Assembly (NCBI GenBank): GCA_046714475.1
Contig: JBKKAU010000178.1
Coordinates: forward strand, 1-47,806
From: Thermoanaerobaculia bacterium
GTDB lineage: Bacteria; Acidobacteriota; Thermoanaerobaculia; Multivoradales; UBA5704
Direction of reading: 5' to 3'
Length of the DNA stretch: 47,806 nucleotides
Shown here in pieces: positions 1-47,806 of the stretch; within the stretch, counting starts at the first letter, position 1, and each line of letters starts with the position of its first letter. The notes beneath the pieces were generated by a model that saw nothing but the letters and a program-made list of their open reading frames with translations, was not told the origin of the DNA and ran no database searches. The position numbers and the translations under genes are program-made.

Positions 1-370
1 CCCCGACCCTCTTCTTCTCCGATCGCACCTCCACCTGAACCTGGCCGGCGGCTTCGGGACGGACGAGGAGCATCTCTGTTCCCCAGCGCTCCAGCGGGCT
101 GTCGACGGCGGCGAGAGCCGCGCCGTCCGGGCCATGAATCTCGAGGATGAGATCGATCCCGGTTTGCTCTACGGTAAGGAGGTAGGTCTTGCCGGCGGCG
201 AGCACGGCGCGAAAGGCCTGCGCTTCGCCGGCGGCCAGAGACCGCTCCACGGAGGTTCCGGAAGTGACGACCGTCTCGTCGATCTTCGCCGCTGCCGCAG
301 ACGGAGCTGTCGGCGGAGTCGCGGCAAAAAGCACCGCGAGGAGCGTCAGGAGGATCGGAGAGACCACCAT
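1..370 (-). CDS. Secreted protein, N-terminal part only (runs off left edge); signal peptide plus PPC (pre-peptidase C-terminal)-like beta domain
   Basis: Hand translation of the minus strand from ATG at 368-370 gives MVVSPILLTLLAVLFAATPPTAPSAAAAKIDETVVTSGTSVERSLAAGEAQAFRAVLAAGKTYLLTVEQTGIDLILEIHGPDG... The frame stays open to base 1. It is absent from the ORF track because it has no in-window stop. Confidence 0.45.
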   Translation of the reverse strand, partial: MVVSPILLTLLAVLFAATPPTAPSAAAAKIDETVVTSGTSVERSLAAGEAQAFRAVLAAGKTYLLTVEQTGIDLILEIHGPDGAALAAVDSPLERWGTEMLLVRPEAAGQVQVEVRSEKKRVG

Positions 371-374
371 GCTC

Positions 375-563
375 TCAGCTTGAACGAGACTTCCGCAGCG
401 CCGCGACCAGGGCCAGCGCCGCGACCTGGGCGAGGGGGACGACGGCGAAATGCGCCAGGACCTCCCGGGAGAGCCGGAGAGGGGCGCCGAGGAGCCAGCC
501 CGAGGCCAGCCAGCCGGCGGCGTAGGTCAGGGTGAGGAGCAGCCAGACCGCGAGCCACCTCAT
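375..563 (-). CDS. Small hypothetical membrane protein (2 predicted TM helices)
   Basis: 62-aa ORF, hydrophobic (MRWLAVWLLLTLTYAAGWLASGWLLG...VVPLAQVAALALVAAL). Its stop lies 4 nt before the next minus-strand ATG. No clear RBS. Confidence 0.3.
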   Translation of the reverse strand: MRWLAVWLLLTLTYAAGWLASGWLLGAPLRLSREVLAHFAVVPLAQVAALALVAALRKSRSS

Positions 564-606
564 GATGAGGCCATAGTATCCTGGGAGCCCGGAAAGGGAG
601 GACGGT

Positions 607-1290
607 ATGAGCGAGCTGGATCAGGACCTCTGGGAGACGTTGGGCCTCCTCTTCAAGCCCCACCCCTGGCACGGGGTGCCGATCGGGCCGGAGGCCCCGC
701 AGGTCGTCACCACGTACGTCGAGATCGTGCCCACCGACACGGTCAAGTACGAGATCGACAAGGCCAGCGGCCACCTCAAGGTCGACCGGCCGCAGAAGTT
801 CTCGAACGTCTGCCCGACCCTCTACGGCTTCATCCCCCAGACCTATTGCGGCGATCAGGTGGCCGCCCTCTCGCACGCGCGCACCGGCCACGACACGATT
901 TCCGGAGACCGCGACCCGCTCGACATCTGCGTGCTGTCGGAGAAAGCCTTCTCGCATGGCGACTTCCTGCTCCAGGCCATCCCCATCGGCGGGCTGCTCC
1001 TGCTCGACAAGGAGGAGGCGGACGACAAGATCATCGCGGTCCTCCAGGGGGACGTCGCCTTCGGCCACTTCCGGGATTTGAGCGAGCTGCCGGACGCCCA
1101 GATCGAACGTCTCAAGCACTACTTCCTGACCTACAAGCGGCCCCCCGGCGCGGCGGACAACGTCGTCGACATCCCCTATGTCTACGGCCGGGAGGAGGCT
1201 TACGAGGTGATCCAGAAGAGCCGCGACGACTACCGCGAGCGGTTCCCCGACGTCAAGGCGCGGATGCTGCGGGCGCTGCAGAGGGCGTGA
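607..1290 (+). CDS. ppa: Inorganic pyrophosphatase, family I
   Basis: 227 aa. GGGAGGA RBS before ATG 607. Typical soluble PPase pattern (YVEIVPTDTVKYEIDK..., DPLDICVL, DDKIIAV). Confidence 0.9.
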   Translation: MSELDQDLWETLGLLFKPHPWHGVPIGPEAPQVVTTYVEIVPTDTVKYEIDKASGHLKVDRPQKFSNVCPTLYGFIPQTYCGDQVAALSHARTGHDTISGDRDPLDICVLSEKAFSHGDFLLQAIPIGGLLLLDKEEADDKIIAVLQGDVAFGHFRDLSELPDAQIERLKHYFLTYKRPPGAADNVVDIPYVYGREEAYEVIQKSRDDYRERFPDVKARMLRALQRA

Positions 1291-1293
1291 CGT

Positions 1294-4200
1294 TCAGGTC
1301 CCGAACGCGGCCGACGCCGCGGGGCCGTAGCAAGCGTCCAGCACTTCGGCGGCGGGGCCGGGGCGGCCGATGTAGTAGCCCTGGGCGTAGTCGAGCCCGT
1401 TCTCCTGCAGCCAGGCCAGGGTCTCGGCGTCGCCGACGTACTCGGCGACCGTCTGGATGCCGAGGCCGCGGGCCATCTCCACCATCGCCTTGACCAGGTT
1501 CTGGTTGACGGGGTCGGAGGGGAGGTTCTCGATGAAGCTGCCGTCGATCTTGAGCAGGTCGACCGGCAGGTGCTTGAGGTAGTAGAAGGACGAGAAGCCG
1601 ACGCCGAAGTCGTCCACCGCGAACTGGCAGCCCAACCTTTTCAGCGTCTCAATGAAGCGGCCCGCCTGGTTGAGGTCGGTCACCGCCGCGGTCTCGGTGA
1701 TCTCGAGCACCAGACAGGCCGGGTCGATGCCGGCCGACAGCAGCTCGCGTTGAATGTAGGGCAGCATGTCGAGGTCCGAGAACGCCGAGCCGGAGAGGTT
1801 GACCTCCAGGCAGAGGTCGCGGCCCAGGCCGCGCTGGTCGGCGATCAGGCGGATGGCGTGGGAGACGACCCAGCGGTCGATCTCGCGCATGACGCCGAAG
1901 CGCTCGGCCACGCCGAGGAACGACTCGGGGGCGAGCACGCGGCCGTCGTCGGCGATCATGCGCAGGAGCAGCTCGAAGCGGGCGACCTCGCCGGTCCGCA
2001 TCTCGACGATCGGCTGCAGGTAGAGCTGGAACTCGTCGTGCTCGAGGGCCTCGCGGATGTGCGCGATCCGCTCCATGCCCGAGGAGAGCCGCACCTGCCA
2101 TTCGCGGTCGCCGGAGAAGACCATGATGCGGTTGCGCCCCTCCTGCTTGGCCCGGTACATCGCGACGTCGGCGTGGGCCAGCAGCTCCTCGGTCGTGGCC
2201 CCGTGCTCGGGGTAGAGCACGATCCCGATGCTGGCGGTGGTACGGACCGGCTTGCCGCCGGCCACCAGCGGACGGCGGATGCCGTCGAGCAGCCGGGCCG
2301 CGACCCGCTGCGCCTCGTCCCGGTCGGCGAACGGCAACAGCACGGCGAACTCGTCACCTCCCGGGCGGGCCAGGATGTCGGCCTCCCGGATGTGCTCCCG
2401 CAGCGAGCTCGAGACCTTGACGAGCAGCTCGTCGCCGGCCCGGTGGCCGAGGGTGTCGTTGATGTCCTTGAACTGGTCGAGGTCGCACCAGAGGAGCGCG
2501 CCGTGGACCAGGTAGCGGTGGGCCTGGGAGAGCTGGATCTTGAGCTCCTCCTCGAAGCGGTGACGGTTGAACAGGCCGGTCAAGGCGTCGTGGTTGGCGA
2601 GGTGGGTGAGCCGCGTCTCACTTTCGCGGAGGGCCTCCTCGGCCTGCTTGCGCTCGGTGATGTCGGTGATCATCCCCAGCACGCCGGCGTAGCGCCCCCC
2701 CTCGTCGTAGATCGGGCTGGCGGAGACGATCGTCCACAGCGCCGAGCCGTCCTTTCTCCGGAAACGGAAGTCGTGCTGGCCGGCCACGCCCTGCCGGCGC
2801 AGGTCGAGGTAGGACTGCGCCGCCGGATGTTCCCTCTCTTCGAGGAAGTGGAGGAGCGGCATGTCGATCATCTCTTCGACGGTGTAGCCGAGCATGGCGG
2901 CCACCTTGCTGTTGGCGAAGCTGGTCCTGCCCTCGGCGCTGACCACCCAGACCCCCTCCTCGGCGGTCTCGATGAGACGGCGGTAGCGCTCCTCGCTCTG
3001 CCGCAGCAGCGCGTGCTCGCGCCGCAGGGCCTCCTCGTTCCGGCGCAGCGCCTCCTCGGCGCGCTCCTTCTCGGCGATCCGCTCCTCCAGGCTGCGGATC
3101 AGGTCGCGGAGCCGGGTGGTCATGGAGTTGAAGGCCTCGGCGAGCTGCCCCGCCTCGTCGCGGCTGGCGACCGGCGCCTGGGCCTCGAGCTCGCCGGCGG
3201 CGACCCGCCGGGCCACCGCGGTCAGCCGGGTGATCGGCCGGGAGAGCTTCTGGGCCACCCCGATGGCGAGGGCGGCCACCGCGGCGGCGATCACCAGGCC
3301 GAGGAACGACGTGTCCCGTGTGTTGCGGAGGGCGGGGGCGAGGAAGACCTCCCGAGGCTGGAAGAAGGCCACCGTCCAGGGCTGGCCCCTGACCCGGGCG
3401 ACCGCGGCGGCGTAGACGGCGGGGCCGGTCTCACTCAGCCGGGTCGTGAAGTACGGCTCCGAGCCGTCGACCTGGGCCAGCCCGGCCTCGAGGTCGTTCT
3501 GGTCCGCGGAAAGCTCCTCGGCCGGCCCCGGCGGCAGGCGGCGCTGCGCCTGCAGCGAGGTGAGGAGGGTCGGCGGGAGAGGCGTGACCGTCTTGAACAG
3601 CACCTCGGCCGCCCGGGGGTGCGACCAGAGGCCGTACGCCAGGACGAGACGGTTCTCGTCGAGCAGCAGGCCGAAAGAGCGCTCCCCCGCGAGCCCGTAG
3701 GCCTGGACGAGCCACTGCTGCAGGATCCTGGCGCTGTAGCGGGCCCGGAGGACCCCGACCGCCGCGCCGGACCGGTCGCGGACCGGAGCGCTGAAGTGGA
3801 GGTAGGCCGTGCCGGTCCGGGGCGAGAACTCCACGGCCGAGACGGCGGGCTGTCCGGTCTCGAGCGGGCCTTTGAAATAGGAGGCCGCGGCCTCGGACGT
3901 GCCCACGTTGCCGGCCTGGGTGTCCGCCACGTTGCGGCCCTCACGGTCGAGCAGGCCGTAGGAGACGATGAACACCGGGTCTTTGCGGGCGAAGGTCCGC
4001 AGCACGCCGAGCACGCCTTCCACGCCCCCCTCTTCGCGCCGGCCGGCGAGGTGCTCCGCCAGGACCGGGAGCTGCGCCTCGGTACCGACCAGATTCAGGT
4101 TGGTCTCGATGAACATGTCGAAGCTGGCGGCGGTCTGCCGGGCCGCGACGGCGAGCGATTGATTGGCGGCGTCGGTCAGCGCCCGCCGCGTCGCCCGGTC

Positions 4201-4329
4201 GTTGAGCAGCGTCAGCAGGCCGAGCGGGACGACGGCGACCAGCAGGAACGCGGCGAGCAGCTTGGTGCGGATCGACCGGTCGGCCGGCGACCGCCAGAGA
4301 CGGGAGTCCGCGCGTCCGCGGGCCGGCAC
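1294..4329 (-). CDS. Membrane sensor: dCache - HAMP - PAS - GGDEF - EAL (c-di-GMP cyclase/phosphodiesterase)
   Basis: GTG at 4329 preceded by GGAGGGAG. The upstream 202 codons of the 1213-aa track ORF are an Arg/Pro-rich overprint of the SBP gene. Domain evidence: TM (LLAAFLLVAVVPLGLL), Cache-like periplasmic region, second TM, HAMP (PITRLTAVARRVAAGELE), PAS, RPGGDEFAVLL, and EAL region (ELLLR, DDFGVGFSS). Confidence 0.9.
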   Translation of the reverse strand: MPARGRADSRLWRSPADRSIRTKLLAAFLLVAVVPLGLLTLLNDRATRRALTDAANQSLAVAARQTAASFDMFIETNLNLVGTEAQLPVLAEHLAGRREEGGVEGVLGVLRTFARKDPVFIVSYGLLDREGRNVADTQAGNVGTSEAAASYFKGPLETGQPAVSAVEFSPRTGTAYLHFSAPVRDRSGAAVGVLRARYSARILQQWLVQAYGLAGERSFGLLLDENRLVLAYGLWSHPRAAEVLFKTVTPLPPTLLTSLQAQRRLPPGPAEELSADQNDLEAGLAQVDGSEPYFTTRLSETGPAVYAAAVARVRGQPWTVAFFQPREVFLAPALRNTRDTSFLGLVIAAAVAALAIGVAQKLSRPITRLTAVARRVAAGELEAQAPVASRDEAGQLAEAFNSMTTRLRDLIRSLEERIAEKERAEEALRRNEEALRREHALLRQSEERYRRLIETAEEGVWVVSAEGRTSFANSKVAAMLGYTVEEMIDMPLLHFLEEREHPAAQSYLDLRRQGVAGQHDFRFRRKDGSALWTIVSASPIYDEGGRYAGVLGMITDITERKQAEEALRESETRLTHLANHDALTGLFNRHRFEEELKIQLSQAHRYLVHGALLWCDLDQFKDINDTLGHRAGDELLVKVSSSLREHIREADILARPGGDEFAVLLPFADRDEAQRVAARLLDGIRRPLVAGGKPVRTTASIGIVLYPEHGATTEELLAHADVAMYRAKQEGRNRIMVFSGDREWQVRLSSGMERIAHIREALEHDEFQLYLQPIVEMRTGEVARFELLLRMIADDGRVLAPESFLGVAERFGVMREIDRWVVSHAIRLIADQRGLGRDLCLEVNLSGSAFSDLDMLPYIQRELLSAGIDPACLVLEITETAAVTDLNQAGRFIETLKRLGCQFAVDDFGVGFSSFYYLKHLPVDLLKIDGSFIENLPSDPVNQNLVKAMVEMARGLGIQTVAEYVGDAETLAWLQENGLDYAQGYYIGRPGPAAEVLDACYGPAASAAFGT

Positions 4330-4331
4330 GT

Positions 4332-5777
4332 CTAGGCTCCCTCCTGGGAGGCCAGGGCATTGGCGGCGGCCTGGTCCATGGCGCTCAGGGTGGCCCGGAC
4401 CCCTTGCTGCCCGGTGGTCATGCGGCCGAGCTCGACCGCCAGGTCGAGAGACAGGCGCGGCCAGGCCGGAAGGTGCGGCTCGTTGCCGAGGTGGTGGAGG
4501 ATGGCGTCCCGCGCGACGTCGAAGTGGCGGGTGGTGCCGGCCCCCACGCGCGCCCGCTCCCGCACCCGGGGGTCGTCGTAGACGCTCTGACGGGTGGCGC
4601 TCGCGCCGCTCCCCAGCAGGCTCACCCGGGTGAGCACGTCGGCGCTCGTGGCCCATTGCAGGAGCACCCAGGCGGCCTCGACGTGCCGGCCGTGCCTGGA
4701 GATGGCCAGGCTGCTGCCGCCGTGATGGCTGACGCCGGGCTTCTCGCCGAAGGCGCATTCGGCGCCGGTGCGCAGGGCCAGCGGGCGGGGCGCCGGAAAG
4801 GCCTCCGCCCGTCCTTCGAGGACCGAGGTCTCGGGGTCGTCCAGGTATGGGAAGAGCTCGCTGCTGCCGAGATAGATGCCGGCCTGACCCTGAGCGAAGC
4901 TCTCCGTCTCCCCCAACCAGTCCCACGTCGTGCACCCCGGGGGCATGTTCTTGCCCAACTCCAGCATGTACTCCATCCCGGCTGCGGCCTTCTCATCGGC
5001 GAGCGCGGGGGTCTCGTCGGCCCGGAAGAAGGAGCCGCCGTGCCCCCAGAGCCAGGGCGCCATCCTCTGGAGCAACGAAGAGTGCCCGGGCTTCCACCCG
5101 CCCGTGGTGCCGTAGACCCGGGGCGCCCTGGCCTGTTGGATCGCCCGCACCGCTTCGAGGTATTCGGTCAGCGTGGTCGGCGGCGACAGGCCGAGGTCTT
5201 CGAAGAGGTCCCGGCGGTAGACGGTGACCCAGATGGGGATGTCGAACGGGATGGCGGCGAGGCGGCCCCGGTAGGAGGCGACGTGCTCCAGGAGGGGGGG
5301 CAGGAAGTCGTCGAAGTCGTAGCCCGGATAGGCGAGGCCCGCCTTCGCCATCAGCTCCCGGGGGTCGATGCTGTCGTCGACGAACCGCCCGATCCAGGAC
5401 TGGTCCCAGGCGAAGATGTCGTAGTAGCCGGCGCGGCTGGCGGTGTCCTGACCGATGGCGGCGAGCACCCGCTCCAGGGGCAGCCGCTCCCACAACACCT
5501 CGATCCCGGTGACCGGAGTGAACTCCTCGCGCAGGATCTTGACCGTGGCCCTGCTGGACGGGCTGTCCTCGCTGACGACGCGGAGCGTGGTGCCCGAGAA
5601 GGTGCGTCCGACGTCGCGCAGGAACCTCTGGCCGTCGGTGCCGGGGATGCTGGCGGAGAGCGGGCCGGGGGTGTCCCGAAGGGCCTCCCGCGCGGGAGAC
5701 GCGGGTGGCCGCTCCCGGCAGGCCCCCAGGAGGCCCAGGCCGCCCGCGCACAGACGCAGGAAGCGGCGGCGGCTCAT
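4332..5777 (-). CDS. ABC-type extracellular solute-binding protein (family 1, sugar-like), Tat/lipoprotein-type signal
   Basis: MSRRRFLRLCAGGLGLLGAC signal (twin-Arg plus lipobox-like Cys). Family-1 SBP-like body. The track start at 5810 is also possible. Its stop at 4332-4334 lies 2 nt from the GTG of the downstream sensor gene. Confidence 0.8.
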   Translation of the reverse strand: MSRRRFLRLCAGGLGLLGACRERPPASPAREALRDTPGPLSASIPGTDGQRFLRDVGRTFSGTTLRVVSEDSPSSRATVKILREEFTPVTGIEVLWERLPLERVLAAIGQDTASRAGYYDIFAWDQSWIGRFVDDSIDPRELMAKAGLAYPGYDFDDFLPPLLEHVASYRGRLAAIPFDIPIWVTVYRRDLFEDLGLSPPTTLTEYLEAVRAIQQARAPRVYGTTGGWKPGHSSLLQRMAPWLWGHGGSFFRADETPALADEKAAAGMEYMLELGKNMPPGCTTWDWLGETESFAQGQAGIYLGSSELFPYLDDPETSVLEGRAEAFPAPRPLALRTGAECAFGEKPGVSHHGGSSLAISRHGRHVEAAWVLLQWATSADVLTRVSLLGSGASATRQSVYDDPRVRERARVGAGTTRHFDVARDAILHHLGNEPHLPAWPRLSLDLAVELGRMTTGQQGVRATLSAMDQAAANALASQEGA

Positions 5778-5962
5778 TGCCAGGCATTGTTGGCGGTCGA
5801 CGTCGTACATGCTTTGAAAGAGCCCGGGCGGGAGCTCCGGATTCCCGCTTACGCTAGCGCTGCATCACTGAATGTCGTACCCATCGTAACAAGAATGAGA
5901 CATATCGGGAAACCTGTCTGGCTTCCGGCGGCGTCCCGGAGCCAGGGGGAGGGGAACGCCCC

Positions 5963-6847
5963 TCAGGGGGCCTTGCCGGCCAGCGTCTTGTAAGTCTTGA
6001 GGTGCTTGAAGGCGGCCTGGCGGTCGCCGAGCTTCTCGTAGACGACCGACAGGTTGAAGTGGGCGTCGGCATTGGCGCCATCGCCGGTGAGCGCCATCTG
6101 GTAGGCGTGGGCGGCCTCCTCGAGCCGCTCCTGGTCCTGCAGGGCGACGCCCAGGTTGTAGGCGGCGGTGGAGTCGCTCGGCCGGGCGCCGAGCGCCAGC
6201 CGGTAGTGCATCTCGGCCCCGCCGACCTCGGCGCGCTCGTGGAGCATCCGGCCGAGGTTCAGGTGGGCGTCGGGCAGGTCGGGGTTGATCTGGAGCGCCC
6301 GGCGGTAGGCGGCCATCGCCTCCTCGGGGGCCGTGCTCTCGAGGTCGCAGCCCTGCTCGTACCACTCGTCCGCGGTCACAGGGTCCCGGCGCTCCGCCGG
6401 CTCCGCTGGTTCCGCCGACTCGGGAAACCGGCGGGTCTCCTCCCGCTCGCGGCGGGCGAACGACGCGGCCTCCCGCGCCAGCTCCGCGACCTCGAAGTCG
6501 AAGAGGGCCTGGCCCGACTCGGGGTCCCAGACCTCGCCGCCGTCGCGGACCACCACCTGGCTGCCGCGGGCGGAGATGCGGACGCCGGAGAGCGGCCGGC
6601 CGGGGAGCTGCTGGTTGAGCTTGCGCAGGGCCAGGCGGATGCGGCGGTGGGGGACCTGCGCGGCCAGCAGCCCTTTGGCCGTGCGCAGCAGGATCAGGTC
6701 CTGGAAGGAGAAGCGGTACTCGCCCCGTGTCCCCTGGCCGGGGCTCAAGAAACCGTCGCGCACGAACGAGCGCACCTGCTCGATCGAGAGACCGAGCAGG
6801 GCGGCTACGTCGCGTGTCGAGTATCCGCTGAGCGCGGGGCGATCCAT
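5963..6847 (-). CDS. MerR-like HTH domain protein with C-terminal TPR repeats
   Basis: N-terminus YSTRDVAALLGLSIEQVRSFVRDGFL...YRFSFQDLILLRTAK is MerR-type HTH. The C-terminus carries TPR-like repeats (AMAAYRRALQINPDLPDAHLNLG..., AHAYQMALTGDGANADAHFNLS...). Confidence 0.7.
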   Translation of the reverse strand: MDRPALSGYSTRDVAALLGLSIEQVRSFVRDGFLSPGQGTRGEYRFSFQDLILLRTAKGLLAAQVPHRRIRLALRKLNQQLPGRPLSGVRISARGSQVVVRDGGEVWDPESGQALFDFEVAELAREAASFARREREETRRFPESAEPAEPAERRDPVTADEWYEQGCDLESTAPEEAMAAYRRALQINPDLPDAHLNLGRMLHERAEVGGAEMHYRLALGARPSDSTAAYNLGVALQDQERLEEAAHAYQMALTGDGANADAHFNLSVVYEKLGDRQAAFKHLKTYKTLAGKAP

Positions 6848-6872
6848 CCCGCCCAGTGTACTACCCTACGCT

Positions 6873-7778
6873 TTACCGCTTGGAGCTTTTCTTTTTCGGT
6901 GCGGACGTGTCCGCCGCGACCTGTTCCACGCGCCGCCGCGGCGACGGCTTGGGCGGTTTGCGGCTGGCCAGCGAGACCGTGTTCTCGGCGGCGCTCTCCT
7001 GCGGCCGGGCCGCGGACAGGCTGGCCTTGAGCGCCTCCATGAGGTCGATGATCTGCGCCTTGGGGACCTCGGGCGGGGCGGCGGTGATCTCCTGGCCGGC
7101 GACTTTCTGCTCGATCAGCTCGCGCGTCCGCTTGCGCACGTTGTCCTCGTACTCCTGGGGACGGAACTCGTCCGACGCGATCTGGTCGATGAGCTGCACG
7201 GCGAGCTTGAGCTCCTGGTCCTTGACGTCGGCCGGGGCGACCGGGACCTCGTTGAAGGGCCGGATCTCGTCGGCGTAGCGGAGCTGCTGCAGGATGAGGC
7301 CGTCCTCGAACGGGCGCAGCAGCACCAGCTGGTCCTTGCCGCGCGCCGCGTAGCGGGCGAGGGCCGCCCGGCCGGTCTGCTTCATCGCCTCGGCGAGCAG
7401 CCGGTAGGGCCGGTCGCCGCCGCGGTCGGGCCCCAGGTAGAAGGACTTCTCGAAATAGATCGGGTCGACCTCTTCGAGCGGCACGAATTCCGTGATCTCG
7501 ATGGCGTTGGTCGGCTCCGGCGTGAGGGCTTTCAGCTCTTCTTCCGTAAAGAGGACATATTGCCCCTTCGCGTACTCATAACCTTTCACCATTTCATCTC
7601 TGCCGACTACAACATTATCCGTCGGGCAGATATATTGTTGCTTCAAGCGCGAACCGCACTTCGAATGCAACATGTTGAGCTGGACGCTGACCGCGCTTTC
7701 CCCTGTGGAATAGAGCTTTACGGGGATCGTCACGAGTCCGAACGAAACGGTTCCGGAGGAAAAGGGTCGTAGGCTCAT
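6873..7778 (-). CDS. ku: Ku DNA end-binding protein (NHEJ)
   Basis: The true start MSLRPFSSGTVSFGLVTIPVKLYS is at 7778. The track ORF is extended by 187 codons into ligD antisense. Ku core followed by a Lys-rich C-terminal tail (APKKKSSKR). Confidence 0.9.
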   Translation of the reverse strand: MSLRPFSSGTVSFGLVTIPVKLYSTGESAVSVQLNMLHSKCGSRLKQQYICPTDNVVVGRDEMVKGYEYAKGQYVLFTEEELKALTPEPTNAIEITEFVPLEEVDPIYFEKSFYLGPDRGGDRPYRLLAEAMKQTGRAALARYAARGKDQLVLLRPFEDGLILQQLRYADEIRPFNEVPVAPADVKDQELKLAVQLIDQIASDEFRPQEYEDNVRKRTRELIEQKVAGQEITAAPPEVPKAQIIDLMEALKASLSAARPQESAAENTVSLASRKPPKPSPRRRVEQVAADTSAPKKKSSKR

Positions 7779-7803
7779 TGGTGTAATATACCATTTCTTT
7801 TCA

Positions 7804-9777
7804 ATGCCCGCGCCCCGCAAGCCGCACGCTCGGAAACCTGAAGAATTCGCTGAATCGGCGGACGGTCTCCGCGGCGAGATCGAACGGCTCGGAGCGCCGC
7901 GCGCCGCGGTGGACCTCGCCGGAGCCGCGGCGATGAAGCCCGAAGCCGCGGCGCGGCCGTTCGACCGGCCGGGATGGATCTTCGAGCTCAAGTACGACGG
8001 CTTCCGGCTGCTCGCGGCGCGGCAGCCAGACGGTGAAGTAAAGCTCTCGTACCGCAGCGGCAAGGACGCCACCCGGATCCTCCCCGAGATCGTGCGCGCG
8101 GTCGCGGCGCTGCCCTGCGAGTCGCTGGTCCTCGACGGCGAGGTGGTCGTCCTCGACGAGTCCGGGCGCCCGAGCTTCCAGCGGCTGCAGCGCCGGGCGC
8201 TGCGCACGCGCTCCCTGGACGCCGAGCACGCGGCGGTCGCGAACCCGGCGGCGTTCATCGTCTTCGACCTTCTGGAGTGCGAGGGCTTCGACCTGCGGCC
8301 GCTGCCGCTCCTCACCCGCAAGTCGATCCTGCGCCGCATCCTGCCCGCGTCCGGGCCGCTCCGCTATCTGGACCACATTGAGGAGCGCGGCAGGGACCTC
8401 TACGCGGCGGTGGCGGAGATGGGGCTGGAGGGGATCGTCGCCAAGCGGGCGGACTCTCCCTACCGCGCCGGGTATTCGGCCGACTGGCTCAAGGTCCGCG
8501 TCGACCGCTCCGGCGACTTCGCGGTGGTCGGCTTCAACCCCGGCCCGGGGGGCTTCCGCAAGCTGCATCTGGCCGTCCGCGAGGGCGGGCGGCTCGCCTA
8601 CATCGGGACCGTGGGTACGGGCTTCGGCAACGACGAGATGCGGGAGATCCGCGCCCGTCTGGAGCCGGCCCGCCGCGCCCGGCCGCCCGCCGAAGGGGCT
8701 CCCGCGGGACGCGGAACCGTGTGGGTGGAGCCCGACCTGGTCTGCGAGGTCCGTTTCAAGGAGTGGACCGAAGGGGGGCACCTGCGGCACCCGGTGTTCC
8801 TGCGGCTGCGCGACGACAAGACGGTGGAGGAGTGCCTCACCCCGGAATTCGCGCCGGAGCCGGAGGAACAGCCGGAGCTGCCAGCGGCCTCGGGTCCTCC
8901 GCAGCTCACCAACCTGGACAAGGTCTTCTGGCCGGAGGAGGGCTACACCAAGGGGGACCTGATCGACTACTACCGCGCGGTCTCCCCCTGGCTCCTGCCT
9001 CTTTTCAAGGACCGCCCGCTCGTCCTCGACCGCTACCCGAACGGCATCCACGGCAAGTCGTTCTTCCAGAAGAACGCCCCCGCCGGCGCCGCCGGCAGAT
9101 TGCGGACCGTGGCCATCCGGGCGGAGGGGTCGCAGCGCGACATCGAGTACTTCCTGTGCGACGACGAGGAGGCGCTGCTCTACCTCGTGAACCTCGGGGT
9201 CATCCCGTTCCACGTCTGGTCGAGCCGCGTGCCGTCGCTCGACCGGCCGGACTGGTGCATCCTCGACCTCGATCCCAAAGGGGCGCCCTTCCCGGACGTC
9301 GTCCGCATCGCCCGCGAGATCCGCGCCCTGTGCGAGGAGATCGAGCTGGAGAGCTTCATCAAGACCAGCGGCGGCAGCGGGCTCCACATCCTGTTGCCGA
9401 TGGGTGGGCAGCTCGCCCACGAGCCGGTGCGGCAGCTCGCCGAGCTGATGGCGCAGGTGATCGTCCGCCGGCTGCCGCGGATCGCGACGACCGCGCGCTC
9501 GATCGCCGCGCGCGGCGGCAAGGTCTACGTCGACGCGCTCCAGAACGGCCGCGGCAAGCTCCTGGCCGCCCCTTACAGCGTCCGCCCGCGGCCGGGCGCG
9601 CCTGTCTCGACGCCGCTGCGCTGGAACGAGGTGGGCCCCCGCCTCGACGTCGGCAAGCTCAATATCCGGACCGTCCCCCAGCGCCTGCGCAAGATGGGGG
9701 AGGACCCTCTCCTGCCCGTGCTGAGCCACCAGCCCGACCTGGCCCGCAGCCTGGCGCTGTTGATGGACCTCGTCTGA
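7804..9777 (+). CDS. ligD: ATP-dependent DNA ligase LigD, ligase domain plus polymerase/primase domain; no phosphoesterase domain recognised
   Basis: Ligase motif I is WIFELKYDGFR. C-terminal PolDom signature: LTNLDKVFWPEEGYTKGDLIDYY..., ILDLDP, SGGSGLHILLP. Confidence 0.9.
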   Translation: MPAPRKPHARKPEEFAESADGLRGEIERLGAPRAAVDLAGAAAMKPEAAARPFDRPGWIFELKYDGFRLLAARQPDGEVKLSYRSGKDATRILPEIVRAVAALPCESLVLDGEVVVLDESGRPSFQRLQRRALRTRSLDAEHAAVANPAAFIVFDLLECEGFDLRPLPLLTRKSILRRILPASGPLRYLDHIEERGRDLYAAVAEMGLEGIVAKRADSPYRAGYSADWLKVRVDRSGDFAVVGFNPGPGGFRKLHLAVREGGRLAYIGTVGTGFGNDEMREIRARLEPARRARPPAEGAPAGRGTVWVEPDLVCEVRFKEWTEGGHLRHPVFLRLRDDKTVEECLTPEFAPEPEEQPELPAASGPPQLTNLDKVFWPEEGYTKGDLIDYYRAVSPWLLPLFKDRPLVLDRYPNGIHGKSFFQKNAPAGAAGRLRTVAIRAEGSQRDIEYFLCDDEEALLYLVNLGVIPFHVWSSRVPSLDRPDWCILDLDPKGAPFPDVVRIAREIRALCEEIELESFIKTSGGSGLHILLPMGGQLAHEPVRQLAELMAQVIVRRLPRIATTARSIAARGGKVYVDALQNGRGKLLAAPYSVRPRPGAPVSTPLRWNEVGPRLDVGKLNIRTVPQRLRKMGEDPLLPVLSHQPDLARSLALLMDLV

Positions 9778-9805
9778 AAACAAAAGCGGCACCCGGAGGT
9801 GCCGC
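9777..9805 (-). terminator. Rho-independent terminator for the BNR-repeat gene (possibly bidirectional, also just after ligD)
   Basis: GCGGCACC-cgga-GGTGCCGC stem. On the minus strand it is followed by TTTTGTTTT. Confidence 0.6.
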
Positions 9806-9860
9806 GATAGATCATCGGAAAGCGGCCCCCTCGGGAGAGAGCCGCGCAGTGGAGAAGCGT

Positions 9861-12449
9861 TTACGGCACGCAGGCGGTGACGGCCACGTCGTCGAGGAAC
9901 CAGCCATCGTCCACCACCGTGCAGTCGGTGATCGCGGTGAAGCCGACCCGCACCGACTGGCCGGCGCAGCCGCCCGTGCCACCGGTCGCCAGGTTGCAGA
10001 CCGCGTCCAGATTGATGACCGTGTTAACGAACGAGGTCGCAGCGCCGGTGAAGACCGAGATGCCGCCGGCGCCCGCGGGCGGGCAGGAGGTGCTGGTCGT
10101 GCCGTTGTAGCTGCTGCCGGAGACGATGGACGACGCCGGCGCGTAGAAGTAGTTGGTGCCGTTGACCGACACGGTCACGGTGCCGCCGTCGTAGCCGGTC
10201 TCGAACCGCCGCCGGTGCCAGAAGGACAGGCGGGTGGTCGTGGCGCCGGCCGGCACGGCGATGCCGGTCGTGCCGTTCGGTTGGGCGAAGGCGAAGCGGC
10301 CGTTGCCGTAATCGGTCGTGCAGCCGGTGTTGCCGAAGCGGAAGATGTTGCTGCCGGTCCGGGCGGTGCAGGTCTGGACGCCGCGCCAATCGACGGTGCT
10401 GCCGCCGGAGACGAACGTGCCGGTGCCCCAGCCGGCCAGCCCCGTGGAGGTCTCGAAGCCGTTGCTGTAGAACGTCTGCGTGGTGCAGCCGACGCAGACC
10501 GACGTGGTCGCCGTGGCCTGGCTCGAGTTGATCGATTCGCAGCCGTTGAAAGCCCGTACCACGTAGAAATAGGCGGTATTGCAGGCCCGTCCGGTGTCCG
10601 AGAACGTCGTGCCGGTGGTCGTGCCGATCTGGGTATAGGGACCGCCGGAGGTGGAGGATCGGAAGACGCGGTACTCGGTGGCGCCGGAGACGCCGGTCCA
10701 CGACAGGTTGACCTGGCTGGAACTGGCCGCAGTGGCGGACAGCCCGGTCGGCGCCGCGGGCGCCGTGCACGAGCCGCCGGTCTCCTGGACCGCCGCCGTC
10801 CAGATCTCTTCCTTGGCGTTGTTGCGGCGATCGGTCCACACCGGGAAGAAGGTGCCCGCGTAACCCGACATACTGTTGTAGTCGCCGTACTGGTTGCCGG
10901 AGTCGGCGCCGGTGACCGTCTCGTCGGTCTGCGCGGTGGTGACGCGGAACGGGGCGCTCCAACTCGCGCCGTCGTCGAAGGAAGCCTGGTAGTAGACGTG
11001 CGTCTTCTTGCGGGTCGAATCGTCGACCGTGTCGTAATACATGACCGCGATCTGGCCGTTGGTCTCGTCGACCACCAACCAGGGGTTGTACTGATCGTTC
11101 AGGGAAGAGGGGTTGTTGATCTTGACCGGGGCGGACCACGTGGTGCCGCCGTTGCTCGAGCGCGAGAACCAGATGCGGGCCTTGCAGCTCGAAGCCGCGT
11201 TCGAGCCCGGCTCGTTGGTGGCGCTGGTGCAGCCGGTCTCGCCCGACAGGTCGGTCCAGGCGGCGTAGGCCATGTCCTTGGTCGACGTCCGGTAGGCGCC
11301 GGCCGTGACATAGATCAGGATGCGGCGGCCGTTGAACGAGGGCACGCCGATGTCATAGCCGTCGAAGGTCGTGGCGATCTGGACCGGAACGCCCCAGCTC
11401 GTGCCGCCGTTGGTCGACTTCGAAACGAGCACCTTGCGGTTGCTGGTAGTCGGCCAGAAGACGAAGGCGTCGCCGAAGCTGTTGGTCTTGACGTCGCAGC
11501 CGATGGCCGTGCCGGTCGACTCCGAGCCGCTCACCTGGATCGGGGTGCTCCAGGTGCCGCTCGGGCCGTTGCGCCGGCTGACGAACTGCGGCAGGCCGTT
11601 GTGCCAGCAGACGTAGATATAGTCCTTGAACGGCGAGGTCGCGCTGTGGTCGACCCACTTGATCTGCTTGTCGGTGTTGGTCTGGGTCCCGGAGACGGTG
11701 CCGGCGAAGGTCCAGGTGGCGCCGCCGTCGCTCGAACGGTAGGACTGGACCTTGAGCGTCGTGCCGGAGGAGTTGATGCCCATCGCGGTTGCCCACGCCG
11801 TGCCGTCCGAGGTCCAGTCGACGGTCGGGTCGGAGTGGAAGGCGTCGCCGGTCTGGAGCGGCAGGAAGCCCTGGCTCCAGGTCGCGCCGCCGTCGCTCGA
11901 CCAGTACTGCGCCTGCTGGCCGTTGCCGCCGATGTTGTTCGACGCGGCGATGATCTTCTGGGTGTTCCAGTAGTTGACCCGGATGTCCGACTCGCTGCGC
12001 GGGTTGAGGGCCGAGCCGGAGATCCTCTGGTTGACGCCGCCGGTCGTGATCTCCTCGACGACGGTGGCGATCCGGGAGCCGCCCTTGGAGTGGCTGGGGT
12101 TGCCCGGCTTGATGTCCTGGTGAGTGATCAGCCACTCGTGGACCTCTTTGAGGACGTGCGGATAGCCGCCGGCCGGGTCGAGGGCGGTATATTCACCCTC
12201 GGGGTGGGCCTTGCGCCAGATCACGCGCAGCCAGGGCGGCACGGGGATGTTGTCATAGGCCTCCTCGGCCCGCAGGAGCTCGAAGTCCTGGTGCTTCCGG
12301 ATCAGCTTTTCGAGCTCGCTGTCCTTCTGGACCTTGTCCTTCTTGAGCTGGTCTTCGACAGACGGCCAGCCGCCGGGCGGGGCGGCAAAGGCCGCGACGG
12401 GCAGGATCAACAGGAGCAATACAATAGAAAGAGACAACTTGCGAATCAT
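9861..12449 (-). CDS. Secreted BNR/Asp-box (sialidase-like beta-propeller) protein with FN3 domain and MAM/choice-of-anchor-J-like C-terminal domain
   Basis: GGAGGAG RBS. Signal peptide MIRKLSLSIVLLLLILPVAAFA. Asp-boxes SSDGGATWS, SSDGGATWT, STNGGTSWG, SSNGGTTWS, FDDGASWS. FN3 (PTGLSATAASSSQVNLSWTGVSGATEYRVFR). Confidence 0.8.
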   Translation of the reverse strand: MIRKLSLSIVLLLLILPVAAFAAPPGGWPSVEDQLKKDKVQKDSELEKLIRKHQDFELLRAEEAYDNIPVPPWLRVIWRKAHPEGEYTALDPAGGYPHVLKEVHEWLITHQDIKPGNPSHSKGGSRIATVVEEITTGGVNQRISGSALNPRSESDIRVNYWNTQKIIAASNNIGGNGQQAQYWSSDGGATWSQGFLPLQTGDAFHSDPTVDWTSDGTAWATAMGINSSGTTLKVQSYRSSDGGATWTFAGTVSGTQTNTDKQIKWVDHSATSPFKDYIYVCWHNGLPQFVSRRNGPSGTWSTPIQVSGSESTGTAIGCDVKTNSFGDAFVFWPTTSNRKVLVSKSTNGGTSWGVPVQIATTFDGYDIGVPSFNGRRILIYVTAGAYRTSTKDMAYAAWTDLSGETGCTSATNEPGSNAASSCKARIWFSRSSNGGTTWSAPVKINNPSSLNDQYNPWLVVDETNGQIAVMYYDTVDDSTRKKTHVYYQASFDDGASWSAPFRVTTAQTDETVTGADSGNQYGDYNSMSGYAGTFFPVWTDRRNNAKEEIWTAAVQETGGSCTAPAAPTGLSATAASSSQVNLSWTGVSGATEYRVFRSSTSGGPYTQIGTTTGTTFSDTGRACNTAYFYVVRAFNGCESINSSQATATTSVCVGCTTQTFYSNGFETSTGLAGWGTGTFVSGGSTVDWRGVQTCTARTGSNIFRFGNTGCTTDYGNGRFAFAQPNGTTGIAVPAGATTTRLSFWHRRRFETGYDGGTVTVSVNGTNYFYAPASSIVSGSSYNGTTSTSCPPAGAGGISVFTGAATSFVNTVINLDAVCNLATGGTGGCAGQSVRVGFTAITDCTVVDDGWFLDDVAVTACVP

Positions 12450-12945
12450 CCTTCTCCTCCGAAAGGTACGACTTTGTTAAGACGGCTTCCCGTCGCGCGG
12501 TCAGACCGTCGTGGGTGACGTCCTCCAGGAACCATCCATCGCCGGACAGAAGGCGTCCGGTGATCGGATCGCGTTGCCAAGCCCGCAGCCGTCACCGAAA
12601 CGGCTGTGTTCTTCGTTGACGGGCAGCGGGTGGCGCAAGCCGGGAAACGCTCGGGTATCCTGCGCTGGTGGCCACACCTCACCCCTCCCCCCGGAGTACC
12701 TTCAGGTACGTCTCGGGGGATCTGCGGAGGGAAGATATGGGATCACTGACTACTAAGGGTGCTCGCCGGCCTCGAAAGCGAGCCTCCCTGGGAGAGGGAA
12801 CGCGGGGATTCTGCCGTACGGGCTTGCCTGTTGGGCCGGGACGACACAAAATACAGCCGCTTCGCGACAACCCGCTCTTCCCTGCCCGCGCGTCGTGGGC
12901 CGTCCTTGGGGGCCGTCACGGGGCCGTCGGCACGGAGGTCTCTGT

Positions 12946-13692
12946 TTGCTGAAGGATTTTCTGCGGAGGGTGAGCCTCTTCCAGGACCTGGAGGAGGAGC
13001 GGTTGGCGCAGCTCACCAGGCTCGTCCAGGAGGAGACCTATCCTTCGCGGCACGTCATCTACCGCGAAGGGGAGGCGGTCGACGCCCTGTACCTGGTGCG
13101 GGAGGGGCTGGTCACCGTGTTCCGCGAGGTGCCCGGCCAGCCGATGGAGATCCTCGCCCGTCTGGAACAGGGCGGGTTCTTCGGCGAGATGGGGCTGCTC
13201 AACGACAAGGCCCGCCGTTTCGCCTCCGCCCGTACCCTTCTGCCCACCACCCTGCTGCGGATCGATAAAAAAGACCTGATCGACCTGCTCTCCGCGAATC
13301 CGGGGCTGGAGCTCAAGCTTCGCGCCGAGGTGATCCGCCGGCACGGCGTGAGCGTCTCCTCCCTGCTCCCCCTGGCGGGCCAGCGGGACGTGCGCATCCG
13401 GCTGGGGGCCGAGGCCCTGGTGGAGCTCCCGGACGGCGGCCGGCAGGTCATGACCCTGGAGAACCTCGCGATCGGCGGCATCGGCCTCTCCGGAGCCCCG
13501 GACGGCTGGCAGCCGGGTCAGCCGGTGCGCTTCACGCTCGGGCACCGCGAGGAGCCGGCGCTGCTTTCGGTCCAGGGGACCGTCACCTGGCGCGAGGGCG
13601 ATGCGGTGGGCATCGCCTTCGACCCCGGGACCGCCGGCAACGCCGCCCTGCTCCACCGGGTGCTGCGCAGCTTTCTCGACGCCAAACGGTAG
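12946..13692 (+). CDS. Cyclic-nucleotide-binding domain fused to a PilZ domain
   Basis: TTG at 12946 lies 7 nt after GGAGG (the track uses GTG 12895). cNMP domain (FQDLEEERL..., FFGEMGLL...ARRFASA). C-terminal PilZ-like (QRDVRIR..., ENLAIGGIG, VQGTVTWREGDAVGIAF). Confidence 0.8.
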   Translation: MLKDFLRRVSLFQDLEEERLAQLTRLVQEETYPSRHVIYREGEAVDALYLVREGLVTVFREVPGQPMEILARLEQGGFFGEMGLLNDKARRFASARTLLPTTLLRIDKKDLIDLLSANPGLELKLRAEVIRRHGVSVSSLLPLAGQRDVRIRLGAEALVELPDGGRQVMTLENLAIGGIGLSGAPDGWQPGQPVRFTLGHREEPALLSVQGTVTWREGDAVGIAFDPGTAGNAALLHRVLRSFLDAKR

Positions 13693-13717
13693 GCCTGAAC
13701 AAAAGGAGGAGAACGGC

Positions 13718-14335
13718 ATGGCCGACGCGGGCAACGCACAGGGGATCGACGTCTCTCATTTCCAAGGCAGCGTCCACTGGCCGTCCGTCCGCCAGGCGGG
13801 GAAGGTCTTCGCCTTCGCCAAGGCGACGGAGGGCCTCACCTACACCGATCCGCAGCTCGCCACCAACTGGGAGGGGATCAAGGCCGCCGGGCTCGTGCGC
13901 GGGGCGTATCACTTCTTCGTGCCGGCGGACGACGCCCTGAGCCAGGCCGAGTACTTCCTCGCGACCGTTCATCTCGCTCCCGGCGATCTGCCGCCGGTCC
14001 TCGACGTCGAGAAGAACACCGGGGTGAGCGCCGCTCAGCTCTGGCAGGGGGTAGGGGTCTGGCTGCGGGAGGTGGAGGCGCGGACCGGCCGGCAGCCGAT
14101 GATCTACGTCGCTCCGGGATTCTGGAACGGCAACTCCCCGGACCTCTCGCTCACTCAATATCCCCTCTGGCTGGCCGACTACGCCACCCAGCCGACGCTT
14201 CCCCATGGCTGGACGGCCTGGCGTTTCTGGCAGTACTCCCAGACCGGGTCGGTCCCCGGCGTCTCCGGCCAGTTCGACCTCGACGAGTTCAACGGCACGG
14301 CCGAGCAGCTGCTGGCGTTCGCGAACGGCGTTTAG
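13718..14335 (+). CDS. GH25 lysozyme (muramidase), no signal peptide
   Basis: AGGAGGAG RBS before ATG 13718. GIDVSHFQGSVHWPSV..., FAFAKATEG, PPVLDVE. It lies 25 nt after the PilZ gene. Confidence 0.85.
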   Translation: MADAGNAQGIDVSHFQGSVHWPSVRQAGKVFAFAKATEGLTYTDPQLATNWEGIKAAGLVRGAYHFFVPADDALSQAEYFLATVHLAPGDLPPVLDVEKNTGVSAAQLWQGVGVWLREVEARTGRQPMIYVAPGFWNGNSPDLSLTQYPLWLADYATQPTLPHGWTAWRFWQYSQTGSVPGVSGQFDLDEFNGTAEQLLAFANGV

Positions 14336-14350
14336 CCTCAGAGCCCCAGT

Positions 14351-14630
14351 GAACGCGGTATCTCCGGCAATTCCACCGCAGCGTCCGTAGATCCACCGCA
14401 TCGTAGCTGGCGGCGCGGTGAATCTGGCGGCGGCGCGGTAGAGCTGTGGACGGCGCGGTGGAGTTCCTGGCGCTGCGGTGGATCTGGAGACGATGCGGTG
14501 TATCCGGAGACTCTACCGCACCGTCTCGAGATCTACCGCAGCGTAACCAGCGGCGCGGTGGATCTGGCGACGGTGCGGTGGAATTCCTGGCGGCGCGGTG
14601 AATCCAGCTCTGGTGCGGTGGACGCCGGGG
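14351..14630. repeat. Array of 14 units with exact 20-bp period; 13-bp core CG(N)(Y)GCGGT(R)GA(W) in mixed orientation (F R R F F F F F R R F F F F)
   Basis: Read directly. GCGGTG/GCGGTA ends at 14360, 14420, 14440, 14460, 14480, 14500, 14560, 14580, 14600 and 14620. The inverted form (C/T)ACCGCA ends at 14380, 14400, 14520 and 14540. A 20-bp period is not a multiple of 3, so it is non-coding. The array lies between convergent gene ends. Confidence 0.9.
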
Positions 14631-14651
14631 AGATGCGAGGGCAGACCTGGT

Positions 14652-15206
14652 TTAGAGCCGGGCGCGGGTCTGCTCGCCGAGCCAGAGGTGATGCCGCTCG
14701 TGGGCGGCGAAAGCGCGCAGAGCGGAGTAGAGGTTGTAGCGGATCCGCGCGTCGAACGGCGAAGTGATCTTCACCTTGTCGATGGCGAGCCCGGCGGCTT
14801 GCGGAAGGAAGCCGACCACCTCGGTCTGCAAGCTGTCGAACTCGCCCAGAACCGTCTCCTTCGGCTCCAGGCTCCCCGGCACAAACTGCGCCGTGGTCTT
14901 GACCTTCACCCGGACCGGCGGCTCCGCCATCCGGCCCAGCAGCCAGCCGACGAAGTCGCGGCGGAACGGTCCGTGGCCGGTGAGGCCGCGCAACCGCGCC
15001 TCCTCGGCCGCCTGGCGGAAGAGGGGGAGATAGGCGCGGGTGGTGAGGTTCAGGTGCGCCACCTGCTCGCCGATCGACCAGCGGCCCGGGTCGGGCCGGT
15101 GCCGCCACTGCTCTTCGGTGAGGCCGTCGGCCAGGCGATGGGCGCGGGCCTGGGCCTCGGCGAGCTCAGTCGCCAGCGATTGGAGCTGCGTCGGCATCGT
15201 GTCCAT
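14652..15206 (-). CDS. DinB-superfamily (DinB_2-like) protein
   Basis: The start MDTMPTQLQS lies after GAGGA. Helical-bundle pattern with conserved His residues (EQVAHLNL..., AAHERHHLW). Confidence 0.8.
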   Translation of the reverse strand: MDTMPTQLQSLATELAEAQARAHRLADGLTEEQWRHRPDPGRWSIGEQVAHLNLTTRAYLPLFRQAAEEARLRGLTGHGPFRRDFVGWLLGRMAEPPVRVKVKTTAQFVPGSLEPKETVLGEFDSLQTEVVGFLPQAAGLAIDKVKITSPFDARIRYNLYSALRAFAAHERHHLWLGEQTRARL

Positions 15207-15636
15207 GGTCCTCAAGGATATCGGAGTCCTGCCGCCTGAGCACGTCAAGCCCGGCCCGTATGGCGAGAGAGTGGCTTTGTCATTCGCGCTGCGTGCCGAC
15301 GAGTTGGCGAGCTAAGGGCTGTGCGAGAGACGCGGTAAAAACTTCTGTCAGTGGAGTTCGGTAAGGTCCTATTAACAGTAGGCGCGGAGCCGCTCGCCGG
15401 CGCGGCTAGGCGGGCGATGGCCTAGCTGGGTGGGACGCGAGGGAAGCAGACCCCTTCATCCTGGTCTTCCACTCCGCCGTCCTTAAGACCCCGCGGTTGC
15501 TGTCGACTGTGCTCCCTGCTAATCACATGAGGGAAGAGGCCTGAGAAGGCGGCCTCTCCGTCCGCGCGAGATTCAGAGCTGAAGCGGGCAGCAACACGTC
15601 GCAATTCGACAGCCCTTTTTCCTTCGTAGCTATTCA

Positions 15637-15885
15637 CTAGATCGGGTTAGGGCACCTAGTCCCATCATAAAAGCGCTTATTCGGATAGTATCCGGAAGGA
15701 CAAGGGTTCACCTCGTAAACACAGCACTGTTCGTACGACGTCTGCACATATACAGTAACTGAGTCGGGGTTGGAGGTCGGGCTTCCCACGCATAGGACCT
15801 TGCAGGTGCCCGTAGAGGACCGGACTGTCGATAGGGCACTGAAGACTAGGGCGGCGCCTAGGACGGAACAACGAATTAGCTTCAT
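15637..15885 (-). CDS. Small secreted Cys-rich protein (82 aa)
   Basis: AAGGA RBS. Sec signal MKLIRCSVLGAALVFSALSTVRS. The mature part has 6 Cys (TCKVLC...QCC...NPC...TRC). Lies in the AT-richer island. Confidence 0.5.
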   Translation of the reverse strand: MKLIRCSVLGAALVFSALSTVRSSTGTCKVLCVGSPTSNPDSVTVYVQTSYEQCCVYEVNPCPSGYYPNKRFYDGTRCPNPI

Positions 15886-16351
15886 AGGTTTCCTTTCAGG
15901 GAACGCCAGAGCCCCATTTTAGCATAGATATAGACCCGAACAGTGGGGCTTGGCCGGCCCCTCGCGCCGGCGAAAAAAGCGACGGTCAACAAGAGCCGGC
16001 AGCAGGACCGGGGCTGTGGCCGGGCTGCAGGCGGCCTGCGTCTCGTCGGCAGCACCTTGCGGCCGGAGCTCGAACGAGCTGAAGGGCTAGGCTCCCTCGG
16101 AGAACGTCCAGTTCTCAGAGGTGCGCCGCGAGCTTTCTAGCGCACTACCAAGCCTAGCCCGCCGGCCGGCGGGCAACTCCTCCTCGGAAAGGGAGGGGGG
16201 ATGCCGGTGCGGAGACTAACGCTGTCCCGAAGAATCTCTGCGATGCACCATGATTGATGAAGGAACTGTGCGAGTGCCACAAGTGCGGGCAGCCGGGCAA
16301 CTTCGGTGGACGGATCCCGCCCCTGGAGTGGGGCAGAAAGGACAGAATGCC

Positions 16352-16573
16352 ATGAAGAGAGGTCGGAGGAGGCTTTCGCTGTCGAAGGAGACTTTAGCTC
16401 GTTTGGGTTCTCGGCACTTGGAGAATGCCGCCGGTGGCCTTGGTAGCTACGTGCCAACTCTGGAAGGTCACTCAAACCTATACTGTGCGTCAGAAGCGCA
16501 GGGTACTTGTAGTGCTGGGAGCGAGGAATGCCACACGTCGGGAGACCCTTGCACTTATACCGTGCGCTGTTAG
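16352..16573 (+). CDS. Candidate precursor peptide with double-glycine type leader and Cys-rich core (73 aa)
   Basis: Internal ATG at 16352 after AAAGGA. Leader MKRGRRRLSLSKETLARLGSRHLENAAGG, then LGSYVPTLEGHSNLYCASEAQGTCSAGSEECHTSGDPCTYTVRC. Confidence 0.45.
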   Translation: MKRGRRRLSLSKETLARLGSRHLENAAGGLGSYVPTLEGHSNLYCASEAQGTCSAGSEECHTSGDPCTYTVRC

Positions 16574-17308
16574 AGTTAACGATAAACTTGAAATATGTTG
16601 TTGCCGAGCTGAGGCACTGAAATCGCCAATTGCGGCGGTCTCTCCATTCTCCCGTCTCAGGGGCGCGGCGACGGCAGGCACGACTTCACTCCTGCCAAGG
16701 CTCCGCAGCAGCAGGAAGGACTCGGTCCAGGGAGAGGAGGGGGTGAGAGCCGTGCCGAAACCGCACCCCCGAGAACAGCCGGCCCGGCGTCTGGCGTCGA
16801 AGAGGGCGATGCGAGGTGGATGGATGTGGGGGATGCGGATCAACGGCGGCGAGGTACTGCACCTACCGCCTTACTCCGCGGTAAGAAGCAGGTGGCTTCG
16901 TCTTGGTAAGGAGGAGAGTAGCGGGGTGGGGAAGCGGGTCCGACCAGAAAGCGAACGCCGTTCGCGGCGAACGGCGGCATAGGCGGTGAGCGGCCGGACG
17001 CAGGTGGAGTGCGCCCTGCTAGGCAGTGTAGCGAAGCGAAGCTAAAGGTAAGTTCCTGCGGGCGGCAACCTGAGGGGCGGCGAGAGGAAACAGGCGCCTA
17101 CAAGGGTAACCCCCTGTTATCCCTACCAACAGGTACTTCGATGCCGGGTACGGCCGGCGAACGGCGCCCGCGAATTGCTCCTCCTCCCAGACGGCCGCGA
17201 GTGATGTCGCACCCTGCTGGGCCTCCCGCCGATTCGACGACCAGCGGGGGCCATCAGGATCGGCGGAGCCGCGGCTCGGCAGGAGGCTGCTCCTCCACCG
17301 AAAGAGGT

Positions 17309-17521
17309 TTACGCAGGTGGTGTAGACGGATCGTTAAGCATCCTGGGTTGCAGGTCTGGGGTGCAGACGGAATCTCGCTCATCTCCACAGTCGAAGCAGG
17401 CCCCATCCTCGTCGAAATAGCAGACTGGTCTAAATCCATCTAAGGGCATGTTGCAAGGACCTATGTAACAAATGCCTCCTGGAGCACCCTCTGTGAGAAG
17501 TGTGCCTCCTGGGCTAACCAT
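17309..17521 (-). CDS. Candidate small Cys-rich peptide (70 aa from ATG 17521; the track uses GTG 17542)
   Basis: MVSPGGTLLTEGAPGG then ICYIGPCNMPLDGFRPVCYFDEDGACFDCGDERDSVC (6 Cys). Weak RBS. Confidence 0.3.
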   Translation of the reverse strand: MVSPGGTLLTEGAPGGICYIGPCNMPLDGFRPVCYFDEDGACFDCGDERDSVCTPDLQPRMLNDPSTPPA

Positions 17522-18257
17522 CCGCCTTGCCCTATTCAGCACCCCCGGTCAAAGGGAGCCTGCCAGAAGGGGCAAGAGGGCGCGCATTGATTCGTTCAGG
17601 TAGCCGTGCAGCAGCTAGCGTCACCGGCTCAAGTGTCGAGCGCTGCCCCTCCAATACGGAGTTCTGTACTTCAGCCGTGGTTACGCTCGTCGACCCTGGC
17701 AAAACTCTGACGTGAGCCTCCGGTCGTGGCGAATGACTCTGGAACTAGAGCCGATGTTACTGCTAGCGTGCCCTCAAAATCGAACGTCCGCTCTTCAGGA
17801 GTGAGCAACTGGCTAGCGACAGCAACCCCGTCAATATTGGCGTCGACTGGCCCATCCGCGATGACTCTACCTCGGAAGGTGGCTCGCCCCCCCTTCCACC
17901 ACCTGCAATGACACCTGAGCAGCTGTCATAGGTCCAGCAGTGACAGTGACTTGGTTCGTGGCTGAAACGGATTCAATCCTCGATTGACCGCTCACGTTTC
18001 GCAACTTTCGCTGCCGCTTACCGTAATGCCTCCCGTCACGAGGAAGCTGAAGCCTAAGTTAACCTGGACCTGTGTGAAGGATGTTGTCCACGCCGGCCTT
18101 CCGCGCCCACGCCCGAGGGAAAGATAGCGCGGGGTATGCCAGGAATTGCGGCGGGGCCGGAGGAGGCCCCGCGGGACTAGGCTTCAGGGATCAGGGACAC
18201 GCCGGCTGGCCAAACCCGCCGCAGTTGTCTCCTCCACCTCCCCCACCTCTTCATCCT

Positions 18258-19556
18258 TCAATAGTTGACAACGTCGACAGCACGGGAGACCGACTTGGTC
18301 TGGACCGGGCTGCTGCTGTCCGTAACGGTCACCTGGATCGTGAAGTCCGCGTGGTTGTAGCAGACGGACCGGGAGTAGCTGGTGCCGGTGCCCACCTGGG
18401 CTCCGTTGTAGTACCACTTGTAGGAGTAGGGTGTCGAGCCGCCGCTCACCGCGGCGTTCCAGGTCGCCGTGACGCAGCCGCCGGTGGGTAAGAAGATGGA
18501 GGAGGGGCCACTCACAGTGACGTCGAGGGGGTCGGGGGGCGGGGCATAGGTGAGGTCGACGGCGCGGGAGTCCGACTTGGTCTGGACCGGGCTGCTGCTG
18601 TCGGCCGCGGTCGCCTGGATCGTGAAGTCCGCGTGGTCGTGGCAGACCGACCGGGAGTAGCTGGTGCCGGTGCCCACCTGGGTCCCGTTGTAGTACCACA
18701 CGTACGAGTAGGGGATTGTGCCGCCGCTCGCCGAGGCGCTCCAGGTCTGGGTGGAGCAGGTGGCGGTGGTGAAGTCGACGGAGGAGGGGCCGCTCATCGT
18801 GACTTCGAGGGCGGGCGGCGGACACGAGTAGTTGATGTCGCTGCTGGAGTAATGGAGTTCCTCGGCCGGGATCGACACGGACGCATAGGCCTCCGAAAAG
18901 CAGTCCAGCTCTCCGTTCGTGCTCGCCGAGGCCGAGCTGGTGATGTCGGTACCCGTGCGCGGATTCTCCTGGCTATTGACCGTCATGGTGGTCCCCTGGG
19001 TGGCACGGGCGTAGGCATAGGCATAGGTGTCGCCGGAGTGGCCACAGTCGCAGTTGAACATAGCCTGTGCGGTCGCTCTCGCGCCCAGGGTGCTCGTCAG
19101 GGGATTTGCATCCGCGGTGGCGCTGTAGCAGTCGGCGCTGCAGCTTGCGCCCTCGACGGCTTCGGTCATGCTCGACATCCCCTCTGGCGCCTTCCTCATC
19201 TTCCTCATCTCCCGCTTGGCGCTGGCGATTCTGACGCTCAGGCCGTCGATGGCCTCGGCGAGGTCTTCGGACGGGTAGCTCTCGTGCTCGATCATCATGG
19301 ACTTGAGCTGGCGGGTGAGCTCGTTGATGATCCAGGCCAGTCCTCCCCGGCCAAAAGCTAGGTGCTCCACCTTGTTCGGCCCCAGCCGGCGCTCGAACAC
19401 CCCCTGAGAGATCTGCTTCCAACCCTCCGCCTCCATTCTGGCCTTGGCATCGTCCGGTTGCTTCTTCATGGGGCCGGCTGCCGAAAGACCGTCGCCTCCC
19501 AGGAGAATTGTGACACCGAGGCAGATGGCGGCGGTCCAGCACTTCCTGCGAATCAT
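18258..19556 (-). CDS. Secreted protein with two tandem PKD/Ig-like repeats
   Basis: ATG 19556 lies 6 nt after AAGGAG. Signal MIRRKCWTAAICLGVTILLGG. Two 94-aa repeats (VT.SGPSS...SGG..PYSY.WYYNG.QVGTGTSYSRSVC..HADFTIQ.T..DSSSPVQTKS). Confidence 0.75.
   Translation of the reverse strand: MIRRKCWTAAICLGVTILLGGDGLSAAGPMKKQPDDAKARMEAEGWKQISQGVFERRLGPNKVEHLAFGRGGLAWIINELTRQLKSMMIEHESYPSEDLAEAIDGLSVRIASAKREMRKMRKAPEGMSSMTEAVEGASCSADCYSATADANPLTSTLGARATAQAMFNCDCGHSGDTYAYAYARATQGTTMTVNSQENPRTGTDITSSASASTNGELDCFSEAYASVSIPAEELHYSSSDINYSCPPPALEVTMSGPSSVDFTTATCSTQTWSASASGGTIPYSYVWYYNGTQVGTGTSYSRSVCHDHADFTIQATAADSSSPVQTKSDSRAVDLTYAPPPDPLDVTVSGPSSIFLPTGGCVTATWNAAVSGGSTPYSYKWYYNGAQVGTGTSYSRSVCYNHADFTIQVTVTDSSSPVQTKSVSRAVDVVNY
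18273..18836. repeat. Two copies of a 282-bp tandem direct repeat inside the PKD-like gene
   Basis: GTCGAC...CCGACTTGGTCTGGACCGGGCTGCTGCTGTC begins at 18273 and again at 18555. Long identical runs are seen by eye. Confidence 0.8.
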
Positions 19557-19664
19557 GTACAGCTCCTTCATCAACGGCAAAGGCCGGCCTCCATGGCCGG
19601 CCTTGGACAAACAGCCATGAACTTTTGGCAACGTGCAAAGACTATGTATAGAGCTGCGTGGAAG

Positions 19665-20189
19665 TCAAGAAGAAGCGGGAGGGCTGATTGCGCCTGGGAG
19701 CTCTGGGAGGGGGCGGGTCGGAATCCATCTGCGGGCCGACCGGCAATACTTGGGGCTCAACTGTCTGAAGTAATACTCGATAGTCGCGCCGTTGAACGAC
19801 CTATGTGCAGTCTGTGACGAGCGTCGTGTTGTAAGAGGAGGGATAATGACTTCTCTTCTATTTGAGAAGATAAGATCGTCGGCCCCCAAGTCATCGAGGT
19901 CATAGAGATCAAAGGAAAAGTCTGTGCGGAACCCATGCGTCGCGAGAGGTGCGCAGGTCGGCTCTTGGCTCCGAATTTCATACCAGCCGGAGAGGACCTC
20001 GGCATTGGCCGTGTCATTTCGCGTGGGAAGGCGGGCGGCGGCTGCCGTCGCGCACCCAAAAGCATGAGCACCGCGGCGAAGCTTGATGATCGCCGGCGCG
20101 AGCTGGCGCACCAAGTCCTCGACATTGGCGTCGGTCCAGCACGGGCTCGAACGGCGCAGAGCCGCTCCCTGCCGTCTGGGCTGTTTCAT
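19665..20189 (-). CDS. Hypothetical protein (174 aa)
   Basis: The ORF has protein-like composition (WYEIRSQEPTCAPLATHGFRTDFSFDLYDLDDLGADDLIF). It lies 108 nt upstream of the PKD-like gene on the same strand. No family recognised. Confidence 0.4.
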   Translation of the reverse strand: MKQPRRQGAALRRSSPCWTDANVEDLVRQLAPAIIKLRRGAHAFGCATAAAARLPTRNDTANAEVLSGWYEIRSQEPTCAPLATHGFRTDFSFDLYDLDDLGADDLIFSNRREVIIPPLTTRRSSQTAHRSFNGATIEYYFRQLSPKYCRSARRWIPTRPLPELPGAISPPASS

Positions 20190-20386
20190 GGCACTTCCGA
20201 ACGGGCTCGGGGAGGGGGCCGGGCGGCCGGCGTGGCTCCGCGAACGACGTTCGAGATGGCCGCGCTAGCGGGCCGGTAGTTTGCTTCCGATAACCTCCCT
20301 ACTTTTATGAGAAGAAAGCAGAGGTATGAACATGGCCTCCTCGCCGAAGCCGGAAGGCGCGGTAAAGGTTAGCTGGTCGACCTGAA

Positions 20387-20839
20387 TCAAGACCGGTCGA
20401 TGCGCTGACTTTGCGGCGCTCGCAGGCTCCTCCAACGTGCAATAGTCCCCAGGAGGTATACCGCGCCTGTTGCCAAGGCAACCAGAGAGAAGACGATCTC
20501 CTTGGGCGCGAGCGCCGTTGAGGACGCTACCACCTGATAGATCTGAGGGAAAACCGCCAGCCCGCGGAGGGCATAAATGGCACCGATCACAATCAAGGCT
20601 GTCAGAAGGAGCGGGAGCCGGCGGATGACTCCGGCTCCCGATAGAGCGTAAACGCCGAAGGCGGCGAACACGGCGACGAGGAGCAGCGTGATCACGGCCG
20701 GCAGGGGCGAGCCAGCTTGGGCGAGGCTGGCCATCTCTTCCCCTGCCCCGAAGTACCGGTATGCCGGAGCCCCGGCGACGACGATCCCCACGTGCAGGAC
20801 CGCAATGGCAAAGCTGAGAGCCGCGCCTATCTTCAGCAT
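20387..20839 (-). CDS. Small integral membrane protein (about 4 TM)
   Basis: MLKIGAALSFAIAVLHVGIVVAG..., with alternating hydrophobic segments. The track ORF is extended upstream. Confidence 0.6.
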   Translation of the reverse strand: MLKIGAALSFAIAVLHVGIVVAGAPAYRYFGAGEEMASLAQAGSPLPAVITLLLVAVFAAFGVYALSGAGVIRRLPLLLTALIVIGAIYALRGLAVFPQIYQVVASSTALAPKEIVFSLVALATGAVYLLGTIARWRSLRAPQSQRIDRS

Positions 20840-21160
20840 CTGATCCCTCCGACGTGTCCTCAGTCCCAATGCAGGGTCGTCTCCCGATCGATCACCACCC
20901 AGCGCCCGTCGCGGCGTTCGAGAAGTCCGGGTCTCCGCGTTGCCGCCGCGGCTGTCTGGAAACAAGCCCATGTCGTACCAGGAGAGAGCGGCGGTGGACG
21001 CGATCCAACGGGTAGCCCTCAGGGCGGGATCTCGCATGCCTGCTTCCTGTTCGGGACGGGGACGTTTTTGTCTGGTCCCTGTCTTTTAGACCTGCGCACC
21101 GCGGTGCCGGTTCCGAAGAGGCTCCTTGCCTGGTACGGTCGGGACGCTATACTCCGCTCA

Positions 21161-21520
21161 ATGAGCAATCTGCATGACGAGGAGGCGCGCCGCATCGCGG
21201 AGCTGCTGGATCGCCTCGTGCGGCTGTCGGGCCGTTCGCGCCGGTCGATCGAGCGGGACCTGGGGCTCGGCAGCTCAGGCCTGAGCAAGATCCTCGGCGG
21301 AACGGTCCGGCTGCAGCTCAGCCATGTGCTCATGATCGTGGAGGCGTTGGGAGTCCAGCCGTGGGAATTCTTCCGCTGGGCGTATCCGTCCCACGGCAGG
21401 ACGAGCCCGTTGATGGAGAAGGTCCATGAGCTGACCTCGGAGGATGAGGAGGAGGATTCCCCCGAGTTCGACGACCGGGTGAAGCGCTCCCTCCTCCGTC
21501 TGCTGCGCGAGGATTCTTAA
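21161..21520 (+). CDS. Small HTH (Xre/Cro-like) protein with acidic tail
   Basis: MSNLHDEEARRIAELLDRLVRLSGRSRRSIERDLGLGSSGLSKILGGTVRLQLSHVLMIVEALGV. No clear RBS, so the start is uncertain. Confidence 0.6.
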   Translation: MSNLHDEEARRIAELLDRLVRLSGRSRRSIERDLGLGSSGLSKILGGTVRLQLSHVLMIVEALGVQPWEFFRWAYPSHGRTSPLMEKVHELTSEDEEEDSPEFDDRVKRSLLRLLREDS

Positions 21521-22866
21521 GGCGCGAACTGGAGACGCGGCTCCCATTCCAGGCGAAGGAGGAAGGCGAGGATCCGGTGCACCAGTCCGGGCGTGGCCTC
21601 GGAGCGCGCGCAGGCCTGGTTGAGGTAGCGGATCGCTTTGACCGCCTCGCTCTGGATGCCGAGGTCTTCGAAAACCTCCAGGACCTCCTGAGCGAGCTCC
21701 CGCACCTCCTCGGCTCTCTCCTGTTGCAGCCAGACACCAGCAAGCTCCAAACCCATGAGAGCGGCGTCGTACTCCTGGTCCCTATAGAGGAAGCCCTCCC
21801 GGACCTCACGGAAAATCCTTTCGGCCCGCCGGAGCTTGCCGAGCCCCGCGAAGATCTTGCCCTCGACCCAACGGAGACGGGCCAGGTTCAGAGGATCCTC
21901 AGCGAACGATTGCCGGAGGTTGCTTCTCAAGAGGACCTGAGCGGCCTCGCGGTAACGGCCGCTGTCCACCATCGCATTGAGCAAAGCATGGGTACCGATC
22001 GCCTCCAGCTTCGGGTCCCGCCATGGATCGATCTCGGCAAGACCTTTCTGGAGCAGTGCGACGGCTTCTTCGGGTTCTTCCTCATTTCTGAGGTTCATGC
22101 CCTTCGTGATGAGTGTTCGAGCCGCCAGGTGGGTCTCTCCCATCTCTGAATAGAGCTGATAGAGAAGATCGAGAAGCTCACGGGCGGCTCCCAATCGGCG
22201 CTGGTCAGTTCGCAGAGACACCCGCAGGTCCAGAACGCGCGCGAGGAGCAGCGCGTCCCCTGTCCCTTCGTCCAGCAAGACCTCGGCTCGGGCGAAGGCG
22301 TCCTCGGCGCTCTCGAACTGATCGTTCAGCCGGTATGCGTTGCCCAACTCGGCCCAGGCCCGTGCCTGGACGTCGGCGATCCTGCTTTCTCCATAGATGC
22401 GGGAATCCAGATTCTGGGCCGCAACCCGGGCCGCGAACGCGAGGAAGAGCATCTCCCGGACATCACGGAAGCGCTCCTCATAGCTCAGATGTAAGAGGGC
22501 CTCTACCAGGGGCCAGCCGTGGAGGTTCGTTTCAGCCTCTTCTGTGATGCCGCTGATCCCTTGCGAGGAGCTTCCAGCGGCGGCAACGAGGTCCGCGAGT
22601 TGGGCATGTTCTCCCTGCCAGAAGGCCTCTTGGCGTCTCGCCCTGGCAAGGGCACGATCAATGGCCAGGTCGTAGGCCTTATCCTCTGCCCAAAATAGGA
22701 CTTCGACGGCGGGCGCATGCTCGGGGAGCACCTCGGCGATCTTGGCGAGCTTCGTTCCGCAGTGAGGACAACCTTCCAGCAGATGGCGAACAACACCCCG
22801 CAGCTCCGCTGACCGAAGACGGCCTGATATGAACAGGCCCACTTCTTCATCCGTCAAGTGGCTCAA
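21517..22866 (-). CDS. Zinc-finger (H-x3-C-x2-C, anti-sigma ZAS-like) N-terminus fused to a long TPR region
   Basis: TTG start after GGGAGGG. VVRHLLEGCPHCGTKL. TPR-like helical repeats run throughout. Confidence 0.75.
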   Translation of the reverse strand: MSHLTDEEVGLFISGRLRSAELRGVVRHLLEGCPHCGTKLAKIAEVLPEHAPAVEVLFWAEDKAYDLAIDRALARARRQEAFWQGEHAQLADLVAAAGSSSQGISGITEEAETNLHGWPLVEALLHLSYEERFRDVREMLFLAFAARVAAQNLDSRIYGESRIADVQARAWAELGNAYRLNDQFESAEDAFARAEVLLDEGTGDALLLARVLDLRVSLRTDQRRLGAARELLDLLYQLYSEMGETHLAARTLITKGMNLRNEEEPEEAVALLQKGLAEIDPWRDPKLEAIGTHALLNAMVDSGRYREAAQVLLRSNLRQSFAEDPLNLARLRWVEGKIFAGLGKLRRAERIFREVREGFLYRDQEYDAALMGLELAGVWLQQERAEEVRELAQEVLEVFEDLGIQSEAVKAIRYLNQACARSEATPGLVHRILAFLLRLEWEPRLQFAP

Positions 22867-22935
22867 AGTACCCTCCCGAACAGGAATGTCATGTCAACCG
22901 CTACAACATTGTCTCATAGTCTGTACTTGAAGAAT

Positions 22936-22960
22936 CCGGAGACGGAAACGCCGTCTCCGG
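22936..22960 (-). terminator. Hairpin terminator candidate after the small secreted-protein gene
   Basis: CCGGAGACGG-aaacg-CCGTCTCCGG, a perfect 10-bp stem. On the minus strand it is followed by ATTCTTC. Confidence 0.45.
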
Positions 22961-22970
22961 GCAAGTCCGT

Positions 22971-23219
22971 CTAGCTCTCGCCTTCTTCGCCTCCGTTCGG
23001 GTCGATGTCCGATCCACGTTTCTCCGTGTCCTGCCCGCGGCTGCCCGGCAGCGCCGCGAGCCACTTCTGAAACCGGGCCCAGAGATCTCCTACATCGAGC
23101 CACTGTGCCTCTCCTTGATGGGCCGGATCGAAGCTGGTGGCCGAGGCGTACGCCGGACCCATGAGCGCCGCCAGCAGGGCGAGCGCCACGACGAACCGAA
23201 TTCCCCCTCTCCGAAACAT
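22971..23219 (-). CDS. Small secreted protein (82 aa)
   Basis: AGGAGG lies 6 nt before ATG 23219. Signal MFRRGGIRFVVALALLAALMGPAYA. Acidic C-terminus. Confidence 0.5.
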   Translation of the reverse strand: MFRRGGIRFVVALALLAALMGPAYASATSFDPAHQGEAQWLDVGDLWARFQKWLAALPGSRGQDTEKRGSDIDPNGGEEGES

Positions 23220-23281
23220 AAGTGCCTCCTGTCCTGGATCACGCACGGCCAAGATGGACCGGAATGTCCACGGAGTTGCTC

Positions 23282-23310
23282 GGCGACACTTCTAGTGCGC
23301 CGTTTTTTTG
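23282..23310 (+). terminator. Plus-strand intrinsic terminator with no plus-strand gene upstream
   Basis: GGCGaCACT-tct-AGTGCGCC followed by GTTTTTTTG. In minus orientation there is no T-tract. Confidence 0.4.
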
Positions 23311-23472
23311 TGCTAATCGTGCCCTTTTTCCTTGGCCGGAGCAACGCGGCGACGAGGGGCGCAGAGGAGGAGCTGCGGTTGCGGCAGGTTCTGCCGCGCC
23401 GGAAGGGGCGCTTTCTTCTCGATATGGGGATGATTTGCGGCAGGATCAGCCGCATCCTGGGGGACCCGCCGG

Positions 23473-24993
23473 TCAGTCTCCCAGCCGTACCACCCGGACG
23501 GAGCCGCGCCCTCCCTCGTTCGGGGCGAGGAAGATCACCTCCGCGCGGCCGTCGCCGTCCAGGTCGACGAGGGAGGGCGTACCGATTTCGACCACGCCGC
23601 CGGCTTCAACCCGCGTCCCCTCGGTGCCGATGCTCATCTCGACGGTCTTTCCGGACGGGGTGGGACGGAAAGTGGCGGTGCTCCAGGGCTTGCGCTCCAG
23701 AACGTTCCTGCCCTTGGGGTCCGTCAGCCCGGCGAAGGCGAGCATGCGGTCCCGGCTCACGGCCACGAGGTCCGCGATCCCGTCGCCGTTGAGGTCCTGA
23801 CCATAGCTCCAGTCCTCGGCCTCCACGTCCAGCACCGTCTTGCGCCCTCCCGGCTGGAAGCCTCCGTCCCCCCGGCCCAGCCAGGCCTGGGCGACCAGGG
23901 TCTTGCCGGCGAGCCCCTCGGGCTGGACCACGACGAGGTCTTCGCGGCCGTCGCGGTCGACGTCCAGCACGGCGGGGACCACGCCGTTCCAGCGGCGGCT
24001 CTCGGTCTCGGCCGCGAGCACCGGCCGGCGGCCGGCGCGGCTGCGGTCGGCCACGAGCGGAAAGACGCGGAGCCTCTGCTTGACGAACACGCCCACCTTC
24101 TCGGCGTCGGCGGTGGTGACGATCAGGAAGGGCCGGTTGTCGAGCAGGACGTACCAGCTCGCGATCACCTCTTCGGGACCGGGGAGCTGCGACCAGGCTT
24201 CGATGCGGCGCGCCGGCTCCGGGGCCGCCGGATCGATCAGCACGGTCCGCAGGCGGGTCCTTCCATGCGCCTCCGGGCCGGCGGCGTAAAGGGACGGGCC
24301 GCCGGGACGCGGCAGGGCCGTCACCCGGGGTGTCGAGAGGAGCAGCCCGGCCGCATCGCGGCGAGCGCGCACGGGCAGCTCGTGCGCGGCCGTCAAGGTC
24401 AGAGCCCCGGCGCCGTCCGATGTGTAGGCGCGGATCCCGCCGACGCCGACGACCTCGAGCTGCCGGCTCGCCCGGCGGGCGACGGGCGGCCAACGGGCAG
24501 GCCGGGAGACGGCCAGGTCCAGGGCGGGGTCGGAGAGGAGAGGCCGGGGAGAGAGCGCGGGCCGCTCGATGGGACCCAGGGCGTGGAGCTTGCCCGGTTC
24601 GCCGAGCAGCAGCTCCTGGCCGCCGTCGCCGTCCAGGTCGATCGCCTCCAGGGTGTCGGCCGCGGCGGGCAGGCCGCGTAGCGCCTCGCGCAACGCCCCG
24701 CTGCCTTGCGGGTCGAGCAGGAACAGCGAGCGGGGGCCGCCAGCGGCGGCGCCTGCAGGGCCTTCCGGCGCCACCAGCAAAGCGATCCGGCAGCGGCCGT
24801 CCGCGCCGGTGGGCAGGGCGGCGGAGAGCACGCGCCCGGGCAGGACGGCGTCGATCCAGCGCGCGCCGCCGGACTCTCCCGACGTCAAGCCGACCGGTCT
24901 GGGCGGCTGGGGGGCCGGCGGCGCGGCGGCGGCGAGCCAGGGGGTGAGAAACAGGGCCGCGAGGCACCCGCTTCTCAAAACGCCGCGCTTCAA
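23473..24993 (-). CDS. FG-GAP/VCBS repeat protein, secreted
   Basis: TTG at 24993 lies 6 nt after GGAGG and overlaps the upstream stop (TTGA). Signal-like LKRGVLRSGCLAALFLTPWLAAAA. Ca-loop motifs IDLDGDGGQELLL, DVDRDGREDLVV, DLNGDGIADLV, DLDGDGRAEVIF. Confidence 0.8.
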   Translation of the reverse strand: MKRGVLRSGCLAALFLTPWLAAAAPPAPQPPRPVGLTSGESGGARWIDAVLPGRVLSAALPTGADGRCRIALLVAPEGPAGAAAGGPRSLFLLDPQGSGALREALRGLPAAADTLEAIDLDGDGGQELLLGEPGKLHALGPIERPALSPRPLLSDPALDLAVSRPARWPPVARRASRQLEVVGVGGIRAYTSDGAGALTLTAAHELPVRARRDAAGLLLSTPRVTALPRPGGPSLYAAGPEAHGRTRLRTVLIDPAAPEPARRIEAWSQLPGPEEVIASWYVLLDNRPFLIVTTADAEKVGVFVKQRLRVFPLVADRSRAGRRPVLAAETESRRWNGVVPAVLDVDRDGREDLVVVQPEGLAGKTLVAQAWLGRGDGGFQPGGRKTVLDVEAEDWSYGQDLNGDGIADLVAVSRDRMLAFAGLTDPKGRNVLERKPWSTATFRPTPSGKTVEMSIGTEGTRVEAGGVVEIGTPSLVDLDGDGRAEVIFLAPNEGGRGSVRVVRLGD

Positions 24994-26693
24994 GCGGCAC
25001 CTCCGCTCAGGTAGAAGTCCAGACGGACCGGCGGGGTGAGTCCCGGCTCGACGGCCTTGGCCGGTTGGATCACCAGCAGGTCGGAGAGGCTGTCGCCGTC
25101 GAAGTCGCGCACTTGGACGAGCCCGAGGTCGCGCGGCGGCTCCTGGAGCTGGATCGCGAGGTCGGGCCGCGCGGGGTAGGAGCAATCGGCACGTCCCCGG
25201 TGGATCGTCACCGCCTTGCCGCGCCCCATCTGGAGGAAGTCGACGCGGCCGTCGCCGTCGAAGTCGCCGGCGAACTGCGACAGGTGGCCGAGCCTCAGGT
25301 TGTCGAGGTCGAGGTTGAACTTGCCCGAGAGGTCGAGCCCTTTCACTTCACGGAAGAGGCCTTCCGGGTCCTGACACCAGACATGGAAGTCGAGCCCGAT
25401 GCCGATGCGCCGCACGGCCATGATCTTGACCGCCTGGAAGACCGAGAAGTCGAGCGTCAGGGTGACCAGGTCCTGCCGGCCGTCGCCGTTCAGGTCCTGG
25501 AAACCTCCCGGCAGACGGATGTCGGACTCGCCGCCACCGAACGCATAGCCCGAGACCTTGAGCTCCTGATAGGGCTTCGGCTCCATGGAGAGGTCCGGCC
25601 GCATGCGGTGGAAGCCGTAGACGTGGGGCGGCCGGCGGGCATGAGCGAGCTCCTGGCGCATGGAGGCGTTGTCGCCGACCGGGACCTCGCGCGCGGTGAC
25701 GTACTCCGCGGTACCCATGCCCCCGGCATCGCCCAGGTTGCCGACATGGACGACGCGGGCGGTATCCCGGGGCCGTCTCGGGTCGACGTCCGGATCTTTC
25801 CGCGGCTCGCCGAGCGGGGCGGTGGGACCGGAGAAGCGGCCTCCCCCCAGGTTGCGGAAGATCCGGAAGCCCTCCCACTCCCGACCCGGACGGGCGAGGA
25901 GCAGCTCCGGCAGGCGGTCGCCGTTGACGTCGCGGACCTCGGGCAACGGGTAGTGGCCGACCAGCGAGCCGCCGGAGCGCCGCGGCGGATCGACGGGAAA
26001 GCGCAGCCGCGCGGCCGGCTCGGTCCGCAGCCCTTCGGGGCCGCTCAGGTAGACGGCGGCGCCGTCGGCGGCGGGGAAGAGCAGGTCCGGCGTACGGTCG
26101 CCGTCCAGGTCGCGCGTCATGCCGAGGTTGGGGACGAAGGTACCGGCGCCCGCGAGCACCGGCCGGTCCTCCAGGACCGGTTCCAGGGCCAGAGCGCCGT
26201 CGCGGAGCCGGAGGGCCGAGAGGCCGCTGTCGGTGAGCGCCACGATGGGCAGCCCGGGAGGGCCGGCTTCGAGCGAGAGGACGGAGGTCTCGAGAGGGAG
26301 GACCGGCCCCTCGGGCGCGAACGTGCCGTCGGGCCGGCCAGGGAAGACCCGCACCTCGCGGCGGTCCATCAACGCGGGGATGACGGTGAGGACCTCGACC
26401 AGGCCCTCGACGCTGTCGAGGCCGGCCTCCGCCGCGCCCGGCACCTCGCGCATCTCGACCGTCTCCTCGATGCCGATCCGGTCCCAGCCGGACCAGGCCA
26501 CGACCACGACGAGGTCGCGCAGACCGTCGCCGTCGACGTCGGCCGGCACGACCACCGACGGGGCGCCGGGGAGGTCGAGGGCCGCGTACCGGAGCGCCAG
26601 CTCGCCGCGGCGCGCGGCGGCCGACGGAGCGGCGAGAGTGAGCAGGAGGGGCAGGCCGAGGACGGTGTACCGCGAGGCTGAAGCGAAGCTCAT
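24990..26693 (-). CDS. FG-GAP/VCBS repeat protein, secreted
   Basis: GGGAGGA RBS. Signal peptide. Repeats DVDGDGLRDLVVV, DLDGDRTPDLLF, DVNGDRLPELLL, DLNGDGRQDLVT, DFDGDGRVDFLQ, DFDGDSLSDLLV. Confidence 0.85.
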   Translation of the reverse strand: MSFASASRYTVLGLPLLLTLAAPSAAARRGELALRYAALDLPGAPSVVVPADVDGDGLRDLVVVVAWSGWDRIGIEETVEMREVPGAAEAGLDSVEGLVEVLTVIPALMDRREVRVFPGRPDGTFAPEGPVLPLETSVLSLEAGPPGLPIVALTDSGLSALRLRDGALALEPVLEDRPVLAGAGTFVPNLGMTRDLDGDRTPDLLFPAADGAAVYLSGPEGLRTEPAARLRFPVDPPRRSGGSLVGHYPLPEVRDVNGDRLPELLLARPGREWEGFRIFRNLGGGRFSGPTAPLGEPRKDPDVDPRRPRDTARVVHVGNLGDAGGMGTAEYVTAREVPVGDNASMRQELAHARRPPHVYGFHRMRPDLSMEPKPYQELKVSGYAFGGGESDIRLPGGFQDLNGDGRQDLVTLTLDFSVFQAVKIMAVRRIGIGLDFHVWCQDPEGLFREVKGLDLSGKFNLDLDNLRLGHLSQFAGDFDGDGRVDFLQMGRGKAVTIHRGRADCSYPARPDLAIQLQEPPRDLGLVQVRDFDGDSLSDLLVIQPAKAVEPGLTPPVRLDFYLSGGAA

Positions 26694-26752
26694 GATCCTC
26701 CCTGGAGCGGATGAGTCCGCCCCAGGAAGGATACGTCGCGACGATCCGGATG

Positions 26753-29700
26753 TTACGGCTGCCGCGCCTGGCGCTCCGCGGCGAGCGCCTCCTTGAGGAT
26801 GAAGTCGGGGTTGCCGTAGAAGACGTAGTCGGCCCAGTCTTTGGAGCTGGTGACCTTGCGGACCTCCTCGCGGCCGGTCTGGAGCGCGTCGCCGAGCGTC
26901 TGGCCGTGGAGTATCTCCTGGTAGAACTTGCCGGCGAAGGTCTCGGCCGCGTCGTCGCGTACCGGCCAGTAGGTGCCCAGAAAATTGGCGATGCCGCCGC
27001 GCAGGAACGCCTCGGCGAAACCGGTGGTGTCTCGAAGGGTCTGCCGCTGCTCCTTGGCCGGAGCTGTACTCCCCTCGGCAACGGCCTCGCCGCGTACCCG
27101 CGCCGACTCACAGGCGTTGAAGAAGACCAGCGTCGGCAGGTTGGCGAGCCCCGCCAGGTCGGCGCCGGTCAACCGCGTCTTGCCATGGCAGAGAAGGCCG
27201 CTCCGTTCGGGGTTGACCGCATCGAAGAAGGCGTGACCGGCGTAATGGATGACGTCGTATCGTCCCGAGCTGAAGGCCGAGAGGAGGGCCGGGCGCGTCG
27301 CCTGTTCCTTCCGGAGCTCTTCGAGACGGACTCCCGAGAGCTGGGAGAGCAGGGCTTTGAGGAGCTTGCCCTCTTTGTCGGCGCCCGGCAGGTCGTCGGT
27401 GGGGTCGACGACCAGGAGGATCCGCAGCACCTCGTCCTGGAGCCGCTCCTGGAGCCACTTGGCGACTGACAGGTTGTCGGCCGCGTAGCGCCGGCTGATC
27501 CCCTTTTCGGCGGCGGGGAACCAGACCTCGGGAGCCGCCGGAAAGGTGATCGTCTTGCCGGCGGGCGGCAGGGCCCCCTGGCCGTCCTCCCGGAGGGCGA
27601 GGGTCTCCCACGGCACGCGGGACAGGAGCCCATCGTGGACCACGACGAGGTGCCGGTCGCGCTGCCGCGAGAGGACCGTACGGACCTCCGGGGCGAGCAG
27701 CTCGGCGAACTTGACGCCCACGTCCGAGAGGTTCATGTCGCTCAGCCCAGCCAGCTCGTCGATCCCCGCGTCGATCCGCTGCAGCGTGACCTCCTGAACC
27801 AGGCCGGTCACCACCGTCGCCTTGCCGCCGGCGGTCAGCACCGCCGAGCGGACGTCGAAGGGTTTTTGCGCGCCACCCTCGTCACCGGTCTCCCCCTGTT
27901 GCTCGGCGCGGACGATCAGGTAGGTGGGGTCCCGGCGCTGCACCAGGCTGCCGCCTCTGGTGGGCTCCATGACCGGAGGCTGCCGCAGCACCTCCTCGTC
28001 GAAGGTGATCTCGACGTCCTGGCAGAGCGACGTGCTCGACAGGCGATAGAGCTCCTCCTTGAGGGCGACGTAGCGCTCTGGGTTGTTCTCGCAGACGACG
28101 ATCCGCCGGAACTGATGGTCGCGGTCGGCGTCGCAGAGCCCGCGGAAGAAGCCAATCAGGAGGTTGCGCAGGGCGCTGGCCGGGGATTCGCCGGAGCTGC
28201 CGCCGAAGAGCACGGTCGAGAATTCCTCGACCCGGGTCCTCACGAAGGTGCGGATCACGTTCTCGGCCGCGGTCTGGAGCACCTCGTCGTTGAAGCGGTC
28301 GAACGGGCCGAGGCCGACGAAGGTGATCAGGTCGGCCGTCAGGGCATAGCGGCCGGTGGGCAGGATGAAGATCTCGCCGATTTCGCCCGAGAACATGCGC
28401 CGGTGCGACATCTCGGTGATGGCGCCTTCGAGCCGTTCGTCGATCGCCGCCGCGGCGCCGCTCGGCTTCACGTCGCGGAAGATGCCGAGCACGATCGCCC
28501 GGGTGTCGGCCTCGGTGATGCTCCCCAGCGCGAAGCGGAGGTCGATCCGGTGCTGGCGCCGGCGTCCGACGACGACCCGCTCGAAACGGTGCTGATAGCC
28601 GGCCTCCACCGACAGGTTGCCGGGTACCGCGACGATCGGCCGGCCCGTCGCCGTGGCGGGAAGCAGGTCCTCGCGGGCGCTCGGCGAGGCGACCTCGTCG
28701 AGCACATGGCGCAGCTCCCGCTGGCTCAGGGTGCCGTCGCGACGGGTGCCGTAGGGCAGGACCCGCAGGGCGTCCTCGGGGACGAGGCGCGTGGCGCGCA
28801 CCGGCGCCGGCGCGGTGTCCGGCAGGCTGGTGGTGGCCCCGCGGCCCAGGATGTCGATGACCGCCTTGGCCACCCGCTTGTTGTTCGGCAGGCTGCCGTG
28901 GCTCTCCTCGATGTAATAGGTCTTGGCCCCGGAGATCCGGGCGAATTCGAGCGGCACCGTGCCGTCGCCGGCTTTGGAGAATTCATAGTCGAACTGCCCG
29001 TCCTCCTTGCGTTGCACCCCGACCACGGTGTCCTGGTTGACGCCGGCGATCAGGAAGAAACGGTCGTCCGCCGCCGCGAGCCCCTTCTGGACCTCTTTGA
29101 CCTTGGCGAGGATCTCCTTGCGGGGGCGGAGCTTGTCGGCACCCGGAGGCCACATCGCGAGGTCGTAGAGGTCGACCTTGGAGAAGCGCTCGGGCGACGG
29201 CAGCATCTGGGTGAGGCCGGGAAAAGTGGTGAAGATGTCGCCGGCGAGTTGCTTGGCATCGTGATCGCGGTCGAGCTCGGCGATCTTGAGTACGACCGGG
29301 TAGGTGCCCCGGAAGGCCATGAACGGAGCGAACGAGCCGTAGTTGGGCGTGCCCAGCATCACCAGCCGGCGGCATTTCGCGCCCTTGGCGATCGCGGCGC
29401 GGGCGACCAGCCCGCCCATGCTGTGGGCGACCAGGCTGACATCGCTCCCTTCCTTCAGCATCCGCGCGGCGAGCTCCTTGCCCAGCTCGGGAAGGCTCAA
29501 ACGCCAGTCGAAGGGGTGGAATTTGGCCTCGTAACCCGCGATCTGGAGCTGCAGCTTGAGCTTCAGATACGCCAGGAGGATGACGCCGACGGCCTCGAAC
29601 TTCTTCGACGACGGGAGCGCCAGTTGCGACAGCCGCCCCATGGCGACGTCGACCGGGTCGAACCAGTACACGTCGTCGAAGGGGGGCAGCACGCGCCGGG

Positions 29701-30001
29701 TGCCGATCTTGGAGCCCATGATCCCGGGCAGGATCAGCACCACCGGTCCACCGCGGACGCTGCGGCTCTCCGCCTCTCGCTTGAGCTGGCACAGCTCCGC
29801 GTAGTTTTCGGCGCCGAAGTAGTCTTCGAGCAGACCGGAGTGCTCGCCGGTCTGGAGCGCCCTCTCGACCGACGGGTCGTCCAGCTCGAACTCGCGATGC
29901 GCGGCGACCGCTGTCGGCGCGGCGGCCTTCGGGGTCGCCGTCCGCTTCACCGGCCGCACCGGTTTCCGGGTCGTGGAGTCTTTTTTCTTGCCGTCCGCCA
30001 T
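26753..30001 (-). CDS. Multidomain cytoplasmic protein: LCAT/PGAP1-like alpha/beta-hydrolase (lipase) - linker - LAP-N (Peptidase_M17_N)/macro-like domain - CHAT caspase-like protease
   Basis: GGAGG RBS. Lipase part: VVLILPGIMGS, FHPFDWR, LVAHSMGGLVAR (GxSxG), MLGTPNYGS. Middle part: ADTRAIVLGIFRD...FSGEIGEIFILP...ITFVGLGP. CHAT part: LVVVHDGLLSRVPWETL, YDVIHYAGHAFF (His), LVFFNACESA (Cys). No signal peptide. Confidence 0.85.
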   Translation of the reverse strand: MADGKKKDSTTRKPVRPVKRTATPKAAAPTAVAAHREFELDDPSVERALQTGEHSGLLEDYFGAENYAELCQLKREAESRSVRGGPVVLILPGIMGSKIGTRRVLPPFDDVYWFDPVDVAMGRLSQLALPSSKKFEAVGVILLAYLKLKLQLQIAGYEAKFHPFDWRLSLPELGKELAARMLKEGSDVSLVAHSMGGLVARAAIAKGAKCRRLVMLGTPNYGSFAPFMAFRGTYPVVLKIAELDRDHDAKQLAGDIFTTFPGLTQMLPSPERFSKVDLYDLAMWPPGADKLRPRKEILAKVKEVQKGLAAADDRFFLIAGVNQDTVVGVQRKEDGQFDYEFSKAGDGTVPLEFARISGAKTYYIEESHGSLPNNKRVAKAVIDILGRGATTSLPDTAPAPVRATRLVPEDALRVLPYGTRRDGTLSQRELRHVLDEVASPSAREDLLPATATGRPIVAVPGNLSVEAGYQHRFERVVVGRRRQHRIDLRFALGSITEADTRAIVLGIFRDVKPSGAAAAIDERLEGAITEMSHRRMFSGEIGEIFILPTGRYALTADLITFVGLGPFDRFNDEVLQTAAENVIRTFVRTRVEEFSTVLFGGSSGESPASALRNLLIGFFRGLCDADRDHQFRRIVVCENNPERYVALKEELYRLSSTSLCQDVEITFDEEVLRQPPVMEPTRGGSLVQRRDPTYLIVRAEQQGETGDEGGAQKPFDVRSAVLTAGGKATVVTGLVQEVTLQRIDAGIDELAGLSDMNLSDVGVKFAELLAPEVRTVLSRQRDRHLVVVHDGLLSRVPWETLALREDGQGALPPAGKTITFPAAPEVWFPAAEKGISRRYAADNLSVAKWLQERLQDEVLRILLVVDPTDDLPGADKEGKLLKALLSQLSGVRLEELRKEQATRPALLSAFSSGRYDVIHYAGHAFFDAVNPERSGLLCHGKTRLTGADLAGLANLPTLVFFNACESARVRGEAVAEGSTAPAKEQRQTLRDTTGFAEAFLRGGIANFLGTYWPVRDDAAETFAGKFYQEILHGQTLGDALQTGREEVRKVTSSKDWADYVFYGNPDFILKEALAAERQARQP

Positions 30002-30103
30002 GATTTGCCTCCGGGGAGCGGTGGAGCCCGATCCGAGACAGACTCCGCCCCAGGGATCGGACGACCGTACTTTGTGTTTTCTCGATTGTAGCCGCAGCGG
30101 ACA

Positions 30104-30146
30104 GGAGAAAAAGCAAAAAGGCCGTGGAGATCATCCACGGCCTTTT
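30104..30146 (-). terminator. Strong rho-independent terminator ending the peptidase operon (bidirectional shape)
   Basis: GGCCGTGGA...TCCACGGCC stem. On the minus strand it is followed by TTTTTGCTTTTTCTCC. A TTTT tract lies on the plus side. Confidence 0.65.
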
Positions 30147-30168
30147 GGAAATCGGGAGTTGCCGATCG

Positions 30169-32313
30169 CTAGCTCGCCGGCTTCTTGAAGAGGGCTTCGT
30201 CGACGGCGGCGTTGACCTGGACCTCGCTCAGCTTGAGCTCGACCATCGGCGTGCCGTTCTGGAGGGCGGTCACCGTGTGGGCCACCTGCACGCCCGCGAC
30301 CGGCCGGTAGTCGGCGTAGACCGTCTCGGACGCACCGCCGGGCGTGTCGTAGGCCGTCTTCACCACTCGGTGGCTCTCGGGATCGATGGAGAAGCGGGTG
30401 GTATGGCCCTGGGCATCCGAGACCGAAACCACCTGGACCTTCTTGCCGTTGACCTCGGCGTCGGCCAGCGGACGGGCTTCGTATCCGGCCTGGTCGAACT
30501 TGCGCAGCATGTTCAGGCCGTAGTACTGGCCCTCGCTCATCTGCTGCGTCTGCTCCTGGACCTGGCCCATCATGCTCACCCAGCCGACCTGGCCGTCGAA
30601 GACCTGGATCATCTGCCCCATGGGCAGGCCGAGCTCGGTGCGGGTCTTGGCAGGGAACACCTCGTAGACGACCACCGACTGGATCGGCAGCGGCTGCGGC
30701 ATGCCGGGCGGGGAGAGCGTCCCCGTGCCCTTGGAGACCTGCGAGCGTTGCTCGACGAACGCCTTGCCGCCCATCGCCTCCCGGGCACGGCCGAGGATCT
30801 CCCGGGCGCGGCTGCGGTCGGCGTCGGAGACCGGCGCCGAGGCGGTCTGGTCCTTGGGCCGGCGCAGGTCGGCCTGCAGGAGGTCGAGCTCGGCGGCGGG
30901 GATCGTCTCGAACTTGCCATACTTCCGGCCGAGCTCCTCGGCGAAGTCCGAAGCCTTCCCCACCAGGACGATCGTCGAGGCCCTGGGATCGAACCGCCGC
31001 GCGAAGGCCTGTACGTCCGTGGCGTTCACCGCCTGGATGCGGTCGCGGTAGCTCTCGAGGAAGTCGCGGCCGAGTCCGTAGAACATCGCTTCCAGCACCT
31101 CGCCGGCGATCCCTTCCGGAGTCTCGATCAGGAGCGGGAAGGCGCCGGTGATATAGGTCTTGCGCGCCGCCAGCTCTTCCGCCGGGACCGTCGTCTGCTC
31201 CAGGGCGCCCATCACCCCGAGCACCTGCTCCAGGGCCTCCACGGTCGACTCGGTCTTGGTCGAGGTCACGGCCACGAACGATCCCGCCATGCGCCGCGGG
31301 GCGAAGTCGCTGTACGCGCCGTAGGAGAGGCCGCGCTTGCGGCGGATTTCCTCATAGAGCCGCGAGTTGGAGCCGCCGCCCGCGACCGAGTCGTAGACCT
31401 CGGCGGCGAAGAGGGACGGATCCTTGAACGGGATCGTCAGATACCCGACCCGGATCTGCGTCTGGACCGCGTCCGGCTTGTCGACGACGACGATCTTGCG
31501 TCCCCCGGCTCCAGCCGTCACGGCCGGCGCCTTGGGCTCCTCTCCCTTCTTCCAGGCGCCGAAGGCGCGCTCCGCCCTGGCGAAGGCATCGGCCGGCCGG
31601 ATGTCGCCGACGATGGCGAGGATGGCGCCGTTGGGCACGTACTGCCGCTGGTGGAAGGCCGTCAGGTCGTCCCGCGTCAGGCCGCGGACCGACTCCGGCG
31701 TGCCGGTGGAGGGCTGGCCGTAGGGGTGTGCCCCGAAAAGGACGCGCTGGAACGCGGCGTCGGCCAGGTAGCCAGGATCGTTCTGCTGGATCTGGAGGCC
31801 GTTCAGCGTCTGGCTGCGCCAGCGCTCGATCTCTTCCTGCGGGAAGCTGGGGCGCAGGACCACGTCGGCGAGCAGCTCGAGCCCGAGGTCGAGCTGATCC
31901 GACGTCACCCGCACCGCGGCGACCCCCGCGTCCGAGGAGGCGCTGGCCGAGAGGTTGCCGCCCACCGAGTCGATGGCGCCGGCGATGTCCTGCGCCGACC
32001 GGCTCTGGGTCCCCTGGGTGAGCAGCTCGGCGGTCGCGGACGCCAGCCCGGCCTTGGCGGCGGGCTCATAGGCCTTGCCGGCGGACAGGATGAGCTGCGC
32101 GCTCACCGCCGGCGTTTCGTGGTGCCCGATGGCGACGACCCGCAAACCGTTGGCCAGGGTCTTCTCCTCGAAGGCGGGGAAGCGGATCTGCTTCTCCGCC
32201 TGCGGCGGCGGCGGCGTGGCCTTGCGGGCCTGCTGCTGGGGCGCCGCGGCCGCCGCCGTGCCGGCGAGCAGGGCCAGGGCGGCGAGAAGGGTGCTCGAAA
32301 GATTCATCCTCAT
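30169..32313 (-). CDS. M16 peptidase family, non-catalytic-type subunit with about 250-aa C-terminal extra domain
   Basis: ATG 32313 overlaps the upstream stop (ATGA). Signal MRMNLSSTLLAALALLAGTAAAAA. M16 fold pattern without HxxEH. The C-terminal extension resembles a LolA-like/lipoprotein-sorting fold (inference). Confidence 0.85.
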   Translation of the reverse strand: MRMNLSSTLLAALALLAGTAAAAAPQQQARKATPPPPQAEKQIRFPAFEEKTLANGLRVVAIGHHETPAVSAQLILSAGKAYEPAAKAGLASATAELLTQGTQSRSAQDIAGAIDSVGGNLSASASSDAGVAAVRVTSDQLDLGLELLADVVLRPSFPQEEIERWRSQTLNGLQIQQNDPGYLADAAFQRVLFGAHPYGQPSTGTPESVRGLTRDDLTAFHQRQYVPNGAILAIVGDIRPADAFARAERAFGAWKKGEEPKAPAVTAGAGGRKIVVVDKPDAVQTQIRVGYLTIPFKDPSLFAAEVYDSVAGGGSNSRLYEEIRRKRGLSYGAYSDFAPRRMAGSFVAVTSTKTESTVEALEQVLGVMGALEQTTVPAEELAARKTYITGAFPLLIETPEGIAGEVLEAMFYGLGRDFLESYRDRIQAVNATDVQAFARRFDPRASTIVLVGKASDFAEELGRKYGKFETIPAAELDLLQADLRRPKDQTASAPVSDADRSRAREILGRAREAMGGKAFVEQRSQVSKGTGTLSPPGMPQPLPIQSVVVYEVFPAKTRTELGLPMGQMIQVFDGQVGWVSMMGQVQEQTQQMSEGQYYGLNMLRKFDQAGYEARPLADAEVNGKKVQVVSVSDAQGHTTRFSIDPESHRVVKTAYDTPGGASETVYADYRPVAGVQVAHTVTALQNGTPMVELKLSEVQVNAAVDEALFKKPAS

Positions 32314-33725
32314 GGCTTCACCTCGCCCGTCTGGGGCTTCTCCGTCTGGGGCTTTGGGGCGTCCCCCTGCTGGCCCGGGCGCATCGCCTCCGGCAGCATG
32401 TAGACCACGGTGCGGTTTTCCGGTTTGAAGTAGGTCCGCGCCACCCGCTGGATGTCCCCGGCGGTCACCTTCTGATAGAGGGGGAGCTGCCGGTTGACCA
32501 GGGAGACGTCGTCCAGGATCGTGGCCGCGTAGCCGATGGCGTTGGCCTTGTCCTGGACCGTCTGGCGGCCGAACACGAGGCCGGAGACCACTTGGTTCTT
32601 GGCCTTGTCCAGTTCCTCGGCGCTGACCGGCTGGGTCTGGAGCTTCTCGACCGCGGCGAGCAGCGCCTTCTCGCCCTCCTCGGCGGTATGGCCCCCCTGC
32701 ATGAAGGCGAAAAAGAAGAACACGCCCGGGTCTTCCAGGACGATCGCCTGGCCGCCGGCGGCCAGCGCGATCTGCTTGTCGTAGACCAGCTCGCGGTAGA
32801 GCCGCGAGCTCTGGCCGGCGGAGAGGATCTCGCTCGCCACCTCCAGCGCGTAGAGGTCGGGATGCCCGGCCTCCGGCACGTGATAGGTCAGCAGCGCCGC
32901 CGGCAGGGGAACGTTGGGGTCGTAGGAGATCGCCCGGCGCTCGGCCGTCTGGGCCGGCTCCTTGGGAATGTTGCGCGGGATCTCCCCGCCCTTGGGGATC
33001 GAGCCGAAGTGCTTCTCGATCCATTGGATCGCCTGGTTGCTGTCGAAGTCGCCGGCGATCACCACCGTGGCGTTGTTGGGGACGTAGAACGTCCGGTGGA
33101 ACTCGCGCACGTCTTCCAGGGTCGCGGCCTCGAGGTCCTCGACCTTGCCGATGGGCAGCACCCGGTAGGGATGGGTGGTGAAGGTCTTGTCGAGCACCGT
33201 TTGCAGGAGACGGCCGAAGGGGGGCGAGTCGATCCGGGTCTGCCGCTCCTCCTTGACCACGTCGCGCTCCGAGGCGAAGTTCTCCTGCGAGACGTTGAGC
33301 GACCGCATGCGGTCGGCTTCCAGCCAGAGGAACCGTTCGAGGTAGTTGCTGGGGATGGTCTGGAAGTAGGTGGTCCGGTCGAAGTCGGTGCCGGCGTTGT
33401 AGCGGCCGCCGACCGACTCGACGAAGACCTTGTGCTCTTCGGACCCGACGTTCTCGGAGCCCTTGAACATGATGTGCTCGAACAGGTGGGCGAAGCCGTG
33501 CCGTCCGGGGCGCTCGTTCTTGGCGCCGACGTGGTAGATCACCTGCAGCTCGACGGCCGGTACGGAGTGGTCCTCGTGCAGCAGGATGCGCAGGCCGTTG
33601 CCGAGCCGGTGCTCGCGGACCTGCAACTGCGGCGGCTCGACCTTGAGGGCCGCCACGGCGGGCCTCAGGCCCGCGACGGCGAGGAGCGCCAGTACGGCGG
33701 GGAAAAGACTGTTTCGTAGACGCAT
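32310..33725 (-). CDS. M16 (pitrilysin-family) zinc peptidase, catalytic subunit
   Basis: GAGGAG RBS. Signal peptide. HxxEH motif present (GFAHLFEHIMFKGS). Confidence 0.9.
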   Translation of the reverse strand: MRLRNSLFPAVLALLAVAGLRPAVAALKVEPPQLQVREHRLGNGLRILLHEDHSVPAVELQVIYHVGAKNERPGRHGFAHLFEHIMFKGSENVGSEEHKVFVESVGGRYNAGTDFDRTTYFQTIPSNYLERFLWLEADRMRSLNVSQENFASERDVVKEERQTRIDSPPFGRLLQTVLDKTFTTHPYRVLPIGKVEDLEAATLEDVREFHRTFYVPNNATVVIAGDFDSNQAIQWIEKHFGSIPKGGEIPRNIPKEPAQTAERRAISYDPNVPLPAALLTYHVPEAGHPDLYALEVASEILSAGQSSRLYRELVYDKQIALAAGGQAIVLEDPGVFFFFAFMQGGHTAEEGEKALLAAVEKLQTQPVSAEELDKAKNQVVSGLVFGRQTVQDKANAIGYAATILDDVSLVNRQLPLYQKVTAGDIQRVARTYFKPENRTVVYMLPEAMRPGQQGDAPKPQTEKPQTGEVKP

Positions 33726-33843
33726 TCGTTCTCCTCTGGATGCGTGGCTAGGAACCGCCCCGGGAGAGAAGAGATTCCCTGAAAGGGGCACGGCGCCCCT
33801 GTATACGATCAGCTTACAGGGAAGTTGCGAAACTTCACCCCTT

Positions 33844-35421
33844 CTACTGCATCGGTTTCCGGGGCAGCGGCTCCGGACGCGTCGCCGCGTGGTAGAGGAA
33901 CGAGGCGAGCACCACCGAGGCCTGCATGAGGTCCTGCTCTTCGACATGGTCGAAGGTGTCCAGGGACGAATGGTGGGTGCGCGGCGTGTAGTCCAGCTCG
34001 TCCTGGATGAACTGGAAACCCGGCAGGCCGATGCGGTCGAACACCTCGTGGTCGGTGTCTTCCGCCGGGCGCAGGGTCACGGTGTCCGCCTCCAGGTCCC
34101 GGAGCGGCGCGAGCCAGGCCTCGAAGATCGGCGCCACGGCGGCGTTCTCCTGGGCGTAGACGCCGCGGATCCGGCCGGCGCCGCCGTCGAGGTTGAAGTA
34201 GGCCGCGAGCTTGGCGTAGCCCGGCTTCGGGGTGAGGGGGCCCTTCCAAAGATAGGGCGCCATCTTCTTCTCGACGGGGTCTTGCGGCACGGGCCGGGCG
34301 GCGAGGTGCTCGGCCACATAGGCGCTGGCTCCCAGGAGGCCCTGCTCCTCGCCGCTCCACAGGGCGACGCGGATGGTGCGGCGCGGTTTGACCCCGAGCG
34401 CCTTGAGGATGCGCATCGCCTCCATGGCCACCGCGCAGCCGGCGGCGTTGTCGGTCGCTCCTGTGGCGCCGTGCCAGGAGTCGAGGTGGGCGCCCGCCAG
34501 CACCACCTCGTCCTTCTTGTCGGTGCCGGGGATCTCGGCCAGGGTGTTGTAGGCGTTCGGGTCCTGGTCGTGGAAGTCGGCCTTGAGGTCGATCTCGAGC
34601 TCGGTTTCGACGCCCCGGTCGAGCAGGCGGACGAGCTGGTTGTAGGGCTCGGCAGCCATCATCAGGGTCGGCACTCCCGAGGTCTCGCCGGGGAAGCGGG
34701 AGCCGCCGCGTCCGACCCGGATCACGCCCCAGCTCCGGTTGCTGACCTCGATCGCGGCGAGGACGCCCTCGGCGGCCAGGAACTCGTTGACGGCCAGGTG
34801 GCCGCGGTAGCGCCGGACGGCCACCGCGAGGGGGTCCTCCTGGGGACCGGTGGGGATCTCGAATCCCCGCAGCTCCGACAGGGCTTCGGCGGAGAACCGG
34901 CGCGGCTGCGGCTCGGCGGCACCGGCGGCCGGGGCCAGGTCGCGCTCGGCGTCGCGCAGGACGATCTTGCCGGCGAGCTTGCCGCGCCAGGCCTCGAAGT
35001 CCTTCTCATCCTCGATGTCCGCCCGCACCACGAGGCCTCGCACCGGGCCCGCGGTGCCGGGCGTCCAGGCTTTGGGCAGCGAGAAGAGCGGCGCCTTCTG
35101 GGGCTTGACCATGTGGACGGCCACGCGGTCATAGGTCCAGCCGCGGCCGAACGGCCACGCCTCCAGGCGCGCGTCGGCGAGCCCCCACTCCGCCAGCTTC
35201 TTGCGCGTCCACTCGTTGGCCTCTTTCATCCGCGGCGAGCCGGTGAGGCGGGCGCCGATGACGTCGCTCAGATAGGCCGTGGTCTCCACGACCTGGGAGC
35301 GGCGGAAGCCTTCGTCGCGGATGCGGGTGACCATCGCCAGGTCGACCGGCTCTTCGGCGGGCAGGGAAAGCGGGGCCAGGAGCAGGACGGCGGCGAACGC
35401 GCGCAGGGCCGTGCGGGGCAT
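33844..35421 (-). CDS. M28-family aminopeptidase, secreted
   Basis: GGAGGAG before ATG 35421. Signal MPRTALRAFAAVLLLAPLSLPA. LAGAHLDSWHGATGATDNAAGCAV, SGEEQGLLGASAYV. Confidence 0.85.
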   Translation of the reverse strand: MPRTALRAFAAVLLLAPLSLPAEEPVDLAMVTRIRDEGFRRSQVVETTAYLSDVIGARLTGSPRMKEANEWTRKKLAEWGLADARLEAWPFGRGWTYDRVAVHMVKPQKAPLFSLPKAWTPGTAGPVRGLVVRADIEDEKDFEAWRGKLAGKIVLRDAERDLAPAAGAAEPQPRRFSAEALSELRGFEIPTGPQEDPLAVAVRRYRGHLAVNEFLAAEGVLAAIEVSNRSWGVIRVGRGGSRFPGETSGVPTLMMAAEPYNQLVRLLDRGVETELEIDLKADFHDQDPNAYNTLAEIPGTDKKDEVVLAGAHLDSWHGATGATDNAAGCAVAMEAMRILKALGVKPRRTIRVALWSGEEQGLLGASAYVAEHLAARPVPQDPVEKKMAPYLWKGPLTPKPGYAKLAAYFNLDGGAGRIRGVYAQENAAVAPIFEAWLAPLRDLEADTVTLRPAEDTDHEVFDRIGLPGFQFIQDELDYTPRTHHSSLDTFDHVEEQDLMQASVVLASFLYHAATRPEPLPRKPMQ

Positions 35422-35505
35422 ACGGGTCTCCTCCATGCCGGGACGTACCCGGATTCAATCCAAGAAAAAGGACGTCAGATGCGTGGATTCTAACCCGGAA
35501 GAGGC

Positions 35506-36105
35506 TCAGCGCAGGCGGCGCACCTCGCGGTGGCGGAAGCAGCCGGTGAGATGGTCGTTGACCATGCCCACGGCCTGCATGAGAGCGTAGCAGATGGTCG
35601 GCCCCACGAAGGTGAACCCCCGCCGCTGGAGCTCGCGGCTCAGGGTCTTGGACTCGGGGGTCTCCGGGGGGACCTCATTCATGCTCGCCCAGGCGTTCTG
35701 CTTCGGGGCGCCGCCGACGAAGGTCCAGAGATAGCGGTCGAAGCTGCCGTGCTCGCGCTGGACTTCGAGGAATGCCCGCGCGTTGCGCACCGTGCCCTCG
35801 ACCTTGAGACGGTTGCGGATGATGCCCGGATCGGCGAGGAGGGCCTCGACCTTGTCGGGGCCGTAGCGCGCGACGATCTCCGGGTCGAAGCCGTCGAAGG
35901 CCCGGCGGTAGCTCTCGCGCCGCCGCAGGATGGTGAGCCAGGACAGCCCGGCCTGGGCGCCTTCGAGGATCAGCATCTCGAACAGGTGGCGGTCGTCGTG
36001 GGCCGGCACGCCCCACTCCTCGTCGTGGTAGACGATATAGAGCGGGTCGCCGAGCCCCCAGGGGCAGCGGGGGCGGTCATCGGGGGGCGGAGTCTTCTCC
36101 TTCAT
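35506..36105 (-). CDS. tag: DNA-3-methyladenine glycosylase I
   Basis: CPWGLGDPLYIVYHDEEWGVP..., FEMLILEGAQAGLSWLTILRRRESYRRAF, and the C-terminal Cys/His zinc-ligand pattern. Confidence 0.9.
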   Translation of the reverse strand: MKEKTPPPDDRPRCPWGLGDPLYIVYHDEEWGVPAHDDRHLFEMLILEGAQAGLSWLTILRRRESYRRAFDGFDPEIVARYGPDKVEALLADPGIIRNRLKVEGTVRNARAFLEVQREHGSFDRYLWTFVGGAPKQNAWASMNEVPPETPESKTLSRELQRRGFTFVGPTICYALMQAVGMVNDHLTGCFRHREVRRLR

Positions 36106-36177
36106 CGTCCTGTGTTTCTATCACGCCAGTCTTGGAACCCGGTAGGCGGGAGATACAATCTGGTGAGGCCGTTCCAG

Positions 36178-36206
36178 TTGACGGATACTCCTGCCTGACT
36201 TACGCT
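36178..36206 (+). promoter_or_regulatory. Candidate sigma70-type promoter for the DUF262-HipA operon
   Basis: TTGACG, a 17-nt spacer, then TACGCT. The -10 element ends 28 nt before the TTG start at 36235. Confidence 0.35.
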
Positions 36207-36234
36207 ACGGGGCTGACGACCAAGGGAGAAAGTA

Positions 36235-37860
36235 TTGGATCCAACCCCATCGCCACGGAGCCAGGCAACGACCCAGACGGTCCAGGACCTGGTCACGCTT
36301 GTTCGTCGTGGCCAAGTCAGGGTGCCGAGCTTCCAGCGTGATCTGAAATGGAAGGCGGACGATGTCGTCGCCCTATTCGACAGCATCTACCGTGGGTATC
36401 CCATCGGGTCGTTTCTCCTCAGCAAAGGCCAGGCGGAGGCCGAGCGGATCGTCATGGGACCTCTTGCCATAGACGCTCCGGATACCCAATCGGCTCTATG
36501 GGTCGTAGACGGCCAGCAACGTCTGACGGCGCTGACTGTTGGGCTTTCACGACCGGCACCGATTCCTCTGACACCAGATGATCCCTGGGTCGTCTACTTC
36601 GATGCCGAGAGACAAATCTTCATTACTCCCCCTAAGAAAGGCGGAGTACCTTCCACTGCGATCCCCGTTATACACCTCCTGGATTCTTCGGTTCTCAGTG
36701 AGTGGGTCTATGAGTGGGCCCATGGCCGCAACGCTGCTCTGCGGACGTCCGTCTTCCAGGCAGGCCGCCGGATTCGGGAGTATGAAATACCCCTTTACAT
36801 TGTTGAAACCGAGGATGAAGAGCTCCTGAGAGACATCTTCTATCGCGTCAACAAGTTTGGGAAGCGTTTGGATTGGGATGACGTACACAAGGCGCTCTTT
36901 GGGCGTAAAGGCGCACATCCGTCGACTCTGCCTGAGCTGGCCGATGAGCTTCAAGGGCTCGGAATGGGACGACCGGAAGAGGAACAGCTGCTATCGTGTC
37001 TGATGGCGTTCAAAGGACTCGATGTCACGCGGAATATCGCCGACCACTACCGGAAAGATACAGAGGTGCTTAGAAATGCTGTCTCGGAAGCACTGCCCGC
37101 AATCCGTCGTGTCCTATCGTTCCTAAAGATCCATGCTGAGATCCCCCATCTGCGGCTGCTGCCGAGATCCATGCCGTTGATCGTGTTGACTAGGTTCTTT
37201 GCTTTACATCCCGAACCCAAGGCTCGAACCTTGGATCTATTGACGCGCTGGACTTGGCGCATGTTGTTGGGTGCGAGCGTGTACGATGAGCTTACCCTTA
37301 TGCGGCGCGGAGTTGCAGCTATCCGAGGGAGCGACGAGGAGCAGAGTGCCCAAGCCCTGCTTTCTCTCGTATCCAGTGGCGAAAAGAGATTTTTAGCTCT
37401 GCCCCAGCGATTCGATGCCCGCGCAGCCGAGAGCCGGATTGCGGTCCTCGGGATGGCATCGCTGAGGCCGCTGAATGTGAGTGACAAGAAGCCTCTCGAC
37501 ATCGCCGCCTTGATTGAGGAGCGAGATGCAGATGCCTTCCGGAGGATTCTTCCGAGGGGCGAAGTATTTGGCTCTAGTCCGGTGAATCGCATCCTTCTGC
37601 CCGGCGCCGGCTCGGCTCGCAAGGAGCTCGTCGACGAAATTACGAGCCATGGACCTGACACCGCCGTGCTGCGTTCACACGGCATTTCCGCAGCGGCGGC
37701 GGAGGCTCTCCTCCAAGGCGACGTGGAGTCGTTCCTGAAGGAGCGCGCCCAAGTGATTGAAGAGGCGGTAGACCATCTGGGGCAACGACTCGCGGCCTGG
37801 TCCAAAAACGACCGGCCATCCATCTCCTACCTGCTCGCGCAAGTGGAAACTGAGGCTTGA
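36235..37860 (+). CDS. DUF262 (ParB/Srx-fold, GmrSD N-terminal-like) protein with divergent C-terminal half
   Basis: TTG lies 5 nt after AGGGAGA. VRVPSFQRDLKWKADDVVALFDSIYRGYPIGSFLL, LWVVDGQQRLTAL, IFYRVNKFGKRL. The C-terminus contains FRRILPRGE...SSPVNRILLPG, which looks like a His-less version of the DUF1524 motifs. Confidence 0.85.
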   Translation: MDPTPSPRSQATTQTVQDLVTLVRRGQVRVPSFQRDLKWKADDVVALFDSIYRGYPIGSFLLSKGQAEAERIVMGPLAIDAPDTQSALWVVDGQQRLTALTVGLSRPAPIPLTPDDPWVVYFDAERQIFITPPKKGGVPSTAIPVIHLLDSSVLSEWVYEWAHGRNAALRTSVFQAGRRIREYEIPLYIVETEDEELLRDIFYRVNKFGKRLDWDDVHKALFGRKGAHPSTLPELADELQGLGMGRPEEEQLLSCLMAFKGLDVTRNIADHYRKDTEVLRNAVSEALPAIRRVLSFLKIHAEIPHLRLLPRSMPLIVLTRFFALHPEPKARTLDLLTRWTWRMLLGASVYDELTLMRRGVAAIRGSDEEQSAQALLSLVSSGEKRFLALPQRFDARAAESRIAVLGMASLRPLNVSDKKPLDIAALIEERDADAFRRILPRGEVFGSSPVNRILLPGAGSARKELVDEITSHGPDTAVLRSHGISAAAAEALLQGDVESFLKERAQVIEEAVDHLGQRLAAWSKNDRPSISYLLAQVETEA

Positions 37861-39095
37861 GGAGGACCTTTCAGGTTTCCCTGAGCGGTTTTCCCGTCGG
37901 CCACCTTTCGGAGGGGGACGACGGCCGGATCTCCTTCCGGTTCCTCGACGAGTACCGGCACATGCCGCAACGCCCCGTCTTGAGCCAGTCGTTCGAGGAT
38001 GACCTTTTCAGGCCCTACCGGGGCAAGCGGAATGAGCTCCCTGCCTTTTTCGCCAATCTCGTACCCGAAGGTCCTCTACGGGAGTTGATCGAGGCCAGTC
38101 TGCGGATCTCTCACGGCGATGAGATAGCTCTCCTCGCGGCTGTAGGGCGGGACCTTCCGGGTGCGGTCGAAATCCAAATCGAGTCTGGGAAAATAGAAGA
38201 CTTGGCGGACGGCGACACAGACGAACCCGCCGTGCCCGATCCGGAATCCGAAGAGGGCGTGCTGCGCTTCTCTCTCGCCGGAGTGCAGCTTAAGTTCTCT
38301 ATGTTGCGTGAGGGTGCGAAGCTGACGATCCCAGCGCATGGCCGGCTTGGAGAGTGGATCGTGAAGCTGGACTCGTCGCGATTCTCGCACGTGGTGGAAA
38401 ACGAGTTCGCCTCCCTGGAGTGGGCCCGCGCGGCAGGGTTCGACGTCCCGGAGTGCCATCTGCAGCCCTGCGGCGCGCTTCCGCCTTCCTTGCGCGGATT
38501 CGCGAATCCGGACTCGCAGGTCCTCGTCATCCGTCGCTACGACCGCGACGGTCCTCGGCGTATCCATCAGGAGGACTTCGCGCAAGTCGTGGGCCTGCCG
38601 CCGAGGCTCAAGTACGACCTCATCACCTATGAGCAGTGTGCTGTCCTGGTACGACAGATCGCCGGGGAGGACGCCTATCTAGAGTTCATCCGGCGGCTGG
38701 CCTTTGTCATCGGCTGCGGGAATGAGGATGCGCACCTCAAGAACTGGTCCTTCGTGTATCCGGATGGTGTCAATGCCAAGCTGTCCCCTCTCTATGACCA
38801 GGTCTGTACGATCGCTTGGCCTGAGCTGGGGGGTAAACTGGCGCTGAAGCTGGCCGGGCTCAAGCCTCTGCTGGCGGTAGACGAGGCGGTTTTCGTGAGG
38901 CTGGCGAAGAAGGCCAGGGTTGATGTCGATTCCACGATCTCCGTTCTGCGAGACACCTTGATTCGGATGGCCGCCGCATGGCACGTCTCGAAGGGGAGGA
39001 ATGCCATGCCGCAGGACCACCTCGAGACGCTCCGCTCGTACTGGATGAAAGCGCCCCTGTTGAAGCCTTATGCGGCGATGCTTGTGCTCGAGTAG
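37857..39095 (+). CDS. hipA: HipA-family Ser/Thr kinase (full length: N-terminal coupling domain plus kinase core)
   Basis: The TTG start overlaps the upstream stop (TTGA). FFANLVPEGPLRELI, FSLAGVQLKFS, VIRRYDR, IHQEDFAQV, CGNEDAHLKNWSF. Confidence 0.9.
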   Translation: MRRTFQVSLSGFPVGHLSEGDDGRISFRFLDEYRHMPQRPVLSQSFEDDLFRPYRGKRNELPAFFANLVPEGPLRELIEASLRISHGDEIALLAAVGRDLPGAVEIQIESGKIEDLADGDTDEPAVPDPESEEGVLRFSLAGVQLKFSMLREGAKLTIPAHGRLGEWIVKLDSSRFSHVVENEFASLEWARAAGFDVPECHLQPCGALPPSLRGFANPDSQVLVIRRYDRDGPRRIHQEDFAQVVGLPPRLKYDLITYEQCAVLVRQIAGEDAYLEFIRRLAFVIGCGNEDAHLKNWSFVYPDGVNAKLSPLYDQVCTIAWPELGGKLALKLAGLKPLLAVDEAVFVRLAKKARVDVDSTISVLRDTLIRMAAAWHVSKGRNAMPQDHLETLRSYWMKAPLLKPYAAMLVLE

Positions 39096-39104
39096 GAATT
39101 CCGA

Positions 39105-39599
39105 ATGAGACGAGGCAGACTCCTTTCGCTGTTCACGATGTGGTCGATCGTGGCCCTTCTCGGTTTGAGCCTCGGCGAAGCCCTCGCCGCGCGCTGGAGC
39201 GGCACCGAGCCGCGGATCAATCAGACCCATGTCTTCCAGGGGGAGATCAACCGGCGGGGGCGGCCGGTCGGCTTCCATTCGCGGCCGGGCGGGCGCAACC
39301 CCCAGGGGGCGCGGGTGGCCGGCGTGACGCGCGGGCCCAACCGCGAGGGGGTCTACGAGGCGCGGGTCGAGATCCGTGACCCGGAGAGCGGCCGGTGGCT
39401 GGAGAAGCGGTCGACTTTCTTCCCCGACTCCATGAGCCGCGACCAGGTGATCCGCGCCATCTTGAATGCCTGGCGCGGGCGGACGACGGGGCAGTCTCAG
39501 AAGTTCCGCGGCCCGTCGGGCCGGGGCTTCACCATCGAAGGCTATCTCCTGGACGGCGACATCAACACCGCGTATCCGATCTACCGGGAGGGTCGATGA
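39105..39599 (+). CDS. Bacterial EndoU-family RNase toxin domain with N-terminal signal peptide
   Basis: MRRGRLLSLFTMWSIVALLGLSLGEALA, then HVFQGEINRRGRPVGFHS...GVYEARVEI...KRSTFFPDSMSRDQVIRAI...GFTIEGYLLDGDINTAYPIY. This matches the EndoU_bacteria pattern. Confidence 0.8.
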   Translation: MRRGRLLSLFTMWSIVALLGLSLGEALAARWSGTEPRINQTHVFQGEINRRGRPVGFHSRPGGRNPQGARVAGVTRGPNREGVYEARVEIRDPESGRWLEKRSTFFPDSMSRDQVIRAILNAWRGRTTGQSQKFRGPSGRGFTIEGYLLDGDINTAYPIYREGR

Positions 39600-39931
39600 A
39601 GCTGGAGATCTATCGCGACGAGGCGGGAGACCCCCGCGTCCAGTCGGAGGAGGACGGTTCGCTGCTGGCCCGGTTCCTGGAGAGCGACATCCAGGGCAAT
39701 CCCGAGCACGGTCGCGAGATCCTGCGGGCGATCGAGGAGGTGGAGGCGGGGGAGACCGAAGCCTGGGAGGAGACGGGCAACGCCCATACCCTGATCCTGT
39801 CGTCGGTCGGCGCCGTGATCGAAGCCGAATTCGAGGACGCGCCGGCCTGCCGGCTGTCCCTGGCCGAGCTCTGGGAGGCGGTCGCGGATTGGGTTGCCTT
39901 CCTGGATGCCGAGGAGGGAGAGCGCGCCTGA
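39596..39931 (+). CDS. Acidic 111-aa protein, UPF0231/YacL-like; candidate immunity/partner of the EndoU protein
   Basis: ATG overlaps the EndoU stop (ATGA). MKLEIYRDEAGDPRV...AWEETGNAHTLILSSVGAVIEAEF...LSLAELWEAVADWVAFL parallels the E. coli YacL layout as I recall it. Confidence 0.55.
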   Translation: MKLEIYRDEAGDPRVQSEEDGSLLARFLESDIQGNPEHGREILRAIEEVEAGETEAWEETGNAHTLILSSVGAVIEAEFEDAPACRLSLAELWEAVADWVAFLDAEEGERA

Positions 39932-40377
39932 TGGCGAAGGGGGAGCGCAAGGGGCCGCCGCCGCTCCCGGATCCCGAGAACGGCCTCTGGCAGGGCCGGC
40001 CGGTGGCGCGGCGGTTTGTGTCGCCCGACGGAATGACGGTGCTCGTCGGCAAGACCGCCGAGGACAACGACATCCTCACCTTGAAGCTGGGGGCGCCGCG
40101 CGATTTCTGGTTCCACGTCGCCAGCGAGTCCGGCTCGCACGTGGTCGTGCGCAACCCCGAAGGTCTGGACCGCCTGCCGCGCGAGACCGAGCGCTTCGCG
40201 GCCTCCCTGGCCGCCGGCTACTCCAAGGCGCGGCATGGCGGCCGCGTCTCCGTCCACGTCTGCACCTGCGCCGACATCAGCAAGCCTCGCGGCCTGCCGC
40301 CGGGCAAGGTGGTGCTGGAGCGCTTCAAGAACCTGCAGGTCGCGCCCGCCCGCGCCGACAGCCCCGATCCGGCCTGA
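39931..40377 (+). CDS. NFACT-R (DUF814) domain protein
   Basis: ATG overlaps the previous stop by 1 nt (TGATG). VLVGKTAEDNDILT, DFWFHVASESGSHVVV, VHVCTCADISKPRGLPPGKV. Confidence 0.8.
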   Translation: MAKGERKGPPPLPDPENGLWQGRPVARRFVSPDGMTVLVGKTAEDNDILTLKLGAPRDFWFHVASESGSHVVVRNPEGLDRLPRETERFAASLAAGYSKARHGGRVSVHVCTCADISKPRGLPPGKVVLERFKNLQVAPARADSPDPA

Positions 40378-40380
40378 CGC

Positions 40381-40863
40381 TCAGAGAGAGGCGAGGACCG
40401 CCTCGGCGCCACTCTCCCGCACCTCGCCGGGCTGGTCGACGCGCAGGGACTTGAGGACGCAGTCCTCGACGACAGCGGCGTAGCGTTGCGAGCGGAGCCC
40501 CATGCCGAAGCCGCGGGAGTCCATCTCCAGGCCCATGGCGCGGGCGAAGTCGCCGTTGCCATCGGCGAGCATCAGGACCTTGTCCCCGACCCCCTTGGCC
40601 TTGGCCCAGGCGTCCATGACGAAGACGTCGTTGACCCCGACACAGGCGACGACGTCGATCCCCCTGGCCTTGATCTCGCCGGCGTGCTGGACGAAGCCGG
40701 GCAGGTGCTCGTTCGAGCAGGTCCCCGTGAAGGCGCCCGGTACGGCGAAGAGGACGACCTTGTGGCCCTGGAGGAACTCGTGCGTCGAGATGGCCCGCGG
40801 GCCCTTGTCCGTCATGGTGTGGAGCTTGACGTCCGGAACCTTGTCACCAACCTGGATGGCCAT
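40381..40863 (-). CDS. Peroxiredoxin, Prx5 subfamily
   Basis: MAIQVGDKVPD..., VVLFAVPGAFTGTCS (peroxidatic Cys), VACVGVNDVFVMDAW. Confidence 0.9.
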   Translation of the reverse strand: MAIQVGDKVPDVKLHTMTDKGPRAISTHEFLQGHKVVLFAVPGAFTGTCSNEHLPGFVQHAGEIKARGIDVVACVGVNDVFVMDAWAKAKGVGDKVLMLADGNGDFARAMGLEMDSRGFGMGLRSQRYAAVVEDCVLKSLRVDQPGEVRESGAEAVLASL

Positions 40864-40971
40864 TTGCATTTCTCCCTGGATCGAGCCGGACCTCGCCGGT
40901 CCGGCTGTCATGATCGTATCTCCGCAGACGGACGACCCGGCTGATCCGTATGCTGAAGCAGGAGACTATCG

Positions 40972-42231
40972 ATGACCGAACCTCTGGAAAAGCTTCACGA
41001 CCCTGATCTCGACCGTCTCGTCCGCGAGCTCAACAGCCGCGAGGCGCCCCTTGAGTCGTACGCCGCGGACAGCCCGGCCGCCGTCTCGGACATCGCGCTC
41101 GACATCCCCGCCCGCATCCAGGTCGTCGAAGGGGAGCCGCTGGACCGGCTGCTCGGCGAGATGGTCCGGCTGCGGGCGAGCGACTTGTTGCTGGTGGCGG
41201 GGCTGCCGCCGGTCTTCCGGGTGGACGGGCGGCTCGCCCGCGCCCAGTCCGAGCCTCTGGACGGCGACGAGCTGGCGGCGATGTTCCACTCCCACATGGG
41301 GGGCCGGCTCCGCCGGGAGATGGAGGAGCGGGGGGCGGCCGACCTCTCGTTGCGGCTGTCCCCCGGCCGCGAGCTGGACGACGGCCTGCGCGGCCCGGGC
41401 GGCTCCTCCTGGCGGTTCCGGGTGAACCTGCACCGTCAGCGCGGGCAGCTGGCGGCGGCGATCCGGTCGCTGCCCTCGGAGATCCCCAGCCTGGCGGGGC
41501 TCAACCTGCCGTCCGCCCTGGCCGAGCTGGTGCGGCCCAACCGCGGCCTGGTGCTGGTCTGCGGGCCGACCGGCTCCGGCAAGTCGTCGACGCTCGCCGC
41601 CCTGGTGGCCGAGCTGAACCACCACCGCGCCTGCCACATCATCACCATCGAAGACCCGGTCGAATACGAGCACCGTTCGGGCAAGGCGGTCGTGGAGCAT
41701 GTCGAGATCGGGCGCGACGCCCGCTCCTTCCCGGAGGCGTTGCGCGCCTCGCTGCGGCAGGACCCGGACGTCATCCTGGTCGGCGAGATGCGCGACCTGG
41801 AGACGGTGGCGACGGCGCTGACGGCGGCCGAGACCGGCCACCTGGTGCTCTCGACGCTCCACACCAACGACGCGGCGCAGGCGGTGCACCGCATCGTCGA
41901 CGTCTTCCCGCCGGCCCAGCAGGGACAGATCCGGCAGCAGCTCGCCCTCTCGCTCCACGCCATCGTGGTGCAGCAGCTCGTGCCGCGCGTCGACGGCCAC
42001 GGCCGGGTGCCCGCCGTCGAGCTGATGCTGGGCACCTACCCGGTGCGCAACCACATCCGCAGCGACAGCCTGCAGAAGCTCTACAACGAGATCACCCTTG
42101 GCAAGCGCCACGGCATGATCTCCATGGAGCAGTCGCTGGCGGACCTGGTCCAGGCGGGGAAGATCGACATGGAGGAGGCCCTCGTCCGGTCGAGCCATCC
42201 GGACGAGTTGGGGACGCTGCTCCGGACGTAA
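40972..42231 (+). CDS. pilT: PilT-family type IV pilus retraction ATPase with about 60-aa N-terminal extension
   Basis: AGGAG RBS. GPTGSGKSSTLAALV (Walker A), HIITIEDPVEYEH, DPDVILVGEMRD, GHLVLSTLHTND. Confidence 0.9.
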   Translation: MTEPLEKLHDPDLDRLVRELNSREAPLESYAADSPAAVSDIALDIPARIQVVEGEPLDRLLGEMVRLRASDLLLVAGLPPVFRVDGRLARAQSEPLDGDELAAMFHSHMGGRLRREMEERGAADLSLRLSPGRELDDGLRGPGGSSWRFRVNLHRQRGQLAAAIRSLPSEIPSLAGLNLPSALAELVRPNRGLVLVCGPTGSGKSSTLAALVAELNHHRACHIITIEDPVEYEHRSGKAVVEHVEIGRDARSFPEALRASLRQDPDVILVGEMRDLETVATALTAAETGHLVLSTLHTNDAAQAVHRIVDVFPPAQQGQIRQQLALSLHAIVVQQLVPRVDGHGRVPAVELMLGTYPVRNHIRSDSLQKLYNEITLGKRHGMISMEQSLADLVQAGKIDMEEALVRSSHPDELGTLLRT

Positions 42232-42251
42232 CTTGGCAGCTAACTGGGCAG

Positions 42252-42935
42252 CTAACTGGGTAACAGCGGCCGCAGGTCGAAGTGGGGGATGCCGCCGGGG
42301 CCGGACATCAGCTGGAGCAGCAGCTCCTCCAGCTCCCGCAGGCTCGGCGACTCCATGAGGACCTGCCGCTCCGCGGCGGAGAAGGGGAGCGCGTGGGCGA
42401 TCGCGGTGACGATCTCCGTGCCCTCCATGCCGTCCATGATCGACAGGTCCAGACCGGTCTGGTTGGACTCGATCCGCTGGCGGACCACGTCCCGGAGCGC
42501 CGGGAACTGCAGCCCCTCTTCGATGTCCGGGAGGTCGTCCAGGAACTCCTGGTAGTCCACCTCCACCCTGCGGTAGCCGTGGACGGGCGGCAGCTCGCGG
42601 AGCACGCGGAAGCGGATCACTCCGCCGACCAAGGCGACGCTCTCGTCCGGCCCCTCCTCCCGGAACTCCCCGATATAACCGAGGCAGCCGACCGAGTAGA
42701 GGGCGGAGTCGGCGGGGCCGGGCTCGCCCACGGCCTCCTCGTCGCTGGTCTCGGTCGGCTGGAGGATGCCGATATAGCTGTCGACCCCCAGGGCTTCCTC
42801 GATGAGGGTGCGGTACTGGGGCTCGGCGATAAAGAGCGGCACCGCCGTCCCCGGCAGCAGCAGGGGGGCCGCCAGAGGGAAGACGGGGATGACCGTCGGC
42901 AACGAATCCGGATCAGGAGGGAAGTCGGGTTCCAT
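42252..42935 (-). CDS. Lon N-terminal (LON substrate-binding) domain protein
   Basis: IPVFPLAAPLLLPGTAVPLFIAEPQYRTLIEEAL is typical of standalone Lon-N domain proteins. Confidence 0.8.
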   Translation of the reverse strand: MEPDFPPDPDSLPTVIPVFPLAAPLLLPGTAVPLFIAEPQYRTLIEEALGVDSYIGILQPTETSDEEAVGEPGPADSALYSVGCLGYIGEFREEGPDESVALVGGVIRFRVLRELPPVHGYRRVEVDYQEFLDDLPDIEEGLQFPALRDVVRQRIESNQTGLDLSIMDGMEGTEIVTAIAHALPFSAAERQVLMESPSLRELEELLLQLMSGPGGIPHFDLRPLLPS

Positions 42936-43020
42936 GGGCCTATCTTTCCAGACCCCGTCAGGCTCCGCAATGGGACCAGGGGGCGCTACCTCTGTATACG
43001 GAGGAGACCGGCGGAGCGTT

Positions 43021-43054
43021 GAAAAGGAAAAAGCCCGGCCTGACGGCCGGGCTT
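43021..43054 (-). terminator. Rho-independent terminator after clpB
   Basis: AAGCCCGGCC-tgac-GGCCGGGCTT. On the minus strand it is followed by TTTTTCCTTTTC. Confidence 0.65.
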
Positions 43055-43084
43055 CGATAAGCAGGAGGGAGGTGGGATGGCGGC

Positions 43085-45757
<2,673 letters not shown>

Positions 45758-45786
45758 GGTGTCCTTATTTCCACAAAGCCGATCTG

Positions 45787-46749
45787 TCAGGCCCTGGCCC
45801 GGAACTCCGAAGTCTCGGCGAGTTGCTGAAAAAGCTCTCGTTCCTCGGGAGAAAGACGGTCCGGAACGACGATCCGGATCTCGGCGAAGAGATCCCCCCG
45901 CTCGCCGCTGGCCTTCTTGAAGCCGCGCTCGCGCAGGCGGATCTTGCGCCCCGAGGAAGAGCCCTCGGGAATCCTGATCCGGACGGGTCCCTCGGGCGTC
46001 TCGACCTCGGCGTCGCCGCCCAGCGCCGCCTCCCACGGCGTCACCGGCACCTGGGTGTAGAGGTCGGACTCTTCCACCCGGAACCGCGGGTCGGGCAGGA
46101 CCTCGATCTTCAGATAGAGGTCTCCCGCCGGGCCGCCGCCCAGGCTGGGCTGACCCTGCCCGGCGAGGCGGATCCGCTGGCCGCTGCGGACGCCGGCGGG
46201 GATCTTGATCGAGAGGTTCTTGCGCTGACCTGTCGCCGGGTCCGACAGCGAGACCTCCCGGTTGCCGCCGCGCAGGGCCTCCTCCAGGGTCAGGGAGATC
46301 TGCGCTTCGGAGTCGCTGCCCGCCTGGTTCGCAAAGCCTTCGAAGCTGCCGCCCGGGAACCCACCGCCCCGCCGGCCGCCCGGGCCGCCGCGGCCGAAGA
46401 GCATCTCGAAGAACGAGCTGAAGTCGCCGGCGCCGCCACCGCTGAAATCGAAGCTGCCGCCCTGACCGCCCAGGTTGCTGAAGTCGAAGCCCTCCCACCC
46501 GGGCGGCGGCGCGCCGCGCTGCTGCGCGTGCTTCCAGGCCGATCCGAACTGGTCGTACTTCTTCCGCTTCTCCGGGTCCTTGAGGACCTCGTAAGCCTCG
46601 CCGATCTCCTTGAACTTGACCTCGGCCTTGGGGTCCTTGTTGACGTCCGGGTGGAATTTGCGCGCCAGCTTGCGGTACGTCTTCTGGATCTCGTCCTGCG
46701 GGGCGTCCCGGTTGATCCCGAGGGTCTCGTAGTAGTCCTTGTAGTCCAA
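45787..46749 (-). CDS. cbpA: DnaJ-family co-chaperone of CbpA type (J domain, G/F region, C-terminal domains, no zinc finger)
   Basis: TTG start after [43 protein letters not shown]. No CxxCxGxG repeats. Confidence 0.9.
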
Positions 46750-46793
46750 TGGATGTCTCTCCTCGCCATCTCACCTCTGAGCGCGCAAAAAAC

Positions 46794-46819
46794 TTTGAGT
46801 GCTCAGCACTCACATTGTA
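46794..46819 (-). promoter_or_regulatory. HAIR-like (HspR-type) inverted repeat abutting a TACAAT -10 box upstream of cbpA-clpB
   Basis: The minus strand reads TACAAT-g-TGAGT-GCTGAGC-ACTCAAAG, close to the HAIR consensus CTTGAGT-N7-ACTCAAG. It lies 45-64 nt upstream of the cbpA start. Confidence 0.5.
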
Positions 46820-46936
46820 GAACGGAGTCCTCCAGCTTTCCATTCCCCGGAGCAAGTTGTCTTTGGAACGAGGCGCTGAAGCGAGGAAGGCGCGGTCTCC
46901 CGCGCCTTTCTCAGGAGCCGGAAACGAGGCGTCCGG

Positions 46937-47191
46937 TCACGGAGGGGTGATGCCGAAGTGCTCGTAGTTCTTGGCGATATAGGCCTTCCACTTGTCCGGG
47001 ATCTCGTCCTGGGGGTAGATCGCCGACACCGGGCAGGCGTCGACACAGAGCCCACAGTCGATGCACTCCTCGGGGTGGATGTAGAGCATCTCCCAGTCCT
47101 CGTTCTTGCCGTAGATGCAATCCACGGGGCAGACGTCCACGCAGGCCGTATCCTTCGTGCCGACACAAGGTTCAGCGATGATGTGCGTCAT
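46937..47191 (-). CDS. fdxA: 7Fe-type ferredoxin ([3Fe-4S][4Fe-4S])
   Basis: AGGAGG RBS. CVGTKDTACVDVCPVDCI and CIDCGLCVDACPV cluster motifs. Confidence 0.9.
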   Translation of the reverse strand: MTHIIAEPCVGTKDTACVDVCPVDCIYGKNEDWEMLYIHPEECIDCGLCVDACPVSAIYPQDEIPDKWKAYIAKNYEHFGITPP

Positions 47192-47270
47192 TCCAGGCCC
47201 CTCCTAAGTGGCCACGAGCTCCAAGGCCGCCCTCGGAGTCTCCAGATACTACATCCGACGCGGGTTCCGC

Positions 47271-47806
47271 TCAACGGCGCTCCAGGAACCTCGCGGGCCT
47301 GAACGGGCCGGCTTCGTTCTCGCCGAGCCCCGCGGTGACCCGCCGCGCCACTTCCCGGGCTGTCCAGGGAGCAAGCAGGATGCCATTGCGGAAGTGGCCG
47401 GAGGCCACGACCACGGGCCAGCCCGGCAGCGCTCCGAGCAGCGGCAGGCCGTCCGGAGTCCCCGGCCGCAGGCCCGCCCAGGAGGTCTCGAGCCGCGCCG
47501 CGTCGAGGCCGGGGAGATAGCGCCGGGTGAACGCCAGCAGGCTCTCGACGCCGGCGACCGTGGGGTGCGCCGCGAAGCCCGCCTCCTCGACGGTCGCCCC
47601 GACCAGGAGGCCGATCTCCCCCCGCCGCACGGCGTAGGCGCGCAGGCCGCGCACGGTCCCCTTCCAGGGCCACTCGACGCCGCCGAGCAGCAGCATCTGG
47701 CCGCGCACCGGCCGCACCGGCAGCTCGGGCAGCCCGGGGAGACGGCCGCTCCAGGCTCCGGCCGCGAGCACGAGCAGGCCGGCCTCGCGGGTCCAGTCCG
47801 CCCCGG
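47271..47806 (-). CDS. thiO: FAD-dependent glycine oxidase (ThiO/DAO family), C-terminal part; gene continues past right edge
   Basis: RPVRGQMLLL..., WAGLRPGTPDGLPLLG, VASGHFRNGILLAP. Confidence 0.7.
   Translation of the reverse strand, partial: GADWTREAGLLVLAAGAWSGRLPGLPELPVRPVRGQMLLLGGVEWPWKGTVRGLRAYAVRRGEIGLLVGATVEEAGFAAHPTVAGVESLLAFTRRYLPGLDAARLETSWAGLRPGTPDGLPLLGALPGWPVVVASGHFRNGILLAPWTAREVARRVTAGLGENEAGPFRPARFLERR

Follow-up and report, generated by a model that had tools for sequence, protein, structure and literature searches.

A phased 20-bp box array between convergent genes of a Thermoanaerobaculia bacterium, and a candidate winged-helix partner of its family

Phased repeat arrays that are bound by a protein are known mainly from plasmids. 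The tubC centromere of Bacillus thuringiensis pBtoxis consists of seven 12-bp direct repeats immediately upstream of a small winged-helix gene, whose product TubR coats the array cooperatively and regulates its own expression. The parC centromeres of R1 and of pSK41 (the latter with 20-bp repeats) and the omega-heptads of pSM19035 are also strict lattices that tolerate direct and inverted repeats in phase; here one small protein, ParR or omega, binds each repeat cooperatively on an array that overlaps the promoter of its own operon. Iterons (pSC101, F, P1, RK2, R6K) are 17-22 bp lattice repeats next to a winged-helix Rep gene, with an extra repeat at the promoter for autorepression. Among dispersed repeats, REP/BIME elements have a GTAG/CTAC head, are present in hundreds of copies per genome and are associated with RAYT, a Y1 transposase, while mycobacterial MIRUs measure 46-100 bp and have no known dedicated binding protein. 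CRISPRs combine 23-50 bp repeats with unique 26-72 bp spacers and usually cas genes.

The arrays described here are chromosomal, occur at several loci, are apparently mobile and are found in the Acidobacteriota, an abundant and poorly studied soil phylum. The stretch of DNA that was analysed (the window) comprises 47,806 nucleotides of contig JBKKAU010000178.1 from a Thermoanaerobaculia bacterium. Read directly from its sequence, fourteen units stand on an exact 20-bp lattice from 14351 to 14630 with zero phase slip (Table 1). Units 2, 3, 9 and 10, which begin at 14371, 14391, 14511 and 14531, are inverted (TCCACCGCA / TCTACCGCA) and keep the register of the lattice, with ACCGC at offsets 4-8, the same offsets that GCGGT occupies in forward units; the asymmetry of the box shifts its centre by 2 bp in the inverted ones. 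The lattice, the inverted units and their register had been pointed out in an initial annotation of this DNA, and all three stand.

Table 1. Coordinates of the array, the insert that holds it and the flanking genes, in window positions.
Feature	Position	Strand	Remark
GH25 lysozyme gene, left flank, 3' end abuts insert	13718..14335	+	context, outside element
GTTTAG, left copy, includes GH25 stop TAG	14330..14335	.	direct repeat
Lineage-specific insertion, 314 bp, holds whole array	14336..14649	.	absent from syntenic relatives
Unit 1, weak box GAACGCGGTATCT	14351..14370	+	sequence
Units 2-3, inverted boxes TCCACCGCAGCG, TCCACCGCATCG; pentamer in forward-lattice register	14371..14410	-	
Units 4-8, forward boxes CGNYGCGGTRRA; unit 8 starts the second 140-bp half	14411..14510	+	
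Units 9-10, inverted boxes TCTACCGCACCG, TCTACCGCAGCG	14511..14550	-	
Units 11-14, forward boxes	14551..14630	+	
Degenerate 15th unit GAGATGCGAGGGCAGACCTG, right edge of insert	14631..14649	+	
GTTTAG, right copy, includes DinB_2 stop (TTA on + = TAA on -)	14650..14655	.	direct repeat
DinB_2 family gene, right flank, 3' end abuts insert	14652..15206	-	context, outside element

When all units are placed in one orientation, the pentamer GCGGT is present in 14/14, the terminal A of the box in 13/14, a GGA-type end in 10-13 of 14 and a CG two bases upstream in 12-13 of 14. The resulting unit consensus is CGgyGCGGTrgAtct with the core YGCGGTRGA, which can also be written CG-N-Y-GCGGT-R-G-A or CGNYGCGGTRGA. 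The motif YGCGGTRKA is found 18 times in the window, 11 of them inside the array, against a shuffle expectation of 3.15 +/- 1.9, and none of 100 shuffled sequences reaches 18. An independent assembly (Logan contig L001) matches the leading 184 bp of the insert without a difference and ends within the array.

The array falls into two 140-bp halves of seven units, each with the orientation pattern + - - + + + +. By this shared pattern, the two inverted blocks trace back to one inversion, followed by a duplication of seven units. The halves are identical at 95/140 positions and are aligned without an indel, and their mismatches are unevenly distributed, affecting 9/63 positions of the 9-bp boxes against 36/77 linker positions (Fisher p = 5e-5). 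Box and spacing have thus been kept while the linkers drifted. This conservation argues against a dead relic, with homogenisation mechanisms as the alternative. It also agrees with the earlier suggestion that the array is more than a product of slippage, which is further supported by the inverted units on the lattice and by the phase kept throughout the family described below. The preserved register of the inverted units might, on its own, stem from the way inversions arise and not from selection.

We assign the window array, on its sequence, to a family of dispersed and exactly phased box arrays in the Acidobacteriota classes Thermoanaerobaculia and Holophagae. Arrays of this family have 10-27 units with the consensus aCGTTGCGGTGGA, each unit being one asymmetric box of 11-13 bp followed by a free linker of ~8 bp; a logo built from 769 units of 41 arrays reads a.GTTGCGGTGGA and then free linker. 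Among 36 non-redundant arrays, neighbouring units are spaced at exactly 20 bp in 469/584 cases and at a multiple of 20 in 536/584, and 48 of the 49 genuine inverted units sit at lattice offset -1 (31 units) or 0 (17 units). The window array likewise has at least ten units on an exact 20-bp lattice, a box with free linkers and a Thermoanaerobaculia host. Its boxes differ from those of the family at the first T of TTGCGG, which is kept in 0-1 of the 14 units, and given this missing T they could be a decaying or a differently recognised variant.

A genome scan for two boxes 20 bp apart, with one genome per species, returned mostly single chance matches, and real arrays in Thermoanaerobaculia MAGs (L035, L053, L083, L106) and a Holophagales MAG (L076, L120). 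One 5.9-Mb contig carries both L053 and L106, and a single genome is the source of L076 and L120. A scan of metagenomes for three boxes added ~30 further arrays; judged from contig names alone, these are apparently mostly from soil or rhizosphere. Most family arrays are unidirectional and free of hairpins, and a mixed-orientation array resembling that of the window is also found in L174. Arrays at orthologous loci (L129, L179 and L233) have their edge units in common and differ in copy number and linkers, indicating that the arrays pass on by descent, with turnover in steps of whole units. Searches elsewhere gave no near-identical copy of the window array, and no conserved termini or inverted ends were found among the arrays. 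Several other candidates (L029 from Streptomyces, L086, L088, L119, L138/L148/L169 and arrays with a period of 10) were judged to be unrelated simple repeats that merely contain GCGGTGGA.

The genes that adjoin the arrays are unrelated between loci and include MgsA, RHS, Uma2, a type I restriction subunit and PilT, among others. An all-vs-all comparison of neighbouring ORFs yields one recurrent family of ~170 residues, here named AAP. In 10 of 33 loci the AAP start codon directly follows the array, an association that was found without being targeted. Similarly, each of three AAP loci that were fetched deliberately (L243, L245 and L247) has an array upstream, and an array lies directly upstream of every AAP gene examined; we regard these gene-linked arrays as the founding copies of the family. 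The AAP family forms 233 clusters at 90% identity and has 396 cluster representatives at 50% identity (E <= 1e-3); its members are nearly all 160-175 residues long and are all annotated as hypothetical. Searches of AAP against Pfam, NCBIfam and PADLOC gave no family, and a second small ORF gave nothing meaningful against NCBIfam and PADLOC. A GGDEF-EAL cluster was set aside as a linked neighbour since only a shared domain and local synteny connect its members.

An AF2 model of AAP (pLDDT 82) predicts a helix of 60 residues (7-66), then a disordered linker rich in proline and, at the C-terminus, a winged helix (residues 92-165); the N-terminal helix is probably a coiled coil. Foldseek matches to AAP are exclusively winged-helix DNA binders, all of them weak, and include Fur/Zur, PadR, the winged-helix domain of Orc1 and TubR. 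A PDB profile search likewise gives a weak ArsR-type match that covers the recognition helix and wing. The most conserved segment of AAP is the recognition helix, RTASDVLRR.

The region upstream of AAP genes has a recurrent layout, in which boxes TCCACCGCAAC towards the gene are followed by a GTGCTATCNT element, a last box, a ribosome-binding site and ATGAGC. The GTGCTATCNT element resembles an extended -10, and the last box (TTCACCGCAAC / TTCACCGCAACCTGGA) lies ~20 nt past it and before the ribosome-binding site. In two distant AAP relatives the recognition helix is altered, with NRQVSVALRW in P0380 and RSVSSSLRR in P0362 in place of the RTASDVLRR of the core family. The arrays that precede these two repeat every 21 bp and are built on different cores, TGCCGCAACCAC (L256) and GCCGCGTACGAAC (L258), so that protein and box change in concert. 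The linkage between gene and array, the promoter layout and this co-variation make AAP the most likely ligand of the box.

Both tblastn and profile searches find no AAP homologue in the 47.8-kb window, and the array is not directly followed by an AAP gene, the trait of the gene-linked subclass; the window copy therefore belongs to a stand-alone subclass, exemplified by L053, L083, L106 and L192. The genome from which the window comes presumably encodes an AAP. Stand-alone arrays have no conserved neighbour besides AAP. On crude ORF calls, 8 of the 13 stand-alone arrays with both flanks available fill gaps between convergent genes, with 6-90 bp to spare.

The window array occupies such a gap. 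In line with the initial annotation, a GH25 lysozyme gene and a DinB_2 gene converge on the array and a cNMP/PilZ gene lies upstream. Pfam scans of the 20 ORFs around the array show chromosomal genes, including LigD, BNR, cNMP/PilZ, GH25, DinB_2, TPR, FG-GAP, CHAT and M16, and a tRNA scan of the window gives zero tRNA genes. The closest named relatives of the GH25 protein are from Thermoanaerobaculia MAGs, and GH25 orthologues were used to fetch syntenic relatives at 87% (L255), 82% (L250), 81% (L251/L252) and 79% (L253) identity. L250 and L253 share with the window the gene order BNR-protein, cNMP/PilZ, GH25, DinB_2, and L253 also has LigD upstream; L251/L252 have two additional genes between cNMP/PilZ and GH25, and the short contig of L255 shows GH25 and DinB_2 alone. 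In all five relatives (L250, L251, L252, L253 and L255) the locus has no array, and the stop codons of GH25 and DinB_2 lie in a 4-bp overlap of the two genes. The array in the window is thus a lineage-specific insertion of ~314 bp that came recently between the formerly overlapping stops. The GTTTAG pair that brackets the insert may be a 6-bp target-site duplication, which we rate as ambiguous because the right junction CCTGGTTTAG also fits the longer GH25 3' end of L251.

An insertion of this kind raises the alternative that the arrays are selfish or neutral, satellite-like, non-autonomous repeats, which spread and expand by some route of transposition, recombination or slippage, with a box that is recognised by a mobilising enzyme and stand-alone copies that have no cellular function. 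The absence of the window array from all five closest relatives and the 6-bp direct repeat on both sides are as expected of such elements, as are the occurrence of arrays in many unrelated contexts, their variable copy number at orthologous loci and the placement of 8/13 stand-alone arrays in convergent gaps, a typical safe site for insertion. Transposase genes also adjoin some AAP-array modules (Y1_Tnp in L243, Transposase_31 in L247 and an rve-type IS in L076), but none is consistently linked with the arrays, which also lack terminal inverted repeats and conserved ends, and the failure to find a second near-identical copy of the window array likewise speaks against this alternative. Moreover, phase and box are strictly conserved in old, diverged arrays and retained at orthologous loci, which points to ongoing constraint. 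We consider purely mobile, functionless arrays unlikely, although mobility is compatible with binding by AAP and both can hold; the conservation of the box could mirror recognition by a mobilising enzyme instead of AAP.

The initial annotation had compared the array with plasmid iterons and ParR-type centromeres and had suggested testing for a role as origin, terminus or centromere. Direct repeats of ~20 bp on a helical lattice, some of them inverted, do resemble iterons, parC and tubC, and at the level of the family the position of the array upstream of a small winged-helix gene recalls tubC with tubR. TubR is indeed among the Foldseek matches of AAP, though only at rank 46 with an E of 0.08. 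The analogies nevertheless fail at the window locus. Pfam scans of the 20 ORFs around the array reveal no rep, par or plasmid gene, and the neighbourhoods of the window array and of the family loci checked contain no gene for Rep, ParA, ParM or TubZ. Cumulative GC skew rises steadily through the array without a turn, the surrounding region is not AT-rich (GC 0.68), and the gene order is chromosomal and common to relatives that have no array. Searches of PLSDB plasmids with array DNA and with the AAP protein gave no match, and in IMG/VR the AAP profile had no match and a scan for two adjacent boxes gave two chance matches and zero arrays. In addition, arrays are dispersed over many unrelated loci, and two MAGs each have at least two on their chromosome. 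An essential origin, terminus or centromere is excluded by the absence of the array from relatives at 87% protein identity. The reading as an iteron or centromere is largely refuted for the window locus, and we find it barely credible that the array is the plasmid-type iteron origin or the ParR/TubR-type centromere of an integrated or extrachromosomal replicon.

Comparison with the individual systems places the same limits on these analogies. The AAP loci share with tubC-TubR the phased direct repeats immediately upstream of a small gene for a protein with a winged helix, predicted for the C-terminal domain of AAP. However, they have no TubZ or other motor gene, AAP adds a 60-residue N-terminal helix and a Pro-rich linker that TubR lacks, sequence similarity is absent, and the arrays, at 12-27 units, are bigger than tubC, chromosomal, several per genome and in many cases far from any AAP gene. 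If AAP binds as we propose, it would resemble ParR and omega in the cooperative use of one small protein per repeat on an array overlapping its own promoter; in contrast to the predicted winged helix of AAP, ParR and omega are ribbon-helix-helix proteins, and the array system has no ParM, is not on a plasmid and, in the case of the window, sits between convergent 3' ends, with no motor gene in the window or beside AAP, and is missing from L250, L251/L252, L253 and L255, whereas a partition site would be conserved among close relatives. The fourteen units at exactly 20 bp fall within the 17-22 bp direct repeats typical of iterons, and at AAP loci the neighbouring winged-helix gene and the extra box at the promoter are further points of likeness. 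AAP, however, is half the size of a WH1-WH2 Rep and has no Rep match in Pfam, the window array has no adjacent Rep_3/RepA (WH1-WH2) gene, DnaA boxes, AT-rich unwinding element or replicon context, and, compared with typical iterons, the arrays contain 3-5 times as many units; they are chromosomal and multi-locus and, in the window, lie between convergent coding regions. A DnaA-box reading of TTATCCACC, which appears in units of Holophagales and of L083, was rejected, since TCCACCGCAA rather than TTATCCACA is invariant and the TTA part belongs to a lineage-specific linker. Resemblances to a Chi-like site, a sigma-54 promoter and an uptake signal were set aside on spacing or motif, and because an array is not expected of them.

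The arrays also share features with REP/BIME elements and MIRUs, all being short, dispersed, intergenic repeats at gene 3' ends or in convergent gaps that vary in copy number and in presence or absence. REP units, though, are imperfect palindromes that fold into hairpins and go together with RAYT, whereas the array unit is asymmetric, made of a conserved box plus a free linker, repeated head-to-tail on an exact 20-bp lattice and linked to a winged-helix gene; hairpins arise only where whole units are inverted, and Y1_Tnp occurs once (L243), inconsistently. The initial annotation had held that its case for selection would fail if the array were absent from close relatives or the unit scattered as a generic REP-like element. 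Here the array is indeed absent from the relatives and the unit dispersed, but the core is conserved across the class and the unit is not a generic REP. The array is non-coding and is not a CRISPR, as had also been stated, since its period is 20 bp, its ~8-bp linkers are related to each other and cas genes are lacking. Literature searches on the box sequence, on tandem repeats of Thermoanaerobaculia and on nucleoid proteins of Acidobacteria gave nothing relevant, the only matches to the box sequence being primers, and the array family and its protein appear to be undescribed.

The position of the array directly after two convergent stop codons is also consistent with a role in RNA, in which the GH25 operon and/or DinB_2 would carry it as a transcribed 3'UTR, acting as a structured RNA such as a bidirectional terminator, as a stabilising hairpin or as a sponge of GGA motifs for an RNA-binding protein. 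Units 9-10 form an inverted repeat of 28-29 bp with units 7-8 and with units 11-12, and the inverted units fold very stably (MFE -174.8 kcal/mol, z = -5.8) into hairpin arms of 28-29 nt that are 86-90% complementary; some other arrays, such as L035, finish in a perfect box hairpin. Unit counts of 14-27 are within the range of GGA motifs in CsrB-type sponge RNAs. A permissive Rfam search of positions 13000-16500, however, returned only chance miRNA matches far below threshold, the window array lacks the features of CsrB/RsmZ-type or other known RNA families, and a promoter and terminator consensus scan found no promoter-like or intrinsic-terminator-like site. Most arrays of the family are unidirectional and hairpin-free. 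At AAP genes the main array precedes the -10 element and is therefore mostly left out of that transcript. An exact period of 20 or 21 bp is a property of duplex DNA that an RNA sponge does not need, and the relatives of the window manage with overlapping stops and without a terminator. We regard a function at the RNA level as quite improbable.

The reading that we prefer, and hold with moderate confidence, is that the array is a platform for cooperative binding of AAP and that the window copy is one that stands alone in a convergent gap. The initial annotation had proposed cooperative protein binding at intervals of about two helical turns, which fits the conservation of the box, the kept phase and the existence of a dedicated winged-helix gene. 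In such a platform, one winged-helix domain of AAP would dock on each box, every two helical turns and hence along one face of the DNA, and the coiled coils would join neighbouring molecules into a cooperative filament, while the flexible linker would permit binding to an inverted box provided that the box is on the lattice. At AAP genes, the array together with the box between the -10 and the ribosome-binding site could mediate autoregulation. Stand-alone arrays would be additional copies to which AAP binds in trans; most of them occupy gaps between convergent genes. The window copy came recently as an insertion of ~314 bp, possibly with a 6-bp target duplication. Possible roles of the window array include a nucleoprotein block or insulator, a bridging site and a titration site.

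A wider extension of AAP binding, which we offer as a speculative possibility and think doubtful as a whole, is that AAP and the arrays constitute an undescribed chromosomal system that pairs a satellite-like repeat with a box-binding protein. Long, phase-locked filaments of the small coiled-coil/winged-helix protein would form on arrays of 12-27 boxes at its own gene and at many stand-alone arrays, the arrays would spread in a transposition-like manner (with the 6-bp target duplication) into convergent gaps, and the filaments would serve there as nucleoprotein barriers or link distant loci, contributing to insulation of convergent transcription, chromosome organisation or a motor-less form of partition or anchoring.

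If AAP does bind the arrays, this nameless protein family of ~400 clusters at 50% identity would provide a testable model for large sequence-specific nucleoprotein filaments on a bacterial chromosome. It would also account for frequent assembly breaks in Acidobacteriota metagenomes, and it would supply natural orthogonal pairs of box and protein, with 20-bp and 21-bp lattices and different cores, for synthetic biology. For annotation, the comparisons above caution against calling such arrays CRISPRs, origins or centromeres.

The predicted layout of AAP, with an N-terminal oligomerising helix, a flexible linker and a C-terminal DNA-binding domain, is similar to that of H-NS, Lsr2 and MvaT in architecture only. 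The DNA-binding domain is unrelated in sequence and fold, and H-NS-type proteins prefer AT-rich DNA with no defined phased box, in contrast to the GC-rich lattice boxes with which AAP is associated. We further note that one AAP homologue, P0073, is labelled 'DNA-binding protein H-NS' by JGI.

Convergent GH25 and DinB_2 genes, whose counterparts flank the array in the window, overlap at their stop codons by 4 bp in all of the array-less syntenic relatives (L250, L251, L253 and L255), leaving zero intergenic DNA between them. Further along, no counterpart of window 15300-26700 is present in L250, where about 2.5 kb separate DinB_2 from a CHAT-domain gene. The stretch 15300-26700 is therefore a second variable region, distinct from the array and adjoining it. 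GC falls to 0.60-0.65 in parts of this region, which holds small ORFs without Pfam matches. We also note a tandem duplication at window 18273-18811 (282-bp unit, 1.9 copies, 84% identical), contained in a single ORF.

The interior of an array is a frequent end point of short-read contigs (L001, whole contig, and many contigs bearing AAP, the winged-helix family whose genes such arrays precede), and AAP-bearing contigs are 1-3 kb in most cases. Box arrays thus appear to be a systematic source of assembly breaks in Acidobacteriota metagenomes. Transposase genes adjoin several AAP-array modules, and a connection with array mobility is possible.

Stand-alone arrays, which have no AAP gene directly downstream, are adjoined at three orthologous loci by an ORF of ~166 aa with no match in Pfam, NCBIfam or PADLOC. 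A relative of this ORF adjoins another stand-alone array, at a much lower identity of roughly 40%, estimated by eye.

Coordinates of features in the window and in the fetched sequences (L-numbers)
Feature	Sequence	Position	Strand	Remark
GH25/DinB_2 overlap	L250	4859-4862		4 bp
	L251	5621-5624
	L253	5615-5618
	L255	947-950
ORF with tandem duplication	window	18258-19631	-	weak Ig-like matches, nothing else
HTH protein	window	20717-21520
TPR protein	window	21517-22866
Two FG-GAP proteins	window	23473-26693
Y1_Tnp (IS200/RAYT-type)	L243	6645-7181		directly 3' of AAP
Transposase_31	L247	4406-5398		upstream, beside AAP-array module
rve-type IS	L076	1793-3890		upstream, beside AAP-array module
~166-aa ORF	L083	2580-3128	-
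	L218	6244-6792
	L234	6183-6731
Relative of ~166-aa ORF	L185	1163-1849		other orientation
GGAAGCGGTGGGGAGTGATA array	L138	1765-3132
	L169	3245-4032
	L148	1735-2119
CTCCACCGCC array	L127	1032-1358		period 10
	L150	1210-1365
	L170	1221-1318
	L219	7-174

An array of another kind, also with a 20-bp unit, GGAAGCGGTGGGGAGTGATA, occurs in three metagenome contigs; its units are near-identical to one another along their full length, and in L138 it spans ~1.4 kb with about 47 boxes detected. It has no relation to the box-plus-linker family. Period-10 arrays of CTCCACCGCC in four further metagenome contigs were retrieved only because GCGGTGGA occurs within them. An 18-bp repeat containing TCCACCGC, present in 58 copies in Streptomyces tibetensis (L063 6905-7960), is probably a coding repeat.

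What the first reader, a model, noticed from the sequence alone, without database searches (positions are those of the whole stretch)
36178..40377. Five-gene, translationally coupled operon: DUF262/ParB-like, HipA kinase, EndoU RNase, acidic YacL-like protein, NFACT-R (DUF814)
All five genes are on the plus strand with junctions of TTGA overlap, a 9-nt gap, ATGA overlap and TGATG overlap. A TTGACG-17-TACGCT promoter candidate lies upstream. The operon is bracketed by unrelated housekeeping genes: tag is divergent and the peroxiredoxin is convergent. Three products have established links to the translation apparatus. HipA kinases phosphorylate aminoacyl-tRNA synthetases. EndoU toxins cleave RNA/tRNA. 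NFACT-R domains, as in RqcH/Rqc2, are predicted RNA-binding domains of ribosome quality-control (RQC) proteins that handle tRNA. The first gene belongs to the DUF262 family, known from type IV restriction (GmrSD), BrxU and SspE-type defence proteins. I know of no described system with this composition. It looks like a composite toxin/defence cassette acting on tRNA or translation. The first two genes also look AT-richer than the flanks, which suggests horizontal acquisition.
Basis: partly seen in the sequence, partly recalled or inferred. Interest (0 to 1): 0.85.

Follow-up and report, generated by a model that had tools for sequence, protein, structure and literature searches.

The report
Three unrelated gene units, one insertion
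The five genes are real and correctly identified, but they are not one system: a horizontally acquired two-gene DUF262–HipA kinase module landed next to a native secreted-RNase/inhibitor pair and an unrelated RNA-binding gene, and the widespread DUF262–HipA pairing appears undescribed.

Summary
All five domain calls and all four gene junctions are confirmed. The five-gene "system" does not survive comparison with relatives.

- **Insertion.** A close relative (L082) has the same neighbourhood, tag | EndoU–YacL-like–NFACT-R | peroxiredoxin–PilT, but no DUF262–HipA. A block of about 3 kb with low GC (window about 36108–39179) is inserted in the window lineage and in one sister lineage (L172).
- **DUF262–HipA.** In 80 genomes anchored on the DUF262 protein, HipA follows directly in 76. 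Three of the other four are cut by a contig end and one keeps only a HipA remnant. None has EndoU, YacL-like or NFACT-R nearby.
- **EndoU–YacL-like.** In 80 metagenome loci anchored on EndoU, 66 have the acidic YacL-like gene directly downstream. None has DUF262–HipA.
- **NFACT-R.** It follows the peroxiredoxin gene, not the EndoU pair.

There are therefore three units.
1. A mobile DUF262–HipA module. It is probably a toxin/abortive-infection pair in which a GmrSD-like protein with no detectable nuclease domain takes the place of HipB.
2. A Sec-exported EndoU RNase with a cytoplasmic acidic inhibitor, following barnase/barstar logic.
3. A stand-alone NFACT-R gene.

The DUF262–HipA organisation is absent from the published Hip classification. 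PADLOC holds only a sister family, PDC-M55C, which has other partners.

The parts
36108..39179 (.). Block absent from the close relative L082 (3,072 bp replacing 114 bp). It is the horizontally acquired DUF262-HipA insertion. The true ends are probably about 36150 on the left and between 39096 and 39179 on the right.
   Evidence: blastn of window against L082: 30023-36107 matches at 87.6% and 39180-47806 at 89.8%, with nothing in between. GC of the block is 0.56-0.62. No terminal repeats were found.
36178..36206 (+). It lies inside the inserted block.
   Evidence: Read from the sequence. The -10 matches only 3 of 6 positions and is not reported by the scan.
36132..36159 (+). Alternative sigma-70-like site, TTGGAA-16-TACAAT (9 of 12 matches).
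   Evidence: one site found against 0.5 expected, so it is not significant.
36235..37860 (+). g1: DUF262/GmrSD_N protein, 541 aa. It has an invariant DGQQR motif and a helical C-terminal half with no detectable DUF1524/HNH domain. It belongs to a sister family of PADLOC PDC-M55C. It is the predicted partner (antitoxin or sensor) of HipA.
   Evidence: Pfam. PADLOC PDC-M55C at 7.9e-60. Homologues of about 544 aa cover the full length. AF2 model with pLDDT 82.6; best fold matches are BrxU and SspE. No GmrSD_C. DGQQR is invariant at four of five positions in 79 sequences (one Q-to-H change).
37857..39095 (+). g2: full-length HipA-family Ser/Thr kinase, 412 aa, with catalytic residues intact. It is the predicted toxin or effector.
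   Evidence: Pfam HipA_C and Couple_hipA. PDB matches to HipT, HipA and HipS. S139, K170, D291, H293, K295, N296 and D314 are invariant in 66 family members. It lies directly downstream of the DUF262 gene in 76 of 80 loci, with an overlap or a gap of at most about 20 nt.
39105..39599 (+). g3: small EndoU-family RNase with an N-terminal Sec-type signal peptide (residues 1 to about 28, MRRGR-hydrophobic-ALA|ARW). The mature part is basic (pI 11.3).
   Evidence: Pfam EndoU_bacteria. H42, H58, K101, S103 and T104 are invariant among the four aligned sequences. Signal-like N-termini occur across the EndoU-anchored metagenome loci where a complete ORF could be read (71 of 80).
39596..39931 (+). g4: acidic YacL/UPF0231-like protein (111 aa, pI 4.1, net charge -21). 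It is the predicted cytoplasmic inhibitor of g3.
   Evidence: Pfam UPF0231 at 31.7 bits. It lies immediately downstream of EndoU in 66 of 80 loci. AF2 model with pLDDT 90; no significant match to a PDB fold.
39931..40377 (+). g5: stand-alone NFACT-R (DUF814) protein, 148 aa. It is a native gene whose conserved neighbour is the peroxiredoxin gene, not EndoU.
   Evidence: Pfam. It matches RqcH residues 447-559 and CCDC25. In L094 and L134 the order is NFACT-R, then prx (opposite strand), then pilT, EndoU and YacL-like. It is absent next to EndoU in L085-L090.
35506..36105 (-). tag (3-methyladenine DNA glycosylase I). This is the native left flank.
40381..40911 (-). Peroxiredoxin (AhpC-TSA/Redoxin). 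This is the native right flank.

Best explanation
The five genes are a mosaic of three independent units. A single insertion of about 3 kb made them adjacent, and probably co-transcribed.

Unit 1 (g1-g2) is a self-contained, horizontally mobile two-gene module found across many phyla.
- It consists of a GmrSD/BrxU-like DUF262 protein followed by a translationally coupled HipA-family kinase.
- The DUF262 protein keeps the ParB/Srx-type DGQQR nucleotide-binding domain but has no detectable nuclease domain.
- Inferred mechanism: HipA is the growth-arresting effector. By analogy with HipA and HipT, it phosphorylates an aminoacyl-tRNA synthetase or another translation factor.
- The DUF262 protein takes the place of HipB as the cognate neutraliser or sensor. 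It holds the kinase inactive until a nucleic-acid or nucleotide cue, such as foreign or modified DNA, releases it.
- This would be a toxin-antitoxin or abortive-infection module in which a kinase encoded in trans replaces the missing DUF1524 nuclease.

Unit 2 (g3-g4) is a native, lineage-conserved pair.
- g3 is a basic EndoU RNase exported by the Sec pathway.
- g4 is a very acidic cytoplasmic YacL/UPF0231-like protein. It most likely binds and inhibits the RNase before export, as barstar does for barnase.

Unit 3 (g5) is a stand-alone NFACT-R RNA-binding gene. Its conserved neighbour is the peroxiredoxin gene.

Shown: the mosaic structure, the conservation of each unit, and intact catalytic motifs. 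Inferred: who neutralises whom, the kinase target, the trigger, export of g3 and inhibition by g4.
For: Insertion:
- L082 is collinear with the window on both sides at 88-90% nt identity, but has 114 bp where the window has 3,072 bp.
- The block has GC 0.56-0.62. GC3 is 0.63 and 0.77 for g1 and g2, against 0.88-0.96 for g3-g5 and host genes.
- L172 shares the insertion.

Unit 1:
- 351 genome loci encode a g1 relative. Of the best 80, 76 have HipA directly downstream, 3 end at a contig edge, and 1 (L030) keeps only a 41-aa HipA remnant.
- The junction is an overlap or a gap of at most about 20 nt everywhere.
- No third gene is conserved.
- g1 and g2 identities co-vary across loci, r = 0.91.
- Hosts span Acidobacteriota, Cyanobacteria, Myxococcota, Bacteroidota, Planctomycetota, Gemmatimonadota and Alpha-, Beta- and Gammaproteobacteria.
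- The pair also sits on a conjugative Azospirillum plasmid next to a recombinase gene.
- Kinase motifs, including the Gly-loop Ser, are invariant.
- DGQQR is invariant at four of five positions in 79 sequences (one Q-to-H change).
- The fold is closest to BrxU and SspE, but there is no GmrSD_C domain.
- The sister family PDC-M55C pairs with other partners: an AAA ATPase plus the B component in P. yeei pYEE5, and an AbiP-like protein in a Klebsiella plasmid. This fits a sensor with interchangeable partners.

Unit 2:
- EndoU and the acidic protein of about 106-112 aa are adjacent in 66 of 80 loci.
- Signal peptides are conserved.
- The pI values are 11.3 and 4.1.

Unit 3:
- L094 and L134 have NFACT-R next to prx, separated from EndoU by pilT. 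L085-L090 have EndoU-YacL-like with no NFACT-R.
Against: - There is no experimental or transcript evidence.
- In the window the five genes are tightly packed (9-nt gap, then overlaps) with no convincing terminator, so they are probably co-transcribed now.
- The arrangement has persisted in two lineages that differ by about 15% in nucleotide sequence. A secondary functional coupling therefore cannot be excluded.
- The first 25 codons of g3 (the signal peptide) are not alignable with L082 and have insert-like GC (0.56). This could mean the donor already carried an EndoU-type gene downstream of HipA, although none of the 160 surveyed loci shows that.
- Nothing shows that the DUF262 protein neutralises HipA. 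At 541 aa it is far larger than known Hip antitoxins.
- Only roughly 9-13 of 73 immediate neighbours of the module match PADLOC families, so enrichment in defence islands is weak and was not tested statistically.
- No phage record carries a g1 relative.
- g4 matches UPF0231 over only about two thirds of the profile.
Confidence: 0.8

Rival explanations
1. One reading: all five genes form one integrated toxin/defence cassette that acts on tRNA or translation. DUF262 would be the sensor, HipA and EndoU the effectors, and YacL-like and NFACT-R the immunity or accessory factors.
For: - The five genes are tightly packed, with overlaps or a 9-nt gap.
- No convincing internal terminator was found.
- The arrangement is retained in the sister lineage L172.
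- Three of the domain families have known links to translation.
Against: - None of 80 DUF262-HipA loci has g3-g5.
- None of 80 EndoU loci has g1-g2.
- L082 has g3-g5 without g1-g2 in the same chromosomal slot.
- There is a sharp compositional break between g2 and g3.
- NFACT-R is separable from EndoU-YacL-like.
- EndoU carries a signal peptide, so its substrate is probably outside the cytoplasm.
Confidence: 0.04
2. g1-g2 is a plain addiction or persistence-type toxin-antitoxin module. It would stabilise mobile DNA or produce dormancy and have no role in phage defence. The DUF262 protein would be only a large antitoxin and autoregulator.
For: - The gene order and coupling are hipBA-like, with the partner upstream and an overlap.
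- The pair occurs on a conjugative plasmid next to a recombinase gene.
- Chromosomal contexts are scattered and mostly housekeeping.
- L030 keeps the partner and has lost the kinase, as often happens with decaying TA loci.
Against: - The DUF262/GmrSD_N domain with an intact DGQQR motif is otherwise known from DNA-sensing defence enzymes (BrxU, SspE, GmrSD).
- Its sister family is a PADLOC candidate defence component.
- Some neighbours match defence families.
- A 541-aa enzyme-like partner with a conserved nucleotide-binding motif is more than neutralisation alone requires.
Confidence: 0.3
3. In g1-g2 the roles are reversed. The DUF262 protein would be the effector, using NTPase or DNA-directed activity, and HipA would be a regulatory kinase that switches it on or off by phosphorylation.
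For: - The C-terminal half of g1 is strongly conserved, with many invariant residues of unknown role.
- HipA kinases autophosphorylate and can have several substrates (established knowledge; see PMC8262856).
Against: - No nuclease or other effector domain is detectable in g1.
- All characterised HipA-family kinases act as toxins (PMC8262856).
- In L030 the DUF262 gene survives without the kinase. That fits a harmless partner better than a kinase-dependent effector.
Confidence: 0.12
4. g3-g4 is an interbacterial toxin-immunity pair of the polymorphic-toxin type, not a secreted housekeeping or scavenging RNase with a self-protection inhibitor.
For: - EndoU_bacteria is best known as a toxin domain of CdiA and other polymorphic toxins (Pfam description).
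- Tight linkage to a small acidic protein is the classic toxin-immunity layout.
Against: - g3 has only a Sec signal peptide and no delivery, receptor-binding or translocation domain.
- The pair sits in conserved core synteny, often directly after pilT, and is about 50-87% identical across loci rather than hypervariable.
Confidence: 0.25

Closest known systems
hipBA, hipBST and other Hip kinase toxin-antitoxin modules (Gerdes et al. 2021, PMC8262856)
   Same: - g2 is a full-length HipA-family kinase: a HipS-like Couple_hipA N-subdomain plus a HipA_C core.
- All catalytic motifs and the Gly-loop Ser are present.
- The partner gene is upstream and translationally coupled.
   Different: - The partner is not an HTH HipB, HipS, HIRAN, Stl-like or resolvase-like protein. 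It is a 541-aa DUF262/ParB-Srx protein.
- This organisation is not among the gene organisations listed for 1,239 modules (11 rows in Table S2B; the text counts 10).
- That study kept only kinases with an adjacent DNA-binding antitoxin.
GmrSD, BrxU and SspE type IV restriction/defence enzymes
   Same: - N-terminal DUF262 domain with the DGQQR motif.
- The best whole-model fold matches are BrxU (7p9k, E 2e-11) and SspE.
   Different: - There is no DUF1524/GmrSD_C HNH domain by Pfam or profile comparison, and no His at the position of BrxU's catalytic D-H.
- A kinase gene is coupled instead.
PADLOC candidate system PDC-M55 (A: AAA ATPase; B; C: DUF262)
   Same: g1 matches PDC-M55C over its full length (E 7.9e-60), so it shares that family's C-terminal architecture.
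   Different: - The A and B components are absent, and g2 matches no PDC-M55 model.
- A genuine PDC-M55C (P. yeei pYEE5) scores 2.8e-125 and has A and B upstream.
- No paper on PDC-M55 was found.
ptuXYZ (Gerdes 2025, PMC11980606)
   Same: It is another operon in which a DUF262 protein lacking DUF1524 is combined with a separately encoded toxin-type effector.
   Different: ptuXYZ has three genes, with a PtuA-like ATPase and a PIN-BECR RNase. Here there are two genes and the effector is a HipA kinase.
Barnase-barstar, and CdiA-CT(EndoU)/CdiI
   Same: - g3 is a basic RNase of the BECR superfamily with an export signal.
- g4 is a small, very acidic protein that is tightly linked and co-conserved with it.
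   Different: - g4 is YacL/UPF0231-like. It is not barstar or a known CdiI, and its predicted fold has no significant PDB match.
- g3 is a stand-alone domain with no CDI, Rhs or T6SS delivery region.
RqcH/NEMF NFACT proteins and CCDC25
   Same: g5 matches the NFACT-R domain (RqcH residues 447-559; CCDC25).
   Different: g5 consists of the NFACT-R domain alone. It has no NFACT-N, HhH or coiled-coil region. Its NCBIfam RqcH score is 29.5 against a cut-off of 400.

Membership tests
HipA-family Ser/Thr kinase | HipA_C kinase core plus the N-terminal Couple_hipA subdomain | tested here: met
   Pfam: 158.1 and 77 bits, both above cut-off. PDB matches to HipT, HipA and HipS.
HipA-family Ser/Thr kinase | Gly-rich loop Ser, ATP-binding Lys, catalytic D-x-H-x-K-N loop and Mg-binding D | tested here: met
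   S139, K170, D291, H293, K295, N296 and D314 are invariant in 66 module kinases.
hipBA type II TA module | Adjacent small HTH (HipB) antitoxin and autorepressor gene | tested here: not met
   The upstream gene is a 541-aa DUF262 protein. No HTH gene is conserved in the 80 loci.
hipBA type II TA module | Kinase toxicity that is neutralised by the partner | not testable with these tools
   This needs expression and rescue experiments.
GmrSD/BrxU/SspE type IV restriction enzymes | N-terminal DUF262 (ParB/Srx-like) domain with the DGQQR motif | tested here: met
   Pfam GmrSD_N at 84.3 bits. DGQQR is invariant at four of five positions in 79 sequences (one Q-to-H change). Fold match to BrxU.
GmrSD/BrxU/SspE type IV restriction enzymes | C-terminal DUF1524/GmrSD_C HNH nuclease domain | tested here: not met
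   No Pfam hit, even at E<=10 on residues 301-541. hhalign against BrxU aligns only residues 14-107. There is no His at the position equivalent to BrxU's D-H.
PADLOC PDC-M55 | C component (DUF262 protein of this architecture) | tested here: met
   E 7.9e-60 over residues 12-519. This is weaker than a genuine member at 2.8e-125.
PADLOC PDC-M55 | A (AAA ATPase) and B components adjacent | tested here: not met
   Neither is present in the window, and g2 hits no PDC-M55 model. For comparison, see pYEE5.
EndoU_bacteria RNase | EndoU domain with the conserved His-His-Lys and Ser/Thr residues | tested here: met
   Pfam at 84.3 bits. H42, H58, K101, S103 and T104 are invariant among the four aligned sequences.
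Polymorphic/CDI EndoU toxins | N-terminal delivery region (CdiA, Rhs, T6SS or T7SS trafficking domains) | tested here: not met
   g3 is a 164-aa protein with only a Sec-type signal peptide ahead of the EndoU domain.
UPF0231 / YacL | Pfam PF06062 match above the gathering score | tested here: met
   31.7 bits against 25, but only profile positions 1-77 of 121 are matched. The NCBIfam equivalog models are far below cut-off, at 20.7 against 180.
RqcH/NEMF (NFACT) ribosome quality-control proteins | NFACT-R domain | tested here: met
   NFACT-R_1 at 51.8 bits. Matches RqcH residues 447-559.
RqcH/NEMF (NFACT) ribosome quality-control proteins | NFACT-N, HhH and coiled-coil architecture | tested here: not met
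   g5 is 148 aa and consists of the NFACT-R domain only. RqcH_arch scores 29.5 against a cut-off of 400.

The most novel reading that the evidence does not exclude
DUF262-HipA is a new, widespread two-gene anti-phage (abortive-infection) system and a new Hip kinase family. In it, a GmrSD/BrxU-like DNA or nucleotide sensor that has lost its own nuclease domain gates a HipA kinase. On infection the kinase shuts down translation. As a second, independent novelty, YacL/UPF0231 proteins would be inhibitors of secreted EndoU RNases. That would be the first functional clue for this family.
Probability: 0.35. Interest if true: 0.65.

Novelty: new variant of a known kind. Interest (0 to 1): 0.45.

Why it matters
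It removes a false lead. The five-gene tRNA/translation cassette is an artefact of one insertion.

It isolates a real and apparently undescribed module.
- A HipA kinase is paired with a GmrSD-like DUF262 protein with no detectable nuclease domain instead of HipB.
- The pair is conserved in hundreds of genomes across at least seven phyla and occurs on a conjugative plasmid.
- If it proves to be a defence or TA system, it extends the Hip kinase classification.
- It would also be a clean natural example of effector swapping on a DUF262 sensor: an HNH nuclease in cis replaced by a kinase in trans, with an ATPase set as partner in PDC-M55.

Separately, the EndoU–YacL-like pair gives a testable function, RNase inhibitor, for the uncharacterised UPF0231/YacL family. 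E. coli has a member of that family.

Tried and rejected
- **Exact look-up of g1 in assemblies** failed. The collection holds a shorter gene call for g1 (468 aa, P0001).
- **A third conserved gene around DUF262-HipA.** I clustered 2,544 flanking ORFs. Only species-level Myxococcus synteny came out.
- **Terminal direct or inverted repeats at the insertion borders.** Nothing paired the two ends. A possible short duplication of the EndoU ribosome-binding region is only suggestive.
- **A degenerate HNH domain in g1.** By eye, 'FRRILPRG...NRILLPG' resembles BrxU's 'VDHIYPKG...PNLQLLEG'. Neither hhalign nor Pfam supports this, and the motif is not conserved in the wider family. I do not claim an inactivated nuclease.
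- **Fold search for g4.** No significant PDB match; the best hit is E 0.1.
- **PDB sequence search for g3.** No hit.
- **Phage records.** No g1 relative found.
- **Literature.** No paper links HipA with DUF262 or GmrSD beyond an unrelated mention. None links YacL with EndoU, and none mentions PDC-M55. Gerdes's supplementary tables do not mention the six genera searched for, five of which carry the module in the genome survey.
- **Defence-island enrichment.** Only a rough count was possible, about 9-13 of 73 neighbours, with no background control. The first attempt exceeded the residue limit.

Full report
**1. Observation**

The region holds five plus-strand ORFs:
- g1: 36235-37860, TTG start, 541 aa
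- g2: 37857-39095, 412 aa
- g3: 39105-39599, 164 aa
- g4: 39596-39931, 111 aa
- g5: 39931-40377, 148 aa

Pfam confirms every domain call above its gathering score: GmrSD_N/DUF262, HipA_C plus Couple_hipA, EndoU_bacteria, UPF0231 (partial coverage) and NFACT-R_1. No DUF1524/GmrSD_C domain is found.

The proposed promoter TTGACG-17-TACGCT is present at 36178-36206, but it is weak. The scan reports a different site, at chance frequency.

g1 and g2 are clearly AT-richer than their surroundings. GC is 0.58-0.62 and GC3 is 0.63-0.77, against GC3 of 0.88-0.96 for g3-g5 and the flanking genes.

**2. The five genes are not one conserved system**

*Anchoring on g1.*
- A profile of the g1 family found 351 loci in one-genome-per-species contigs.
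- In the best 80, a HipA homologue lies immediately downstream in 76.
- Three of the other four end at a contig edge. One (L030) retains only a 41-aa HipA remnant.
- None of the 80 has a homologue of g3, g4 or g5 within 7 kb.
- The DUF262/HipA junction is an overlap or a gap of at most about 20 nt in every lineage.
- No third gene is conserved.
- The identities of the two proteins to the window co-vary, r = 0.91.

*Anchoring on g4.*
- The g4 family is small and appears to be specific to Thermoanaerobaculia.
- Its contigs include L082 (GCA_035546255.1). L082 is collinear with the window for more than 14 kb: M16-M16-M28-tag | EndoU-g4-NFACT-R | Prx, PilT, LON, ClpB.
- L082 has no DUF262-HipA.
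- blastn places the discontinuity at window 36108-39179, which is 3,072 bp against 114 bp in L082. This coincides with the compositional break.
- More distant relatives have PilT followed by EndoU and YacL-like, with no NFACT-R.

*Anchoring on g3.*
- Of 80 metagenome loci, 66 have the g4-like acidic ORF directly downstream. None has g1 or g2.
- NFACT-R follows directly only in the closest relatives (L091, L092).
- In L094 and L134 the order is NFACT-R, then prx on the opposite strand, then pilT, EndoU and YacL-like. NFACT-R therefore stays with prx, while the EndoU pair moves as a unit.

*The sister lineage.*
- The closest HipA (87% aa, L172) sits in the same HipA-EndoU-YacL-NFACT-R arrangement at about 85% nt identity.
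- The insertion therefore predates the split of two sister lineages. It remains a single event.

**3. Unit 1: DUF262-HipA**

The kinase (g2):
- It is a full-length HipA-family kinase. Its core is about equally distant from HipT and from Shewanella and E. coli HipA. Its N-subdomain resembles HipS.
- Every catalytic residue, and the Gly-loop Ser that HipA autophosphorylates, is invariant in 66 module kinases.

The DUF262 protein (g1):
- Its DGQQR motif is essentially invariant.
- The AlphaFold model (pLDDT 82.6) is most similar over its whole length to BrxU and then SspE.
- Sequence and profile comparison align only the N-terminal domain, and no HNH motif is detectable.

Relation to PADLOC:
- g1 matches PDC-M55C over its full length, while g2 matches no PDC-M55 model.
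- A genuine PDC-M55 on Paracoccus yeei pYEE5 has an AAA ATPase and a B protein upstream of the DUF262 gene.
- A Klebsiella plasmid has an AbiP-like partner.
- An Azospirillum conjugative plasmid carries DUF262-HipA beside a recombinase gene.
- This DUF262 architecture is thus a shared component with interchangeable partners.

Family size and context:
- The DUF262 family has 566 clusters at 50% identity with E<=1e-30.
- Neighbours of the module are mostly housekeeping genes. A minority, roughly 9-13 of 73, match defence models.

My inference is that HipA is the growth-arresting effector. The DUF262 protein would be its neutraliser or sensor, occupying HipB's position. The module would then be of TA or abortive-infection type. 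This is inference, not demonstration.

**4. Unit 2: EndoU plus YacL-like**

- g3 has a classic Sec signal: a positive n-region, a hydrophobic core and ALA|A. It keeps the conserved EndoU His/His/Lys/Ser-Thr positions. Signal-like N-termini recur across the loci where a complete EndoU ORF could be read.
- Mature g3 is basic (pI 11.3). g4 is extremely acidic (pI 4.1, net charge -21).
- g4 models confidently (pLDDT 90) but has no significant PDB fold match.
- The simplest reading is an exported RNase whose cytoplasmic precursor is neutralised by a co-expressed acidic inhibitor, as barstar neutralises barnase.
- An interbacterial toxin-immunity role is the main rival. It is weakened by the lack of any delivery domain and by the pair's core-genome synteny.

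**5. Unit 3: NFACT-R**

g5 is an NFACT-R domain on its own. It resembles RqcH residues 447-559 and CCDC25. It is translationally coupled to g4 only in the closest relatives.

**6. Literature**

- The Hip kinase classification of 1,239 modules lists no DUF262 partner, and it selected for DNA-binding antitoxins (PMC8262856).
- The only paper containing both 'HipA' and 'DUF262' or 'GmrSD' describes a different DUF262 operon, ptuXYZ (PMC11980606).
- No paper mentions PDC-M55, and none links YacL with EndoU.
- Within the searchable library, the DUF262-HipA organisation is therefore undescribed.

**7. Unresolved**

- The right end of the insertion is not fixed. The first 25 codons of g3 are unalignable with L082 and have insert-like GC.
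- However, signal peptides also diverge fast between the window and L172: 73% identity there, against 92% for the rest of g3.
- No terminal repeats or mobility genes mark the insertion.

**8. Verdict**

- The five-gene interpretation is not supported. Its sub-claims, horizontal acquisition and a DUF262-HipA toxin/defence pair, are supported.
- The item of real interest is the two-gene DUF262-HipA module, a new variant of known kinds.
- A secondary lead is the YacL-like protein as a possible EndoU inhibitor.

Noticed in passing
window 39105-39179 (first 25 codons of g3): The signal-peptide coding part of g3 does not align with the close relative L082. Its GC is 0.56, like the insert, against 0.71 for the rest of the gene. 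The sister lineage L172 shares the variant signal peptide. Either the insertion event replaced the 5' end of EndoU in frame, or this segment simply evolves very fast.
   Followed up: partly
L030 8537-8659 (Thermoanaerobaculia MAG DATFPH010000409.1): This is the only assessable locus without a full HipA. A 41-aa HipA-like remnant (residues 115-153, E 0.012) lies directly after an intact DUF262 gene. It looks like loss of the kinase with retention of the partner.
   Followed up: partly
L085 6238-8339; L088 6399-8333; L094 2649-4815; other EndoU loci: In many relatives the EndoU-YacL-like pair follows a PilT-type ATPase gene on the same strand. In some the gap is only 2-60 nt, as in L085, L088 and L094; in others pilT lies about 2-3 kb upstream. 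The window and L082 lineage appears to have moved the pair about 1.5 kb, to the other side of NFACT-R and prx. Whether the pilT linkage is functional or just synteny is unknown.
   Followed up: partly
L174 2624-6623 (Paracoccus yeei plasmid pYEE5); L175 3925-6518 (Klebsiella pneumoniae plasmid OW969918.1): Distant relatives of g1 sit in other operons. One is a complete PADLOC PDC-M55 (AAA ATPase, B, DUF262). The other is a pair with a 338-aa protein weakly similar to AbiP. This suggests that this DUF262 architecture is a reusable component with swappable partners.
   Followed up: partly
L128, L144, L146, L160, L161, L166, L168, L169: A marine or sediment subgroup of the EndoU homologues has an N-terminal membrane-anchor-like segment (KRYKRY-hydrophobic) instead of a cleavable signal. 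It lacks the YacL-like gene. Several have a protein of about 280 aa downstream instead.
   Followed up: no
L085 8376-11786; L090 1324-4872: Where NFACT-R is absent, the EndoU-YacL-like pair is followed by a large (about 1,140-1,180 aa) protein with no confident Pfam domain. In L088 and L089 this is split into two genes of about 600 and 574 aa. A small-ORF-plus-PIN pair follows 0.1-1.1 kb further on.
   Followed up: no
window 36235-37860: The public gene call for g1 (P0001, 468 aa) is N-terminally truncated. Homologues of about 544 aa align from residue 3-10 of the TTG-initiated ORF, so the TTG at 36235 (preceded by GGGAGA) is the likely start.
   Followed up: yes
L004, L005, L006, L030 (about 5770-6860): In four Thermoanaerobaculia or Holophagales genomes the DUF262 gene sits directly downstream of a PilT paralogue (44-45% identity to the window's PilT); three of them carry the full DUF262-HipA module and L030 keeps only a HipA remnant. 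One of these assemblies (GCA_035637095.1) also carries PilT-EndoU-YacL-like on another contig (L086). This may be a recurrent insertion site, or a coincidence.
   Followed up: no

Follow-up and report, generated by a model that had tools for sequence, protein, structure and literature searches.

HipA kinases are classic persistence toxins, and the central question about them is what restrains them and what releases them. Wherever a Hip system has been characterised, its toxin is the kinase (PMC8262856; PMC12548924). In hipBST the antitoxin role belongs to a protein other than the HTH protein HipB, and monocistronic kinases of the family that lack a separate antitoxin, YjjJ/HipH and HipL, have been described (PMC8262856). 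HipA paired with a DUF3037 protein (PDC-M66/DS-6) defends against phage Bas51; in that system HipA is the toxin, a non-HTH partner neutralises it and deletion of the partner is toxic (PMC12548924). Among type IV restriction enzymes with an N-terminal DUF262 domain, BrxU needs S42, Q101 and R102 for NTP hydrolysis, and D474 and H475 of its (D/E)HIxP motif are required for cleavage (PMC8565348).

Here we analyse a HipA kinase gene that follows a DUF262 gene in the window, by which we mean the whole 47.8-kb stretch of DNA studied. The pair suggests an undescribed form of control of a bacterial 'suicide or dormancy' kinase. Current annotation records its members only as 'DUF262 domain-containing protein' and 'HipA family toxin', and neither PADLOC, the published HipA catalogue nor the literature that we searched describes the pair.

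Organization of the locus

Both ORFs lie where the initial annotation had placed them, and the overlap that it reported between the DUF262 stop codon and the TTG start of hipA is present in the sequence (Table 1). The four strings that it quoted from the partner all occur in the translation (FQRDLKW at residues 33-39, DGQQR at 92-96, FRRILPRGE at 435-443 and SSPVNRILLPG at 447-457). In the public annotation the DUF262 gene (P0001) is called shorter, at 468 aa; we prefer the 541-aa start because the Shine-Dalgarno sequence AAGGGAGA precedes its TTG. Homologues of the protein, which number more than 750, are typically ~544 aa long. GC content is 0.59-0.62 across the pair, against ~0.69 in its flanks within the window.

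Table 1. Features of the DUF262-hipA locus, in window coordinates
Feature	Coordinates	Strand	Remarks
Promoter-like TTGGAA-16 nt-TACAAT	36132..36159	+	Weakly supported; within the 129-nt intergenic gap before the DUF262 gene
Shine-Dalgarno AAGGGAGA	36222..36229	+	5 nt ahead of the DUF262 TTG start; read directly
DUF262 partner gene, PDC-M55C type	36235..37860	+	TTG start, 541 aa; occupies the HipB position
DUF262/GmrSD_N domain (ParB/Srx-like NTP-binding), residues 17-222	36283..36900	+	Pfam PF03235, E 1.6e-23
Helical middle region, residues 225-379	36907..37371	+	Includes EIPHLRLLPR and RTLDLLTRWTWR
C-terminal domain, residues 380-520	37372..37794	+	Positionally equivalent to DUF1524; no catalytic Asp-His
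C-terminal tail, residues 521-541 (AWSKNDRPSISYLLAQVETEA)	37795..37857	+	Specific to the HipA-linked family; W..DRPSI
TTGA stop/start overlap	37857..37860	+	Translational coupling; TGA of the DUF262 gene over TTG of hipA
HipA-family Ser/Thr kinase gene	37857..39095	+	TTG start, 412 aa; presumed toxin/effector
HipA N-terminal (HipS-like) subdomain, residues 6-106	37872..38174	+	Couple_hipA PF13657, E 1.8e-21; TIGR03071
Kinase core, residues 138-375	38268..38981	+	HipA_C PF07804, E 3.2e-46

The promoter-like site is the single sigma-70-like match in positions 35900-39700, a count not above the 0.7 expected from shuffled sequences. Its placement is compatible with an operon promoter.

Upstream, across the intergenic gap, the nearest gene encodes a 3-methyladenine glycosylase in divergent orientation (35506-36105, minus strand), and an EndoU gene lies downstream of hipA. 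No HTH gene adjoins the pair, as had been noted, and Pfam detects no HTH in the partner; the Xre-type HTH HipB beside hipA that distinguishes canonical hipBA is thus absent from the partner and from the neighbouring genes. Searching the whole window by tblastn with 12 HipB queries from the sister clade revealed no HipB-like sequence, the best match (E 0.015) falling inside a peptidase gene; a hipB may lie elsewhere in the genome, outside this 47.8-kb contig. We found no tRNA and no notable flanking direct or inverted repeats as island boundaries.

The kinase is full length and looks active

Pfam matched both Couple_hipA and HipA_C, the latter at 158 bits against a cut-off of 30.5, in agreement with the earlier reading of a full-length HipA. 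The N-terminal subdomain matches the HipS chains 7vkb_B and 7ab3_B, and sequence matches of the kinase in the PDB include HipT (7ab4, 2.4e-15) and E. coli HipA (2.4e-10). Among the PADLOC HipA models, weak matches to PDC-M03A were the only ones obtained. We identified the Gly-rich loop FSLAGVQLKFS (with S139), the catalytic motif GNEDAHLKN (D291) and the Mg-binding motif PLYDQ (D314); SLAGVQLK, GNEDAHLKN and PLYDQ align to the HipT motifs SIAGYQPK, GNNDMHLRN and PVYDF. No variation was seen in these motif columns among 17 partner kinases, and across 71 their conservation is 97% or more. The kinase retains all catalytic motifs and looks active.

The partner resembles BrxU over its full length

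The DUF262 domain carries the motifs FQR (residues 33-35), ALFDS (46-50) and DGQQR (92-96). They are conserved in 76 members of the family, and the NTP-binding motifs are intact; F33, Q34, R35, S50 and D92-R96 are each at least 97% conserved. The conserved residues include the equivalents of those that BrxU needs for NTP hydrolysis. The middle region alone is homologous to the inter-domain region of BrxU (hhalign E 7.1e-5, probability 63%), and its residues R331, L335, L336, R338, W341 and R342 are also conserved in at least 97% of the 76 members.

For these comparisons the BrxU/GmrSD group was represented by six full-length GmrSD genes from plasmids (pEFER is NC_011743), used in place of a 105-aa BrxU fragment that, as a homologue query, had returned only N-terminal fragments without DUF1524. 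Full-length hhalign of the partner against this group gave E 8.5e-26 over residues 11-518, and BrxU was the only significant structural match of the full-length partner in Foldseek. The partner also matches the PADLOC model PDC-M55C (PDLC04709) with E 7.9e-60 over residues 12-519, or E 1.4e-55 by full-length hhalign. By these profile comparisons, the partner is a GmrSD/BrxU-derived protein of the PDC-M55C type.

A C-terminal domain without the nuclease dyad

The C-terminal half had been described as DUF1524-like, a claim that stands in part. In its favour, the full-length hhalign and Foldseek results point to BrxU, and the AF2 domain model (pLDDT 89, pTM 0.80) contains a beta-beta-alpha arrangement (DSSP strands 435-437 and 452-454, helix 462-472) at FRR, RIL and the following helix, the register that the initial annotation had proposed. 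Taken alone, however, the domain is only marginally similar: the last 160 residues aligned to the BrxU DUF1524 with hhalign E 0.016 (score 20.0, against 8.5-14.8 for 20 shuffles), Foldseek returned no significant match and did not recover BrxU, and the residue registers disagree. HNH domains account for 19 of the 43 weak Foldseek matches. Pfam recognised no domain in residues 223-541, and residues 218-541 and 389-541 stayed blank even at E<=10; little can be concluded from this blank, as the DUF1524 of BrxU itself also falls below the Pfam cut-off (17 bits against 23). The partner C-terminus aligns to that of PDC-M55C with E 1.5e-11.

Three candidate equivalents of BrxU D474/H475 were considered: A424/A425 from hhalign, R436/R437 from the first strand of the model, and R452/I453 from a local re-alignment of the beta-beta-alpha segments, which is not significant (E 0.27). 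The first is doubtful, as the two alanines lie within a helix of the high-confidence model, and residue-level equivalences between BrxU and the partner in this domain rest on inspection. An Asp-His pair was found at none of these registers in any of the 76 members. The catalytic Asp-His is therefore absent in every register considered, in line with the suspicion of the initial annotation that the nuclease histidine is replaced. With ALFDS and DGQQR kept and no counterpart of D474/H475, the features of the partner suit a sensor better than a nuclease. Given the marginal similarity to DUF1524, the 'dead nuclease' could instead be a different domain.

N451 is kept in 74 of the 76 members and H482 in at least 97%; residue 455, a Leu in the window protein, is His in 47 of the 76. 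The partner may contain a non-canonical active site. N451, H482, R504 and D526 are conserved family-wide.

The PDC-M55C profile and its hhalign alignment both end at about residue 520, ahead of the C-terminal tail, in which D526 is at least 97% conserved (76 members). The pattern [DE]R[PS]x[hydrophobic] occurs within the last 30 residues of 87% of the family and of 40% of HipB proteins from the sister clade; in shuffled sequences its frequency is 1-3%. The partner tail resembles the HipB tail in this five-residue, degenerate motif, and we regard it as a candidate kinase-docking element.

Distribution and phylogeny of the pair

A HipA gene lies directly downstream of the DUF262 homologue in 77 of 80 genomic loci seeded with the DUF262 protein. 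The three exceptions are two contig ends and one decayed copy (L034) that retained the DUF262 gene and lost the kinase, so that the pair is kept in 77 of 78 evaluable loci. The gap at the junction ranges from -17 to +22 nt in all 67 loci where it could be evaluated, with an overlap of 4 or 1 nt in 34 of them. The DUF262 protein and HipA have diverged together (mirror-tree r=0.89, reached by 0 of 999 Mantel permutations), and their pairing is far above chance.

The module is common among bacteria and spans at least five phyla (Acidobacteriota, Cyanobacteria, Myxococcota, Bacteroidota and Pseudomonadota). The profile of the DUF262-type protein matches 861 clusters at 50% identity (E<=1e-30), culturable carriers include Myxococcus, Corallococcus, Sorangium, Azospirillum, Methylomonas and Hymenobacter, and the pair also occurs on Azospirillum plasmids. 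No true family members were found on viral contigs, which carry only PDC-M55C-type relatives of 23-28% identity without HipA, and no fusion protein was present among the best 150 representatives. No conserved third gene or HTH surrounds the module across the 80 loci; additional conserved ORF clusters near it proved to be antisense or overlapping ORFs within the two genes. The 128 flanking ORFs are mostly unrelated housekeeping genes, only a handful of which match PADLOC families, and a defence-island setting was therefore dropped as support.

When loci were seeded with the kinase instead, the DUF262 gene was upstream in 17 and a short ORF occupied the same overlapped slot in the other 53. Most of these short ORFs read as Xre-type HipB, and all ten that were sampled are HTH_3 proteins by Pfam. 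The closest kinases outside the DUF262-linked group thus belong to canonical hipBA, which corroborates the earlier proposal that the DUF262 protein stands in the HipB slot. In a neighbour-joining tree of 136 kinases, a single branch parts 87 DUF262-linked from 49 HipB-linked sequences, and the nearest neighbour shares the partner type for 135 of the 136. This perfect split by partner type implies that HipB was replaced once, anciently, by a DUF262 protein in this kinase lineage.

Proposed function and alternatives

The initial annotation had offered two possibilities, a DUF262 antitoxin or sensor that controls the kinase, or a kinase that regulates a ParB-fold protein; the comparative evidence favours the former. 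We consider it somewhat probable that the pair is a self-contained mobile hipA operon in which a GmrSD-derived, NTP/DNA-sensing partner with an apparently inactive nuclease holds a kinase toxin, forming a TA-like or abortive-infection module. The DUF262 protein would bind HipA and keep it inactive, possibly through the W..DRPSI tail. Its ParB-like NTP switch and a non-cutting DNA-binding domain would sense a signal and release the kinase; by analogy with BrxU, whose dimer is split by NTP binding, candidate signals are altered nucleotide pools and DNA that is foreign or modified. By analogy with HipA and HipT, the released kinase may halt translation by phosphorylating an aminoacyl-tRNA synthetase. 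The outcome could be growth arrest or abortive infection and, on plasmids, possibly post-segregational killing. A length of 541 aa is unusual for an antitoxin and counts against this reading. We judge a role in defence to be less well supported than a TA role, because the neighbourhoods are not defence islands and viral contigs carry no true members.

More tentatively, the pair may represent a widespread, undescribed immune or addiction class, in which a GmrSD-lineage sensor was spliced in for the DNA-binding domain of HipB while the HipB docking tail was kept or re-created. NTP-dependent recognition of foreign or modified DNA would then release HipA and shut down translation with no DNA cleavage. 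This fuller scenario is possible but we would not call it likely.

It is unlikely that the direction of control is reversed, with the GmrSD-like protein as the effector (a DNA-binding or NTP-depleting toxin, or a non-canonical nuclease) and HipA regulating it by phosphorylation. HipA kinases autophosphorylate and in principle could phosphorylate a partner, and the relatives of the DUF262 partner (PDC-M55C, NsnA and GmrSD) come from defence systems in which DNA is the presumed target of the DUF262 protein. The family-wide conservation of N451, H482, R504 and D526, with His455 in many members, would also suit an effector, yet the Asp-His dyad for BrxU cleavage is absent and the protein sits in the upstream overlapped slot, the inhibitor's place in hipBA. 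Loss of the kinase with retention of the DUF262 gene, as in L034, is the pattern expected if the kinase is the harmful component, the role that it has in each characterised Hip system (PMC8262856; PMC12548924).

We likewise give little credence to a partner that, as a targeting or activating adaptor, brings HipA to DNA or to a particular substrate in an NTP-dependent manner, with the kinase checked by autophosphorylation or by its own HipS-like subdomain. That subdomain is retained, as is S139 of the Gly-rich loop, the serine of HipA and HipT autophosphorylation, and kinases such as YjjJ/HipH and HipL do exist without a separate antitoxin (PMC8262856). Co-divergence indicates interaction or co-function, not its sign. 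An adaptor sits poorly, however, with a sister clade that needs HipB in the same slot, with tight, partner-first translational coupling of the kind typical of antitoxin-toxin stoichiometry control, and with the HipA/DUF3037 precedent, in which partner deletion is toxic (PMC12548924).

It is very improbable that the two genes have independent functions and simply share a cassette, the one encoding an active type IV restriction enzyme and the other an addictive HipA toxin under another factor. Restriction and TA genes frequently cluster on mobile DNA, and the homology to BrxU does extend over the full length, but the partner lacks the catalytic Asp-His, no other conserved candidate antitoxin lies nearby, and the 4-nt overlap, the co-divergence (r=0.89) and a perfect partner-specific kinase clade would be unexpected. 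Chance adjacency, mis-annotation or pseudogenes, to which the shorter public call (468 aa) and the TTG starts of both genes might have pointed, can be dismissed: the pair is kept in 77 of 78 evaluable loci with tight junctions, co-divergence and a split kinase tree, both ORFs are intact with conserved motifs, and the Shine-Dalgarno sequence and the ~544-aa homologues agree with the TTG start.

With a clean phylogenetic split, this kinase lineage offers a natural experiment in which one kind of kinase has two partner types, a small HTH repressor and a 541-aa, restriction-enzyme-derived NTP-binding protein. Should the partner prove to be a sensor, nucleotides, modified DNA or phage infection could be used to test directly what triggers a HipA kinase, and the pair would exemplify the conversion of a restriction enzyme from a cutter into a signalling receptor.

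Comparison with known systems

Like the GmrSD/BrxU/SspE type IV restriction enzymes, the partner has an N-terminal DUF262 domain with the RLFDS and DGQQR motifs (ALFDS46-50 and DGQQR92-96 here), a collinear helical middle region and the same overall length and order. It differs in lacking the Asp-His of DHIxP and the metal-site Asn, in its pairing with a kinase, in its extra conserved C-terminal tail and in a C-terminal domain that alone is barely similar.

The PADLOC candidate system PDC-M55, mentioned in none of the searched papers, comprises an ABC-type ATPase related to Menshen NsnB (component A), a component B and a long DUF262 protein (component C). Homology of component C to the partner extends through both halves and takes in the SSPxNRxxxP and SHxI motifs, but component C is without the W..DRPSI tail. 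Components A and B are encoded upstream of component C on a Paracoccus plasmid and in viral relatives. The window and the 80 loci lack both genes, and a HipA kinase follows instead. From Menshen (NsnABC), the NsnA model matches residues 10-100 of the partner only (3.3e-12), and the NsnB and NsnC genes are absent.

The kinase core is closest in sequence to HipT (7ab4, 2.4e-15) of hipBST (E. coli O127, Legionella). HipT, however, has no N-terminal subdomain, which HipS supplies in trans, whereas here the subdomain is within the kinase and the locus has no HipB or HipS gene.

Canonical hipBA (E. coli K-12, Shewanella, Caulobacter) shares with this locus a full-length HipA with its N-terminal subdomain and all four core motifs, and a two-gene operon with an upstream partner and a stop/start overlap; the sister-clade kinases are bona fide hipBA. 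In place of an Xre-type HTH HipB, the locus encodes a 541-aa partner in which a ParB-like NTP-binding domain, but no HTH, is recognisable.

Compared with HipA and DUF3037 (PDC-M66/DS-6), the partner family is unrelated (DUF262, with no Pfam match to DUF3037). The two systems are alike in joining a HipA-like kinase to a non-HipB partner in a stand-alone two-gene module.

The DUF262-hipA locus

The initial annotation had described two same-strand ORFs joined by a stop/start overlap, with no HTH gene adjoining them, and we recovered each of these features. Both ORFs were found (table), the stop of the DUF262 gene and the start of HipA have the four bases TTGA in common, and the neighbours are a glycosylase gene upstream and an EndoU gene downstream. 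Querying with HipB proteins from the sister clade, whose kinases are closest to DUF262-linked HipA, revealed no HipB-like sequence in the whole 47.8-kb window.

Features of the DUF262-hipA locus and of its surroundings
Feature	Position	Strand	Details
DUF262 gene	36235-37860	+	ORF, TTG start, 541 aa
hipA	37857-39095	+	ORF, TTG start, 412 aa
Gly-rich loop FSLAGVQLK (S139)	HipA		structure-sequence alignment
Catalytic motif GNEDAHLKN	HipA		structure-sequence alignment
Mg-binding motif PLYDQ	HipA		structure-sequence alignment
3-methyladenine glycosylase gene	upstream neighbour of DUF262 gene	divergent	
EndoU_bacteria nuclease-toxin-like gene	within 39105-39931	+	164 aa, Pfam E 1.2e-23
UPF0231/YacL-like ORF	within 39105-39931	+	Pfam E 8.3e-7
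1082-aa ORF	26753-30001	-	

In the public annotation, the DUF262 gene (P0001) is called at 468 aa, 87% of the query, with an apparent start at Met74 that affects positions 36235-36456 and would cost the protein its FQR and ALFDS motifs. We favour the 541-aa form because a ribosome-binding site, AAGGGAGA, lies 5 nt upstream of the TTG at 36235 and homologues are ~544 aa in length; these sequence features indicate that the longer form is correct. GC content is 0.59-0.62 over 36001-39000, compared with ~0.69 in both flanks, which suggests that the cassette was horizontally acquired. At the cassette ends in the window we found neither a tRNA gene nor an integrase, and no flanking repeats.

The EndoU gene begins 10 nt past the HipA stop and its product has a signal peptide-like N-terminus. 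It is followed by the UPF0231/YacL-like ORF, which could be a candidate immunity gene for EndoU. These two genes were found beside DUF262-HipA in no other locus examined. Elsewhere in the window, the 1082-aa ORF appears by eye to be alpha/beta-hydrolase-like (GHSMGG), with a CHAT-like C-terminal region (HYAGHA ... NACES).

Pairing of DUF262 and HipA across genomes

Pattern scanning, with each GTDB species represented by a single genome, identified 495 relatives, the best 80 of which (33-67% identical) were analysed and belong to Acidobacteriota, Cyanobacteria, Myxococcota, Bacteroidota and Alpha-, Beta- and Gammaproteobacteria. In 77 of these 80 loci, the gene directly downstream of the DUF262 gene is hipA. 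Two of the exceptions stop at a contig edge and the third, the sole locus of the 80 in which the kinase is lost, is a decayed module (L034:5926-7686). Here the DUF262 ORF is whole through its tail and fused in frame to a HipA remnant that holds the Gly-rich loop (RFSLAGSQLRLS) and then a stop; the remaining hipA has been lost and alaS comes next. Where both starts could be placed (67 loci), the gap between the genes ranges from -17 to +22 nt, with a 4-nt overlap in 30. Pairwise identities of the DUF262 proteins correlate with those of the kinases (r=0.89), a value matched in 0 of 999 Mantel permutations. The two genes are coupled, are inherited together and form one unit; a less likely rival explanation is that kinase and partner are independent passengers.

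No conserved third gene was found near the pair across loci, and its flanks hold unrelated housekeeping genes with few defence-family matches. The pair is also present on Azospirillum plasmids, where the RefSeq names are "DUF262 domain-containing protein" and "type II toxin-antitoxin system HipA family toxin". The DUF262-type family comprises 861 clusters at 50% identity (E<=1e-30), and no kinase fusions occur among the top 150.

A probable replacement of HipB

Because DUF262-seeded loci bias the association, a metagenome scan was seeded with the kinase. A DUF262 gene lies upstream in 17 of 70 evaluable loci, and in the other 53 a short ORF occupies the identical overlapped slot. Most of these short ORFs carry an Xre-type motif, with Pfam HTH_3 in 10/10 sampled, and we therefore regard them as classical HipB. 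The earlier proposal that the DUF262 protein holds the HipB slot thus stands, given that HipB is found in the identical overlapped position.

In a neighbour-joining tree of 136 kinases, one branch parts 49 HipB-linked from 87 DUF262-linked sequences, and the nearest neighbour has a like partner type for 135 of the 136 kinases. Given this single split, and given that Hip operons generally have an HTH partner (PMC8262856), the simplest reading is that a GmrSD-like protein took the place of HipB once, in the distant past, a direction that we infer, the tree being unrooted.

The kinase and the N-terminal and middle parts of its partner

Pfam domains of HipA are Couple_hipA (residues 6-106) and HipA_C (residues 138-375), and alignment to HipT and HipA structures places all of the functional motifs. 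In the 541-aa partner, Pfam detects only DUF262/GmrSD_N (residues 17-222), and PDC-M55C, the long DUF262 component of the PADLOC candidate system PDC-M55, matches residues 12-519 (E 7.9e-60). The RLFDS and DGQQR motifs of BrxU, a GmrSD-type restriction enzyme, read ALFDS and DGQQR. NTP hydrolysis by BrxU needs S42, Q101 and R102 (PMC8565348), and their counterparts are at least 97% conserved among 76 family members. A profile of these 76 aligned with the six-member BrxU group over residues 11-518 (E 8.5e-26), BrxU was the sole Foldseek match of the full-length model (pLDDT 69.6; E 7e-9), and the middle region alone (225-379) is homologous to that of BrxU (E 7e-5).

The C-terminal domain

The initial annotation had suggested a DUF1524-like tail apparently without the nuclease histidine. 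The absence of the catalytic Asp-His holds in 76/76 members, but the likeness itself is marginal. For residues 365-541, a model based on 150 sequences (pLDDT 89, pTM 0.80) predicts a beta-beta-alpha unit, with strands at 435-437 (FRR) and 452-454 (RIL) and a helix at 462-472. This prediction and the full-length match to BrxU favour the likeness, but Foldseek with the domain alone gave nothing significant and did not recover BrxU; 19 of its 43 weak matches are HNH domains of Cas9 or Cap5. The last 160 residues alone align with BrxU at E 0.016, scoring 20.0 versus 8.5-14.8 for 20 shuffles. Three residue registers are possible between the domain and the BrxU DUF1524, and the Asp-His dyad required for BrxU cleavage (PMC8565348) is missing from 76/76 members in every register considered. 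N451, kept in 74/76, is a candidate for the structural Asn in an HNH finger.

Compared with the PDC-M55C C-terminus alone (E 1.5e-11), the domain is, judged by alignment, clearly the same, and the nuclease histidine is also missing from PDC-M55C. With moderate confidence, we interpret the C-terminal domain as derived from DUF1524 but diverged and probably without catalytic activity. Position 455 (nt 37597-37599) is Leu in the window and His in 47/76 members, chiefly of Myxococcota and Proteobacteria clades, in which NRILLP reads ANRLLHP. Where present, His455 lies at the end of strand 2 in the predicted beta-beta-alpha unit. Since H482 is also nearly invariant across the family, an unconventional active site is possible.

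A tail specific to the HipA-linked family

Neither the PDC-M55C profile nor the hhalign alignment extends beyond about residue 520. The last 21 residues of the DUF262 protein (AWSKNDRPSISYLL...) are conserved in the HipA-linked family only, with D526 at least 97% conserved, and the tail motif is absent from PDC-M55C. The C-terminus of sister-clade HipB is similar ("[DE]R[PS]-x-aromatic/aliphatic ... acidic"): in loci L115-L182, HipB has within its last ~30 residues, for example, ERPLYAxDDE or LPAYRLDEEDD, and the DUF262 partners have the form DRPSIxxL...acidic. Within their last 30 residues, 87% of DUF262 proteins and 40% of HipBs have the motif, as do 1-3% of shuffles. As the motif is short, we put forward as a hypothesis that the tail may be a kinase-docking element, possibly common to HipB and perhaps a relic of hipB.

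Relatives with other neighbours

PDC-M55 is a candidate system by PADLOC prediction, and its A and B genes accompany DUF262 on plasmid and viral contigs. On Paracoccus yeei pYEE5 (L082:3624-7623), a three-gene PDC-M55 operon consists of an ATPase related to Menshen NsnB, an uncharacterised gene and, last, the long DUF262 gene. On a Klebsiella plasmid (L083:4925-7518), the long DUF262 gene comes after an AbiP/AbiC-like gene. Viral contigs (L092, L100, L101) carry the long type with PDC-M55A/B, and HipA was never seen beside it there. As PDC-M55, AbiP/AbiC-like and HipA contexts all occur, the long DUF262 protein is, by its gene neighbourhoods, a swappable component with HipA as one of several partners.

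Proposed function and comparison with known systems

The catalytic motifs of the kinase are conserved; in the partner the NTP-binding motifs are kept and the nuclease dyad is missing. By analogy with all characterised Hip systems, in which the kinase is the toxin, we lean towards a model in which the partner would keep the kinase inactive and an NTP- and DNA-responsive switch in the partner would release it, leading to translation arrest. The BrxU dimer comes apart on NTP binding (PMC8565348). There are two less likely rivals: control may run the other way, with the roles of partner and kinase reversed, or the partner may be an adaptor. For the model of a kinase toxin held by its partner, a plain addiction (toxin-antitoxin) role is as likely as phage defence, because defence-island context is absent.

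HipA with a DUF262, GmrSD or ParB-like partner is undescribed in the literature searched (subscription journals were outside its scope), and a search by Pfam accession for the HipA-DUF262 pairing found nothing. The sole paper in that literature with both HipA and DUF262 concerns an unrelated operon, and PDC-M55 is not mentioned there. Gerdes et al. 2021 (PMC8262856) catalogued ten HipA operon types, none of which has a DUF262 partner, and no model in PADLOC v2 joins HipA and a DUF262 protein. We classify the pair as a Hip kinase module whose partner belongs to a new class; the pair may have been described outside the literature searched. A precedent for a non-HTH neutraliser is HipA with DUF3037 (PDC-M66/DS-6), in which deletion of the kinase ends defence and deletion of the partner is toxic (PMC12548924).
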